From contig CAYTJS010000001.1 in the NCBI GenBank assembly GCA_964438115.1, positions 1 to 35,564 on the forward strand: a stretch of 35,564 bases of DNA. The letters are read 5' to 3'. Source of the stretch: an uncultured Iamiaceae bacterium (GTDB lineage Bacteria; Actinomycetota; Acidimicrobiia; Acidimicrobiales; DATDAH01). Below, one piece after another: positions 1 through 35,564 of this stretch. Below the pieces are notes generated by a model. It worked only from the letters and a program-made list of their open reading frames with translations. It searched no databases and was not told the origin of the DNA. How positions within the stretch are numbered: the stretch's first letter is position 1; the number at the start of each line of letters is the position of its first letter. Made by a program: the position numbers and the translations under genes.

Positions 1-101
1 AGCGCCCCGAGGCCGTCGGCCTCGGCCACGGCGCGGGCCGCGGCCAGGAACTCGGTCCGCCGGGCGTCGCGCCGGCGCTCCCGCCGGGTATCCTGAACCA
101 C
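1..101 (-). CDS. N-terminal fragment (about 33 aa) of a probable TetR/AcrR-family regulator; runs off the left edge
   Basis: Not in the ORF track because there is no stop in the window. The reverse strand from GTG 101..99 reads VVQDTRRERRRDARRTEFLAAARAVAEADGLGA. This is an Arg-rich leader followed by a TetR-like HTH start. It is divergent from an MFS exporter, the classic TetR layout. Confidence 0.4.
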   Translation of the reverse strand, partial: MVQDTRRERRRDARRTEFLAAARAVAEADGLGA

Positions 102-124
102 GTTCAGATGATGAACCAAGTTCA
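93..124. promoter_or_regulatory. Two tandem AT-rich palindromes, candidate TetR operators
   Basis: CTGAAC-CAC-GTTCAG lies at 93..107 and TGAAC-CAA-GTTCA at 112..124, with centres 18 bp apart. They share the half-site TGAAC/GTTCA. They sit between the TetR-like start (101) and the MFS start (131/146). Confidence 0.45.
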
Positions 125-130
125 CCAGCC

Positions 131-1399
131 GTGTCAAGGGCCCCGATGAGGCCCCCCGGCCCCCGGTCCACCTTCGCCTCCTTCGCCGTCCGCAACTTCC
201 GACTGTTCTTCGCCGGCCAGGGCATCTCCCAGATCGGGAACTGGATGACCCTGGTGGCCCAGACGCTGCTCGTCCTGCGCCTGACCGACAGTGGCGTGGC
301 CGTGGGCCTGCTCACCGCCTGCCAGTTCGGCCCCGTCCTGGTGCTCGGCGCCTGGGCCGGCCTGGTGGCCGACCGCAGCGACAAACGCCGGCTGCTCATG
401 GTGGTGCAGGCGGTGGCCATGTCCCAGTCCTTCGCCCTGGCCGCCCTCGCCTTCACCGACGAGCCCCCGCTCGGCGCCCTCTTCGCCCTGGCCACGGTGA
501 GCGGCCTGTGCCTGGCGTTCGACAACCCGACCCGGCGCGCCTTCGTCGTCGAGATGGTCCCTGACGACTTCGTCCCCAACGCCGTCAGCCTGAACAGCGC
601 CATGATGACCAGCTCCCGGGTCATCGGCCCGGCGCTCGCCGGCCTGCTCATCACCACCGTCGGCTACGGCTGGGCCTTCCTGCTCGACGGCGTGTCCTAC
701 CTCGCCGTGCTCGTCGGCCTGGCCCTCATCCGCCCCGACGAGCTGCGCTCGTCGCCGCCCACCCAGCGGGGCCGGGGCCAGGTCCGGGAGGGCCTGCGCT
801 ACACCCTGGGCCAGCCGACCCTGGCCATCCCGCTGGGGATGATGGCCCTCGTCGGCACCCTCGCCTTCAACTTCTCGGTGGTCTTCCCGCTCCTCGTCAC
901 CCGGACCTTCGGCGCCTCCGAGGCCACCTTCACGGTGCTGTTCTCGGTCATCAGCATCGGGTCCCTGGTCGGAGCCCTGCGCACCGCCCGACGGCGGCGG
1001 GTCGAGGTCGACGACGTGGTCCTCGCCTCCCTCGGCTTCGGCGTGGCCATGCTCGCCCTGGCGGTCACCCCGGGCCTGGCCCTGGCCTTCCCCGTCGGCC
1101 TCGCCGTGGGGGTGACGAGCATCGCCTTCCTGACCAGCTCGACGGCGATCGTCCAGGTCGCCGCCGCCCCGGAGATGCGGGGGCGGGTCCTCGCCCTCCA
1201 GGCCATCGTGTTCCTGGGCAGCACTCCGATCGGCGGGCCCATCGTGGGTGCGGTGGCCGAGGCCTGGGGCCCCCGGGCCGCCGTGGCCCTGGGCGGGGTC
1301 AGCGCCGTGGTCGCCGCCGTCGGCGGGCACCTGGCCTGGCGGGCCCACCGCGACGACGCGACCGCGACGCCGGACGAGGCCACCCCCGCCACGGCGTAG
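131..1399 (+). CDS. MFS transporter (EntS/MFS_3-like exporter)
   Basis: 422-aa ORF that is hydrophobic throughout. The N-terminal FRLFFAGQGISQIGNWM motif is typical of this MFS group. The start is GTG 131 or in-frame ATG 146. Confidence 0.85.
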   Translation: MSRAPMRPPGPRSTFASFAVRNFRLFFAGQGISQIGNWMTLVAQTLLVLRLTDSGVAVGLLTACQFGPVLVLGAWAGLVADRSDKRRLLMVVQAVAMSQSFALAALAFTDEPPLGALFALATVSGLCLAFDNPTRRAFVVEMVPDDFVPNAVSLNSAMMTSSRVIGPALAGLLITTVGYGWAFLLDGVSYLAVLVGLALIRPDELRSSPPTQRGRGQVREGLRYTLGQPTLAIPLGMMALVGTLAFNFSVVFPLLVTRTFGASEATFTVLFSVISIGSLVGALRTARRRRVEVDDVVLASLGFGVAMLALAVTPGLALAFPVGLAVGVTSIAFLTSSTAIVQVAAAPEMRGRVLALQAIVFLGSTPIGGPIVGAVAEAWGPRAAVALGGVSAVVAAVGGHLAWRAHRDDATATPDEATPATA

Positions 1400-1402
1400 G
1401 GT
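1397..1402 (+). promoter_or_regulatory. Candidate -10 (TAGGGT) for a leaderless OYE transcript
   Basis: A TANNNT hexamer ends 7 nt before ATG 1410. There is no Shine-Dalgarno sequence in between. Confidence 0.3.
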
Positions 1403-1409
1403 CGCGGCC

Positions 1410-2597
1410 ATGGCGCCCTCCCCCTTCGAGCCCGCCGCCCTGGGCCCGGTCACCCTGCGCAACCGCCTGATCAAGGCCGCCACCTTCGAGGGGGTCATGC
1501 CCCGGGGGGCGGTCACCGACGAGCTCGTCGCCTTCCACACCGCGGTGGCCGAGGGCGGCATCGGGCTGACCACGGTGGCCTACTGCGCCGTCTCGAAGGG
1601 CGGCCGGGTCAACCGCCACACCATGGTGTTCACCGAGGACCTGATCCCCGACCTCACCCGCCTCACCGAGTCGGTGCACGGGGCGGGGGCCAAGATCGCC
1701 GCCCAGGTGGGCCACGCCGGCCTGGTGGCCTCCGCCGGCAGCAAGGCCAACCCCACCCTCGCCCCCTCCACCCGGTTCAGCGCCTCGGCCATGGGCCGGG
1801 TGAAGGGCGCCACCCCCGCCCAGCTCGACGAGGTGGTGGCCGACTTCGAGCGGGCCGTGCGGGTGGCCGACGCCGCCGGTTTCGACGTGATCGAGGTCCA
1901 CCTCGGCCACAACTACCTGCTCAGCTCGTTCCTCAGCCCCAACCTGAACAAGCGCACCGACGAGTTCGGCGGCAGCATCGAGAACCGGGCCCGCTTCCCC
2001 CGCCGGGTCGTCGAGGCCGTCCGCCGCGCCGCCGGGGACCACCTGGCGGTGACGGCCAAGTTCAACATGGCCGACGGCGTGGACGACGGCCTGTGGCTGG
2101 ACGAGAGCCTCCAGTTCGCCCGCCTCCTCGAGGCCGACGGCCACCTCGACGCCCTCGAGCTGACCGGTGGCAGCTCGGTGCTCAACGGCATGTACTTCTT
2201 CCGGGGCGAGGTGCCCATGAAGGAGTTCATCGCCACCCAACCCAAGGTGGCCGCGCTCGGCCTGAAGGTCATGGGCCACAAGATCTTCCCCGAGTACCCC
2301 TTCGAGGAGGGCTTCTTCCTGCCCTTCGCCCGCCAGTTCCGCAAGGAGCTGTCGATGCCACTGATCCTGCTCGGCGGGGTCAACAAGCTGGAGACCATCG
2401 AGACCGCCCTCGACGAGGGGTTCGACTTCGTGGCCATGGCCCGGGCCCTGCTGCGCGAGCCCGACCTGGTCAACCGACTGCGGGACGGCACCCGCAAGGA
2501 GAGCCTCTGCGTGCACTGCAACAAGTGCCTGCCGACGATCTACTCCGGCACCCGTTGCATCCTCGCCGACGTCGACGCCGAGGCGGGGGTGGCCTAG
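1410..2597 (+). CDS. NADH:flavin oxidoreductase, Old Yellow Enzyme family
   Basis: From internal ATG 1410 the protein reads MAPSPFEPAALGPVTLRNRLIKAATFEG. It carries the OYE block HLGHNYLLSSFLSPNLNKRTDEFGGSIENRARF. The upstream part of ORF 1248.. overlaps the MFS gene and looks non-coding. Confidence 0.9.
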   Translation: MAPSPFEPAALGPVTLRNRLIKAATFEGVMPRGAVTDELVAFHTAVAEGGIGLTTVAYCAVSKGGRVNRHTMVFTEDLIPDLTRLTESVHGAGAKIAAQVGHAGLVASAGSKANPTLAPSTRFSASAMGRVKGATPAQLDEVVADFERAVRVADAAGFDVIEVHLGHNYLLSSFLSPNLNKRTDEFGGSIENRARFPRRVVEAVRRAAGDHLAVTAKFNMADGVDDGLWLDESLQFARLLEADGHLDALELTGGSSVLNGMYFFRGEVPMKEFIATQPKVAALGLKVMGHKIFPEYPFEEGFFLPFARQFRKELSMPLILLGGVNKLETIETALDEGFDFVAMARALLREPDLVNRLRDGTRKESLCVHCNKCLPTIYSGTRCILADVDAEAGVA

Positions 2598-3619
2598 ACC
2601 GGGGTCGGCGTGGCGCCGACCGCTTCGGCCACGAGGCGGTAGGAGCGGCGGCGGTCCTCGGGGTCGTGGAGCATGGTGGTGATCATCAGCTCGCCGGCGC
2701 CGGTGCGCTCGGCCAACTCCTCCAGGCGGTCGGCCACCGTGGCCGGGTCGCCGATCACGTGCGAGGCCGTCCACGCCTGTACCGCCTCGCGCTCGAAGGG
2801 CGTGTAGCGGTACTCGGCCGCCTCCTCGGGGCTCGGGTAGGGCCCGGGCCGGCCCTGGCGCAGCCGGAGGAAGGCCAGGGCCCCCGGTGCCGCCAGCCAG
2901 CGGGCCTCGTCCTCGGTCGGGGCGCAGACGGCCGCCACCCCGAGCATCAGCTCGGGGGCCGACCGGGACTCGGAGGGGCGGAAGGCCCGGTGGTAGACGG
3001 CCGCGGCCGCGTCGGTGTTGGCGGCGGCGAAATGGTGGGCGAAGGAGAACGGCAGGCCCAGCTCACCAGCCAGGTGGGCGCTGAAGTCGCTCGACCCCAG
3101 GAGCCACAGGTCGGGGGACGTCCCCCGGCCGGGCACCGCCCGCACCGAGGCATAGGGGTGGCCCTCGGGGAAGCCGGTCGTGAAGTGGGCGACCAGTTCG
3201 GCCAACTGCTCGGGGAGGTCCTCGCCGCCGGCGCCCCGGGCCCCGCGCCGGAGGGCGTGGGCCGTGGCCGGGTCGGTCCCCGGCGCCCGTCCGATGCCCA
3301 GGTCCACCCGACCGGGGGCGAAGGCCTCGAGCATCCCGAACTGCTCGGCGACCACCAGCGGCGAGTGGTTGGGCAGCATGACCCCACCGGAGCCGAGGCG
3401 GATGGTCGAGGTCTCGGCGCTGACCCGGGCCAGGAGCACGGCGGGGGCCGAGCTGGCGATGCCCGGCATGGAGTGGTGCTCGGCCACCCAGTAGCGGCGG
3501 TAGCCGAGGGCCTCGACGGTGGTCGCCAGCCGCACGGAGGCGGCCAGGGCAGCGGCCACCGTCGACCCCGAGGACACGGGGGAGAGATCGAGCACCGAGA
3601 CACGGAAGCCGGCCATCAC
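2594..3619 (-). CDS. LLM-class (luciferase-like) flavin-dependent oxidoreductase, group 1
   Basis: The sequence VSVLDLSPV...EALGYRRYWVAEHHSMPGIASSAPAVLL is the hallmark N-terminus of luciferase-family group 1 oxidoreductases. The start is GTG 3619 or ATG 3616. Confidence 0.9.
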   Translation of the reverse strand: MMAGFRVSVLDLSPVSSGSTVAAALAASVRLATTVEALGYRRYWVAEHHSMPGIASSAPAVLLARVSAETSTIRLGSGGVMLPNHSPLVVAEQFGMLEAFAPGRVDLGIGRAPGTDPATAHALRRGARGAGGEDLPEQLAELVAHFTTGFPEGHPYASVRAVPGRGTSPDLWLLGSSDFSAHLAGELGLPFSFAHHFAAANTDAAAAVYHRAFRPSESRSAPELMLGVAAVCAPTEDEARWLAAPGALAFLRLRQGRPGPYPSPEEAAEYRYTPFEREAVQAWTASHVIGDPATVADRLEELAERTGAGELMITTMLHDPEDRRRSYRLVAEAVGATPTPV

Positions 3620-3672
3620 GGGATAGAACCGCCCGCACCGACGGTCTCTTCCTCGCCCGGCGGGCGGGTACG

Positions 3673-4578
3673 TTGCCCGCCGTGGAGATCGGCCTGTCCC
3701 TGCCCACCATGGCCCCCGGCTACACCGCGGCCACCACGATCGAGTGGTCCCGGGCCATCGACGCCGGCCCGTTCAGCACCCTGTCGACCGGTGAGCGCAT
3801 CACCTTCGACAACCCCGACTGGCTGGTGACCCTCTCGGCCGCGGCCACCCTGACCGAGCGGGTGCGCATCTTCGCCAACCTCGTGGTCCTGCCCGCCCAT
3901 CCCGTGGCCGTGGTGGCCAAGCAGCTCGCCACCCTCGACCAGCTCTCGGACGGGCGTCTCGTCGTCGGCGTCGGTGTCGGCGGACGAGGGCACGACGTCC
4001 GGGCCGCCGAGCGCCCCACCGCCGGCCGCCACGCCCTCCTCGACGAGCAGGTCGACCGACTCCGGCGCCTGTGGTCGGGTGAGCCCCCCTTCGAGCGGGC
4101 CGACCCCGTGGGTCCCGCCCCGGCCCAAGGCGCCGACGTGCCCATCCTGGCCGGGGCCATGGGCCCGAAGGCCATGGCCCGGGCCGCCCGCTGGGCCGAT
4201 GGGATCAGCGGCTTCAGCGTGACCGGCCAGCCGGCGGAGATGGCCGCCTCCTTCCGCCTGGCCGAGTCGGCCTGGGCCGAGGCAGGGCGGGACACGACGC
4301 CCCGGCGGGTCAGCGGCTGCTTCTACGTGCTCGACGGCGACGACGAGCGGGCCGAGGCCACCCTCCAGACCTTCGCCCGCCGCTACCTGGCCATCTTCGG
4401 GGCCGAGATCGCCGAGGCCATGGCCGCCGAGTGCCGGGTGGCGTCGGTGGCGCACCTCGGCGAGGTCCTCGACGGCGCCGAGGCGGCGGGCTGCGACGAG
4501 TTCGTCCTCGTGCCCGGCACCGTCGACCTCGACTGCCTCGACCGCACCGCCGCCCTGGTCGCCGACCGCCTCAGCTGA
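3673..4578 (+). CDS. LLM-class flavin/F420-dependent oxidoreductase
   Basis: The sequence IGLSLPT...LATLDQLSDGRLVVGVGVGG fits an LLM TIM-barrel. The start is ambiguous. TTG 3673 is given by the track, but GTG 3682 lies 7 nt after a TACGTT hexamer (3669..3674). Confidence 0.85.
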   Translation: MPAVEIGLSLPTMAPGYTAATTIEWSRAIDAGPFSTLSTGERITFDNPDWLVTLSAAATLTERVRIFANLVVLPAHPVAVVAKQLATLDQLSDGRLVVGVGVGGRGHDVRAAERPTAGRHALLDEQVDRLRRLWSGEPPFERADPVGPAPAQGADVPILAGAMGPKAMARAARWADGISGFSVTGQPAEMAASFRLAESAWAEAGRDTTPRRVSGCFYVLDGDDERAEATLQTFARRYLAIFGAEIAEAMAAECRVASVAHLGEVLDGAEAAGCDEFVLVPGTVDLDCLDRTAALVADRLS

Positions 4579-6028
4579 GCACCCGGGCGGCGGCCGCGGC
4601 GCCGGCCCGACGGCCGAAGAAGGAGCCGTCGCCCAGCGAGATCCCGCTCACGTAGCCGTGCACGGCGATGCCCGAGGTCGTGCGCCCGGCGGCGTAGAGG
4701 CCGGGGACCACGCCGCCGTCGGCGTGGCGCACCTCGCTGTCGGGGGTGGTGTCGAGGCCCCCGAGGGTGAACGGGGCGTAGATGGCCTTGGCCACCCGCA
4801 GGTCGATGGCGCCGAGCGGCGGTTCGAGGGGGCGCACCAGCTCGGCCACCTTGTGGAACTCGGGGTCCTCGCCCCGGGCGGCGCCCTCGTTGTAGCGCTC
4901 GACGGTCGCCGCCAGGGCGCCGGCGGGCAGGCCGATGTCGGCCTCGAGCTCGGCGATGGTCTCGGCCGCCCAGGTGGCCCGCATCCCGACGGCGTTGACG
5001 ACGTAGCCGGCCTCGTCGAAGACGAGGTACGCCTCCTCGTCCTGACGCAGGAGGATCTCGAGGCCGATGCGACCGTTGTAGGTGTCCTCGTTGATGAAGC
5101 GCTCGCCCCGGCCGTTGACCAGGATCCCCTCGCTGATCCGCCGCGGTGGGTTCAGGGGCAGCGAGCACTCGAGGGCGTCGAGGTGGCGGGTGGCGCCGCC
5201 GACCCCCTGACCGAGGCGGATGCCGCTGCCGTCGTCGGTGTCGGTGCCCACGTAGAACAGGCAGTGCTCGGCCAGTGGAACGTGCCGACGCACCAGCTCG
5301 GGGTTGTAGATGAACCCGCCGGCGGTGAGGACCACCCCGCCCCGGGCGCGGATGGCGCGCCGGACCCCCGCCTCGACGGCGACCACGCCCACCACGGCGC
5401 CGTCGGCGTCGACCACGAGGCGGTCGACCCGGGTGTCGGTGTGCACCCGGGCGGCGGTGGTGGCGAGGGTGTCGAGCAGGCAGCGCATGATGAAGCCGCC
5501 GGCGGCGTCGGGGTGCTGGGGGTGGTGGCCCCGGGGCGCGGGGCGGGCGATCTCGGCGAAGGGCCAGCTGTCCTCGCCCCCGCTGTAGATCAGGCCGGCG
5601 TCGGTGGGTGGCTCCCGGTCCCGCTCCTCGAAGAACTCGGCCTTGAAGGGCAGCCCGTGGTCGACCAGCCAGTGGTAGTGGGCGACCGAGCCCTCGCAGT
5701 AGGGGCGCACCTTGGCCTCGTCGGCGCCGGGGCCACAGGCCGCCATCAGGAAGGCGGCCATGTCCTCGGGGGTGTCCTCGAACCCGCAGGCCTCCTGGAT
5801 GGGCGTCCCGCCCCCCAGGTAGATGATCCCGCCGGACTGGGCCGAGGTGCCCCCGCCGCCACCGGACCGCTCCAGGGCGATCACGTCGGCCCCGGCGTCC
5901 ACGGCCTCGAGGGCCGCACAGGTGCCGGCGATGCCCAGCCCGACCACGACCACGTCGGCCTCGTCGTCCCAGGCCCCCACCTCGGTGGCGGCGATGGGCT
6001 CGATCGGCTCGGTGCTGTCCTCGGGCAC
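4571..6028 (-). CDS. FAD-binding dehydrogenase (3-ketosteroid dehydrogenase/fumarate-reductase flavoprotein-like)
   Basis: It has an N-terminal Rossmann motif, DVVVVGLGIAGTCAALEAVDAGADVIALERSGGGGGTSAQSGG. GTG start at 6028 with a GAGGGG Shine-Dalgarno sequence upstream. Confidence 0.85.
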   Translation of the reverse strand: MPEDSTEPIEPIAATEVGAWDDEADVVVVGLGIAGTCAALEAVDAGADVIALERSGGGGGTSAQSGGIIYLGGGTPIQEACGFEDTPEDMAAFLMAACGPGADEAKVRPYCEGSVAHYHWLVDHGLPFKAEFFEERDREPPTDAGLIYSGGEDSWPFAEIARPAPRGHHPQHPDAAGGFIMRCLLDTLATTAARVHTDTRVDRLVVDADGAVVGVVAVEAGVRRAIRARGGVVLTAGGFIYNPELVRRHVPLAEHCLFYVGTDTDDGSGIRLGQGVGGATRHLDALECSLPLNPPRRISEGILVNGRGERFINEDTYNGRIGLEILLRQDEEAYLVFDEAGYVVNAVGMRATWAAETIAELEADIGLPAGALAATVERYNEGAARGEDPEFHKVAELVRPLEPPLGAIDLRVAKAIYAPFTLGGLDTTPDSEVRHADGGVVPGLYAAGRTTSGIAVHGYVSGISLGDGSFFGRRAGAAAAARVLS

Positions 6029-6076
6029 GGTTCCCCCCTCGTCGACGACCGCGGGACGCTACCGCCTGTCCGTCTC

Positions 6077-6082
6077 TAGGCT
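6077..6082 (+). promoter_or_regulatory. Candidate -10 (TAGGCT) for a leaderless DUF1269 transcript
   Basis: A TANNNT hexamer ends 7 nt before GTG 6090. Confidence 0.3.
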
Positions 6083-6089
6083 TGACGAC

Positions 6090-6668
6090 GTGGACGAGCC
6101 CGAGGTGGTGGCCGATCAGCCGACCGAGGCGGTGGGTGACGACGCCGCCGGCACACCCCAGACCCTGGTGGGCATCTCCTTCCCGGACGTCTTCCGGGCC
6201 CAGGAGTTCCTGACCGCGGCGACCGGCCTCGGGGCCAAGGGGCACCTGCAGCTGAAGGATGCCGTCATCGTCGTGAAGGACGACGACGGGCACACCCGGG
6301 TCACCGAGACCGTCGACCCCACGCCGGGGCGCACCGCCTTCACCGGGGCGATGTGGGCCGGGCTGTTCGGCCTGTTCCTCGGCGGTCCCGTCGGCTGGGC
6401 CGCCGGTCTGGCCGTGGGCGCCGGCGCCGGTGCCGTGACGGCCAAGGTCGTCGACCTGGGCATCTCCGACGAGTGGGTGGGCTGGTTCCGCCTCGCCGTG
6501 CAGCCGGGCACCGCCACCGTCGCCCTCCTCGTCGAGGACCTCGACCGCAACGCCCTGGTGGCCGAGGCGGCCCGCTTCACCGGCGCCGAGCTGGTCTACG
6601 CCAACCTCGACGACCACACCCTCGACCGCATCCGCGATGCCCTGGAGACCGGCACCGCCCACGAGTGA
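6090..6668 (+). CDS. DUF1269-family membrane protein
   Basis: A Gly-rich TM segment (GAMWAGLFGLFLGGPVGWAAGLAVGAGAGAV) is followed by GISDEWVGWFRLAVQPGTATVALLVED, the typical DUF1269 layout. I chose GTG 6090 as the start. The upstream part of ORF 5823.. overlaps the FAD gene on the opposite strand. Confidence 0.75.
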   Translation: MDEPEVVADQPTEAVGDDAAGTPQTLVGISFPDVFRAQEFLTAATGLGAKGHLQLKDAVIVVKDDDGHTRVTETVDPTPGRTAFTGAMWAGLFGLFLGGPVGWAAGLAVGAGAGAVTAKVVDLGISDEWVGWFRLAVQPGTATVALLVEDLDRNALVAEAARFTGAELVYANLDDHTLDRIRDALETGTAHE

Positions 6669-6669
6669 C

Positions 6670-7203
6670 GTGAGGATCCTCGTCACCGGCGCCACCGGCT
6701 ACATCGGCGGGCGCCTCGTCCCCCGCCTGGCCGCGGCCGGCCACGACGTCCGCTGCCGGAGGGCATCGGCGGCGAAACGGGGCTGGTGGTCGTTCCCCCT
6801 GCCTGGGCCGTGCGGGGCCTGGTCGACCGCCTGGTCGGCGGCGTCGGGCTCGGCGGGGCCGGCGCGACCCGACCACACCGCCGTGGACGAGGCCATCGAC
6901 TTCTGGCGGGTGGAGGCCCTCGAACGGGGCCGCCAGCTGCGGCTGCGGGCCGAGATGCGCTTGCCGGGCGGGGCGGGGCTGGAGTTCGGCATCGAGCCCG
7001 GCGACCCGCCGGTCCTGCACCAGCGGGCCCTGTTCATCCCCCGGGGCCACACCGGCCACCTCTACTGGTGGTCGGTGTGGCCCTTCGACGGGATCGTGTT
7101 CCAGTCCATGCTGCGCAACCTGGCCCGGGCCGCCGCCGGACGACCCACCCAGCCCGACCTAGCCCCAGGGTCGGGCGGGAGCGGGGATCCGGGCCAGGGG
7201 TGA
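6670..7203 (+). pseudogene. Decayed SDR/NAD(P)H-binding + DUF2867 gene (internal deletion plus frame disruptions)
   Basis: It starts with an intact Rossmann motif, VRILVTGATGYIGGRLVPRLAAAGHDVRC. About 35 aa later it jumps directly into the DUF2867 C-terminal region (DFWRVEALERGRQLRLRAEMRLPGGAGLEFGIEP...HLYWWSVWPFDGIVFQSMLRNLARAA). The conserved WAVRGLVDRLVGGVGLGG block is readable only in another frame (about 6804..6863). Confidence 0.6.
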
Positions 7204-8040
7204 GGCCACGGTGCCGAAGCGGCCGTCGTCGTCGGCCCAGGACCGGCACGACTCGTCGATCTCGTCCCGGGACCGGGCCACGAAGTTCCACCACATGACC
7301 AGCTCCTCGGGGAACGGCACCCCGCCGAGGAGGACCACCCGGGCCGGGGTCGCCGCGGCGAGCGCCAGCTCGTCCCGCCCGGTGCCGAGGTGGGCGAGCA
7401 CGCCTGCCACGGCCGCGGCCGCGGAGCCGGCGACGGCCACCTCGCCGTCGAGCACCACCACGGCGTGCTCGTGATCGGCGACGAGGGGCACCTCGGTGAT
7501 CCCGGGGCCGAGGACGAGGTCGACGCCGACGTGGTCGGTGTCGCGCCGGGCCGGCGAGGCCGTCCCCGCGAGGTCGCCCACCAGCACCGTCGCCGTGCTC
7601 GGACCGAGGTCGAGCCGGGGCAGCTCGGCGTGGTGCTCGAAGGCGGGTGGCCCGTGGCGGGTCGCCTCGGGCTGGGCCACCCAGAGCTGGATCCCGGACA
7701 GCGCGCCGCGGTAGCGGGGGCTCGCCTCCTCGCTGTGGCTCACGCCGTGGCCGGCGGTCATCAGGTTGAGCTGTCCGGGCCGGATCAGCTGCTCGCTCCC
7801 CAGGCTGTCGCGGTGCAGGACCTCACCCTCGACCAGCCAGGTCACGGTCTGCAGGCCGGTGTGGGGATGCGGACCGATGTCGATGCCGCGGTCCTCGGTG
7901 ACCGGCGCCGGCCCCATCAGGTCGGCGAAGCACCAGGCGCCGACCGTGCGCCGGGCCCGGCGGGGCAGGACCCGCCGCACCGGGATCTCGCCGACCAGGG
8001 CCTCGTGGCCGGCGACGAGCTCGACCCCGGCGTCGCTCAC
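7159..8040 (-). CDS. Pirin-family protein
   Basis: The bicupin signature GPHPHTGLQTVTWLVEGEVLHRDSLGSEQLIRPGQLNLMTAGHGVSHSE is present. GTG start at 8040 overlaps the upstream stop (GTGA). The longer 419-aa ORF N-terminus is Arg/Pro junk. Confidence 0.85.
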   Translation of the reverse strand: MSDAGVELVAGHEALVGEIPVRRVLPRRARRTVGAWCFADLMGPAPVTEDRGIDIGPHPHTGLQTVTWLVEGEVLHRDSLGSEQLIRPGQLNLMTAGHGVSHSEEASPRYRGALSGIQLWVAQPEATRHGPPAFEHHAELPRLDLGPSTATVLVGDLAGTASPARRDTDHVGVDLVLGPGITEVPLVADHEHAVVVLDGEVAVAGSAAAAVAGVLAHLGTGRDELALAAATPARVVLLGGVPFPEELVMWWNFVARSRDEIDESCRSWADDDGRFGTVASPLARIPAPARPWG

Positions 8041-8471
8041 TCGGCCTCGGCCCGGGCCGCCAGCACCCGCTCGCGGGTGGGCACCCGCCAGGCCACGTAG
8101 GCCACGCCGGCCACGGCGGCGAGGGCGATCCCGGCGATGGCCGCCGGGTGGGTGACGGCCAGCCAGAGGCTCAGACCGGCGAAGACGACGATGCTGGTGC
8201 AGGCGACGGCCTTGGCCCGGCGGGGCATGCCCAACCCGTCCCGGTGGTCGCGGACCAGGGGGCCGATGCCCCGCAGGCCGAGGACCCAGCCCTCCAGCCG
8301 GGGGCTGCTGCGGGAGAAGCAGGCGGCGGCGCCGATGAAGAAGATGGTCGAGGGCAGGCCGGGCAGGACCACCCCGAGGCCGCCGAGGCCCACGCAGGCC
8401 AGGCCGGCGACCAGCCACCCCGCCCGGGCCACGCCCGGGGCCGTGCGGTCGGGGGCGGGGGCGGCGCTCAC
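8037..8471 (-). CDS. DUF454 (YbaN-like) inner-membrane protein
   Basis: The motif LPGLPSTIFFIGAAACFSRSSPRLEGWV is the YbaN/DUF454 signature. The protein has 3-4 TM segments. Confidence 0.75.
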   Translation of the reverse strand: MSAAPAPDRTAPGVARAGWLVAGLACVGLGGLGVVLPGLPSTIFFIGAAACFSRSSPRLEGWVLGLRGIGPLVRDHRDGLGMPRRAKAVACTSIVVFAGLSLWLAVTHPAAIAGIALAAVAGVAYVAWRVPTRERVLAARAEAE

Positions 8472-8478
8472 GGTCGGC

Positions 8479-8841
8479 TCAGCCCAGGATCGACGACACG
8501 TCCATCACCAGCAGCACCACCAGCAGGCCGATGATGGTCACGTTGATGCAGGTGATGGGCCAGCGCCACCGGTGGTGGGACGACTGGAACCGCCGGATGC
8601 TCAACACGTTGAACACGATGGCCACCGGGCCCACGATCAGCCCCAACCACGGCCCCCAGTCCCCGGCCACCCCGAGGAGGGGCAGCACCCAGGGCAGGAG
8701 CACGTAGGCCAGCAGGCACCGGACCCCGGAGATGGCCACCGACTTGGAGAAGGCGGTGGTCGCCTCCTGCTGCTGGCGGCCCAGGTCGGCGGGGGCCGAC
8801 CCGGCGGGGGCCGACGGGGTGGGGGCGGTCACCTCGGTCAC
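8479..8841 (-). CDS. Small membrane protein, unknown function
   Basis: 120-aa ORF with three hydrophobic segments and high GC3. A GGAGGG sequence lies just upstream, so GTG 8832 may be the true start. It is on the same strand as, and 7 nt upstream of, the DUF454 gene. Confidence 0.55.
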   Translation of the reverse strand: MTEVTAPTPSAPAGSAPADLGRQQQEATTAFSKSVAISGVRCLLAYVLLPWVLPLLGVAGDWGPWLGLIVGPVAIVFNVLSIRRFQSSHHRWRWPITCINVTIIGLLVVLLVMDVSSILG

Positions 8842-8893
8842 CCCTCCAGCATGGCGCGCCCGGGCGCGGCTCGCACCATCGCCCGCCGCCCGG

Positions 8894-10525
8894 TCACCGG
8901 CCGACGGTCAGCGTGCGGGCGGTGCGGGGCAGGCGGCCGGTGAGCAGGGCCGTGTGGGCGTCGGCCCAATCGGTCAGTTCGGTGATCATCCCGTCGTCGT
9001 CGAGCAGCCACCACCGGTCCTGGGCGGCGAGGAAGGCCCGGTCGTGGGAGACCGAGATGCAGGTGCCCTCGAAGCCGTCGAGGGCGGCCTCGAGGGCCTC
9101 GGCCGACTCGAGGTCGAGGTTGTCGGTGGGCTCGTCGAGCAACAGGAGGGTGTCGCCGGCCAGCTCGAGGGCCAGGATCTCCAGCCGGGCCTTCTGCCCG
9201 CCCGAGAGCGTCTCGTAGCGCTGACGGGCGCAGCCCTCGAGGCCGTAGCGGGCCAGGTGACGCATGGTCGCCTCGTGGTTGCCGGCCCACCGCTCGACGA
9301 TGGCCCCGGCCTCGACGCCGAGGAAGTCGGGCCGGTCGTTGACCTGGGTGAAGAGGCCGGGCACCACCCGACTGCCGAGCACGATGTCGCCCTCCTCGGG
9401 GGTGAGCTCCCCGGCGATGGCCCGCAGGAGGTGGGACTTGCCGGTGCCGTTGGGGCCGACCAGGGCCAGCCGCTCGCCGTGATGGACCTCGTCGGCGAAG
9501 GGCCACACCAGCCCGTCGAGCCCGGCGCCCTTCACCGTCACCGCCCGGCGGGCCGTGTCCCCGCCCCGCAGCCGCGCCCGCATCGGCCGGGTCACCACCG
9601 GCGGGGGTGGCGGCCCGAGGTCGACCATGCGCTGCCAGCGGGTCTCGGCGGCATCGGCCTTGGAGGCCATCTTCGGGTTGAGTGAGGCCCGCTGCTTCAT
9701 CAGCTTCATGTGCTGGTGGAGGCGACGCTCCTCGGCCTTCCACCGCTCGAGGGCGTCACCGAGCCGGGCCTGCCGGGCCTCGCGGGCCGCCGGGTAGGTG
9801 GCGAAGGAGCCGCCGTGGACCCAGGCCCCGGACCCCTCGAGGGTCACGATGTGGTCGAGGGCGCGGGACAGCAGCTCGCGGTCGTGGCTGATGACCAGGA
9901 CGGTCTTGGGGGAGGTGACGATGAGCTCCTCGAGCCAGGTCTTGGCCGGCACGTCGAGGTAGTTGTCGGGCTCGTCCACCAGCAGGACAGGGGCCTCGGC
10001 CGTGAAGAGCACGTCGAGGGCCAGCTGCTTGAGCTCGCCCCCCGACAGGGTGGTGACCGGGCGGGCCAGCACCTCGTCGAGACCGGCGCCGAGGATGCGG
10101 CGGGTGCTGGCGTCCCACCGCCCCTCCAGCTCGTAGCCGCCCTGCTCGGACCAGCCGGCGATGGCCTCGGCCACCGCCATGCCCGCGCTGTCGTCACCGG
10201 CGGCGAGGCGGGCCTCGGCGGCGGCCAGGGCCTCGCCGGGCGCCCGCAGGCGGGGCGGGGCGAACCCGAGGAGCAACTGGCGCACCGTGCGATCGGTGGC
10301 GAAGCCCACGTCCTGGGGCAGGTAGAGCAGCTCGCCGCCCACGCGGACGTCGCCGGTGGCGGCCGGCAGCTCCCCCGCCAGCACTCGCATCAGGGTCGAC
10401 TTGCCGCTGCCGTTCTCGCCCACCAGGCCCCAGTGCTCACCGGGGCCGACCTTGAAGGAGACCTCGAAGAACAGGTCGTCGCCGCCGGGGTGGGCGTAGG
10501 AGAGGTCGGAGACGACGATGGACAC
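8894..10525 (-). CDS. ABC-F family ATPase (two ABC domains, no TM domain)
   Basis: It has two Walker A motifs (GENGSGKST and GPNGTGKSH), two LSGG signatures and an inter-domain linker, and no membrane domain. GTG start. Confidence 0.9.
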   Translation of the reverse strand: MSIVVSDLSYAHPGGDDLFFEVSFKVGPGEHWGLVGENGSGKSTLMRVLAGELPAATGDVRVGGELLYLPQDVGFATDRTVRQLLLGFAPPRLRAPGEALAAAEARLAAGDDSAGMAVAEAIAGWSEQGGYELEGRWDASTRRILGAGLDEVLARPVTTLSGGELKQLALDVLFTAEAPVLLVDEPDNYLDVPAKTWLEELIVTSPKTVLVISHDRELLSRALDHIVTLEGSGAWVHGGSFATYPAAREARQARLGDALERWKAEERRLHQHMKLMKQRASLNPKMASKADAAETRWQRMVDLGPPPPPVVTRPMRARLRGGDTARRAVTVKGAGLDGLVWPFADEVHHGERLALVGPNGTGKSHLLRAIAGELTPEEGDIVLGSRVVPGLFTQVNDRPDFLGVEAGAIVERWAGNHEATMRHLARYGLEGCARQRYETLSGGQKARLEILALELAGDTLLLLDEPTDNLDLESAEALEAALDGFEGTCISVSHDRAFLAAQDRWWLLDDDGMITELTDWADAHTALLTGRLPRTARTLTVGR

Positions 10526-10554
10526 GGCCGACCATCCTGGCGGGCCGCCCGGCC

Positions 10555-10578
10555 GACGGCCACCGGATTGCGGCCGTC
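10555..10578 (-). terminator. Weak hairpin downstream of the lipoprotein gene
   Basis: GACGGCC-N10-GGCCGTC forms a 7-bp stem immediately after the stop at 10580. There is no U-tract. Confidence 0.25.
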
Positions 10579-10579
10579 C

Positions 10580-11458
10580 TCAGCCGAGGACGAGCGGGAC
10601 CTCGTAGGCGTCGGCCCGACCGCCGGTGGCCTCGTCGGTCTGGAAGGCGACGAGGGTCGCGGGGCCGGTGGCCCCGCCCGGGTCGACGGTGACGGCGAAG
10701 GTGCCCCAGGTCCCCGTGCCCGCCGTGGCCGTCGTGAACCCCTCGTCCAGCACGGCGCCGTCGGCGGCGGTCAGTTCGTAGCGCACGTTGGCCTCGAAGG
10801 TGTTGGAGGTGCCGGACACCTCGAAGGGACCGGTCACCGTGGCGCCCGGCGTGGGCGACTCGACCAGGACCAGCGGGGTCAGACCCTCGAACTCGGCCCG
10901 GTCGAGGTCGGTGGCGGGCACCCCTTCACCGCCGATGGCGTCGACCGCCTCACCGTCGAGGCGGAGGTCGACCGCGTCGACGGTCGGGAACTGGGTGAGG
11001 GTGAACACGACCTGGGCCACTCGCAGCTGCATCGACAGGCTGCCGCCACCGGACTCGAACTCGCCCGACAGGTCGACGGTGGCCACCCCGTCGGCGATGC
11101 CCACGTCGAGCAGCTCGGTGCCGGCGGGGATGGCGCTGGTCATGCCGATCCCCGTCTCGAGGTCGTCGGGACCGTCCAGCAGGGCCTCCAGCGCGCCCCG
11201 GGCCACGGCCGGGGCGGTCACGGACCGACCGGCGGTGGCCACCGCCTCGTCCCGCACGAAGAACACCGCCACCTGGGGCTGCTCGGCGGGGACGGTCGTG
11301 GTGCTCGGTTCGGTGGTCGGGGAGGGGGCCGCGGTGGTCGTGGTCGACCCGCCGCCGTCGTCATCCCCGCAGGCCTCCGCCACCAGGGCCAGCAGCACCA
11401 GGACCGGCGCCACCAGCACCGTCCCGAGCCGTTGCGTCGTCCTCGGTCGTCCCGCCAT
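10580..11458 (-). CDS. Lipoprotein with GerMN and Gmad2 (Ig-like) domains
   Basis: It has a signal peptide with lipobox LVAEAC and a Thr/Pro linker. A GerMN-like block follows (VAVFFVRDE...ATVDLSGEF...VVFTLTQFPTVDAV). A Gmad2-like C-terminus is also present (VESPTPGATVTGPFEVSGTSNTFEANVRYEL). Confidence 0.8.
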   Translation of the reverse strand: MAGRPRTTQRLGTVLVAPVLVLLALVAEACGDDDGGGSTTTTAAPSPTTEPSTTTVPAEQPQVAVFFVRDEAVATAGRSVTAPAVARGALEALLDGPDDLETGIGMTSAIPAGTELLDVGIADGVATVDLSGEFESGGGSLSMQLRVAQVVFTLTQFPTVDAVDLRLDGEAVDAIGGEGVPATDLDRAEFEGLTPLVLVESPTPGATVTGPFEVSGTSNTFEANVRYELTAADGAVLDEGFTTATAGTGTWGTFAVTVDPGGATGPATLVAFQTDEATGGRADAYEVPLVLG

Positions 11459-11519
11459 GGCCCGAACCTACGACCACCACGGGCCGCCGTCACGGGCCGG
11501 GCGGCCCGGACCGTCGGGG

Positions 11520-12323
11520 CTAGGCCCCCTTGACGTCCCGGCGGTCGACCCCCACCGTCCCGACGGCGACCAGGCCGGCCGAGACCAGCACCACGACGAG
11601 CAGGCGCAGGAGGTCGATGCCGTCGCTCACCGGCTGCTCGCCGGTGGCCCAGTCCCAGGGCGAGAGCCACCGGGCCCCGTCGAGGGCGTCGGAGATCGGG
11701 AAGACGAAGGCGAGGAGGTAGCCGAGGACGAGCACACCGATCGCCACCCCCAGGGCCAGTCCCCGGGAGCCGCCCAGCCCGCCCACGGCGTAGGCGACGG
11801 TGGCGTGGAAGACGGCGAGCACCCCGGCGGCGAGGGTGGCCACCAGGACGGCGCCGTAGCCGGCCTCGGTGAGCGAGAAGGGGGCGAGGGCGACCAGGAC
11901 GGCGGCGGCGGTGACGACCACGATCGCGCCCAGCACCAGCAGGCCCGACGCCAGCCGGGCCAGCCACAGGGTGGTGCGCCGCACCGGCAGGGCGGCCAGC
12001 AGCTCGAGGCGCCCGGCGTCCTCGTCACCCGCCGTGAGGGCCGACACCATGGCGATGGCTGCGCCCGACAGCAGCAGCGGCAGCAGGAAGGCGTAGAGCT
12101 GGCCATCGAGGTACCCGGGGGGCTGGGACATGCCCTGACCGCCGAACGCCTCCAGCAGGTCGCCCATCTCGCGCTCCATCTCGACCAGGGAGTTGGAGTT
12201 CTCGAGGCTGGGCCAGAACGCCATGTTCAGGAGGGCGAAGACCACGATGGCGAACCCCCACCAGAACCCCGAACGCCGCACGGCGGCCGTGCCCCGGCGG
12301 ACCAGCTCGGCGACCGGGCTCAC
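11520..12323 (-). CDS. ABC-2 type transporter permease
   Basis: This is a 267-aa polytopic membrane protein. GTG 12323 overlaps the ATPase stop (GTGA). The upstream part of the 456-aa ORF is an out-of-frame reading of the ATPase gene. Confidence 0.8.
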   Translation of the reverse strand: MSPVAELVRRGTAAVRRSGFWWGFAIVVFALLNMAFWPSLENSNSLVEMEREMGDLLEAFGGQGMSQPPGYLDGQLYAFLLPLLLSGAAIAMVSALTAGDEDAGRLELLAALPVRRTTLWLARLASGLLVLGAIVVVTAAAVLVALAPFSLTEAGYGAVLVATLAAGVLAVFHATVAYAVGGLGGSRGLALGVAIGVLVLGYLLAFVFPISDALDGARWLSPWDWATGEQPVSDGIDLLRLLVVVLVSAGLVAVGTVGVDRRDVKGA

Positions 12324-13252
12324 GACGCCCCGCCGTGGTGCTCGTGGTTGCGCTCCTCCTCGTAGAGCGAGAGGAACGCCGACTCGAGGTCGGGCTCGGG
12401 CAGCAGCAGGTGGTCGAGGCGGTGCCCGGCGAGCAGGGCGACGAGGGCGTCGGGCGACCCGTCGAGCACGCCGCTGACCTCGCGCCCGCGCACCACCACG
12501 TCGTGCACGCCGGGCACGGCCCGGAGCGCCTCGACCGGGGCCTCGTCGGCGAACCACACGCTGAAGGGCTGGCGGGCGGCGTGGCTCAGCTCGGCCACAC
12601 CCCCCTCGGCCACCACCCGGCCGCGGCGGATGACGATCACCCGGTCCGCGGTGTGCTGGATCTCGCTCAGGACGTGGGACGACAGGAAGACCGACGCCCC
12701 CCGCTCCACCGCCTCGGCCACCAGCTCCTGGAACTCGGCCTGGACCAGGGGGTCCAGGCCGTTGGTCGGCTCGTCCAGGATCAGCAACTCGGGGTCGGCG
12801 AGGAACGCCCCGACGAGGCCCACCTTCCGCCGGTTGCCACTGGAGAGGCCCTTGGCCCGGCGCCCCGGGTCGAGGTCGAGGCGCTCGCACAGCTCGGGGG
12901 CCCGGCCGAGGTCGGGCAGGCCCCGCAGGCGGGCCCAGCTGCGCAGGGTCTCGAGCACGGTGAGGCGCTCGTCGAGACGCAGCTCACCCGGCACGTAGCC
13001 GATCCGGCGCCGGACCTCGACGTCGGCGCGGGGGTCCACGCCCAGCACGGAGACCGCGCCCTCGTCGGCCCGGGCCAGGTCGAGCAGGATGCGGATGGTC
13101 GTCGACTTGCCGGCCCCGTTGGGGCCGAGGAAGCCGACGACCTGCCCGCCGACCACGTCGAGGTCCAGCCCGTCGAGGGCGGTGACGGCGCCGAAGCGCT
13201 TCACCACGCCCTCGCACCGGATCACCGCACCCGCGTCGGCCACGGCGGCCAT
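12320..13252 (-). CDS. ABC transporter ATP-binding protein (ABC-2/DrrA-like exporter)
   Basis: It has Walker A GPNGAGKST, signature LSSGNRRKV, and Walker B LLILDEPTNGLD. Confidence 0.9.
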   Translation of the reverse strand: MAAVADAGAVIRCEGVVKRFGAVTALDGLDLDVVGGQVVGFLGPNGAGKSTTIRILLDLARADEGAVSVLGVDPRADVEVRRRIGYVPGELRLDERLTVLETLRSWARLRGLPDLGRAPELCERLDLDPGRRAKGLSSGNRRKVGLVGAFLADPELLILDEPTNGLDPLVQAEFQELVAEAVERGASVFLSSHVLSEIQHTADRVIVIRRGRVVAEGGVAELSHAARQPFSVWFADEAPVEALRAVPGVHDVVVRGREVSGVLDGSPDALVALLAGHRLDHLLLPEPDLESAFLSLYEEERNHEHHGGAS

Positions 13253-13266
13253 CCTTCCACCCGCCT

Positions 13267-13272
13267 TAGCCT
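13267..13272 (+). promoter_or_regulatory. Candidate -10 (TAGCCT) for a leaderless SDR transcript
   Basis: A TANNNT hexamer ends 6 nt before ATG 13279. The whole divergent intergenic region is only 26 bp. Confidence 0.3.
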
Positions 13273-13278
13273 CCTGCC

Positions 13279-14052
13279 ATGGACGATCGTTCCGTCGCCG
13301 TGGTCACCGGGGCCGGCAGCCCCGACGGGATCGGGCTGGCTGCGGCCCGGGCGCTGGGACGCGGCGGGGCCGCCGTGCTCGTGACCTCCACCACCGACCG
13401 CATCCAGGACCGGGTCGCCGACCTGGCGGCCGAGGACATCGACGCCGTCGGCGTGGTCGCCGACCTCCAGGACCCCGGTGCCGCCGCCGCCCTCGTGGCC
13501 GAGGCCACGGCGGCCTTCGGCCACCTCGACGTGGTCGTCAACAACGCCGGGATGGTCGCCGTCGGCGGCGCGCTGGTCGACGCCCCGACCGACGACTACG
13601 GCGACGACCTGTGGGCCGATGCCCTCGACCGCAACCTGACCACGGCCTTCCGGGTGGCCCGGGCCGCCCTCCCGGCCCTGCGCGCCCGGGGCGGCGGCCG
13701 CATCGTGAACGTCGCCTCGACCAGCGGGCCCGTCCAGGCCTTCGTGGGCGACCCCGGGTACCACGCGGCCAAGGCGGGCATGGTGGGCCTCACCCGGGCC
13801 CTGGCCCTCGAGGTGGCGGCCGACCGCATCACCGTCAACGCCGTGGCCCCCGGCTGGATCGCCACCGCTTCGCAGACCCCCCAGGAGGCGGCCGCCGGCG
13901 CCGCCGGCCCGATGCGCCGCTCGGGCACCCCCGACGAGGTCGCCGCCGCCATCGCCTTCCTCGCCTCCCCCGCCGCCTCCTACGTCACCGGCCAACTCCT
14001 CGTCGTCGACGGCGGCAACTCCCTCCCGGAGGATCACACATCAAACCGGTAG
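13279..14052 (+). CDS. SDR-family oxidoreductase (FabG-like)
   Basis: It has the cofactor motif VVTGAGSPDGIG, an NNAG motif, and the catalytic Y-x3-K (YHAAK). Confidence 0.9.
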   Translation: MDDRSVAVVTGAGSPDGIGLAAARALGRGGAAVLVTSTTDRIQDRVADLAAEDIDAVGVVADLQDPGAAAALVAEATAAFGHLDVVVNNAGMVAVGGALVDAPTDDYGDDLWADALDRNLTTAFRVARAALPALRARGGGRIVNVASTSGPVQAFVGDPGYHAAKAGMVGLTRALALEVAADRITVNAVAPGWIATASQTPQEAAAGAAGPMRRSGTPDEVAAAIAFLASPAASYVTGQLLVVDGGNSLPEDHTSNR

Positions 14053-14714
14053 CCCATGCCGGGCTCGGTGACGAGGTGGCGGGGGTTCGGGGGGTCGGGC
14101 TCGAGCTTGCGGCGGAGGTGGGCCAGGTGGACCCGGAGGGAGTTGGAGGCGTCGCCGTAGTCGGGGCCCCACACCTGGAGCTGGAGGGCCTGGGCCGTGA
14201 CCAGCTTCCCGCGGTTGCGCACCAGCACCTCGAGCAGGTGCCACTCGGTGGGTGTGAGGTGGATCGGCGTCCCGCCGGGGTCGACGACCTGGCGCCGGGC
14301 CAGATCGACGTCGAAGTGCTCGGTGACCACCACGGCGTCCTCCTCGGCGGGGGCGGCCCGGCGCAGGGCCGCCCGCAGGCGGGCCAGCAGCTCGTTCATG
14401 CCGAAGGGCTTGGGGACGTAGTCGTCGGCCCCGGCGTCGAGGGCGGCCACCTTGTCGGCCTCGTCGTGACGGGCCGAAAGGATGATGATCGGCACCGAGT
14501 TCCAGCCCCGCAGGCCCCGCACCACCTCGGTCCCGTCGATCCCCGGCAGCCCGAGGTCGAGGATGACCGCATCGGGGTGCCGCTCGGCGGCCAGGCGCAG
14601 CGCCTGCTCGCCCGTCGAGGCCAGGTCGACCTCGTAGCCCCGGGCCCGCAGGTTGGTGGAGAGGGCCCGCACGATGGCCTCCTCGTCGTCGACCACCAGG
14701 ATCCGTTCGCCCAT
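14034..14714 (-). CDS. kdpE: OmpR-family response regulator KdpE
   Basis: It has a receiver domain (ILVVDDE...DLGLPGIDG). The winged-helix C-terminus follows the KdpE pattern LTPTEWHLLEVLVRNRGKLVT...QVWGPDY...LRVHLAHLRRKLEPDP...LVTEPGMGYRF. Its ATG overlaps the kdpD stop (ATGA). Confidence 0.85.
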   Translation of the reverse strand: MGERILVVDDEEAIVRALSTNLRARGYEVDLASTGEQALRLAAERHPDAVILDLGLPGIDGTEVVRGLRGWNSVPIIILSARHDEADKVAALDAGADDYVPKPFGMNELLARLRAALRRAAPAEEDAVVVTEHFDVDLARRQVVDPGGTPIHLTPTEWHLLEVLVRNRGKLVTAQALQLQVWGPDYGDASNSLRVHLAHLRRKLEPDPPNPRHLVTEPGMGYRFDV

Positions 14715-17230
14715 CAGCGGACTCCTCCCTGCGCCGCCACCGGCAGGCGCACCACCGCCGTGGTCCCCCCGCCGGGGGTGTCGTCCAGCACCAGCTCACC
14801 GTCCATGGCCTCGACCAGGCCCCGGGCGATGGCCAGGCCCAGGCCCAGCCCGTCACCGGCCCGGCGCCGCTCGAAGGGCTCGAAGATCCGCTCCCGGTCG
14901 GCCTCCGGGATGCCGGGGCCGTGGTCGACGACCCGCACGTCGATGCCGGCGGGGACCCGCCCGGCTTCGACCCGGACCCCGGCGGGGGCCGCCTTCAGGG
15001 CGTTGTCGACGAGGTTGTTGACCACCCGCTCGAGCAGGGCCCGGTCGGCCCGCACCGCCGGGAGGCGCTCCTCGACCGCCAGGTCGACCGTCCGGCCCCG
15101 GTCACCCAAGCCGGCCAGGGCGGCGGGCACGACCTCGTCGAGGCCCACGGCGGCCAGTTCCGGCTTCAGCACCCCGGCCCGGAGCCGACCGAGGTCCAGG
15201 AGGTTGGCGACCAGGGCGCTGAGCCGGTCGGTCTCCTCCTCGATGGTGCGGAGGAACTCGTCGACGTCGTCGGGCGACCAGGCCACGTCGTGCTGGCGCA
15301 GGCTGGACACCGAGGCCTTGATCCCGGCCAGCGGCGTCCGCAGATCGTGGGAGACCGAGCGCAACAACGCCGTGCTGAGGTCGTGGGCCTGGGCCAGCTC
15401 GCCGGCCCGCTCGGCCTCGACGGCCAGCCGGCGGGCCTCCACCGCGGAGGAGAGCTGGCCGGCCAGCGCCCCGAGCACCCGGAGGTCGGCCGCTCCCAGC
15501 TCGCGGCCGACGAGGGCCAACACGAGGCCCGGCGCCACCTCGCGGGTGACGTCGGCCTCCTCGGGAACCGTCGGCGCCCGCCCCGCCGTGACCTCGGCCA
15601 CCCAGCCGTCGCCCTCCCGCGCCAGCAGGGCGACGCCCTGCATGCCGAAGGTCGCCTGGAGGTGCTCGACGAGCCCCGGCAGGGCGTCGGCCTCGGCCAG
15701 CGAGCCGGCCAGGGTGGCCATGGCCTCGGCCTCGGCCCGGCTCCGGGCGCTCTCCAGCCCCAGGCGGGCCACCCGGTCGACCAGCACGCAGACGATGCCG
15801 GCCGACAGCAGGAACACGACGAGGGCGATGACCTCCTGGGACTGGGACACGGTGAGGCCGTAGAGGGGATCGGTGAAGTACCAGTCGGCGAGGAGCACGC
15901 CCGCCACCGCGGTGACCAGGGCGGGCACCGTGCCGCCGACCAGGGCCACGGTCAGCGAGAGCAGGAGGTAGAGGAGCAGGACCGCGGGCAGGTGCACCTG
16001 CTCGCGGAGGTTGGCCAGGGCCAGGGTGAGCAGGGGGAGGCCGGCGGCGGCCACCGCCCAGCCCCAGGCCCGCCGACGGGGGGACACGGCGAGCAGCCGG
16101 GTGCGGCCCTGCGGCAGGGGCCGCGGGGCCTGGTCGTCGTCGGAGATCACGTGGACGTCGACCGGGCCGGCGTCACGGACCACCTGGTCGATGACCGATC
16201 CTCGGGAGAGCCGCTCCCAGCGGCTACGACGGCTGGCCCCGAGGACGAGCTGGGTGGCGTTCTCGGCCCGGGCCACGTCGAGCAGGCCGGCGGCCACGTC
16301 GGCGGCCACGACGGTGCGCAGTTCGCCCCCGAAGGAGGCCAGGAGGCGACGGTGCTCGGCCAGTGGCCCCGCGGTGGACTCCGGCGTGGCGTCGTGCTGG
16401 ACGTGCACGCCGACGAGGGTCCCGCCCGACCGTTGGGCCAGCCGGGCGGCCCGCCGCACCAGGTGATCGGTCCCGGGCGCGCCGGTCACGGCCACGAGCA
16501 CCCGTTCCCGGGTGTCCCAGGTCTCGTCGATGCCGTGGCGGCGGCGGTAGTCGGCGAGGGCGTCGTCGGCCCGGTCGGCCAGCCAGCGCAGGGCCAGCTC
16601 GCGGAGGGCCATCAGGTTGCCCTCGCGGAAGTAGTTGCCCAGGGCAGCGTCCACGGCATCGGCGGGGAAGAGGCCACCGCCCGCCAATCGGGCCCGCAAC
16701 TCGGACGGGGGGACGTCCACCAGGGTCACGTCGTCGGCCGACCGCAGCAGCTCGTCGGGTACCGAGCCGGACCGCCGCACGCCGGTCACCCGCTCGGCGA
16801 CGTCGCGCTGGGAGGCGACCTCGTCGATGTCGAGCGCGGTGACGACGTCGATCCCCGCGTCCAAGAGCGCCTCGACGTCCTCGGCCCGCGTGGCGTGCGG
16901 GCTGCCCGGGGGGTTGGGCCGGGCCAGGTCGTCGACGAGGGCCAGCCCGGGGGCCCGGTCGAGGACCGCGGCCAGGTCCAACTCCGGCGCGCCGTCGGCG
17001 CCGACACCCCGGGGGGCGACCACCTCGAGGTCGGCCAGCCCGGCGGCGGTGGCGGGGCGCTCGTGGGGATCGGCGACCGCCACCACCACGTCCTCGCCCC
17101 GGATCCGGCGCCGACGACCCTCGGCCAGCAGGGCCACGGTCTTGCCCGCCCCGGGGGCGGCGCCGAGCATCACCCGCAGTCGGCCGCGACGGCCGGCGAT
17201 CGGCGTTCCCGACTGGCCCACGGGGTTCAC
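14714..17230 (-). CDS. kdpD: Sensor histidine kinase KdpD
   Basis: Full KdpD architecture is present: an N-terminal P-loop domain (GAAPGAGKT), a Usp-like domain, a TM cluster, the H-box SHDLRTPLAGI, and an HATPase C-terminus. GTG start at 17230. Confidence 0.9.
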   Translation of the reverse strand: MNPVGQSGTPIAGRRGRLRVMLGAAPGAGKTVALLAEGRRRRIRGEDVVVAVADPHERPATAAGLADLEVVAPRGVGADGAPELDLAAVLDRAPGLALVDDLARPNPPGSPHATRAEDVEALLDAGIDVVTALDIDEVASQRDVAERVTGVRRSGSVPDELLRSADDVTLVDVPPSELRARLAGGGLFPADAVDAALGNYFREGNLMALRELALRWLADRADDALADYRRRHGIDETWDTRERVLVAVTGAPGTDHLVRRAARLAQRSGGTLVGVHVQHDATPESTAGPLAEHRRLLASFGGELRTVVAADVAAGLLDVARAENATQLVLGASRRSRWERLSRGSVIDQVVRDAGPVDVHVISDDDQAPRPLPQGRTRLLAVSPRRRAWGWAVAAAGLPLLTLALANLREQVHLPAVLLLYLLLSLTVALVGGTVPALVTAVAGVLLADWYFTDPLYGLTVSQSQEVIALVVFLLSAGIVCVLVDRVARLGLESARSRAEAEAMATLAGSLAEADALPGLVEHLQATFGMQGVALLAREGDGWVAEVTAGRAPTVPEEADVTREVAPGLVLALVGRELGAADLRVLGALAGQLSSAVEARRLAVEAERAGELAQAHDLSTALLRSVSHDLRTPLAGIKASVSSLRQHDVAWSPDDVDEFLRTIEEETDRLSALVANLLDLGRLRAGVLKPELAAVGLDEVVPAALAGLGDRGRTVDLAVEERLPAVRADRALLERVVNNLVDNALKAAPAGVRVEAGRVPAGIDVRVVDHGPGIPEADRERIFEPFERRRAGDGLGLGLAIARGLVEAMDGELVLDDTPGGGTTAVVRLPVAAQGGVR

Positions 17231-17262
17231 GCTACGGCCCGGTCCGATGCCGGGAGCGCCGC

Positions 17263-17281
17263 CCTTAACGAGGCCTTAACG
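17263..17281 (+). promoter_or_regulatory. Direct repeat CCTTAACG-N3-CCTTAACG, candidate KdpE (OmpR-type) binding site
   Basis: Two identical 8-mers lie at 17263..17270 and 17274..17281, 11 bp start to start. They are AT-enriched in a GC-rich spacer. They lie just upstream of a candidate -35 (GTGACG 17288..17293) and -10 (TAGCTT 17310..17315) for the transporter gene. Confidence 0.35.
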
Positions 17282-17309
17282 GCCCCGGTGACGGTCCCAC
17301 GGCCACCCG

Positions 17310-17315
17310 TAGCTT
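17310..17315 (+). promoter_or_regulatory. Candidate -10 (TAGCTT) for the KimA-like gene
   Basis: A TANNNT hexamer ends 5 nt before GTG 17321 and 8 nt before ATG 17324. Confidence 0.3.
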
Positions 17316-17323
17316 CCCCGGTG

Positions 17324-19303
17324 ATGGCCTACTCGACCCTGAAGCGCATCATCGTGGGTCGCCCGCTGGAGACCCACCTCGAGCACGAGCAGCGTCTGGG
17401 CAAGCCCACCGCCCTCGCCGTGTTCGCCTCCGACGCCATCTCGTCGACGGCGTACGCCACCGAGGAGATCCTGGCCGTCCTGGTCCCACTGGCGGCCATG
17501 GCCGCCCTCGACTACCTCGTCCCCCTGTCGCTCGTGGTGGTCGTGCTCCTGACCATCGTGGTCACGTCCTACTACCAGACGATCCATGCCTACCCCAGTG
17601 GCGGCGGCTCCTACGTGGTGTCCCGGGAGAACCTGGGCCAGAACGCCTCGCTGGTGGCCGGGGCCTCCCTCCTGGTCGACTACACGCTGACCGTGGCCGT
17701 GTCGATCTCGGCCGGCGTGGCCGCCATCACCTCGGCCGCCCCCGAGCTGCGCGGCCTCGAAGTCCCCATCGGCGTCGGGCTGATCGCCATCCTCACGCTG
17801 GGCAACCTGCGCGGGGTGAAGGAGTCGGGCCGGGTCTTCGCCGTGCCCACCTACGGCTACATCGTCGCCCTGGGCCTGCTCCTCGCCGTGGGCCTCTTCC
17901 GCAGTTACACCGGCTCGCTCCCCCCGCTCCCTGTGAACCAGGAGGCCCTCGACCAGGTCACCGAGAACGGCGCCTTGGTCACCGGGGTCACGCTCTTCGC
18001 CCTGCTCCGGGCCTTCTCGTCGGGCGCCGTGGCCCTGACCGGCGTCGAGGCCATCTCCAACGGTGTCAGCGCCTTCCGGCGGCCCGAGCCCGGCAACGCC
18101 TCCCGGACGCTCATGTGGATGGCCACCATCCTTGGCGGGTTCTTCTTCGCGATCTCGCTGCTGGCCCACCGCCTCCGGCCGACCCTGTCGGAGGACCAGA
18201 CGATCCTGTCGATCATGGGCCGGGCCGTCTTCGGCGGCGACAACCCGATGTATTTCGCCCTGCAGACGTTCACGGCGGCGATCCTCATCCTGGCCGCCAA
18301 CACCGCCTACGCCGACTTCCCCCGGCTGGCGTCGATCATGGCCGGTGACCGGTTCCTGCCCCGCCAGTTCGCCAACCGGGGCGACCGCCTGGTGTTCTCC
18401 AACGGCGTCGTGATCCTGGCCGTGGCCGCCACCACGCTGATCGTGGCCTTCGGCGGCGACACCACGGCCCTGATCCCGCTCTACGCGGTGGGCGTGTTCA
18501 CCGCCTTCACCCTCTCCCAGGCCGGGATGGTCGTCCACCACCGCCGCCTGCGGGAGCCGCACTGGAAGCGGGGCGTCGCCATCAATGCCACCGGCACGGT
18601 GGCCACCTTCATCGTGCTCCTCGTCGTCCTGATCTCGAAGTTCACGATCGGGGCCTGGATCCCCGCCATCCTCATCCCGCTCATCATGGTGGCCCTCAAG
18701 GCCGTCCACCGGCACTACGCCACCGTGGGCCGGTCCCTCGCCGCCCCGGTGGACTGGTCCCCTCCCTCGCGGAGCCACACCGCCGTCGTGTTGCTGGGCG
18801 GCGTGCACCGCAGCTCGCTGCTCGCCGTCGAGTACGCCAAGGTGCTCCACCCCGAGCACCTCGTGGCCCTCACCGTGGCCCAGGACGAGGAGGCCGAGGC
18901 CCGGGTCCGGGCCGACTGGGCGGCCCGCAGCCTCGACATCCCCCTCGAGGTGGTCGAGGCGCCCTACCGCGATCTGGTCCCGCCGGTGCTGGCCTTCCTC
19001 GACGGCCTCGACGCCACCAACGGCGAGGACCACGTCACCACCGTCATCATCCCCGAGTTCGTGGTCCGCAAGTGGTGGGAGCAGTTCTTCCACAACCAGA
19101 ACGCGCTCGCCCTGAAGGCCCGCCTGCTGTTCCGGCCGCGGACGGTGGTGACCTCGGTGCCCTTCCACATCGGCGTCGACGACGAGCCCCAGGGCCCTCC
19201 GCCCTCCGAGGACCCCGTCGAGGAACCGCAGCCGGTCAGCGCCGGATCGGACGGGAGTGGTCCCAGTCGGCCAGGAGCGTCCGCAGCGCCGTCAGGAGGA
19301 TGA
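17324..19303 (+). CDS. kimA: APC-superfamily transporter of the KimA (YdaO) K+/H+ symporter type, with a C-terminal cytoplasmic domain
   Basis: 659 aa from ATG 17324 (or GTG 17321). It carries blocks I recognise from KimA-type proteins: KRIIVGRPL, ALAVFASDAISSTAYATEEIL, SLLVDYTLTVAVSISAG, LTGVEAISN, LAANTAY, RGDRLVFSNG, IPLYAVGVFTAFTLSQAGM and HNQNAL. The 800-aa N-terminal extension of the track ORF is antisense to kdpD. The symbol is tentative and indicates family level only. Confidence 0.8.
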   Translation: MAYSTLKRIIVGRPLETHLEHEQRLGKPTALAVFASDAISSTAYATEEILAVLVPLAAMAALDYLVPLSLVVVVLLTIVVTSYYQTIHAYPSGGGSYVVSRENLGQNASLVAGASLLVDYTLTVAVSISAGVAAITSAAPELRGLEVPIGVGLIAILTLGNLRGVKESGRVFAVPTYGYIVALGLLLAVGLFRSYTGSLPPLPVNQEALDQVTENGALVTGVTLFALLRAFSSGAVALTGVEAISNGVSAFRRPEPGNASRTLMWMATILGGFFFAISLLAHRLRPTLSEDQTILSIMGRAVFGGDNPMYFALQTFTAAILILAANTAYADFPRLASIMAGDRFLPRQFANRGDRLVFSNGVVILAVAATTLIVAFGGDTTALIPLYAVGVFTAFTLSQAGMVVHHRRLREPHWKRGVAINATGTVATFIVLLVVLISKFTIGAWIPAILIPLIMVALKAVHRHYATVGRSLAAPVDWSPPSRSHTAVVLLGGVHRSSLLAVEYAKVLHPEHLVALTVAQDEEAEARVRADWAARSLDIPLEVVEAPYRDLVPPVLAFLDGLDATNGEDHVTTVIIPEFVVRKWWEQFFHNQNALALKARLLFRPRTVVTSVPFHIGVDDEPQGPPPSEDPVEEPQPVSAGSDGSGPSRPGASAAPSGG

Positions 19304-20141
19304 GCGGCTGGTCGAGCATCGCGTGGTGCCCGGCCAACGGCAGCTCGATCACCGGGGTGACCCGGCCCATCCGCTCGTACATCGACGCCCCGATGTCGGC
19401 GGTGACCAGCCCGCACTCGGAGCGCAGCAGGGCCAGGCGGCAGGCGACGCCGCTCACGTAGGGCAGGGCGATGCCCCGCATGCCGCCGGCGAACTGGCTG
19501 AAGATCCCACGGTCGAACTTCCACGCGTAGCCACCCTCCACGGCGCGCAGCGAACGGCGCCCCACGTGGTCCATCACGAAGTCCAGGTAGTGGTCCTGGG
19601 CGGGCACGGTGCGGAAATGGGCCAGGGCGTCCTCCACCGTGGTGTACGTGCGGGGCGCCCCGAAGGCCTCCTTCAGGCGGAAGGCCCCGACCTCGGGGTC
19701 GGGCTCGGTCACCGGCGAGTCGCAGACCACGGCGACCGGGTCGCCGTGGCGGGCGGCGGTGGCGATGGTGACGAAGCCGCCCATGCTGTGGCCGACGACG
19801 ACCGGCGGACCGTCGACCCCCGCCGCCTCGGCCGCGGCCATGACCTCGTCGGTCCACACCTCGATGTCGTAGTGGTCCCGGTGGCCGCTGTCACCGTGAC
19901 CCGAGAGGTCGACGGCCACCACCCGGAAGTCGTCGGCGAAGCGGGCGGCCACGTGGGTCCACCAATGGGCCTGGGCCCCGCCGCCGTGCACGAAGACGAG
20001 CCCCCGGCGCCCGGGGGTACCCCAGGCGAGGAGGTGGATGCGGGCCCCGTGGACCTCGACCTCGAGGTCCTCGAAGGGGACGGCCAGCGCCGCCCGGAAC
20101 CAGTCCGGGGCGTCGGGGTGGAGGGGGACGGGCGTGCTCAT
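19236..20141 (-). CDS. Alpha/beta-fold hydrolase
   Basis: It has an HGGG-type oxyanion region (LVFVHGGGAQAHWW), a nucleophile elbow GHSMGG, and a C-terminal His (LAGHHAML). ATG 20141 overlaps the upstream stop (ATGA). Confidence 0.85.
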   Translation of the reverse strand: MSTPVPLHPDAPDWFRAALAVPFEDLEVEVHGARIHLLAWGTPGRRGLVFVHGGGAQAHWWTHVAARFADDFRVVAVDLSGHGDSGHRDHYDIEVWTDEVMAAAEAAGVDGPPVVVGHSMGGFVTIATAARHGDPVAVVCDSPVTEPDPEVGAFRLKEAFGAPRTYTTVEDALAHFRTVPAQDHYLDFVMDHVGRRSLRAVEGGYAWKFDRGIFSQFAGGMRGIALPYVSGVACRLALLRSECGLVTADIGASMYERMGRVTPVIELPLAGHHAMLDQPLILLTALRTLLADWDHSRPIRR

Positions 20142-21004
20142 CCGTCGAGGCGGCAGATCTGGATCCACTGCTCGGCGTCGGGGCGGGCCAGCAACTCCTG
20201 GACCTCCGCCGAGAGGGGCTGCGCCCCGGTGGTGGCCTCGGCGGTGGAGGACACCGCCGTGGTGGCCCGCACGCCGTCGACCCGAGCGTCGTCGGCGACC
20301 GAGAAGACCTTCACGAGGCGCGTCAGGCGCAGCCCGGACCGGGCCGCGGGGGCGACGGTGACCTCCATCCGCAGCGGCCGGCTGGCCCCGGCCGCCAACG
20401 GCCGGGTCCGGTAGGTCCCGGCCACGACAGCGGCGGTCACGTCGCGGCTGCCCTCGAGGTAGCGGACCGTGAAGGGCCCCGAGGAGCGCTGGCCCAGGAC
20501 CCGCAGGCGGTCGGCGGCGTTGCCGGCGTTGCGCAGCTTGACGGTGAAGGTGGCGGTCCGGCCGGGGCGCACGCGGGCGGTCCATCCCTGGCCCGTGCCG
20601 GTGGCGCCGAGGACGTCGGCCCCGATGAAGGCCCCCGTGGCGCCGATGCGGAGCTGGGCGTCGGGACGGCGGACGGTGCCGGGACAGCCGTCGGTGGTGA
20701 ACGTCCAACGGTGGGGCGTCACCGGGTCACCCTCGGCGTCGAGGAGGTCGGCGGTGACGTCGACCCGGTACTCGGTGCAGGGCATGAGGTCGGCGTCGGG
20801 CTGGAACCCGATGGAGTGGGCCCCCGAGTCCGGGCCGTAGGGCACCACCCGGGGAAAGCCGGGGTGGGCGGGCACCGGGTCACCCGACGCCACCTCGGTG
20901 AGGGTCATGGCGGTGGCGGGCAGGGCCGCCGGGGGCCCACCGGGGCTGCCGACGTAGGGCAGCGGTTGGCTGAGCACGGCCATGATCCGGCTGGCCGACG
21001 CCAC
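20138..21004 (-). CDS. Ig-like/CARDB-like beta-sandwich domain region; probably the C-terminal part of the upstream PLC-like gene
   Basis: The sequence SRIMAVLSQPLPYV...TEYRVDVTADLLDAEGDPV resembles an SbsA-type Ig domain. The sequence TATFTVKLRNAGNAADRLRV is CARDB-like. It has no signal peptide or Shine-Dalgarno sequence of its own. It overlaps the PLC-frame ORF by 125 nt. Confidence 0.5.
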   Translation of the reverse strand: MASASRIMAVLSQPLPYVGSPGGPPAALPATAMTLTEVASGDPVPAHPGFPRVVPYGPDSGAHSIGFQPDADLMPCTEYRVDVTADLLDAEGDPVTPHRWTFTTDGCPGTVRRPDAQLRIGATGAFIGADVLGATGTGQGWTARVRPGRTATFTVKLRNAGNAADRLRVLGQRSSGPFTVRYLEGSRDVTAAVVAGTYRTRPLAAGASRPLRMEVTVAPAARSGLRLTRLVKVFSVADDARVDGVRATTAVSSTAEATTGAQPLSAEVQELLARPDAEQWIQICRLDG

Positions 21005-21938
21005 CCCCGCCCACCCGTGAGCCGGGGAGGAAGGCGGCGCGGTCCCAGCCCGTGGCCGGCACCTCCACCTGGCCGGCGGCCGGGTAGGTGGTGCCGACGG
21101 TGGCGGGCGTCGGGGTACCGAGCATCCGCAGCCAGAGGTCGTCCCAGGCGGCGGCGATGGCCCGCGCCGCGAAGCGGATACCGCCGGGCGCCGTCACGAT
21201 GTGCGAGGACGTCCAGGGCATGTTCGCCGTGATCTGGTCGTGGTGGCGCGCGGCAAAGGTGCGGTCAGCGATTCGGGCCACCGAGATGGCCGTGTAGCCG
21301 AGGTCCAGCTCGGCGCCGTCGACGTCGCCCCGGCCCACCCCGGCGAAGACCCGGACGAGCTTGGCCCGGCTGGGCCACGGGGCAATCGCGGGGGTGGTGC
21401 GGCGGCCGTAGTCCTCGATGGCGATCATGTCCATCTGCAGCTCCAGGCCGTCGCGGCTGAAGTCCTGCTGCACCAGCACTGGGGGCAGGTAACGCTCACC
21501 TCGGTCGACGGCGGCGGGCTCGAAGAGCCAGTCCCACACCTCGTCGCCGATGCCGTGACCCACGGCGCCCATCAGGTGGGCGATGCGCTCGGCGCAGGGG
21601 CCGTTGCGAGCCCGCAGGTTCCCACAGGCGGGATCGGCGGCGATCTGGTCGGCGTACGTGTTGGCGAAGCGCCGCCAGTGGGCCTCCTCGCCGTAGGTGG
21701 TGCCGGGCGCGTAGCCGCTGTCCGGAAAGTGGGCCCCGCTCTCGATGAGGTCACGGTGGGCCGTCAGCAGGGCCCGCAGGTCCGGGTCCTCGACCCGGGG
21801 CACCGCCTCGAGGGCCATCCAGCTGTGGGTGATGATGCCGGAGGCCCCGGCTGGCTGGGGCCAGGCCAGCACCCCGGCGCCGACGACGACGGCCAGCGCC
21901 CCGGCCGCCATCGCCCGTCCGACCCGTCGTCCTCGCAC
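20880..21938 (-). CDS. Secreted zinc-dependent phospholipase C-family protein (catalytic part)
   Basis: It has a signal peptide (RGRRVGRAMAAGALAVVVGAGVLAWPQPAGA) followed by GIITHSWMALEA...GAHFPDSGY, which is typical of Zn_dep_PLPC. The last 40 or so aa of this frame (GGGGVGQPDHGRAQPTAALRRQ...) look like out-of-frame junk. The start is GTG 21938 or ATG 21911. Confidence 0.7.
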   Translation of the reverse strand: MRGRRVGRAMAAGALAVVVGAGVLAWPQPAGASGIITHSWMALEAVPRVEDPDLRALLTAHRDLIESGAHFPDSGYAPGTTYGEEAHWRRFANTYADQIAADPACGNLRARNGPCAERIAHLMGAVGHGIGDEVWDWLFEPAAVDRGERYLPPVLVQQDFSRDGLELQMDMIAIEDYGRRTTPAIAPWPSRAKLVRVFAGVGRGDVDGAELDLGYTAISVARIADRTFAARHHDQITANMPWTSSHIVTAPGGIRFAARAIAAAWDDLWLRMLGTPTPATVGTTYPAAGQVEVPATGWDRAAFLPGSRVGGGGVGQPDHGRAQPTAALRRQPRWAPGGPARHRHDPHRGGVG

Positions 21939-22033
21939 CCGCAGTACCCCCTCGTCCCGACCGGCGCAGGCTAGGAGCGGCACCGGGGAGGGACAAGGCC
22001 GTCCCGGCCGACGACACCGGAATGACAGTGGTG

Positions 22034-22039
22034 TAAGTT
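22034..22039 (+). promoter_or_regulatory. Candidate -10 (TAAGTT) for a leaderless tdk transcript
   Basis: A TANNNT hexamer ends 6 nt before ATG 22046, in an unusually AT-rich patch (aatgacagtggtgtaagtt). Confidence 0.35.
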
Positions 22040-22045
22040 CGGGCC

Positions 22046-22675
22046 ATGGGCCTGCTGCGGTTCTCGTTCGGGACGATGGGGTCGGGCAAGAGCACCCTCG
22101 CCCTGCAGATCCACCACAACCTCTCGTCGCGGGACCTGCGGGGTCTGCTGTGCACCCAGCTCGACCGCGACGGCGCCCAGGTCACCTCGCGGCTGGGGGT
22201 GTCGGCCCAGGCCGTCGACGTCGGCGCCAAGCTGGACTTCCTCGCCTTGGCCACCGGCTACGCCGAGCGCCACGGCGGCCTCGACTACCTGGTGTGTGAC
22301 GAGGCCCAGTTCTACACGCCGACCCAGGTCGAGCAGCTGGCCCGGGTGGTCGACGAGCTGGACGCCGACGTGCACGCCCTGGGCCTGCTCACCGACTTCC
22401 GGGGCCGCCTCTTCGAGGGGTCGGCCCGGCTGCTGGAGCTGGCCGACGAGCGGGTCGAGGTGCAGGTCGAGGCCCGCTGCTGGTGCGGGGCCCGGGCCAC
22501 CCAGAACGCCCGGCTGGTCAACGGCCGCCAGGTCTACGACGGCGAGGTCGTGGTCGTGGGCGACACCGCCGACGACGAGGCCGTGGTCAGCTACGAGCTG
22601 CTCTGCCGCCGCCACTGGATGGCCGGCGAGACCGGTCGCGTCGCCGACGACGCCACCGCCCTCACCACCGCCTGA
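22046..22675 (+). CDS. tdk: Thymidine kinase
   Basis: It has the P-loop GTMGSGKST, the DEAQF motif, and a C-terminal Zn-ribbon-like segment (CWCG...CRRH). Confidence 0.92.
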   Translation: MGLLRFSFGTMGSGKSTLALQIHHNLSSRDLRGLLCTQLDRDGAQVTSRLGVSAQAVDVGAKLDFLALATGYAERHGGLDYLVCDEAQFYTPTQVEQLARVVDELDADVHALGLLTDFRGRLFEGSARLLELADERVEVQVEARCWCGARATQNARLVNGRQVYDGEVVVVGDTADDEAVVSYELLCRRHWMAGETGRVADDATALTTA

Positions 22676-22681
22676 TCCGCT

Positions 22682-22726
22682 CGAGGCGCCCGCACCCCGT
22701 TTCGGAGGGCTGGTGCCTCGACCTCA
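22682..22726 (-). repeat. Copy 1 of a conserved 45-nt hairpin element (probable 3'-end or terminator module)
   Basis: The stem is TCGAGGCGCC/GGTGCCTCGA (22681..22721), with an inner CCCCG-TTT-CGG stem. It begins at the reverse-strand stop codon of the 168-aa ORF and lies 6 nt after the tdk stop. It matches copy 2 at 37 of 45 positions, including the identical 17-mer CCCGCACCCCGTTTCGG. Confidence 0.5.
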
Positions 22727-23230
22727 CCGGGGATCAGGGTCGAGGCGGGGCGGGCTCCAGGCCAAGCGCGGCCCGTGAACGCCCCGACGAGGGGTGGCGT
22801 CGAGACGGGCGACGGCGTCAGTCACCGCCCTGCGCAGCTCGTCGCGACGCACGGGGTGGTACAGCAGCGTCGTGCCGGCCAGGGTCTCGTCGTGACGTTC
22901 GGCGGTGGGGCGGGCCACCTGCACGATCACCGAGGCCCCGTCCCGAAGTTCGCCGGCGACCGCAGCGGGAAGCGCGCGGCTGTGCTCGTCGCTGGAGCGG
23001 AAGTCGCACACCACCACGTCGGCGTGGGCCGCCGTCGGGCAGTGGCCGTGTTCGACGGCAGGGCAGACCTCACCAGGATCGGGGCCCCCGCAGTCGACGA
23101 CGACGTAGTCGTCGCCCAGCGCCACCTTGACGGCGTGACGCAGGGCCGGGTCCCGGGACTCGACGAGCACCCGCGCCCGGACGTCCCGGACGGGCCACGG
23201 TGGCGGCTCGATCACTCGCTGCCGGACCAT
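22724..23230 (-). CDS. Hypothetical protein, receiver-like alpha/beta pattern with a Cys/His cluster
   Basis: GC3 is about 90%. A strong Shine-Dalgarno sequence (GGAGGAGGAGG) lies 6 nt before ATG 23230. Alternating hydrophobic strands are present (RVLVES, YVVVDC, DVVVCDF, SVIVQV, TLLYHP), together with a C-x8-C-x4-H-x-H-C cluster. I do not recognise a family. Confidence 0.5.
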   Translation of the reverse strand: MVRQRVIEPPPWPVRDVRARVLVESRDPALRHAVKVALGDDYVVVDCGGPDPGEVCPAVEHGHCPTAAHADVVVCDFRSSDEHSRALPAAVAGELRDGASVIVQVARPTAERHDETLAGTTLLYHPVRRDELRRAVTDAVARLDATPRRGVHGPRLAWSPPRLDPDPR

Positions 23231-23323
23231 GGCCACCTCCTCCTCCGGTCCCCGATACGCCTGCCACGGTGTCATCGGGCAGCCTGCGGACCAGGGCCAA
23301 AGGTCCCGAGCCCGGATCGAGGC

Positions 23324-23368
23324 CGAGGCACCCGCACCCCGTTTCGGGGGGGCACTGCCTCGGGCTCA
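23324..23368 (-). repeat. Copy 2 of the conserved 45-nt hairpin element (probable terminator of the ThDP gene)
   Basis: The stem is CCGAGGCA/TGCCTCGG (23323..23363), with an inner CCCCG-TTT-CGGGG stem. It begins at the reverse-strand stop codon of the ThDP enzyme gene (23366..23368). It has the same orientation as copy 1. Confidence 0.5.
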
Positions 23369-24928
23369 GGACGAGCGGCGGAACATCACCTCGACCAGGC
23401 GAGGGCCGGGCTCGGCGAAGGAACGGTCGAGGGCCCGGATGAGCTCGTCGGTGGTGGTGACCCGCTCCCCGGCCACGCCCTGGGCGGCGGCCAGCCCGAC
23501 GAAGTCGAGGTCGGGGGACCCCAGCGAGGTGAGCGAAGCCGCCACCGGCCCGGTGGTCAGGCCCGCCCGGTCGAACTCGTGCTCGAGGATGCGGTAGCGG
23601 CCGTTGTTGGCCAGCACGACGGTGACGTCGAGGCCCTCCCGGGCCGCCGTCCACAACGACTGGATCGTGTACATGGCGCTGCCGTCGGCCTGGAAGGCCA
23701 CCACCCGGCGGTCGGGGCAGGCCACCGCGGCCCCGACGGCAGTGGGCAACCCGCCCCCGATGGCGCCGCCCATGACCGTGAGCAGGGTGAAGGGTGCGGC
23801 CCCGGCGGCGTCGGCCCGGAACGGCCCGCCTGAGGTCAGGCTCTCCTGGACGACCACGGCCTCCTCGGGCAGGGCCCGGGCCAGCGCCCGCCCGAGGGTG
23901 CCCGGGTGCAGCGGCCCGGCGGCGGGTTCGAGCGGCGCGGTACCGACGATCGGGGCCGGCGGGGCGGCGAGGGCCTCGGCCAGGGCGCCGGCGGCGGCCT
24001 CTACGTCGTCGTCGGGCCCGGCCAGGACCAGCCGACGACAGCCCTCGGGCAGGAGCCGGGAGGGCTGGTCCTCGTAACCGAAGAAGGTGACCGGCTCGGG
24101 CACGCCCGCCAGCAGGGCGGTGGCGGCCCCGGCCAGGGCATCACGGGCGGGCTCGGGGAAGTACGGGAGCTCGGGGAGGAAGGCGCGGCCCCGCCCCTGC
24201 TCGACCCGGGCCGAGCGCAGGATCCAGGCCCGGCCGTCGACGACGGCGGCGATGCGGGCCAGGGCGGCCTGGGCCGGCGCCGACAGCCACGCGCCACCGG
24301 CGATCACCACGACGGGACCGGGCGCGGCCCGCAGCTCGCGGGCCACGGCCTCGACCCGGTCGTCGGCAACCACGGTCGGTCCACCACCGGTCGGCGTGGT
24401 GGCGTCGGCCGCGACCCCCGGGGCGTCGGCCAGGTCGGAGGGCAGGACCACCGAGGCGATGTGGCCGTGGCCGGTGGTCGCGGCCGCCACCGCCGCCGCC
24501 ACGGTCGGGCCCACGCCCGCCCGGTCCGGCACCCGGTGGACCGAACCGGCCCACCCGCCGACGGCCTCGATGTCGGAGGTCAGGGGGGCGTCGGCGGCGA
24601 GGTGCCAGGTGGCCTGGTCGCCGATGAGGTTCACCAGCGGCGACTGCGCCCGCCGGGCGTTGTGCTGGTTGGCCAGGCCGTTCACGAACCCGGGGCCGAG
24701 GTGATAGATCCCCAGGGCCGGGCGCCGGGCCATCCGGGCGTAGCCGTCGGCCGCTCCCGCCAGCACGCCCTCGAACAGCCCGAGGACCGCCCGCACCTCG
24801 GGCACCCGGTCCAGGGCGGCGACCAGCCCCAGCTCGGTCGTGCCGGGGTTGGCGAAGCAGACGTCGATCCCTGCGGCCAAGGCCGTGCGCAGGGTGGTCT
24901 CGGCGCCGGTCGGGAGGAGTCCGGTCAC
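23366..24928 (-). CDS. Thiamine-diphosphate-dependent enzyme (acetolactate synthase large-subunit-like)
   Basis: It has an N-terminal Pyr domain (FANPGTTELGLVAAL...GAADGYARM) and a C-terminal PP domain (FQADGSAMYTIQSLWTAAREGLDVTVVLANNGRY). GTG start at 24928. Confidence 0.85.
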   Translation of the reverse strand: MTGLLPTGAETTLRTALAAGIDVCFANPGTTELGLVAALDRVPEVRAVLGLFEGVLAGAADGYARMARRPALGIYHLGPGFVNGLANQHNARRAQSPLVNLIGDQATWHLAADAPLTSDIEAVGGWAGSVHRVPDRAGVGPTVAAAVAAATTGHGHIASVVLPSDLADAPGVAADATTPTGGGPTVVADDRVEAVARELRAAPGPVVVIAGGAWLSAPAQAALARIAAVVDGRAWILRSARVEQGRGRAFLPELPYFPEPARDALAGAATALLAGVPEPVTFFGYEDQPSRLLPEGCRRLVLAGPDDDVEAAAGALAEALAAPPAPIVGTAPLEPAAGPLHPGTLGRALARALPEEAVVVQESLTSGGPFRADAAGAAPFTLLTVMGGAIGGGLPTAVGAAVACPDRRVVAFQADGSAMYTIQSLWTAAREGLDVTVVLANNGRYRILEHEFDRAGLTTGPVAASLTSLGSPDLDFVGLAAAQGVAGERVTTTDELIRALDRSFAEPGPRLVEVMFRRSS

Positions 24929-24953
24929 CGCCCCATGGTGGTGGACGCGCCGG

Positions 24954-25241
24954 TCAGCTGCGGACCAGGCGGCCGATGGCGGCGGTGGCCTCGTCGATCC
25001 TGGCGGGGCCGTCGGGGCCGCCGGCGGCCACGGCCTCGGTGACGCAGTGCGACAGGTGCTCGTGCACCAGGCCCAGGGCCACCTGCTGCAGGGCCCGGGT
25101 CACGGCCGAGACCTGGTCGAGGACGTCGATGCAGTACCGCTCCTCGTCGACCATCCGGGCGATCCCCCGCACCTGACCTTCGATGCGGGCCAACCGCTTG
25201 GCGATGTCGTCCTTCTGCATGGCGTAACCGGCCACGGGCAC
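24954..25241 (-). CDS. csoR: CsoR-family copper-sensing repressor
   Basis: It has the RLARIEGQVRGIARMV motif and the Cu(I) ligand set C-H-C (YCIDVL...HLSHC). The start is ambiguous: GTG 25241, GTG 25235 or ATG 25220. An AAGGGAG Shine-Dalgarno sequence abuts 25241. Confidence 0.85.
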   Translation of the reverse strand: MPVAGYAMQKDDIAKRLARIEGQVRGIARMVDEERYCIDVLDQVSAVTRALQQVALGLVHEHLSHCVTEAVAAGGPDGPARIDEATAAIGRLVRS

Positions 25242-25261
25242 TCCCTTCTCGGTTGGATCGC

Positions 25262-27508
25262 TCAGACCAGCGGCCGGAAGCGGCGCAGGCGGAGGCTGTT
25301 GGACACGACGAACACGCTGGACAGGGCCATGGCCCCACCGGCGATCAGGGGGTTGAGGAGGCCAGCGGCGGCCAGGGGGAGGGCGGCCACGTTGTAGGCG
25401 AACGCCCAGAACAGGTTTCCCTTGATCGTGCGGAGGGTGCGGCGGGACAGGCGGATGGCGTCCACGGCCACCAGGAGGTCGCCCCGCACGAGGGTCAGGT
25501 CGCTGGCCTCGATGGCCACGTCGGTCCCGGTGCCCATGGCCACCCCCAGGTCGGCGGCGGCCAGCGCCCCGGCGTCGTTCACGCCGTCGCCCACCATGGC
25601 CACGACCCGGCCCTCCTCCTGGAGGCTGGTGACCGCGGCCACCTTGTCGGCGGGGAGGACCTCGGCGACCACCCGGTCGACGCCGACCTCGGCGGCCACG
25701 GCCTCGGCGGCCGCGCGGTTGTCACCGGTCAGCAGCACGGGCTCGAGGCCGAGGTCCCGCAGGCGCCCGATGGCCTCGGCGCTGGAGGGCTTCACCGTGT
25801 CGGCCACGACGACGACGCCGTGGACCGCACCGTCCCAGGCCACCACGACCGCCGTCCGCCCGTTGGCCTCGGCCCGGAGCTGTTCGGCCCCGAGGTCGTC
25901 GGGGACGGCGAGGCCCCGGTCGGCGAGGAGACGGGCCCGGCCGACCACCACGGCCCGACCCTCGACGACGCCCTCGACGCCGAGCCCCTCGCGGTTGGCG
26001 AAGGACTCGACCGGGGGCAACGGACCCAGCCGCTCGCGAGCAGCGTCGGCCACGGCCCGGGCGATCGGGTGCTCGGAGGCGTCCTCCACCGCGCCGGCCC
26101 GGCGCAGGACCTCGTCGGGGTCGGTGCCCGCGGTGGCCGCCACCGCCACCAGCCCCATCCGGCCGGTGGTCACCGTCCCCGTCTTGTCGAGGACGATGGT
26201 GTCGACCTGGCGGGTGGACTCGAGGATCTCGGGGCCCTTGATGAGGATGCCCAGCTGGGCCCCCCGCCCCGTGCCGACCAGCAGGGCGGTCGGCGTGGCC
26301 AGACCCAGGGCGCAGGGGCAGGCGATGATCAGCACCGCCACGGCCGCCGTCACGGCGGTGGTGGGGTCCTCACCCCGCCCCAACCAGAACCCGAGGGTGG
26401 CCACCGACAGGGCGATGACCACCGGGACGAAGACGGCCGACACCCGATCGGCCAGGCGCTGCACCGGCGCCTTGCCCGACTGGGCCTCGGTCACCAGGCG
26501 GGCGATCTGGGCCAGCGCGGTGTCGCTCCCCACCCGGGTCGCCCGCACCACCAGGCGCCCCCCGGCGTTGACGGTGGCGCCGGCGACCGCGTCGCCCACC
26601 CCCACCTCGACGGGCACCGACTCGCCGGTGAGCAGCGACGCGTCGATGGCGGAGGTGCCCTCCTCGACGACCCCGTCGGTGGCGACCTTCTCGCCGGGAC
26701 GCACGACGAAGCGGTCGCCCACCACGAGCTGGTCGACCGGCACCCGCACCTCCGCGCCGTCCCGCAGCACGGCGACGTCCTTGGCCCCGAGGTCGAGCAA
26801 GGCCCGCAGGGCCGCCCCCGACCGCTTCTTGGCCCTCGCCTCGACGTACCGGCCGGCCAGGAGGAACACCGTCACGGCGGCGGCCACCTCGAGGTAGAGC
26901 TCGTGGGTTCCGGCTCCCCGCTCGACCGAGACCGAGAACGACATGGTCATCCCCGGCGCACCCGCCTCACCCCAGAAGAGGGCGTAGACCGACCAGCCGA
27001 AGGCGGCCAGCGTCCCGATCGAGACGAGGGTGTCCATGGTGGCGGCGCCGTGGCGCAGGTTGAGCCACGCCGCCCGGTGGAACGGCCAGGCCCCCCACAC
27101 CACGACGGGCCCGGCCAGGGCGAAGGCCAGCCACTGCCAGTTGGTGAACTGCAGGGCCGGCACCATCGACAGCACCAGCACGGGCAGGGCCAGGACCGCC
27201 GAGACCAGCAGGCGCTGGCGGAGGTCGGCCAGCTCGGGGTCTTCCTCGTCGGCCGCCCGGGCGCCGTCGACGCCAGCCTCGGTCGCGGTCACTGGCAGGC
27301 GGGCCGAGTAGCCGACGCCCTCGACCACAGCGACCAGGTCCTCGGGGCTGACCGAGCCGTCGGTGGTGACCACGGCGTGCTCGGTGGCGTAGTTGACCGA
27401 GGCCTCGACGCCGTCCAGGCGGTTCAGCTTCTTCTCGATGCGGGCGGCGCAGGAGGCACAGGTCATCCCCCCGATCTCGAGGTCGACGGTGGTGGGCGCG
27501 TCCATCAC
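25262..27508 (-). CDS. copA: Copper-exporting P1B-type ATPase
   Basis: It has an N-terminal HMA domain (GMTCASC), a TM6 CPC motif ([13 protein letters not shown]), DKTGT, SEHPIA and [10 protein letters not shown]. Confidence 0.93.
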
Positions 27509-27672
27509 CCCTCCCCGTGCTCGTGGTCGGCCATGGTGGTGGTCGGGCCGGCCGGCACGGTCGTCGGCGCCGGATCGGACCCGGTCGCCGAGCCGATGCC
27601 GTAGGCGGCGACGAAGACCACCAGCAGCACGCCGGCGAAGGCCAGCAGTCGCCGGGCCGCACCCCCGGTCAT
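27505..27672 (-). CDS. 55-aa membrane-anchored protein with a Met/His-rich C-terminus
   Basis: The protein is [57 protein letters not shown]3 is high. Its ATG overlaps the copZ stop (ATGA) and its stop overlaps the copA GTG (GTGA). Confidence 0.55.
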
Positions 27673-27881
27673 GTCCCGGCCAGCTCGTACCCGGCCTCGT
27701 CGACGGCGGCGGCGACCGCGGCCCGGTCGAGCGGGGCCTCGCTGGTGACCTCGACCCGGCCCGACGCCAGGTCGACGGCCACGTCGAGCACGCCGTCGAG
27801 GGCGGCCACCTCCTCGGTCACCGCCCGGACGCAGTGCGCACAGGTCATCCCGGTCACGACGTAGGTCTGCTGCTCGCTCAC
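27669..27881 (-). CDS. copZ: Copper chaperone CopZ (HMA domain)
   Basis: The protein reads [25 protein letters not shown]... from GTG 27881, with a GGAGGTG Shine-Dalgarno sequence at 27892..27886. The longer 105-aa track ORF runs into the upstream palindrome and operator. Confidence 0.85.
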
Positions 27882-27902
27882 TCCCCACCTCCGATCCGAA
27901 TG

Positions 27903-27918
27903 ATACCCCCCTGGGGTA
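27903..27918. promoter_or_regulatory. CsoR-type operator (ATACCCCCCTGGGGTA) overlapping the cop promoter
   Basis: This is a GC-tract palindrome TACCCC-CCT-GGGGTA with AT-rich ends, 22 nt upstream of the copZ start. On the coding strand it runs into TATCAT (27905..27900), a good -10 hexamer. It matches the known CsoR operator style (ATACCC...GGGTAT). Confidence 0.6.
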
Positions 27919-27940
27919 CAGTCCAGTCCACCCCCTGAGT

Positions 27941-27991
27941 CGAAATTGCGTGAGTTGGTCCGCCCAGGAGTGACCAACTCACGCAATTTCG
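27941..27991. terminator. Perfect 20-bp-arm inverted repeat (11-nt loop); probable terminator or insulator between the ATPase-DUF445 operon and the cop operon
   Basis: The sequence is CGAAATTGCGTGAGTTGGTC-cgcccaggagt-GACCAACTCACGCAATTTCG. It lies 13 nt after the DUF445 stop and 22 nt before the CsoR box. The arms are about 50% GC in a window of about 70% GC. There is no U-tract. Confidence 0.55.
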
Positions 27992-28004
27992 GAGTGGGAC
28001 GGGG

Positions 28005-29279
28005 TCAGGCGAGGAGTTGGGTCACCGTGTGGAGGACGAGGCCGGCCAGGGCGCCGACGACCGTGCCGTTGATGCGGATGAACTGCAGGTCGGGGCCGAG
28101 CAGCAGCTCGAGGCGCGACGCCGTCTCCTCGGCGTCCCACCGCTCGATGGTCGCCTGCACCAGGGTGACGATCTCGCCCCGGAAGTGCTCGAGGACGTAG
28201 GTCACCGCCGAGGTGAGGGTGGCGTCGAGCCGGGCCGTCTCCTCGGGGTCCTCCAGTCGAGCCCCGGTGGACGCCACCACGGCGGCCAGCCGGGCCCGCA
28301 GGTCGGGGTCGGGCCGCTCCGCCTGGTCGACCAGCCGTCGGCGCAGCTCGCCCCACATCGACCCGACCCACTCGGCCACGTCGGTGCCGGCCAGCACCTC
28401 GGCCTTCAGCTCCTCGCCCCTCGCGAGCAGGTCGGGCGAGGTCTGGAGATCCTCGGCCAGCTGGGCCAGACGTTGGTCGAAGCGCTGCCGCAGGGCGTGG
28501 TCGTCGTCGTCGAGCATCGCCCCGGTCAGGGTTCGCACCCCGTCGACCAGACGCTCGAACAGCCGGTCCTCGGCGGCGCCGGGCAGCCACCACGGCGACG
28601 CCTCGCCGAGCTGGCGACGCAGGTCGCCCCGGTTGGCGTCGATGAAGACGTCGACCTCCCGGAGCACGGTCTCCAGCGCCTGTTGGTGGCGACCGTCGCG
28701 GATGGCGAAGGCCAGGGCCCGTCCCGCCAGCGGCGCCACCGGGGTGGCCGCGATGCGGGCCCGCACCGTGCCCGCCAGGGCCGTGCCCACCTGCTCCTCG
28801 TCGGCCAGGTGGGCCAGCCGGGCGCCGCCGGCCAGCAGCTCGGTGGCCACCCGGTCGGCGTTGGCCGGCTCCTGCAGCCAGGCGGCGAGCCGGGGCACCG
28901 CCCGCGAGGCGTGAAGCCGGTCCATCACGGCGTCGGGGGTGAGGAAGGTCTCCTGGATGAAGGTGCCGAGGGTCTCGGCGAACTGGTCCTTGCGGGCCAC
29001 GATCACCGCGGTGTGGGGGATGGGCACCCCCAAGGGGTGGCGGAACAGGGCCACCACGGCGAACCAGTCGGCCAGGCCGCCGACCATCGCCGCCTCGGCG
29101 GTGGCCTGGACATAGCCCGCCCAGGTGGCGTCACCGCCCCAGAGCGTCACGGCCAGGAACACGGTGGTCACCGCCGCCAGCAGGGCGGTGGCCCGCCGCT
29201 TCATGACCACCAGGCGCCGGGCCCGGGTCTCGGCACCGGTCACCGGTGGCAGGGCGGCGGTGGTCGTGGCCTCGGTCAT
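28005..29279 (-). CDS. DUF445 (YjiN-like) membrane protein
   Basis: It has the signature GGLADWFAVVALFRHPLGVPIPHTAVIVARK and a C-terminal TM segment (INGTVVGALAGLVLH). ATG 29279 overlaps the ATPase stop (ATGA). The rest of the 1109-aa track ORF is an out-of-frame reading of the ATPase gene. Confidence 0.8.
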   Translation of the reverse strand: MTEATTTAALPPVTGAETRARRLVVMKRRATALLAAVTTVFLAVTLWGGDATWAGYVQATAEAAMVGGLADWFAVVALFRHPLGVPIPHTAVIVARKDQFAETLGTFIQETFLTPDAVMDRLHASRAVPRLAAWLQEPANADRVATELLAGGARLAHLADEEQVGTALAGTVRARIAATPVAPLAGRALAFAIRDGRHQQALETVLREVDVFIDANRGDLRRQLGEASPWWLPGAAEDRLFERLVDGVRTLTGAMLDDDDHALRQRFDQRLAQLAEDLQTSPDLLARGEELKAEVLAGTDVAEWVGSMWGELRRRLVDQAERPDPDLRARLAAVVASTGARLEDPEETARLDATLTSAVTYVLEHFRGEIVTLVQATIERWDAEETASRLELLLGPDLQFIRINGTVVGALAGLVLHTVTQLLA

Positions 29280-31840
29280 CGGCGGGAACCCGCCAAGGCC
29301 CGGCGGCGACGCCACCACTTGTCGGCGGCGTCGGCAGTGAGGACGGCCGGCACCGAGGCCAGGGCCACCATCACGCCGAGCAGGGTCGGCCACGCCTGGT
29401 CGAGGGCCCCGGCCAGCGCCGGCACGAGCAGGCAGGCCAGCCCGATCGCCAGTTCCACGGCCACCGCGACCAGCAGCAGCCGGTTGCCCGTCAGCAAGGT
29501 CCAGGAGAACGGCCGACGCGAGCTGCGGCAGGCGATGGCGTTGGCCGACTGCGCCAGGATCACGGTGAGGAAGGCGGCACCCGACGCCGTGGCCAGCAGG
29601 GCCGTCGACGGCTCGGGCCCGCCGAACGCCCAGCCCCCGACCGCCAGGACGGCGATGAACCCGCCCATCTCGATCAGGGCCTCGGTGGGTCCGAGGACGC
29701 CGAAGGCCCGCCGCCCCACGGTCCGGTCGAAGAGTCGACCCCGCTCGGGAGGTCGGTCCAGGACCTGGTCGCGAGGGACCTCGGCCCCCAGGGCCACGGC
29801 CGAGAAGGTGTCGGTGCCGAGGTCGAGGGCCAGCACCTGCATCACCCCGAGGGCCAACGGGATCGACCGGCCCGAGAGGGCCCAGACGGCGAAGGGGGTC
29901 AGCTCGGCCACGTTGTCGGTCAGGTGGTAGGTGAGGAAGCGCCGGATGTTGGCGAAGGCGGCCCGGCCTTGGGCGATGGCGTCGACGATCGTCGAGAACC
30001 GATCGTCGAGCAGCACCAGGTCGGCGGCGTCGCGGGCCACGTCGGTGCCGACCCCACCCATGGCCACGCCGATGTCGGCCTTCTGGAGGGCGGGGCCGTC
30101 GTTGACCCCGTCGCCGGTCATGGCCACGACGTGGCCCCGCGCTTGCAGGGCCCCGGCGATGCGCAGCTTCTGTTCGGGGCTGACCCGGCTGAGGACGATG
30201 CCATCGTGGTCGACCAGCTCCCCCAGGGCGGCGTCGTCGTCGGGCAGCTCGGCTCCGGTCACCACCGGCGCACCCGGCCGCCACAGCCCGACCTCCTCGG
30301 CGATGGCCCGGGCCGTGGCCGGGTGGTCCCCGGTCACCATGGCCACGTGGACACCGGCCCGCCGGCAGTCGGCCAGGGCCTGGCAGGCGTCGGCCCGGGG
30401 TGGGTCCTCGAAGCCCAGGAGGGCGAGGAGGCGCAGGTCGCTCTCGGCCGCCTGGGCGTCGGCGGGAGGCGTCGGGCCGGTCGGGCGGGAGGCCACCGCG
30501 AGCACGCGCAGGCCCCGACCGGTCAACTCGTCGAGCGCCTCGGCCGCGCCCCTCACGGGGCCACAGCGGGGCAGGACGGCATCGGGGGCCCCCTTCACGA
30601 GCACCTGGCCATCGGCCACCACCGACATGCGTCGGCGCCTGGGGTCGAAGGGGAAGCGGCGGGTGACGGCGGGGGCGGGGGGGACCTCCAGGCGACGGGC
30701 GAGGACGTCGACGGCCGCCTCCATCGGGTCGCCCTGGGCCCGCCAGACCCCGTCGTCGAGCACGGCGTGGCCCGTCGAGCACGCCCGGCCCGCCCACGCC
30801 GCGTGCGTCAGGGCCAGGCGCGCCGACGGGTCGGCCTCGACGGCGGCTTCGGGCTCGTAGCCCTCGCCGTGCACCCGGGCCGACCCGTCGGGCGTCCAGG
30901 CCGCCACCACGGCCATCTGGTTGCGGGTGAGGGTGCCGGTCTTGTCGGTGCAGATGAAGGTGGTCGACCCCAGCGTCTCCACCGACTCGAGATGGCGGAC
31001 CAGGGCCTGGCGCTCGGCCATGCGCTGGGCGCCGATGGCCAGGGAGAGGGTGGTGGTGGGCAGCAGGCCCTCGGGCACCAGCGCCACCGTGATGCCGATG
31101 GCGAAGAGGAAGCCGTCGCTGGGCGGCTGGCCCAACACCAGCATGAGGGCGAAGAAGGCACCGCCCACGCTCACGGCGATCACCGCGATCAGGCGCACCA
31201 CCCGACGCAACTCGACGGTGAGCGGGCTGGGTGGGCGCTCGGCGGCCCGGGCCAGGGCGGCGATGCCCGCCAGCAGGGTGTCGGCTCCGGTGGCCACCAC
31301 CTCGGCCCGGCCTTCGCCCTCGACCACGAAGCAACCGGCGGGGACGGCGTCGCCCTCGTCGAGCGCGGCGGGGACGCTCTCACCGGTGAGGGTCGAGGTG
31401 TCGAGGGCCAGGGCGTGGGCCTCGGTGCAGGTGAGGTCGGCCGAGATGCGGTCACCCGCCCCGAGCACGACGAGGTCGCCGACCACGAGGTCCCGGACAT
31501 CGATGTCGACCTGGCGGCCGTCGCGCACGACGGTGGCCCGCCGGGGGATGAGGTCGCGCAGGCGCTCGGTGGTGTGGAGGGACCGGCGCTCCTGGGCGAA
31601 GGCGAAGATGCCGTTCAGCACCACGACGGCGGCGATGGCCACGCCCAGCTGGGGCAGATCGGCCACCACGGCCAGGGCCGCCGCCGCCCAGAGCATGAGG
31701 GCGAAGAAGTGGACGAACTGCCCGAGCAGCTGGCGCCACGCCGCCGGGGGCGGTGGGGCGGGCAGCTCGTTGGACCCGTCCCGGGCGAGGCGTTCCGCCG
31801 CCTCGCCGCTGGTCAGCCCCGCCGGTGCCACGCCCGCCAT
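29276..31840 (-). CDS. Cation-transporting P-type ATPase, P2-like (Ca2+/Mg2+/alkali-cation type)
   Basis: It has an N-terminal GLTSGEAAERLARDGSNEL, a TM4 PEGL motif, ICTDKTGTLT, MVTGDHPATA and MTGDGVNDGPALQKADIGVAMG. It has no CPC motif or HMA domain. Confidence 0.9.
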   Translation of the reverse strand: MAGVAPAGLTSGEAAERLARDGSNELPAPPPPAAWRQLLGQFVHFFALMLWAAAALAVVADLPQLGVAIAAVVVLNGIFAFAQERRSLHTTERLRDLIPRRATVVRDGRQVDIDVRDLVVGDLVVLGAGDRISADLTCTEAHALALDTSTLTGESVPAALDEGDAVPAGCFVVEGEGRAEVVATGADTLLAGIAALARAAERPPSPLTVELRRVVRLIAVIAVSVGGAFFALMLVLGQPPSDGFLFAIGITVALVPEGLLPTTTLSLAIGAQRMAERQALVRHLESVETLGSTTFICTDKTGTLTRNQMAVVAAWTPDGSARVHGEGYEPEAAVEADPSARLALTHAAWAGRACSTGHAVLDDGVWRAQGDPMEAAVDVLARRLEVPPAPAVTRRFPFDPRRRRMSVVADGQVLVKGAPDAVLPRCGPVRGAAEALDELTGRGLRVLAVASRPTGPTPPADAQAAESDLRLLALLGFEDPPRADACQALADCRRAGVHVAMVTGDHPATARAIAEEVGLWRPGAPVVTGAELPDDDAALGELVDHDGIVLSRVSPEQKLRIAGALQARGHVVAMTGDGVNDGPALQKADIGVAMGGVGTDVARDAADLVLLDDRFSTIVDAIAQGRAAFANIRRFLTYHLTDNVAELTPFAVWALSGRSIPLALGVMQVLALDLGTDTFSAVALGAEVPRDQVLDRPPERGRLFDRTVGRRAFGVLGPTEALIEMGGFIAVLAVGGWAFGGPEPSTALLATASGAAFLTVILAQSANAIACRSSRRPFSWTLLTGNRLLLVAVAVELAIGLACLLVPALAGALDQAWPTLLGVMVALASVPAVLTADAADKWWRRRRALAGSRR

Positions 31841-31860
31841 CGTGCCAGGGGCCGGGCCGG

Positions 31861-31866
31861 TACGGT
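31861..31866 (+). promoter_or_regulatory. Candidate -10 (TACGGT) for a leaderless SnoaL-like transcript
   Basis: A TANNNT hexamer ends 6 nt before ATG 31873. The divergent intergenic region is only 32 bp. Confidence 0.3.
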
Positions 31867-31872
31867 CACCCG

Positions 31873-32256
31873 ATGGCCGAGGGCATGGTCGCCGAGTTGC
31901 TCGCCGCCAACGGCGCGTTCTACGAGGCCCACGAGGCCCGGGACCTGGCGGCCATGACCGCGCTGTGGGAGCACAGCGATCGGGCCACCTGCATCCACCC
32001 TGGTTGGCCCATCCTGCGGGGCTGGCCCGAGGTCGAGGCGTCGTGGGCCCGGATCTTCGACGGACCCGGTCGCTTGCAGTTCATCGTGACCAACGAGGCC
32101 GTCACCGCCGAGGGCGATCTGGCCTGGGTCACCCTCGACGAGAACCTGGTGACCGACGGCGCCACGGGCACCGTGGCCGCGACCAACCTGTGGGCCCGTA
32201 CCGCGGCCGGGTGGCGCCTGGTGCTCCACCACGGCTCGCCGGTGGCGGGCCGCTAG
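31873..32256 (+). CDS. SnoaL-like / NTF2-fold (DUF4440-type) protein
   Basis: 127 aa from ATG 31873. The sequence NGAFYEAHEARDLAAMTALWEHSDRATCIHPGWP...NLWARTAAGWRLVLHHGSP is the typical pattern of this family. Confidence 0.75.
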   Translation: MAEGMVAELLAANGAFYEAHEARDLAAMTALWEHSDRATCIHPGWPILRGWPEVEASWARIFDGPGRLQFIVTNEAVTAEGDLAWVTLDENLVTDGATGTVAATNLWARTAAGWRLVLHHGSPVAGR

Positions 32257-32265
32257 CGCGAGCGG

Positions 32266-32442
32266 TCAGCCCTTCCGGGACCAGGGCCACGTCCGGCCCC
32301 CGCCGCTGCGGGCGGCCCGGGACGACCCCTGGCACTGGCACCGGTCCGAGGGCGCCACGTCGCCGAGCACCTGCTCGACGTGGGCGCCGCACCCGGCGTA
32401 GGAGGGACGCTGGCACTGGCTGCACGTGATCCTTCTGCACAT
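32266..32442 (-). CDS. 58-aa cysteine-rich protein (six Cys), unknown function
   Basis: The protein is MCRRITCSQCQRPSYAGCGAHVEQVLGDVAPSDRCQCQGSSRAARSGGGRTWPWSRKG. The Cys pattern is C-x4-C-x2-C-x8-C-x16-C-x-C. About 56 of 58 codons end in G or C. ATG 32442 lies inside a CsoR-type palindrome. An alternative TTG start at 32478 would add 12 aa. Confidence 0.5.
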   Translation of the reverse strand: MCRRITCSQCQRPSYAGCGAHVEQVLGDVAPSDRCQCQGSSRAARSGGGRTWPWSRKG

Positions 32443-32456
32443 ACCCCCCAGGGTAT
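32441..32456. promoter_or_regulatory. Second CsoR-type operator (ATACCCCCCAGGGTAT)
   Basis: This is a palindrome ATACCC-CCCA-GGGTAT. It shares the 9-mer ATACCCCCC with the cop operator. It overlaps the start codon of the Cys-rich ORF. Confidence 0.5.
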
Positions 32457-32478
32457 ATCGGAGGGAACCTCGACGCAA

Positions 32479-32492
32479 ACCCCGGGGGGTAT
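32479..32492. promoter_or_regulatory. Third, degenerate CsoR-type box (reverse strand ATACCCCCCGGGGT)
   Basis: The same ATACCCCCC 9-mer is present on the minus strand, and the right half is GGGGT. It lies 38 bp centre to centre upstream of box 2 and touches the VOC gene stop codon. A TTGCGT (-35-like) hexamer follows it on the minus strand. Confidence 0.35.
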
Positions 32493-32953
32493 CAGCCGAG
32501 GTCGGGCGTGCCCTCCATCAGCTCGATGCGCACCCCGTCGGGGTCGGTGAGGTAGAGCAGGCGCACCGGCGGGCCCCCGAAGGGGCTCTCGAGCTCGGAA
32601 CGGGTGGCGGCGTGGACCGCCCCGCCCCAGGCCTCGGCCGCCGCCTGGTGCTCGTCGACGTCCTCCACCCGGAAGCAGAGGTGGGTGAGCCCGAAGCGGG
32701 TCATCGGTCGTCGCTCGCGGTCCCCCTCCGCCGTCGGCTCGATCCAGTGCAGCAGCTCGACGCGCACGTCGTCGCGGCGCAGCATGCGGGACTCGAAGGC
32801 GATGTCGCCGTCGACCTCCATGGTCGCCCCCACCTCGGCGCCCATCTCGGTGGTGAACAGCTCGGTGAAGCCGAGCACCTCCCGGTAGAAGCTGGTCGAG
32901 CGCTCGAGGTCGGAGCAGCAGACACCCACGTGCGAGAACCCCTGGATGGCCAT
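32492..32953 (-). CDS. VOC-family (glyoxalase/bleomycin-resistance/dioxygenase) protein
   Basis: 153 aa from ATG 32953. The sequence MAIQGFSHVGVCCSDLERSTSFYREVLGF...GLTHLCFRVEDVD...LTDPDGVRIELME fits the family. The upstream part of the 271-aa ORF is an antisense reading of the DUF35 gene. Confidence 0.85.
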   Translation of the reverse strand: MAIQGFSHVGVCCSDLERSTSFYREVLGFTELFTTEMGAEVGATMEVDGDIAFESRMLRRDDVRVELLHWIEPTAEGDRERRPMTRFGLTHLCFRVEDVDEHQAAAEAWGGAVHAATRSELESPFGGPPVRLLYLTDPDGVRIELMEGTPDLG

Positions 32954-32992
32954 CGGGCGAGCGTACGTCGGCCGACGTGCCAGGATCGCCGG

Positions 32993-33979
32993 GTGACGCG
33001 GTTCGAGGAGAGCACGATCACCTTCCCCTACACGCGCTCGTTGGGGCCGGTGATCGGCACGTTCATGAACGCCCTGACCGAGCGACGCCTCGTGGGCATC
33101 CGCAACGGGGACCAGGTGCTGGTGCCGCCACTGGAGTGGGACCCGGCCACCGGCGCCGAGCTGGCCCCCGACTTCGTGGAGGTCGGCCCGGCGGGCACGG
33201 TGACCTCCTGGACCTGGGTCCCCGAGCCGTCCGAGCAGCACCCGCTCGGTCACCCGTTCGCCTTCGCCTTCGTGCTCATCGACGGGGCGTCCACTCCGCT
33301 GCTGCACGCCGTCGACGCCGGCGACCCCTCGGCCATGGCCGACGGGCTACGGGTCGCCCCCCGGTGGAAGGGCACCCGGGTCGGCCGCCTCGACGACCTG
33401 GCCTGCTTCGTCCCCGGCGAGACCCCCGAGATGGAGGGCGAGGAGGCCACCGACCTGGAGGGGCCGGTCGAGATGATGGACTACCTGGCCCGCATCACCT
33501 ACCGGAACCCGGTGCCCGAGGCCAGCGACCGGGCGGTGGCCGCCTCCCGCGAGCAACGCATCCTCGGCCTGCGCTGCCCGGCCTGCGAGCGGGTCTACGC
33601 CGGCGGCCGGGGCCTGTGCCCCATCGACAGCGTGCAGTTGGGCCCCGACGACGAGGTCGACCTGCCCGACACCGGGACCATCACCAACTTCACGATCGTG
33701 ACCCCGGTCCAATACCCGGGCCAGACCGAGACCGAGCCCTTCGTCCGGGCCTTCGTCCTCCTCGACGACACCGAGGTCGTGCTCGGCTACCAGCCGGTCA
33801 TCGAACTGGCCGCCGCCGACGTGCGGGTCGGCCAGCGGGTGTCGGCGGTCTGGGCCTCCCCCGCCGAGGAGACCGACGCCTCCGGCGGCATGGGCGGCAC
33901 CTGGGGCAGCCTGCTGGGCTGGATGCCCAACGGCGAGCCCGACGTCGACGACCCCGACCTCGTGAACCGGATCTTCTGA
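32993..33979 (+). CDS. Tandem DUF35 OB-fold / Zn-ribbon protein (thiolase-associated)
   Basis: 328 aa from GTG 32993. There are two DUF35-like halves. The second has a rubredoxin-like Zn ribbon (CPACERVYAGGRGLCPIDS) and an OB-fold (GTITNFTIV...VRVGQRV). Its stop overlaps the next ATG (TGATG). Confidence 0.8.
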   Translation: MTRFEESTITFPYTRSLGPVIGTFMNALTERRLVGIRNGDQVLVPPLEWDPATGAELAPDFVEVGPAGTVTSWTWVPEPSEQHPLGHPFAFAFVLIDGASTPLLHAVDAGDPSAMADGLRVAPRWKGTRVGRLDDLACFVPGETPEMEGEEATDLEGPVEMMDYLARITYRNPVPEASDRAVAASREQRILGLRCPACERVYAGGRGLCPIDSVQLGPDDEVDLPDTGTITNFTIVTPVQYPGQTETEPFVRAFVLLDDTEVVLGYQPVIELAAADVRVGQRVSAVWASPAEETDASGGMGGTWGSLLGWMPNGEPDVDDPDLVNRIF

Positions 33980-35010
33980 TGAGCACCTTCACCCCACCCG
34001 AGGTGGCCGTGGTCGGCTGGGCCACCACCCCCCTCGTCCGCCAGACCGACCGCTCCGAGACCCAGCTCCTCCTCTCGGCCATCACCGACGCCCTCGACCC
34101 GCTGGGGCTGACCCGGGCCGACGTCGACTTCACCTGCCTCGGCAGCTGTGACTACATCACCGGGCAGGCGTTCTCGTTCGTGGTCAACCTGGACGCCATC
34201 GGCGCCTGGCCCCCGAAGCGGGACTCCCACGTCGAGATGGACGGGGCCTGGGCCCTCTACGAGGCGTGGCTGCGCCTGCAGGAGGGCGACATCGAGATCG
34301 CCGTGGTCACCGGCTCGGGGCGCTCGTCCACCGGGGACCCGACGCTCATCTACCCGATGGAGATGGACCCCTTCTACCTGGCGCCCCTCGGTGCCGACCC
34401 GCTCACCTTCGCCGCCCTCCAGGCCCGGGCCGTGATCGCCGCCGGCATCGCCGACGAGCGGTCGATGGCCGAGGTGGCCGTGCGCTCGCGGGGCGAGGGC
34501 GAGGTCGACTCGCTCCTGCAGGAGGAGTACCTGCGGGCGCCCCTGCGGGCCCACGACGTCCCACCGATCACCGACGGGGCCGCGGCCATGGTGCTGGCCC
34601 GGGGCGACCGGGCCCGCGAGCTGGTCGACCGGCCCGCCTACATCTCCGGCTTCGACCACCGCACCGAGTGCCACAACCCGTCGTTCCGGGCCCTCGACGA
34701 CTCGCCGTCCACCCGCATCGCCGCCGAGGCGGCCGGGCTGGGCGACGGCCCGGTGGAGGTGGCCGAGCTCCAGGCCGCCTTCACCCACGAAGAGCTGCTG
34801 CTGCGGTCGGTGCTGGGCCTGGGCGACGACGTGGTGGTCAACGCCTCGGGCGGGGCGCTGAAGGAGAACCCGATCATGGCCACGGGCCTGTGCCGGGTCG
34901 GCCACGCCGCCGACCACGTGTTCGGTGGCGGGTCGCGGGCGTTGGCCCACGCCACCAGCGGGCCGTGCCTGCAGCAGAACCTCGTCTGCATCCTGGAGGA
35001 GGGCGCATGA
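33979..35010 (+). CDS. Thiolase-like (SCP-x/lipid-transfer-protein type) protein, short form
   Basis: 343 aa. It has a thiolase-like C-terminal block (VVVNASGGALKENPIMATGLCRVGHAADHV...GPCLQQNLVCIL). It is coupled on both sides by start/stop overlaps. Confidence 0.8.
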   Translation: MSTFTPPEVAVVGWATTPLVRQTDRSETQLLLSAITDALDPLGLTRADVDFTCLGSCDYITGQAFSFVVNLDAIGAWPPKRDSHVEMDGAWALYEAWLRLQEGDIEIAVVTGSGRSSTGDPTLIYPMEMDPFYLAPLGADPLTFAALQARAVIAAGIADERSMAEVAVRSRGEGEVDSLLQEEYLRAPLRAHDVPPITDGAAAMVLARGDRARELVDRPAYISGFDHRTECHNPSFRALDDSPSTRIAAEAAGLGDGPVEVAELQAAFTHEELLLRSVLGLGDDVVVNASGGALKENPIMATGLCRVGHAADHVFGGGSRALAHATSGPCLQQNLVCILEEGA

Positions 35011-35564
35011 TCCCCGCCGCGGTCGTCGGCGTCGGCCAGACCCACCACAAGTCGCGCCGCCACGACGTGTCGCTGGCCGGCCTGGTGCGCGAGGCCGTGT
35101 TCCGCGCCCTCGACGACGCCCACCTCACCATGGCCGAGGTCGACGCGGTCGTGCTCGGCAAGGCGCCCGACCTCTTCGAGGGCGTGATGAAGCCCGAGCT
35201 GTACCTCTCCGACGCGCTCGGGGCGGTGGGCAAGCCCATGTTCCGGGTGCACACCGCCGGGTCGGTGGGCGGCACCACCGCCATCGTGGCCGCCAGCCAC
35301 GTGCAGGCCGGCAAGCACAAGACCGTGCTGGCCGTGGCCTTCGAGAAGCAGTCCGAGGGCAACGCCCAGTTCGCCCTCGGCTCGGGCAAGGGCGCCTCGC
35401 TCGGCGCCGGCGGCGCCTTCGCGCCGTTCATCCGCGCCTACATCCAGCGCAGCGGCGCCCCCGAGCACATCGGGTGGAAGGTGGCGGTGAAGGACCGCCT
35501 CAACGCCCTGAAGAACCCCTACGCCCACCTCAAGATCGAGGACATCTCCATCGAGAAGGTGAAG
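35007..35564 (+). CDS. Thiolase-like protein, 5' part; runs off the right edge
   Basis: Not in the ORF track because there is no stop in the window. My translation from ATG 35007 reads MIPAAVVGVGQTHHKSRRHDVSLAGLVREAVFRALDDAHLTMAEVDAVVLGKAPDLFEG...FRVHTAGSVGGTTAIVAASHVQAGKHKTVLAVAFEKQSEG. This is a thiolase N-terminal domain pattern. The ATGA overlaps the previous gene. Confidence 0.8.
   Translation, partial: MIPAAVVGVGQTHHKSRRHDVSLAGLVREAVFRALDDAHLTMAEVDAVVLGKAPDLFEGVMKPELYLSDALGAVGKPMFRVHTAGSVGGTTAIVAASHVQAGKHKTVLAVAFEKQSEGNAQFALGSGKGASLGAGGAFAPFIRAYIQRSGAPEHIGWKVAVKDRLNALKNPYAHLKIEDISIEKVK

Follow-up and report, generated by a model that had tools for sequence, protein, structure and literature searches.

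Genes and features of the locus

The window, by which we mean the whole 35.5-kb stretch of DNA that was analysed, contains kdpE and kdpD on the minus strand, divergent from a transporter gene on the plus strand across a spacer of 93 bp. The features discussed below are as follows.

14034..14714, minus strand: kdpE, OmpR/PhoB-family response regulator of 226 aa (Response_reg and Trans_reg_C)
14714..17230, minus strand: kdpD, five-domain sensor kinase of 838 aa (PF02702, Usp, DUF4118, HisKA and HATPase_c)
14735..15370, minus strand: HisKA and HATPase_c core of KdpD, residues 621-832, intact (Pfam; H-box SHDLRTPL and G-boxes)
16571..17191, minus strand: N-terminal domain of KdpD, residues 14-220, degenerate (conserved-column comparison)
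17229..17234, minus strand: putative kdpD -10-like hexamer TAGCGT, 28 nt from the box (TAGCGT-N7-GTG is also found in the relative L163)
17231..17323, no strand: divergent intergenic region of 93 bp, predicted bidirectional KdpE-controlled promoter region (sequence, and footprint against L163)
17263..17281, no strand: predicted KdpE box, exact direct repeat CCTTAACG-agg-CCTTAACG (repeat search)
17310..17315, plus strand: putative kimA -10-like hexamer TAGCTT, 28 nt downstream of the box (assigned from the conserved layout)
17324..19303, plus strand: kimA, K+/H+ symporter homologue of the KUP family, 659 aa (phmmer against the PDB)

Gene content was determined by Pfam scans of GC3-supported ORFs across the 35.5 kb. 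The first-pass annotation had described a complete kdpD-kdpE pair with no kdpFABC on either side, and these scans agree: kdpFABC is absent from the window, and the canonical arrangement of kdpFABC adjoining kdpDE is found in sister lineages and not within these 35.5 kb. For this contig, the description "KimA instead of kdpFABC" holds; kdpFABC may be encoded elsewhere in the genome, on a different contig. Two P-type ATPases are encoded in the window, one of the HMA heavy-metal type (25262-27817) and one of the P2 type with Cation_ATPase_N/C (29276-32080), and neither is KdpB. The neighbours had also been placed accurately, with the 659-aa gene divergent and 93 bp away, and an SDR gene downstream of and convergent with kdpE; the SDR gene (13270-14052, plus strand) overlaps the 3' end of kdpE by 19 bp. 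The junction between kdpD and kdpE had been misread as ATGA; the overlap of the kdpD stop and the kdpE start is instead TGATG, with one shared base.

The transporter and the two-component system

The product of the divergent gene has a membrane domain, the cytoplasmic C-terminal domain of KimA and, over the last ~45 residues, a Pro/Ser/Gly-rich tail. A phmmer search against all PDB chains returned a sole match, KimA (6S3K, E = 9.3e-143, query residues 3-616 against chain residues 2-605), and no amino-acid transporter at E <= 1. All eight K+-coordinating residues are identical in the alignment to 6S3K (D37, Y44, D119, T123, S127, T239, E242 and Y387, corresponding to KimA D36, Y43, D117, T121, S125, T230, E233 and Y377), the list of eight K+-coordinating or transporting residues having been taken from a preprint. 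The KimA-type assignment in the first-pass annotation, which came with a proposal to profile KimA against amino-acid permeases, was correct. By sequence this is a full-length KimA homologue, and it would be expected to transport K+. An ordinary APC amino-acid or polyamine permease, paired with kdpDE for reasons unrelated to potassium, is very improbable. AA_permease_2 (PF13520, 107 bits) is indeed the only Pfam match above threshold, and homologues are annotated in their sources as "amino acid transporter" or "APC family permease", but the KimA-only PDB match spans the KimA-specific cytoplasmic domain, the K+ site is fully kept, K_trans (PF02705) matches weakly, and homologues of the transporter are found together with kdp, kup and trkA genes. 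Thousands of actinobacterial genes carrying these two labels are probably K+ importers. In the locus L002, a diadenylate cyclase gene lies ~9 kb from kimA.

KdpE combines a receiver with a winged-helix output domain of the OmpR/PhoB type and is encoded directly after kdpD. The top NCBIfam family for the kdpE product is KdpE, at 243 bits and 54 above the next family; since this lies under the cutoff of 325 bits, the identity rests on best match and context. The protein is 74% identical to the KdpE of the L002 kdpFABCDE operon. KdpD has the five Pfam domains in canonical order, each above cutoff, and KdpD is also its best NCBIfam match, at 420 bits for an equivalog cutoff of 1123 bits; an alternative GTG start is present at 17221. 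Compared with L163, a 90%-identity relative, dN/dS is 0.015 for KdpE, 0.07 for the histidine-kinase core and 0.25 for the N-terminal domain of KdpD, the last still below neutral. Judged by these ratios, the histidine kinase and KdpE are under strong constraint, and purifying selection of this strength means that some target must exist.

The N-terminal domain of E. coli KdpD is an atypical serine kinase that phosphorylates Ser162 of KdpB (PMC11018627). When 120 columns, each at least 90% conserved, were scored, the domain in the window deviated at 33, compared with a median of 2 and a maximum of 23 in the set of 112 homologues. The changes include W39 to V, Walker B VDELAHTN to VDDLARPN, and NVQHLESLND to DIDEVASQRD. 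The serine-kinase motifs assessed were Walker A (G-X5-GKT), W39, Walker B D109/E110 and R190, and the set is incomplete: Walker A and the equivalent of R190 are retained, but V stands in place of W39 and D in place of E110. For the numbering, positions were set against what we take to be the E. coli KdpD sequence. The resulting numbers agree with those in PMC11018627. By this comparison, the KdpB-directed domain has decayed in the window clade while the kinase core and KdpE are conserved. With the pump genes gone from the locus, the N-terminal domain alone sheds conserved motifs, which makes the locus a natural experiment on the 2024 model of this domain as a KdpB-specific serine kinase.

A candidate KdpE operator in the spacer

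The predicted KdpE box is an exact 8-bp direct repeat with an N3 gap and an 11-bp period, as is typical of OmpR/PhoB-type sites. The window contains no other exact match, and by chance 0.16 matches would be expected there at up to 3 mismatches. The box is flanked symmetrically by an inverted repeat, GCTACGG/CCGTAGC. On the kimA side, GTG 17321 and ATG 17324 come just after the -10-like hexamer, so that kimA is probably transcribed with little or no leader, the predicted length being 0-3 nt. On the other side, GTG codons at 17230 and 17221 come after the kdpD hexamer. A phylogenetic footprint against L163 showed that the box and both hexamers are kept and that the remainder of the spacer has diverged. 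A scan of the spacer for E. coli-type promoters gave no match, as expected at 74% GC. No Rfam family reached the gathering threshold in the whole window, and none reached E <= 1 in 17000-17600. This agrees with the earlier statement that the 93-bp spacer is too short for a c-di-AMP riboswitch, and the predicted promoter would leave practically no leader.

The kdpDE-kimA arrangement is also present in L163 and in the near-identical L165. A layout of box-N28-TAGC[GT]T-N4-7-GTG precedes kimA in the window, L165, L163, L164, L001 and L083, and is found with N29 in L002. It is conserved in five lineages, in four of which KimA is 76-79% identical to that of the window, and the sequence between the box and the other promoter elements is not conserved across lineages. 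Of 78 non-redundant regions upstream of kimA, 8 contain a box with at most 3 mismatches, as against 0.2% of random windows. At up to 2 mismatches, 2.12 Mb of related loci yielded 13 boxes, every one of them beside a kimA, kdp or kdpE gene, Streptosporangiales loci with a KimA just 36-39% identical being among them. Because the consensus came from the window and its relatives, the enrichment is partly circular or due to shared ancestry. Near-matches include bona fide kdp-operon promoters and the kdpE-kimA intergenic regions of distant lineages.

Likeness to known KdpE sites points the same way. In sister genomes, the promoters of kdp operons contain GT[TA]GAGA-acgc-GTTGAGG at N26 from a -10 element; set against the reverse complement of the kimA box, each half-site shows a single base change. 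The footprinted KdpE site of M. smegmatis is CCGTAAAGAAACCATCAAGGCC (PMC5401905); its reverse complement differs from the box consensus at 3 of 14 positions, and its half-site type and 11-bp period are those of the window box. The repeat is therefore put forward as a candidate KdpE operator, conserved, specific, and of the right type and position.

The repeat might instead be the operator of some other protein, of the OmpR/PhoB type or not, that controls kimA, with the adjacency of kdpDE incidental. Most KimA homologues are not beside kdpDE, the combinations in which the K+ transporter genes kimA, kup, trkA and kdp cluster vary within this clade, and L001 and L083 keep the box upstream of kimA with no neighbouring kdpDE, which would also fit regulation by KdpE in trans. 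We consider this quite unlikely, as near-matches to the box are confined, over 2.1 Mb, to the flanks of kimA, kdp and kdpE genes and the box resembles a footprinted KdpE site, and it appears to differ from the PhoP, MtrA and GlnR boxes of Actinobacteria.

The orientation of the box relative to kimA is opposite to that in kdp-operon promoters, so KdpE could act on kimA as a repressor, or the -10 elements could be misassigned. Towards kdpD, the orientation is that of kdp-operon promoters, at a spacing of N28 versus N26. The pair could be a remnant, left when kdpFABC was deleted or moved, with the box an old autoregulated kdp promoter driving kdpDE, KdpE either not controlling or repressing kimA, and the real pump target elsewhere. 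This reading is helped by that orientation and similar spacing, by the closest outgroup (sister) KdpDs, which all lie in DUF4118-kdpFABC-kdpDE-kup operons, and by the Walker A motif retained in KdpD. However, in L001 and L083 the box stands at exactly N28 from the kimA -10 element and the upstream gene is co-directional, so there is no divergent kdp gene for the box to serve. Degeneration of the KdpB-directed domain would be unexpected were a pump still controlled, and the purifying selection on KdpE and the histidine-kinase core calls for some target. We regard a remnant as unlikely.

Predicted regulation, distribution and known systems

We favour the reading, at a probability of roughly 0.6, that KdpDE has been retargeted to KimA, which it most likely controls either in place of the pump or in addition to it. 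When K+ is low, the histidine-kinase half of KdpD, which is intact, would phosphorylate KdpE, and a KdpE~P dimer would bind the lone direct repeat CCTTAACG-N3-CCTTAACG (17263-17281); on either side of the repeat, at a distance of 28 nt, lies the -10-like hexamer of a predicted promoter with a weak -35 region, the two promoters being divergent. KdpE would most likely activate both kdpDE itself and kimA, the latter as a leaderless transcript, and KimA would provide K+ uptake driven by the proton-motive force. In the ancestors, the orthologous kdpDE would have stood within a DUF4118-kdpFABC-kdpDE-kup operon; in the window the pump genes no longer accompany it, and the N-terminal domain of KdpD, acting only on KdpB, has lost its conserved motifs. 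The KimA identity of the transporter, the lack of an Rfam match, the conserved kdp-like box and the decay of the KdpB-directed domain give computational support to the first-pass suggestion that KdpDE may drive a KimA-type transporter. The first-pass annotation knew of no characterisation of this wiring, and the papers that we searched contain no description of KdpE control of kimA.

Related arrangements are found more widely. The sister locus L164 reads DUF4118-trkA-trkA-kimA2-kdpD-kdpE, with a KimA paralogue and two RCK proteins in the place held by kdpFABC in other genomes. Modules of a short KdpD-like kinase, KdpE and KimA recur in other Actinomycetota, and the kinases paired with KimA are short ones without the N-terminal domain. 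In a genome scan, 23 of 24 actinobacterial pairs of a KdpD-like kinase and KdpE adjoin a KimA gene, and just 4-5 of the KimA-adjoining loci also have kdpABC; two genomes have one pair for kdp and another for kimA. Starting from KimA, just 6 of 80 metagenome loci have any of KdpE, a KdpD-like kinase or kdpABC in the flank that was available. The kdpD/kimA adjacency that the earlier annotation had proposed to survey across Actinobacteria is frequent when the kinase is the starting point and rare when KimA is. In the Gaiellaceae loci L006, L010 and L015, a KdpD/Usp chain follows kdpB and a separate DUF4118-HisKA-HATPase kinase accompanies KdpE, which indicates that the two functions of KdpD can be separated. 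A broader proposition is that this Acidimicrobiia-like lineage has lost the pump genes, that its KdpDE acts only on KimA and on itself through one shared operator with the KdpB-directed half of KdpD decaying in place, and that modules of mini-KdpD, KdpE and KimA make up a K+-limitation regulon, widespread among Actinomycetota and so far undescribed, which replaces the c-di-AMP riboswitch control of Firmicutes. We offer it tentatively, as slightly more apt to fail than to hold.

KdpDE is the standard example of a two-component system for K+ limitation, with the Kdp pump as its accepted transporter target. To our knowledge, no control of kimA expression other than a c-di-AMP riboswitch has been described. 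From the locus and its relatives we predict a second KdpDE output, proton-coupled KimA via a KdpE-type operator, and the prediction includes a concrete motif and promoter geometry.

B. subtilis KimA (YdaO, 6S3K) belongs to the same family as the window transporter over its full length and has the same K+-binding residues, and the presumed common logic is expression when K+ is scarce. The B. subtilis gene is under a c-di-AMP (ydaO-type) riboswitch, whereas the window has none, its kimA being probably leaderless and its control predicted to be transcriptional via a two-component response regulator. Among actinobacterial clusters of TrkA-TrkA with an APC permease, we take ceoB/ceoC (TrkA-TrkA) of M. 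tuberculosis to lie beside Rv2690c (APC permease); L164 is similar (trkA-trkA-kimA2), and the window is without trkA.

The KdpD/KdpE-kdpFABC systems of E. coli and M. smegmatis (PMC5401905) share with the window a five-domain KdpD, an OmpR-type KdpE, an 11-bp-period direct repeat (in the window a candidate operator) upstream of a weak promoter, and a stop/start overlap that couples kdpD to kdpE; the window half-sites (CGTTAAG, reverse strand) resemble the M. smegmatis site. Unlike these systems, the window has no kdpFABC in 35.5 kb, a putative operator shared with a secondary K+/H+ symporter, and a degenerate KdpB-serine-kinase domain at the N-terminus of KdpD. In split KdpD systems, a KdpD/Usp serine-kinase chain is separate from the histidine-kinase chain (PMC11018627), whereas KdpD in the window is one fused chain whose serine-kinase half has decayed in place, neither split off nor deleted. 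Regulons in which KdpE reaches past kdp, as with virulence genes of S. aureus and enterics (PMC3610689) and with the ChIP-seq targets in Caulobacter (bioRxiv 10.1101/2023.07.05.547876), are a precedent for KdpE at promoters other than that of kdpFABC. The extra targets in those regulons are not K+ transporters that replace the pump, whereas the target predicted here is an alternative route of K+ uptake.

Gene layout and transporter identity

Long spurious ORFs are common in the window because of its ~74% G+C (the plus-strand frame holding the transporter is open from 14921 already), and real genes were told apart by codon-position G+C (GC3). The relevant features are:

13270-14052, plus strand: SDR gene, convergent with kdpE
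14034-14714, minus strand: kdpE, with Response_reg and Trans_reg_C (Pfam)
14714-17230, minus strand: kdpD, with all five Pfam domains (KdpD, Usp, DUF4118, HisKA, HATPase_c)
17231-17323: 93-bp spacer between the divergent kdpD and kimA
17324-19303, plus strand: transporter gene (kimA), 659 aa
25262-27817, minus strand: P-type ATPase, HMA-domain heavy-metal pump (Pfam)
29276-32080, minus strand: P-type ATPase, P2-type cation pump with Cation_ATPase_N/C (Pfam)

Coordinates and Pfam domains agree with the first-pass annotation on a kdpD-kdpE pair divergent from a 659-aa gene across 93 bp, and on an SDR gene convergent with kdpE. The kdpD-kdpE junction had been described as ATGA-coupled; the overlap of kdpD stop and kdpE start is TGATG instead. 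In NCBIfam the two products match KdpD and KdpE best, though neither score reaches the curated equivalog cutoff. Among the GC3-supported ORFs of the window, Pfam scans returned no KdpA, KdpB or KdpC, in keeping with the claim that no kdpFABC lies beside the pair. The two P-type ATPase genes are 6-10 kb away from kimA. Contig L165, which is near-identical, encodes a CsoR-like metal repressor (Trns_repr_metal) after the HMA pump.

For the 659-aa transporter, Pfam gave a generic AA_permease_2 and a weak K_trans match and nothing else, and NCBIfam gave no match. When all PDB chains were searched, Bacillus subtilis KimA (6S3K) was the sole match at E ≤ 1, with E = 9.3e-143. The alignment joins query residues 3-616 to chain residues 2-605 and thus covers the KimA cytoplasmic domain. 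Eight KimA residues are reported to coordinate and transport K+ (D36, Y43, D117, T121, S125, T230, E233 and Y377; preprint), and all eight are identical in the window transporter (D37, Y44, D119, T123, S127, T239, E242 and Y387). This identity, with KimA as the only PDB match, rules out a reading as an amino-acid permease. Judged from its sequence, the transporter is KimA-type, as had been proposed. Residues 618-659 (window 19176-19303) form a Pro/Ser/Gly/Ala-rich C-terminal tail, probably disordered; B. subtilis KimA has no such tail, and the 6S3K alignment stops at residue 616.

A predicted operator shared by kdpD and kimA

Rfam searches found no family in the whole window at the gathering score, nor in 17000-17600 at E ≤ 1. 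Riboswitch control of kimA is rejected on both searches, in line with the earlier remark that a 93-bp spacer is too short for a c-di-AMP riboswitch. A scan of the spacer for E. coli-type promoters and terminators found nothing; since such a scan is little informative in an actinobacterium at 74% GC, conservation was used to place the -10 elements. The elements of the spacer are:

17263-17281: box CCTTAACG-agg-CCTTAACG, an exact direct repeat with an 11-bp period
17310-17315, kimA side: TAGCTT, exactly 28 nt right of the box, then GTG at 17321 and ATG at 17324
17234->17229, other strand, kdpD side: TAGCGT, exactly 28 nt left of the box, then GTG at 17221

This is the only exact copy of the box in the window, with 0.16 matches expected by chance at ≤3 mismatches, and around it lies an inverted repeat of the heptamers GCTACGG and CCGTAGC. 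We infer two divergent promoters, probably leaderless, with one common predicted operator centred ~50 bp from each start.

The layout 5' of kimA, CTTAACG-N4-CTTAACG, N28, TAGC[GT]T, N4-7, GTG, is kept in the window and in six comparison loci: L165 (same species, KdpD 98% identical to that of the window), L163 (KdpD 90% identical, same gene arrangement), L164 (KimA 78% identical), L001 and L083 (KimA 76% and 79% identical, kdpDE absent nearby), and L002 (KimA 77% identical), with N29 spacing and a degenerate second half-site. The DNA between box, hexamers and GTG is unconserved among these loci. With synonymous divergence at ~0.4 between the window and L163, the kept box and both hexamers constitute a phylogenetic footprint. 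A co-directional pyrophosphatase gene lies upstream of kimA in L001 and L083, with no kdpDE nearby, which makes the box part of kimA's own promoter.

More distant kimA genes carry the same repeat or a variant of it, with the 11-bp period: three Streptosporangiales loci (KimA 36-39% identical) have CCTAACG-gat-CCTTAACG, L126 has four half-sites in tandem, L007 and L008 have CTTACG repeats, and L012 has CTTGAG repeats. With ≤3 mismatches over 14 defined positions, the box is found in 8/78 non-redundant kimA upstream regions vs. 0.2% of random 163-nt windows, and with ≤2 mismatches it has 13 matches on both strands of 2.12 Mb of collected loci, 13/13 beside a kimA, kdp-operon or kdpE gene, figures that overstate independence because the consensus was derived from the window and its relatives. 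The matches in distant lineages are independent. L001 and L164 have in common the order MerB-ppa-[box]-kimA-SDR-CoA transferase-thiolase, but in L164 ppa and the box are separated by the entire operon with kdpDE, in inverted orientation. K+ gene cassettes may recombine or insert at the box region.

KdpE as the candidate regulator of kimA

Regulators of the OmpR/PhoB family bind tandem direct repeats at one helical turn. In the sister genomes L002, L166 and L168, kdp-operon promoters carry GT[TA]GAGA-acgc-GTTGAGG, 26 nt upstream of TA[CG]ACC-N6-GTG. On the opposite strand the kimA box reads CGTTAAGG-N3-CGTTAAGG, one base per half-site off the sister kdp-operon box. A same-strand match between the kimA and kdp-operon boxes (TTrAs core) was discarded, the reverse-complement match being clearly better. 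Relative to kimA, the orientation of the box is usually opposite to that in kdp-operon promoters, with the kdp-type orientation in L032 and L158. The minimal footprinted site of M. smegmatis KdpE is CCGTAAAGAAACCATCAAGGCC (PMC5401905). It is like the kimA box in half-site type and period, and its reverse complement is 3/14 positions off CTTAACG-N4-CTTAACG; the paper gives no orientation relative to kdpF. In the window clade, L164, L003-5, L032 and L158, the box separates kimA either from kdpE or from an operon that includes kdpDE. It is likely that KdpE binds the predicted kimA operator, and we prefer activation to repression as its predicted effect.

In three kimA-adjacent systems (window, L163 and L164) the recognition helix of KdpE is NSLRVHLAHLRRKL, vs. 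NYLRVHLAHLRAKL in the kdpFABC-linked ones (L002 and L166-L168). The helix variants NSLRV..RRKL and NYLRV..RAKL loosely track GTTAAG and GTTGAG half-sites, with L001 and L002 inconsistent; this may be co-variation, or shared ancestry only.

A KdpD-seeded genome scan with six idiosyncratic peptide patterns reached a best identity of 48% and no close relatives; ~55/80 of its loci are unrelated histidine kinases from other phyla, making it useful only for distant modules of short kinase, KdpE and KimA. It yielded 24 actinobacterial loci (Gaiellaceae, other Thermoleophilia-like MAGs, Streptosporangiaceae and Nocardiopsis) in which a KdpD-like kinase of DUF4118-HisKA-HATPase type, without KdpD and Usp domains, is followed by a KdpE 48-65% identical. 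A KimA gene is adjacent in 23/24, the exception lying on a contig that stops right after kdpE, and kdpABC is also present at only 4-5. Seen from the KimA side, KdpE, a KdpD-like kinase or kdpABC lies in the available flank of only 6/80 metagenomic KimA loci, many on short contigs. On the adjacency survey that had been called for, these loci show KimA beside nearly every such kinase and KdpE pair, and such partners beside a minority of KimA genes.

Gaiellaceae have the order kinase-kdpE-usp-kimA, with a separate Usp gene, and a KimA of ~789 aa with a tandem duplication of the cytoplasmic C-terminal domain (L017:11887-14256; similar in L011-L014, L019, L021-L023, L026, L027 and L032). Two loci hold two paralogous kinase and KdpE pairs (L006:5159-17583; L026:1196-14541), one beside kdpF-A-C-B and one beside usp-kimA. 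In L006 a separate KdpD/Usp chain follows kdpF-A-C-B, and the L026 contig ends within kdpB; the gene order in both is kdpA-kdpC-kdpB.

Origin of the locus and relation to known systems

Outside the window clade, the closest KdpD homologues reach 60-64% identity. L166, L167 and L168, among these, and L002 have the operon DUF4118 protein - small ORFs - kdpF-A-B-C - kdpD - kdpE - kup (the L167 contig ends before the operon start), and in L002 kimA lies directly upstream of it. L164 has, in place of the pump genes, trkA-trkA and a 791-aa second KimA paralogue that shares 42% identity with window KimA; the first kimA of L164 is transcribed divergently, and the box is common to it and the operon with kdpDE. 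kdpDE alone is left, directly against the box, in the window, L165 and L163. Given these varied neighbours, kdpDE is accompanied by changing sets of K+ importers, and the window is the most reduced state of the locus.

The L164 operon (L164:5478-13296; GCA_030152665.1, JASLIZ010000148.1) reads DUF4118 protein - 42-aa ORF - trkA - trkA - kimA2 - kdpD - kdpE, the trkA-trkA-kimA2 set filling the kdpFABC slot of the sister genomes. The set is reminiscent of M. tuberculosis ceoB/ceoC, beside the APC protein Rv2690c; we know of no established membrane partner for ceoB/ceoC. The first gene of kdp operons in this Acidimicrobiia-like clade encodes a stand-alone DUF4118 membrane protein, mostly ~250 aa, equivalent to the KdpD transmembrane sensor domain without the kinase (L002:12003-12776; L164:5478-6215; L166:4574-5044; L168:4573-5343). 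L002 also carries a diadenylate cyclase gene (DAC domain; L002:661-1644) ~9 kb upstream of its kimA-kdp-kup cluster, so c-di-AMP signalling is probably present in the clade, though kimA has no riboswitch.

In E. coli KdpD, N-terminal serine-kinase activity on KdpB needs Walker A, W39, D109/E110 and R190 (PMC11018627). For the window clade (window and its KdpD homologues P0123 and P0124), we counted deviations at ≥90% conserved columns against 112 full-length homologues.

Deviating KdpD columns in the window clade, with median and maximum in the other homologues, and dN/dS between the window and L163.
N-terminal domain: 33-36/120; others median 2, maximum 23; dN/dS 0.25
Usp: 5-6/63; others median 2, maximum 6
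TM: 1/22; others median 0, maximum 5
Linker: 0/18; others median 0, maximum 4
Kinase core: 8/89; others median 2, maximum 9; dN/dS 0.07
KdpE: dN/dS 0.015
KimA: dN/dS 0.12

Lost from the N-terminal domain are the aromatic after GKT, the Walker B glutamate and the invariant NVQHLESLND block. Deviation counts and dN/dS together argue that the signalling half of KdpD is in use, while the pump-directed half is relaxed, not neutral. Indirectly, this suggests that the window clade may have no KdpB left to control.

The reading of the first-pass annotation, that KdpDE may drive a KimA-type transporter, draws support from several independent computational lines. Full-text literature searches covering few subscription journals found no description of KdpE control of kimA or of a KdpDE-KimA module, making 'not described' provisional. 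Split KdpD chains have been described already (PMC11018627), their link to KimA not. Sensor and transporter are each familiar, and the wiring that would join them appears, provisionally, to be new; a specific predicted operator, with half-site CCTTAACG and designed mutant form CCGGCCCG, makes it testable.

Follow-up and report, generated by a model that had tools for sequence, protein, structure and literature searches.

The stretch of DNA that was analyzed (35,564 nucleotides, called the window in the following) contains on the minus strand a small gene of 58 codons (32266..32442), whose product consists of a conserved domain of residues 1-37 (MCRRITCSQCQRPSYAGCGAHVEQVLGDVAPSDRCQC) and a basic tail. 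The gene upstream, also on the minus strand (32492..32953), encodes a protein of the glyoxalase/VOC family (Pfam PF00903, E = 2e-14). The high GC content at the third codon positions, which the first-pass annotation had taken as a sign of coding, was confirmed (GC3 of 0.95), and the open reading frame belongs to a conserved family. The cysteines are arranged as C2-x4-C7-x2-C10-x7-C18-x16-C35-x-C37 and there is in addition a histidine, His21. The six cysteines had thus been recognized correctly, but the third gap is seven and not eight residues long.

Homologues of the peptide (n = 123) are 50-78 aa long. The family is present in the genomes of at least 460 species, comprises 1203 clusters at 50% identity and also occurs in bdelloid rotifers. 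Among 268 members the residues M1, C2, C7, C10, G17-C18-G19, H21, R34, C35 and C37 are 93-100% conserved, and a core of residues other than cysteine (P13, G17, G19, E23, Q24, L26, V29 and R34) is 85-100% conserved. Since the cysteines and the histidine as well as this core are invariant across a family of small proteins, the open reading frame is a genuine, conserved protein-coding gene. As 97-98% of the members begin with M1-C2, the start that the family conserves corresponds to the ATG at 32442. The closest relative (75% identity) is found on a non-syntenic contig of 6.5 kb. No VOC homologue was detected near the small gene in 80 homologous loci, so that the glyoxalase-family gene is a neighbor and not a conserved partner; likewise no conserved partnership with the small gene in other genomes was seen for the SnoaL, DUF445 and P2-type ATPase genes of the window.

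The peptide could not be assigned to a named family, as had already been stated from the sequence alone. There was no Pfam match at E <= 10, NCBIfam returned only RnfB/Fe-S matches at noise level (15-16 bits against cut-offs of 378-445), and a profile search against the PDB gave no match under E = 0.3. In an AF2 model of moderate quality (pLDDT 74) the C7-x2-C10 pair is located on a hairpin and C18-x2-H21 precedes a helix; a Foldseek comparison of this model with the PDB found no match under E = 2, the top matches (PHD, CW, FYVE and RBR domains, E > 2) all being non-significant. Our literature search found nothing relevant on the peptide motif or on small proteins rich in cysteine that belong to CstR regulons. 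The family is therefore unannotated, that is, a Cys6His domain without a Pfam, NCBIfam, PDB or literature record among the sources searched. The first-pass annotation had suggested a metallothionein-like peptide. We consider this doubtful and did not retain the class, as only 6 of the 58 residues (10%) are cysteines, the core of other residues is rigidly conserved and resembles that of a folded domain, and neither Pfam nor NCBIfam reported a metallothionein family, even at E <= 10.

Upstream of the small gene the 9-mer ATACCCCCC, which forms the left half of the operator of a copper operon in the window, was reported to recur. This is correct: three copies are present in the window (27903 on the plus strand, 32441 on the plus strand and 32484 on the minus strand), where 0.13 are expected and where only 1 of 100 shuffled sequences reaches three copies. 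The copy at 32441 is part of a perfect 16-bp palindrome, box 1 (32441..32456; ATACCCCCCAGGGTAT, i.e., ATACCC-CCCA-GGGTAT, reading ATACCCTGGGGGGTAT on the gene strand), which has the form TAC-X8-GTA. Counted from the A of the start codon ATG (32442..32440 on the minus strand), box 1 spans positions -14 to +2 and hence lies over this codon, as had been described, and also covers the putative -10 element. The second box (32477..32492; gene strand ATACCCCCCGGGGTTT), which had likewise been noticed beside a -35-like TTGCGT, is also of the TAC-X8 type and is imperfect, its core at 32478..32491 having one mismatch to TACCC-N4-GGGTA. Box 2 occupies positions -50 to -35, abuts the stop codon of the glyoxalase-family gene (32492..32494), overlaps the first base of TTGCGT and lies, measured from center to center, 36 bp upstream of box 1. 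Both box 1 (TACCCCCCAGGGTA) and box 2 (AACCCCGGGGGGTA) conform to the operator definition of the CsoR/RcnR family (PMC3902906).

Within the window alone the enrichment of these boxes is only modestly significant, with two matches to TACCC-N4-GGGTA at up to one mismatch against 0.32 expected and with 4 of 100 shuffles reaching two. Decisive are the comparative data: in 41 of the 80 homologous loci the same box is found at positions -13 to +1 of the ATG (40 perfect boxes and one with a single mismatch; consensus of the 14-mer core tgATACCCTagGGGGTATG), and in six loci the 16-mer is identical to box 1. By their taxonomic labels the loci with a box all belong to the Actinomycetota, most of them to the Acidimicrobiia. 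Most small-gene loci carry a single box, and the GGGTT variant seen in box 2 recurs where cstR-like genes are preceded by tandem boxes (loci L039 and L079). The position and the conservation support both boxes as genuine CsoR-family operators, which would be well placed for repression of the small gene.

A putative promoter can be recognized between and within the boxes. The candidate -35 element TTGCGT (32473..32478, minus strand) is followed after 17 nt by a candidate -10 element TACCCT (32450..32455, minus strand), which fits the actinobacterial TANNNT. The register of the -10 element is invariant in the 41 loci, and 20 of the 41 sequences with a box, the window being among them, have a TTG at -40 to -28. 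As a distance of only 7 nt separates the putative -10 element from the ATG, the mRNA is probably leaderless; the gene has no Shine–Dalgarno sequence. A scan of 32150..32650 for promoters of the E. coli type and for terminators gave no calls, and we therefore refer to the promoter as putative.

One could argue that there is no repressor site at all and that the conserved sequence merely reflects a -10 element in the context of a leaderless ATG, TACCCT being a plausible -10 element and homologues devoid of the palindrome retaining TACCGT-like hexamers at the same register. Alternatively the two boxes could form a hairpin in RNA reading through from upstream, and indeed a stem of 14 bp between box 2 and box 1 is predicted (dG -42.5 kcal/mol, z = -3.8). 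Conservation of the 3' arm GGGGTAT, however, maintains its exact complementarity to the 5' arm, and in the same loci the palindrome of 14-16 bp also precedes PDO, SQR and cstR genes, there at a distance from any start codon. Furthermore, the hairpin would have no partner in most loci since these have a single box. We consider it very improbable that the boxes are anything other than repressor sites.

The window also contains a copper operon on the minus strand, consisting of copZ (27669..27878), copA (25262..27508) and csoR (24954..25241), all downstream of the cop operator (27904..27918; TACCCCCCTGGGGTA). The identification of the csoR gene in the first-pass annotation holds (PF02583, E = 7e-29), and its product matches the copper-responsive CsoR of Streptomyces lividans (4ADZ) at 9e-30. 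The cop operator has the form TAC-X9-GTA, as do all operators of the S. lividans CsoR (PMC3902906). It is the only X9 box of the window and is 1 bp longer than either box at the small gene, a difference in length which had been overlooked.

The operon with its X9 box is located 4.5 kb from the small gene and the Cu-type CsoR 7 kb from it. The first-pass annotation had proposed that the small gene belongs to the regulon of the Cu(I)-sensing CsoR of the window, that copper induces it and that the peptide may bind Cu(I) in the manner of a metallothionein or act as a redox buffer. The CsoR would repress the small gene through the two boxes and the peptide would buffer Cu(I), in analogy to RicR and MymT. 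For such a regulation one could cite the nearby regulator with its C-H-C ligand set, the half-site ATACCCCCC common to both places, the fact that the window holds no second gene of the CsoR family, and the precedent of Mycobacterium tuberculosis, where the small cysteine-rich MymT is under the control of the copper sensor RicR, which binds the X8 site TACCCCGCTGGGTA (PMC3944814). Besides the 80 small-gene loci, a second set of 80 loci was analyzed, which contain relatives of the CsoR encoded in the window. All of the 81 regulators in the latter set carry the copper ligand set C-H-C, copZ and copA are often present, and the perfect boxes are of the X9 type in 84 cases and of the X8 type in three; in two of these loci (L111 and L113) an X8 box stands beside an X9 box. 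The small-gene loci contain 60 perfect X8 boxes and not a single X9 box. Neither copA nor copZ was found within 3 kb of the small gene in any of the 80 homologous loci, and conversely the small gene is absent from the 80 Cu-CsoR loci. The shared 9-mer represents no more than the half-site ATACCC common to both and its C-tract, the full operators being different in spacing.

We do not use the spacing as an absolute criterion, as RicR is a copper sensor with an X8 site and the CstR operator of Streptococcus mitis is of the X9 type, and rely instead on the clade-specific counts of X8 and X9 boxes. That a single base can matter is known from Thermus thermophilus, where a change of one base in the spacing costs the CstR-like TTHA1953 a factor of 10-15 in affinity and where its paralogue TtCsoR shows no cross-binding (PMC10318464).

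The genes surrounding the homologues point to another regulator. Neighboring genes were clustered after filtering by codon-position GC, since wrong-frame open reading frames are a problem in DNA of high GC content. Nineteen CsoR-family genes are neighbors of the small gene; 18 of them encode regulators of the x-C-x-C type with a glycine at the position of the copper-ligating histidine, while the nineteenth is disrupted. Every intact regulator adjoining the homologues hence lacks this histidine. Of the 80 homologous loci, 18 encode such an x-C-x-C regulator at a distance of up to 3 kb, and 17 of these belong to the 41 box-positive loci. In about 11 loci the CsoR-family gene follows immediately downstream of the small gene on the same strand. 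In the PDB, these regulators match the persulfide sensor SpCstR (7MQ1) best. Of the remaining perfect X8 boxes in the small-gene loci, those that could be assigned precede genes for Lactamase_B proteins with three rhodanese domains (CstB-like), SQR-like flavoproteins, a rhodanese, CMD/AhpD-like proteins, a TehB-like methyltransferase and the cstR-like regulators themselves, and TauE genes are located nearby. The small gene, which does not encode an enzyme, is the most frequent boxed gene in the loci examined. In total, 21 of the 41 box-positive loci have a gene for PDO, CstR, SQR, TauE or rhodanese within 3 kb. The other half has, like the window, no sulfur gene within this distance, which counts against control by a CstR-type regulator; the window as a whole (35.5 kb) contains no gene for a CstR-type protein, PDO, SQR or rhodanese, its sole CsoR-family protein being that of the Cu type.

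These data show that X8 boxes go together with CstR-type regulators and sulfide-oxidation genes and X9 boxes with Cu-type CsoR and cop genes. With the small-gene boxes being of the X8 type, with X8 boxes controlling sulfide-oxidation genes, with adjoining regulators devoid of the copper ligand and with a peptide that does not resemble a metallothionein, we regard membership of the small gene in the copper regulon of the window CsoR as unlikely.

It could also be that both a Cu-type CsoR and a CstR-type paralogue recognize the ATACCC half-sites and that both copper and reactive sulfur species act on the expression of the small gene. Chemically these stresses are connected, as thiols and metal sites are targets of sulfide and of Cu(I) alike; the half-sites are identical, and a perfect box 1 next to an imperfect box 2 would allow differential occupancy. 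Moreover, among a total of 87 perfect boxes of either spacing in the vicinity of Cu-type CsoR genes there are three X8 boxes, including those which stand beside X9 boxes. The separation between the two sets of loci is nevertheless nearly complete, and no cross-regulation exists between CsoR and CstR of Staphylococcus aureus (PMC8643695) or between TtCsoR and TTHA1953 of T. thermophilus (PMC10318464). Such a dual control appears to us improbable, slightly more so than regulation by copper alone.

The arrangement at the small gene closely resembles the circuit of the sulfane-sulfur sensor ScCsoR (SCO0620) of Streptomyces coelicolor, a system placed with CstR in cluster 3 of the CsoR family (PMC7533328, PMC8643695). 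ScCsoR binds the 16-bp sequence ATACC-n6-GGTAT at -48 and -9 (PMC7533328). In both cases the host is an actinobacterium, the palindrome is the same, and two sites about 36-39 bp apart (36 bp here) are positioned with one over the -10 element and start, which at the small gene are putative, and the other near -45. Also shared are the genes which follow the boxes in the related loci of Acidimicrobiia, namely those for PDO-rhodanese, rhodanese and x-C-x-C regulators, with TauE nearby. Different is the target, a 58-aa Cys6His gene outside the four-gene circuit described, and unlike in S. coelicolor the window contains neither the regulator nor sulfur enzyme genes and the operator seems to be fused to a leaderless start codon.

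There are further parallels to the cst systems of Firmicutes. The regulators of the homologous loci share the motif RDC..VTQL...LT.C with its x-C-x-C dithiol with CstR of S. aureus, Enterococcus faecalis and Streptococcus (PMC8643695), and as in the cst operon there are genes for a CstB-like PDO-rhodanese and SQR; the S. mitis operator, however, is TAC-X9-GTA (PMC8643695) and not X8 as here. The copZA operator of S. lividans (4ADZ; PMC3902906) has in common with the small-gene boxes the half-site (A)TACCC, the G/C tract and the family of the regulator, whereas the spacing at the small gene is 1 bp shorter and the homologues are not associated with cop genes. As with RicR and MymT of M. tuberculosis, a small cysteine-rich protein is encoded behind TACCC-N4-GGGTA (X8) and a CsoR-family repressor is to be expected, but RicR is a C-H-C copper sensor (PMC3944814) and the regulators linked to the small-gene family have no such histidine. 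MymT is furthermore limited to pathogenic mycobacteria, whereas the small-gene family spans Acidimicrobiia, Myxococcota and beyond and is marked by its conserved non-cysteine core.

In Myxococcota the small gene follows a gene for thioredoxin, with which it shares a stop/start overlap, or for OsmC, and these clusters also contain a pair of ECF sigma factor and zf-HC2 anti-sigma factor as well as DUF302. No X8 box was found at the small genes of Myxococcota; the conservation suggests a putative ECF promoter motif in these loci. The gene order ECF sigma/zf-HC2, thioredoxin or OsmC, small gene and DUF302 is reminiscent of the thiol-stress regulons of the SigR–RsrA type, in which an ECF sigma factor is combined with a zinc-binding zf-HC2 anti-sigma factor and thioredoxin. 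This is a different class of regulator than that expected for the window. We know of no small Cys6His protein reported from the cst regulons of Firmicutes.

Taken together, we think it fairly probable that the small gene is transcribed without a leader, that a CstR-type sensor of sulfane sulfur represses it and that its product is a metal-binding Cys6His protein of the response to thiol or persulfide stress. The gene would be monocistronic, with transcription starting at the A of the start codon or at an adjacent base from the promoter formed by TTGCGT, the 17-nt spacer and TACCCT. The two 16-bp ATACC-N6-GGTAT operators would bracket this promoter, one over the -10 element and start and the other just upstream of the -35 element, and would be bound by a CsoR-family repressor of the CstR type, with the x-C-x-C dithiol and without the copper-ligating histidine. 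As no such protein is encoded in the window, the gene of this regulator presumably lies beyond it. The inducer would be persulfide or sulfane sulfur: reactive sulfur species would modify the cysteines of the sensor, the repressor would leave the DNA and the small gene would be expressed. The core of the product, MC-x4-C-x2-C-x7-C-x2-H-x13-C-x-C (37 residues), most likely binds one or two metal ions, either zinc or in the form of an Fe-S center, and would do so in a zinc-finger-like knot. The protein probably takes part in thiol/persulfide homeostasis, possibly as an acceptor of sulfane sulfur which is reduced by thioredoxin or as a redox-sensitive metal site; that it serves as a copper sponge is unlikely.

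More tentatively, and with all its parts taken jointly rather doubtful, the mini-protein may found a new class of metalloproteins of thiol and persulfide stress. It could be a sulfane-sulfur acceptor coupled to thioredoxin or a redox-switched Zn or Fe-S module, which may have been recruited by unrelated regulators, by a CstR-type repressor in Acidimicrobiia and by an ECF sigma factor with its ZAS partner in Myxococcota. The invariant Met-Cys N-terminus would then, after removal of the methionine, offer the alpha-amine of Cys2 as eighth ligand and so complete two tetrahedral sites.

Persulfide sensing by CstR-type proteins is well studied in Firmicutes and there is one worked example from Streptomyces; for the Acidimicrobiia no description of a CstR regulon was found among the papers which could be searched. 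The small gene probably is a widespread, uncharacterized member of the bacterial sulfur-stress response and is probably not regulated by copper. For the annotation of genomes in this part of the tree it follows that boxes of the ATACCC type should be sorted by their spacing before they are assigned to a regulon, and that a cop operon nearby should not be taken as a sign of copper regulation. One and the same domain is tied to CstR-type boxes and, in Myxococcota, to thioredoxin or OsmC together with an ECF sigma/anti-sigma pair. A peptide of 58 aa for which two operators have been defined and an inducer is predicted is thus a concrete and cheap target in the search for a missing component of the sulfide and thiol stress response.

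The minus-strand ORF at 32266..32442 encodes a small protein, MCRRITCSQCQRPSYAGCGAHVEQVLGDVAPSDRCQCQGSSRAARSGGGRTWPWSRKG, of 58 aa, and has a GC3 of 0.95 in a window with 74% G+C. A word-indexed search returned 123 homologues of 50–78 aa (best E-value 3e-16), and those that have a name are all called "hypothetical". Relatives are encoded in at least 460 GTDB species genomes, and a profile search of 1.84 billion cluster representatives matched 1203 clusters. The first-pass annotation had considered the ORF coding and could not place it in a named family, and we agree on both counts: there is no match in Pfam, nothing meaningful in NCBIfam and no relative of the small protein in a PDB sequence search, and the ORF is a genuine gene, belonging to a family that is large and has no annotation. 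The AlphaFold model (pLDDT 74) contains a beta-hairpin (residues 3–16) and short helices; Foldseek found no significant match to it, the weak ones being zinc-finger folds.

The cysteine positions reported previously are right except for one spacing, seven residues instead of eight, the pattern being C2-x4-C7-x2-C10-x7-C18-x16-C35-x-C37 plus His21. Over 268 members C10, G17-C18-G19 and H21 are conserved to 100%, C7 to 99%, C2, R34 and C35 to 98%, M1 to 97% and C37 to 93%; P13, E23, Q24, V25, L26 and V29 reach 85–97%. Conservation of Met-Cys at the N-terminus identifies the true start codon, the ATG at 32442. The seven invariant ligands form C-x2-C, C-x2-H and C-x-C knuckles and the non-Cys core is rigid; both features favour a structured module with one or two metals over a plastic metallothionein, a metallothionein-like peptide having been one of the earlier suggestions. 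The family is found mainly in Acidimicrobiia and Myxococcota, with outliers such as the bdelloid rotifer Adineta ricciae, a eukaryote that has two homologous proteins (P0241 and P0267; 113–116 aa with a long acidic tail); in P0261 the homologue is fused to a DUF2892-like transmembrane segment and in P0227 to an OsmC-like domain.

Two palindromic boxes are found at the gene. Box 1 (32441..32456) is a perfect palindrome, ATACCCCCCAGGGTAT on the plus strand and ATACCCTGGGGGGTAT on the gene strand, where it ends in the first two bases (A and T) of the start codon. Box 2, ATACCCCCCGGGGTTT on the gene strand (32492..32477), touches with one end the TGA of the upstream glyoxalase-family gene (32492..32953, minus strand) and overlaps with the other the first T of TTGCGT (32478..32473). 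The palindrome over the ATG, the second box near a -35-like element and the recurrence of the 9-mer ATACCCCCC (three occurrences in the window versus 0.13 expected) had all been correctly noticed before. Even with one mismatch allowed, the window has no TACCC-N4-GGGTA other than these two boxes. Among 80 homologous loci, 41 have this box at -13..+1 of the ATG, 40 of them in perfect form, and all 41 bear an Actinomycetota label, in most cases Acidimicrobiia. The consensus in this register is tgATACCCTagGGGGTATG, and six loci contain the exact 16-mer of the window. About half of the homologues thus sit behind such a box, and box 1 is, as anticipated, a predicted CsoR-family operator conserved in register.

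About half of the 41 box-bearing sequences have a TTG near -36, TACCCT at -13..-8 fits the actinobacterial TANNNT pattern and a Shine–Dalgarno sequence is missing, which suggests a leaderless mRNA from an inferred promoter with the -10 element and the start inside the operator. A generic sigma-70 promoter scan called nothing at the small gene. Six Acidimicrobiia loci (L002, L005, L013, L043, L050 and L062) no longer have the 3′ arm and hence lack the palindrome; they retain a TA(C/A)C(G/A)T-like hexamer 7–8 nt before the ATG in unchanged register, which fits the 5′ arm doubling as the -10 element. In a minus-strand read-through RNA from the glyoxalase-family gene (32425..32510) box 2 pairs with box 1 in a perfect 14 bp stem (dG -42.5 kcal/mol, z = -3.76; no shuffle out of 200 folds this well). 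The small gene's AUG would be hidden in this hairpin, and the pairing may be a mere by-product of two similar palindromes.

The common 9-mer had led to the boxes being equated with the operator (27904..27918, TACCCCCCTGGGGTA) upstream of the minus-strand genes copZ (27669..27878), copA (25262..27508) and csoR (24954..25241). The full sites differ in length: boxes 1 and 2 are TAC-X8-GTA and the cop box is TAC-X9-GTA. To see whether this matters in relatives, we compared 80 loci around the small gene (447 kb) with 80 loci around relatives of the window's CsoR (49–72% identity, 472 kb). Perfect boxes number 60 X8 and no X9 in the former, 3 X8 and 84 X9 in the latter. Of 19 CsoR-family genes in the small-gene loci, 18 encode x-C-x-C regulators with Gly at the position of the Cu-ligand His and one is disrupted; about 11 follow the small gene directly and in the same orientation, and the best PDB match of these regulators is 7MQ1, the persulfide sensor SpCstR. 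All 81 CsoR-family genes of the other set encode the C-H-C ligands, frequently beside copZ/copA, and the window's CsoR (RYC...HEHLSHC) itself matches the Streptomyces lividans Cu-CsoR 4ADZ (9e-30).

Those perfect X8 boxes away from the small-gene ATG that could be assigned lie upstream of Lactamase_B + 3xRhodanese (CstB-like) genes, SQR-like Pyr_redox_2 genes, a rhodanese gene, CMD/AhpD-like genes, a TehB-like methyltransferase gene and the cstR-like genes themselves. Clustering of the small-gene neighbours also recovered TauE, DUF302 and DUF2892. Among the 41 box-positive loci, one or more cst-type genes are found no further than 3 kb away in 21. Neither copA nor copZ lies near the small gene in any of its 80 loci, and the small gene is absent from the 80 loci of CsoR relatives. 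In the part of the tree studied, X9 boxes thus accompany Cu-CsoR and the cop genes, and X8 boxes accompany CstR-type regulators and genes of sulfide oxidation; those of the small gene are X8.

Spacing alone is no universal code, as the copper sensor RicR of Mycobacterium tuberculosis has an X8 operator, TACCCCGCTGGGTA (PMC3944814), and the Streptococcus mitis cst operator is X9 (PMC8643695); our argument therefore rests on the clade-specific association in the two locus sets. All three characterised operators of the S. lividans Cu-CsoR are TAC-X9-GTA (PMC3902906). With the CstR-like TTHA1953 of Thermus thermophilus, one base more or less between the repeats lowers affinity 10–15-fold, and the Cu-CsoR paralogue does not cross-bind (PMC10318464). 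Streptomyces coelicolor ScCsoR (SCO0620), which senses sulfane sulfur and falls into the actinomycete CstR cluster (PMC7533328, PMC8643695), binds a 16-bp ATACC-n6-GGTAT palindrome at two pdo-promoter sites, -48 and -9 (PMC7533328); the window's boxes have the same 16-bp geometry, with centres at about -42 and -6, 36 bp apart.

The first-pass interpretation is thus partly supported: the gene and its CsoR-family operators are real, and the copper assignment is not borne out by the box counts, the missing copA/copZ neighbours and the His-less adjoining regulators. The gene is better read as a member of a CstR-type reactive-sulfur regulon, in our judgement a reasonably probable assignment; the 35.5-kb window itself contains no CstR-type or sulfur-oxidation gene. 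Copper could possibly still act on the small gene through cross-talk. In L111 (~9907..9965) and L113 (~4742..4800), two loci of the comparison, a Cu-type csoR is preceded by an X9 box (TACCCCCATCGGGTA) and an X8 box (TACCCCACGGGGTA) 45 bp apart, one of the rare mixed tandem arrangements and a possible test case for cross-talk between the operator classes.

The stretch from the cop operon to the small gene includes a DUF445 gene (from 28005, minus strand) and a minus-strand P2-type cation ATPase gene (29276..31840). The ATPase is a Ca/Mg-like pump with Cation_ATPase_N and Cation_ATPase_C domains, not a heavy-metal pump, and no CsoR-family box was found upstream; therefore the cop operon and the small gene do not form a single uninterrupted metal island. 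Among named proteins, this ATPase has its best relatives in Acidimicrobiia (62–66% identity), which supports, short of proof, applying Acidimicrobiia regulon logic to the source organism. A SnoaL-like gene (31870..32256, plus strand) is convergent with the small gene, which from this gene arrangement looks monocistronic. A perfect 20-nt inverted repeat with an 11-nt loop (CGAAATTGCGTGAGTTGGTC/GACCAACTCACGCAATTTCG, 27941..27991), located between the DUF445 gene end and the cop operator, could be a terminator-like hairpin without T-tract or another regulator's binding site. Between copZ and copA a small minus-strand ORF (~27505..27672), its end overlapping the copA start, encodes a single hydrophobic helix with a His-rich C-terminus (...MADHEHGEG) and may specify a small membrane-bound copper-binding accessory protein.

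For the CstR-type regulon we propose that a pair of CstR-type tetramers would sit on both X8 operators and occlude -35, -10 and +1 of the leaderless promoter. Persulfide or polysulfide would cross-link the sensor cysteines, the DNA would be released and the mini-protein produced.

Myxococcota homologues have no CsoR-family box, and there the small gene comes after either a thioredoxin or an OsmC gene. In L167 an ECF-sigma/zf-HC2 pair is followed by thioredoxin, the small gene and DUF302, the thioredoxin stop codon overlapping the small-gene ATG; in L168 and L081 the small gene follows an OsmC gene beside ECF sigma and zf-HC2 anti-sigma genes. A conserved ECF-sigma-like promoter motif, AA(T/C)CCTT-N11-12-GGCTC, precedes the Myxococcota units in 17 loci. 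It lies directly upstream of the small gene in L012, L014, L022, L024, L058, L059, L067, L071 and L048, and upstream of the preceding thioredoxin gene in L037, L040, L046, L056, L057 and L073. The motif occurs 28 times in 894 kb, and 18 of these sites are upstream of a small-gene unit. Adjoining genes encode ECF sigma, zf-HC2 anti-sigma, thioredoxin, OsmC and DUF302.

The partnership with thioredoxin, OsmC, DUF302 and PDO suggests, speculatively, that the small protein handles sulfane sulfur or oxidised thiols. Judged from the CsoR-family box in Actinomycetota and the thioredoxin/OsmC/ECF context in Myxococcota, the small gene would be controlled by different sensors of thiol-reactive stress in the two phyla.
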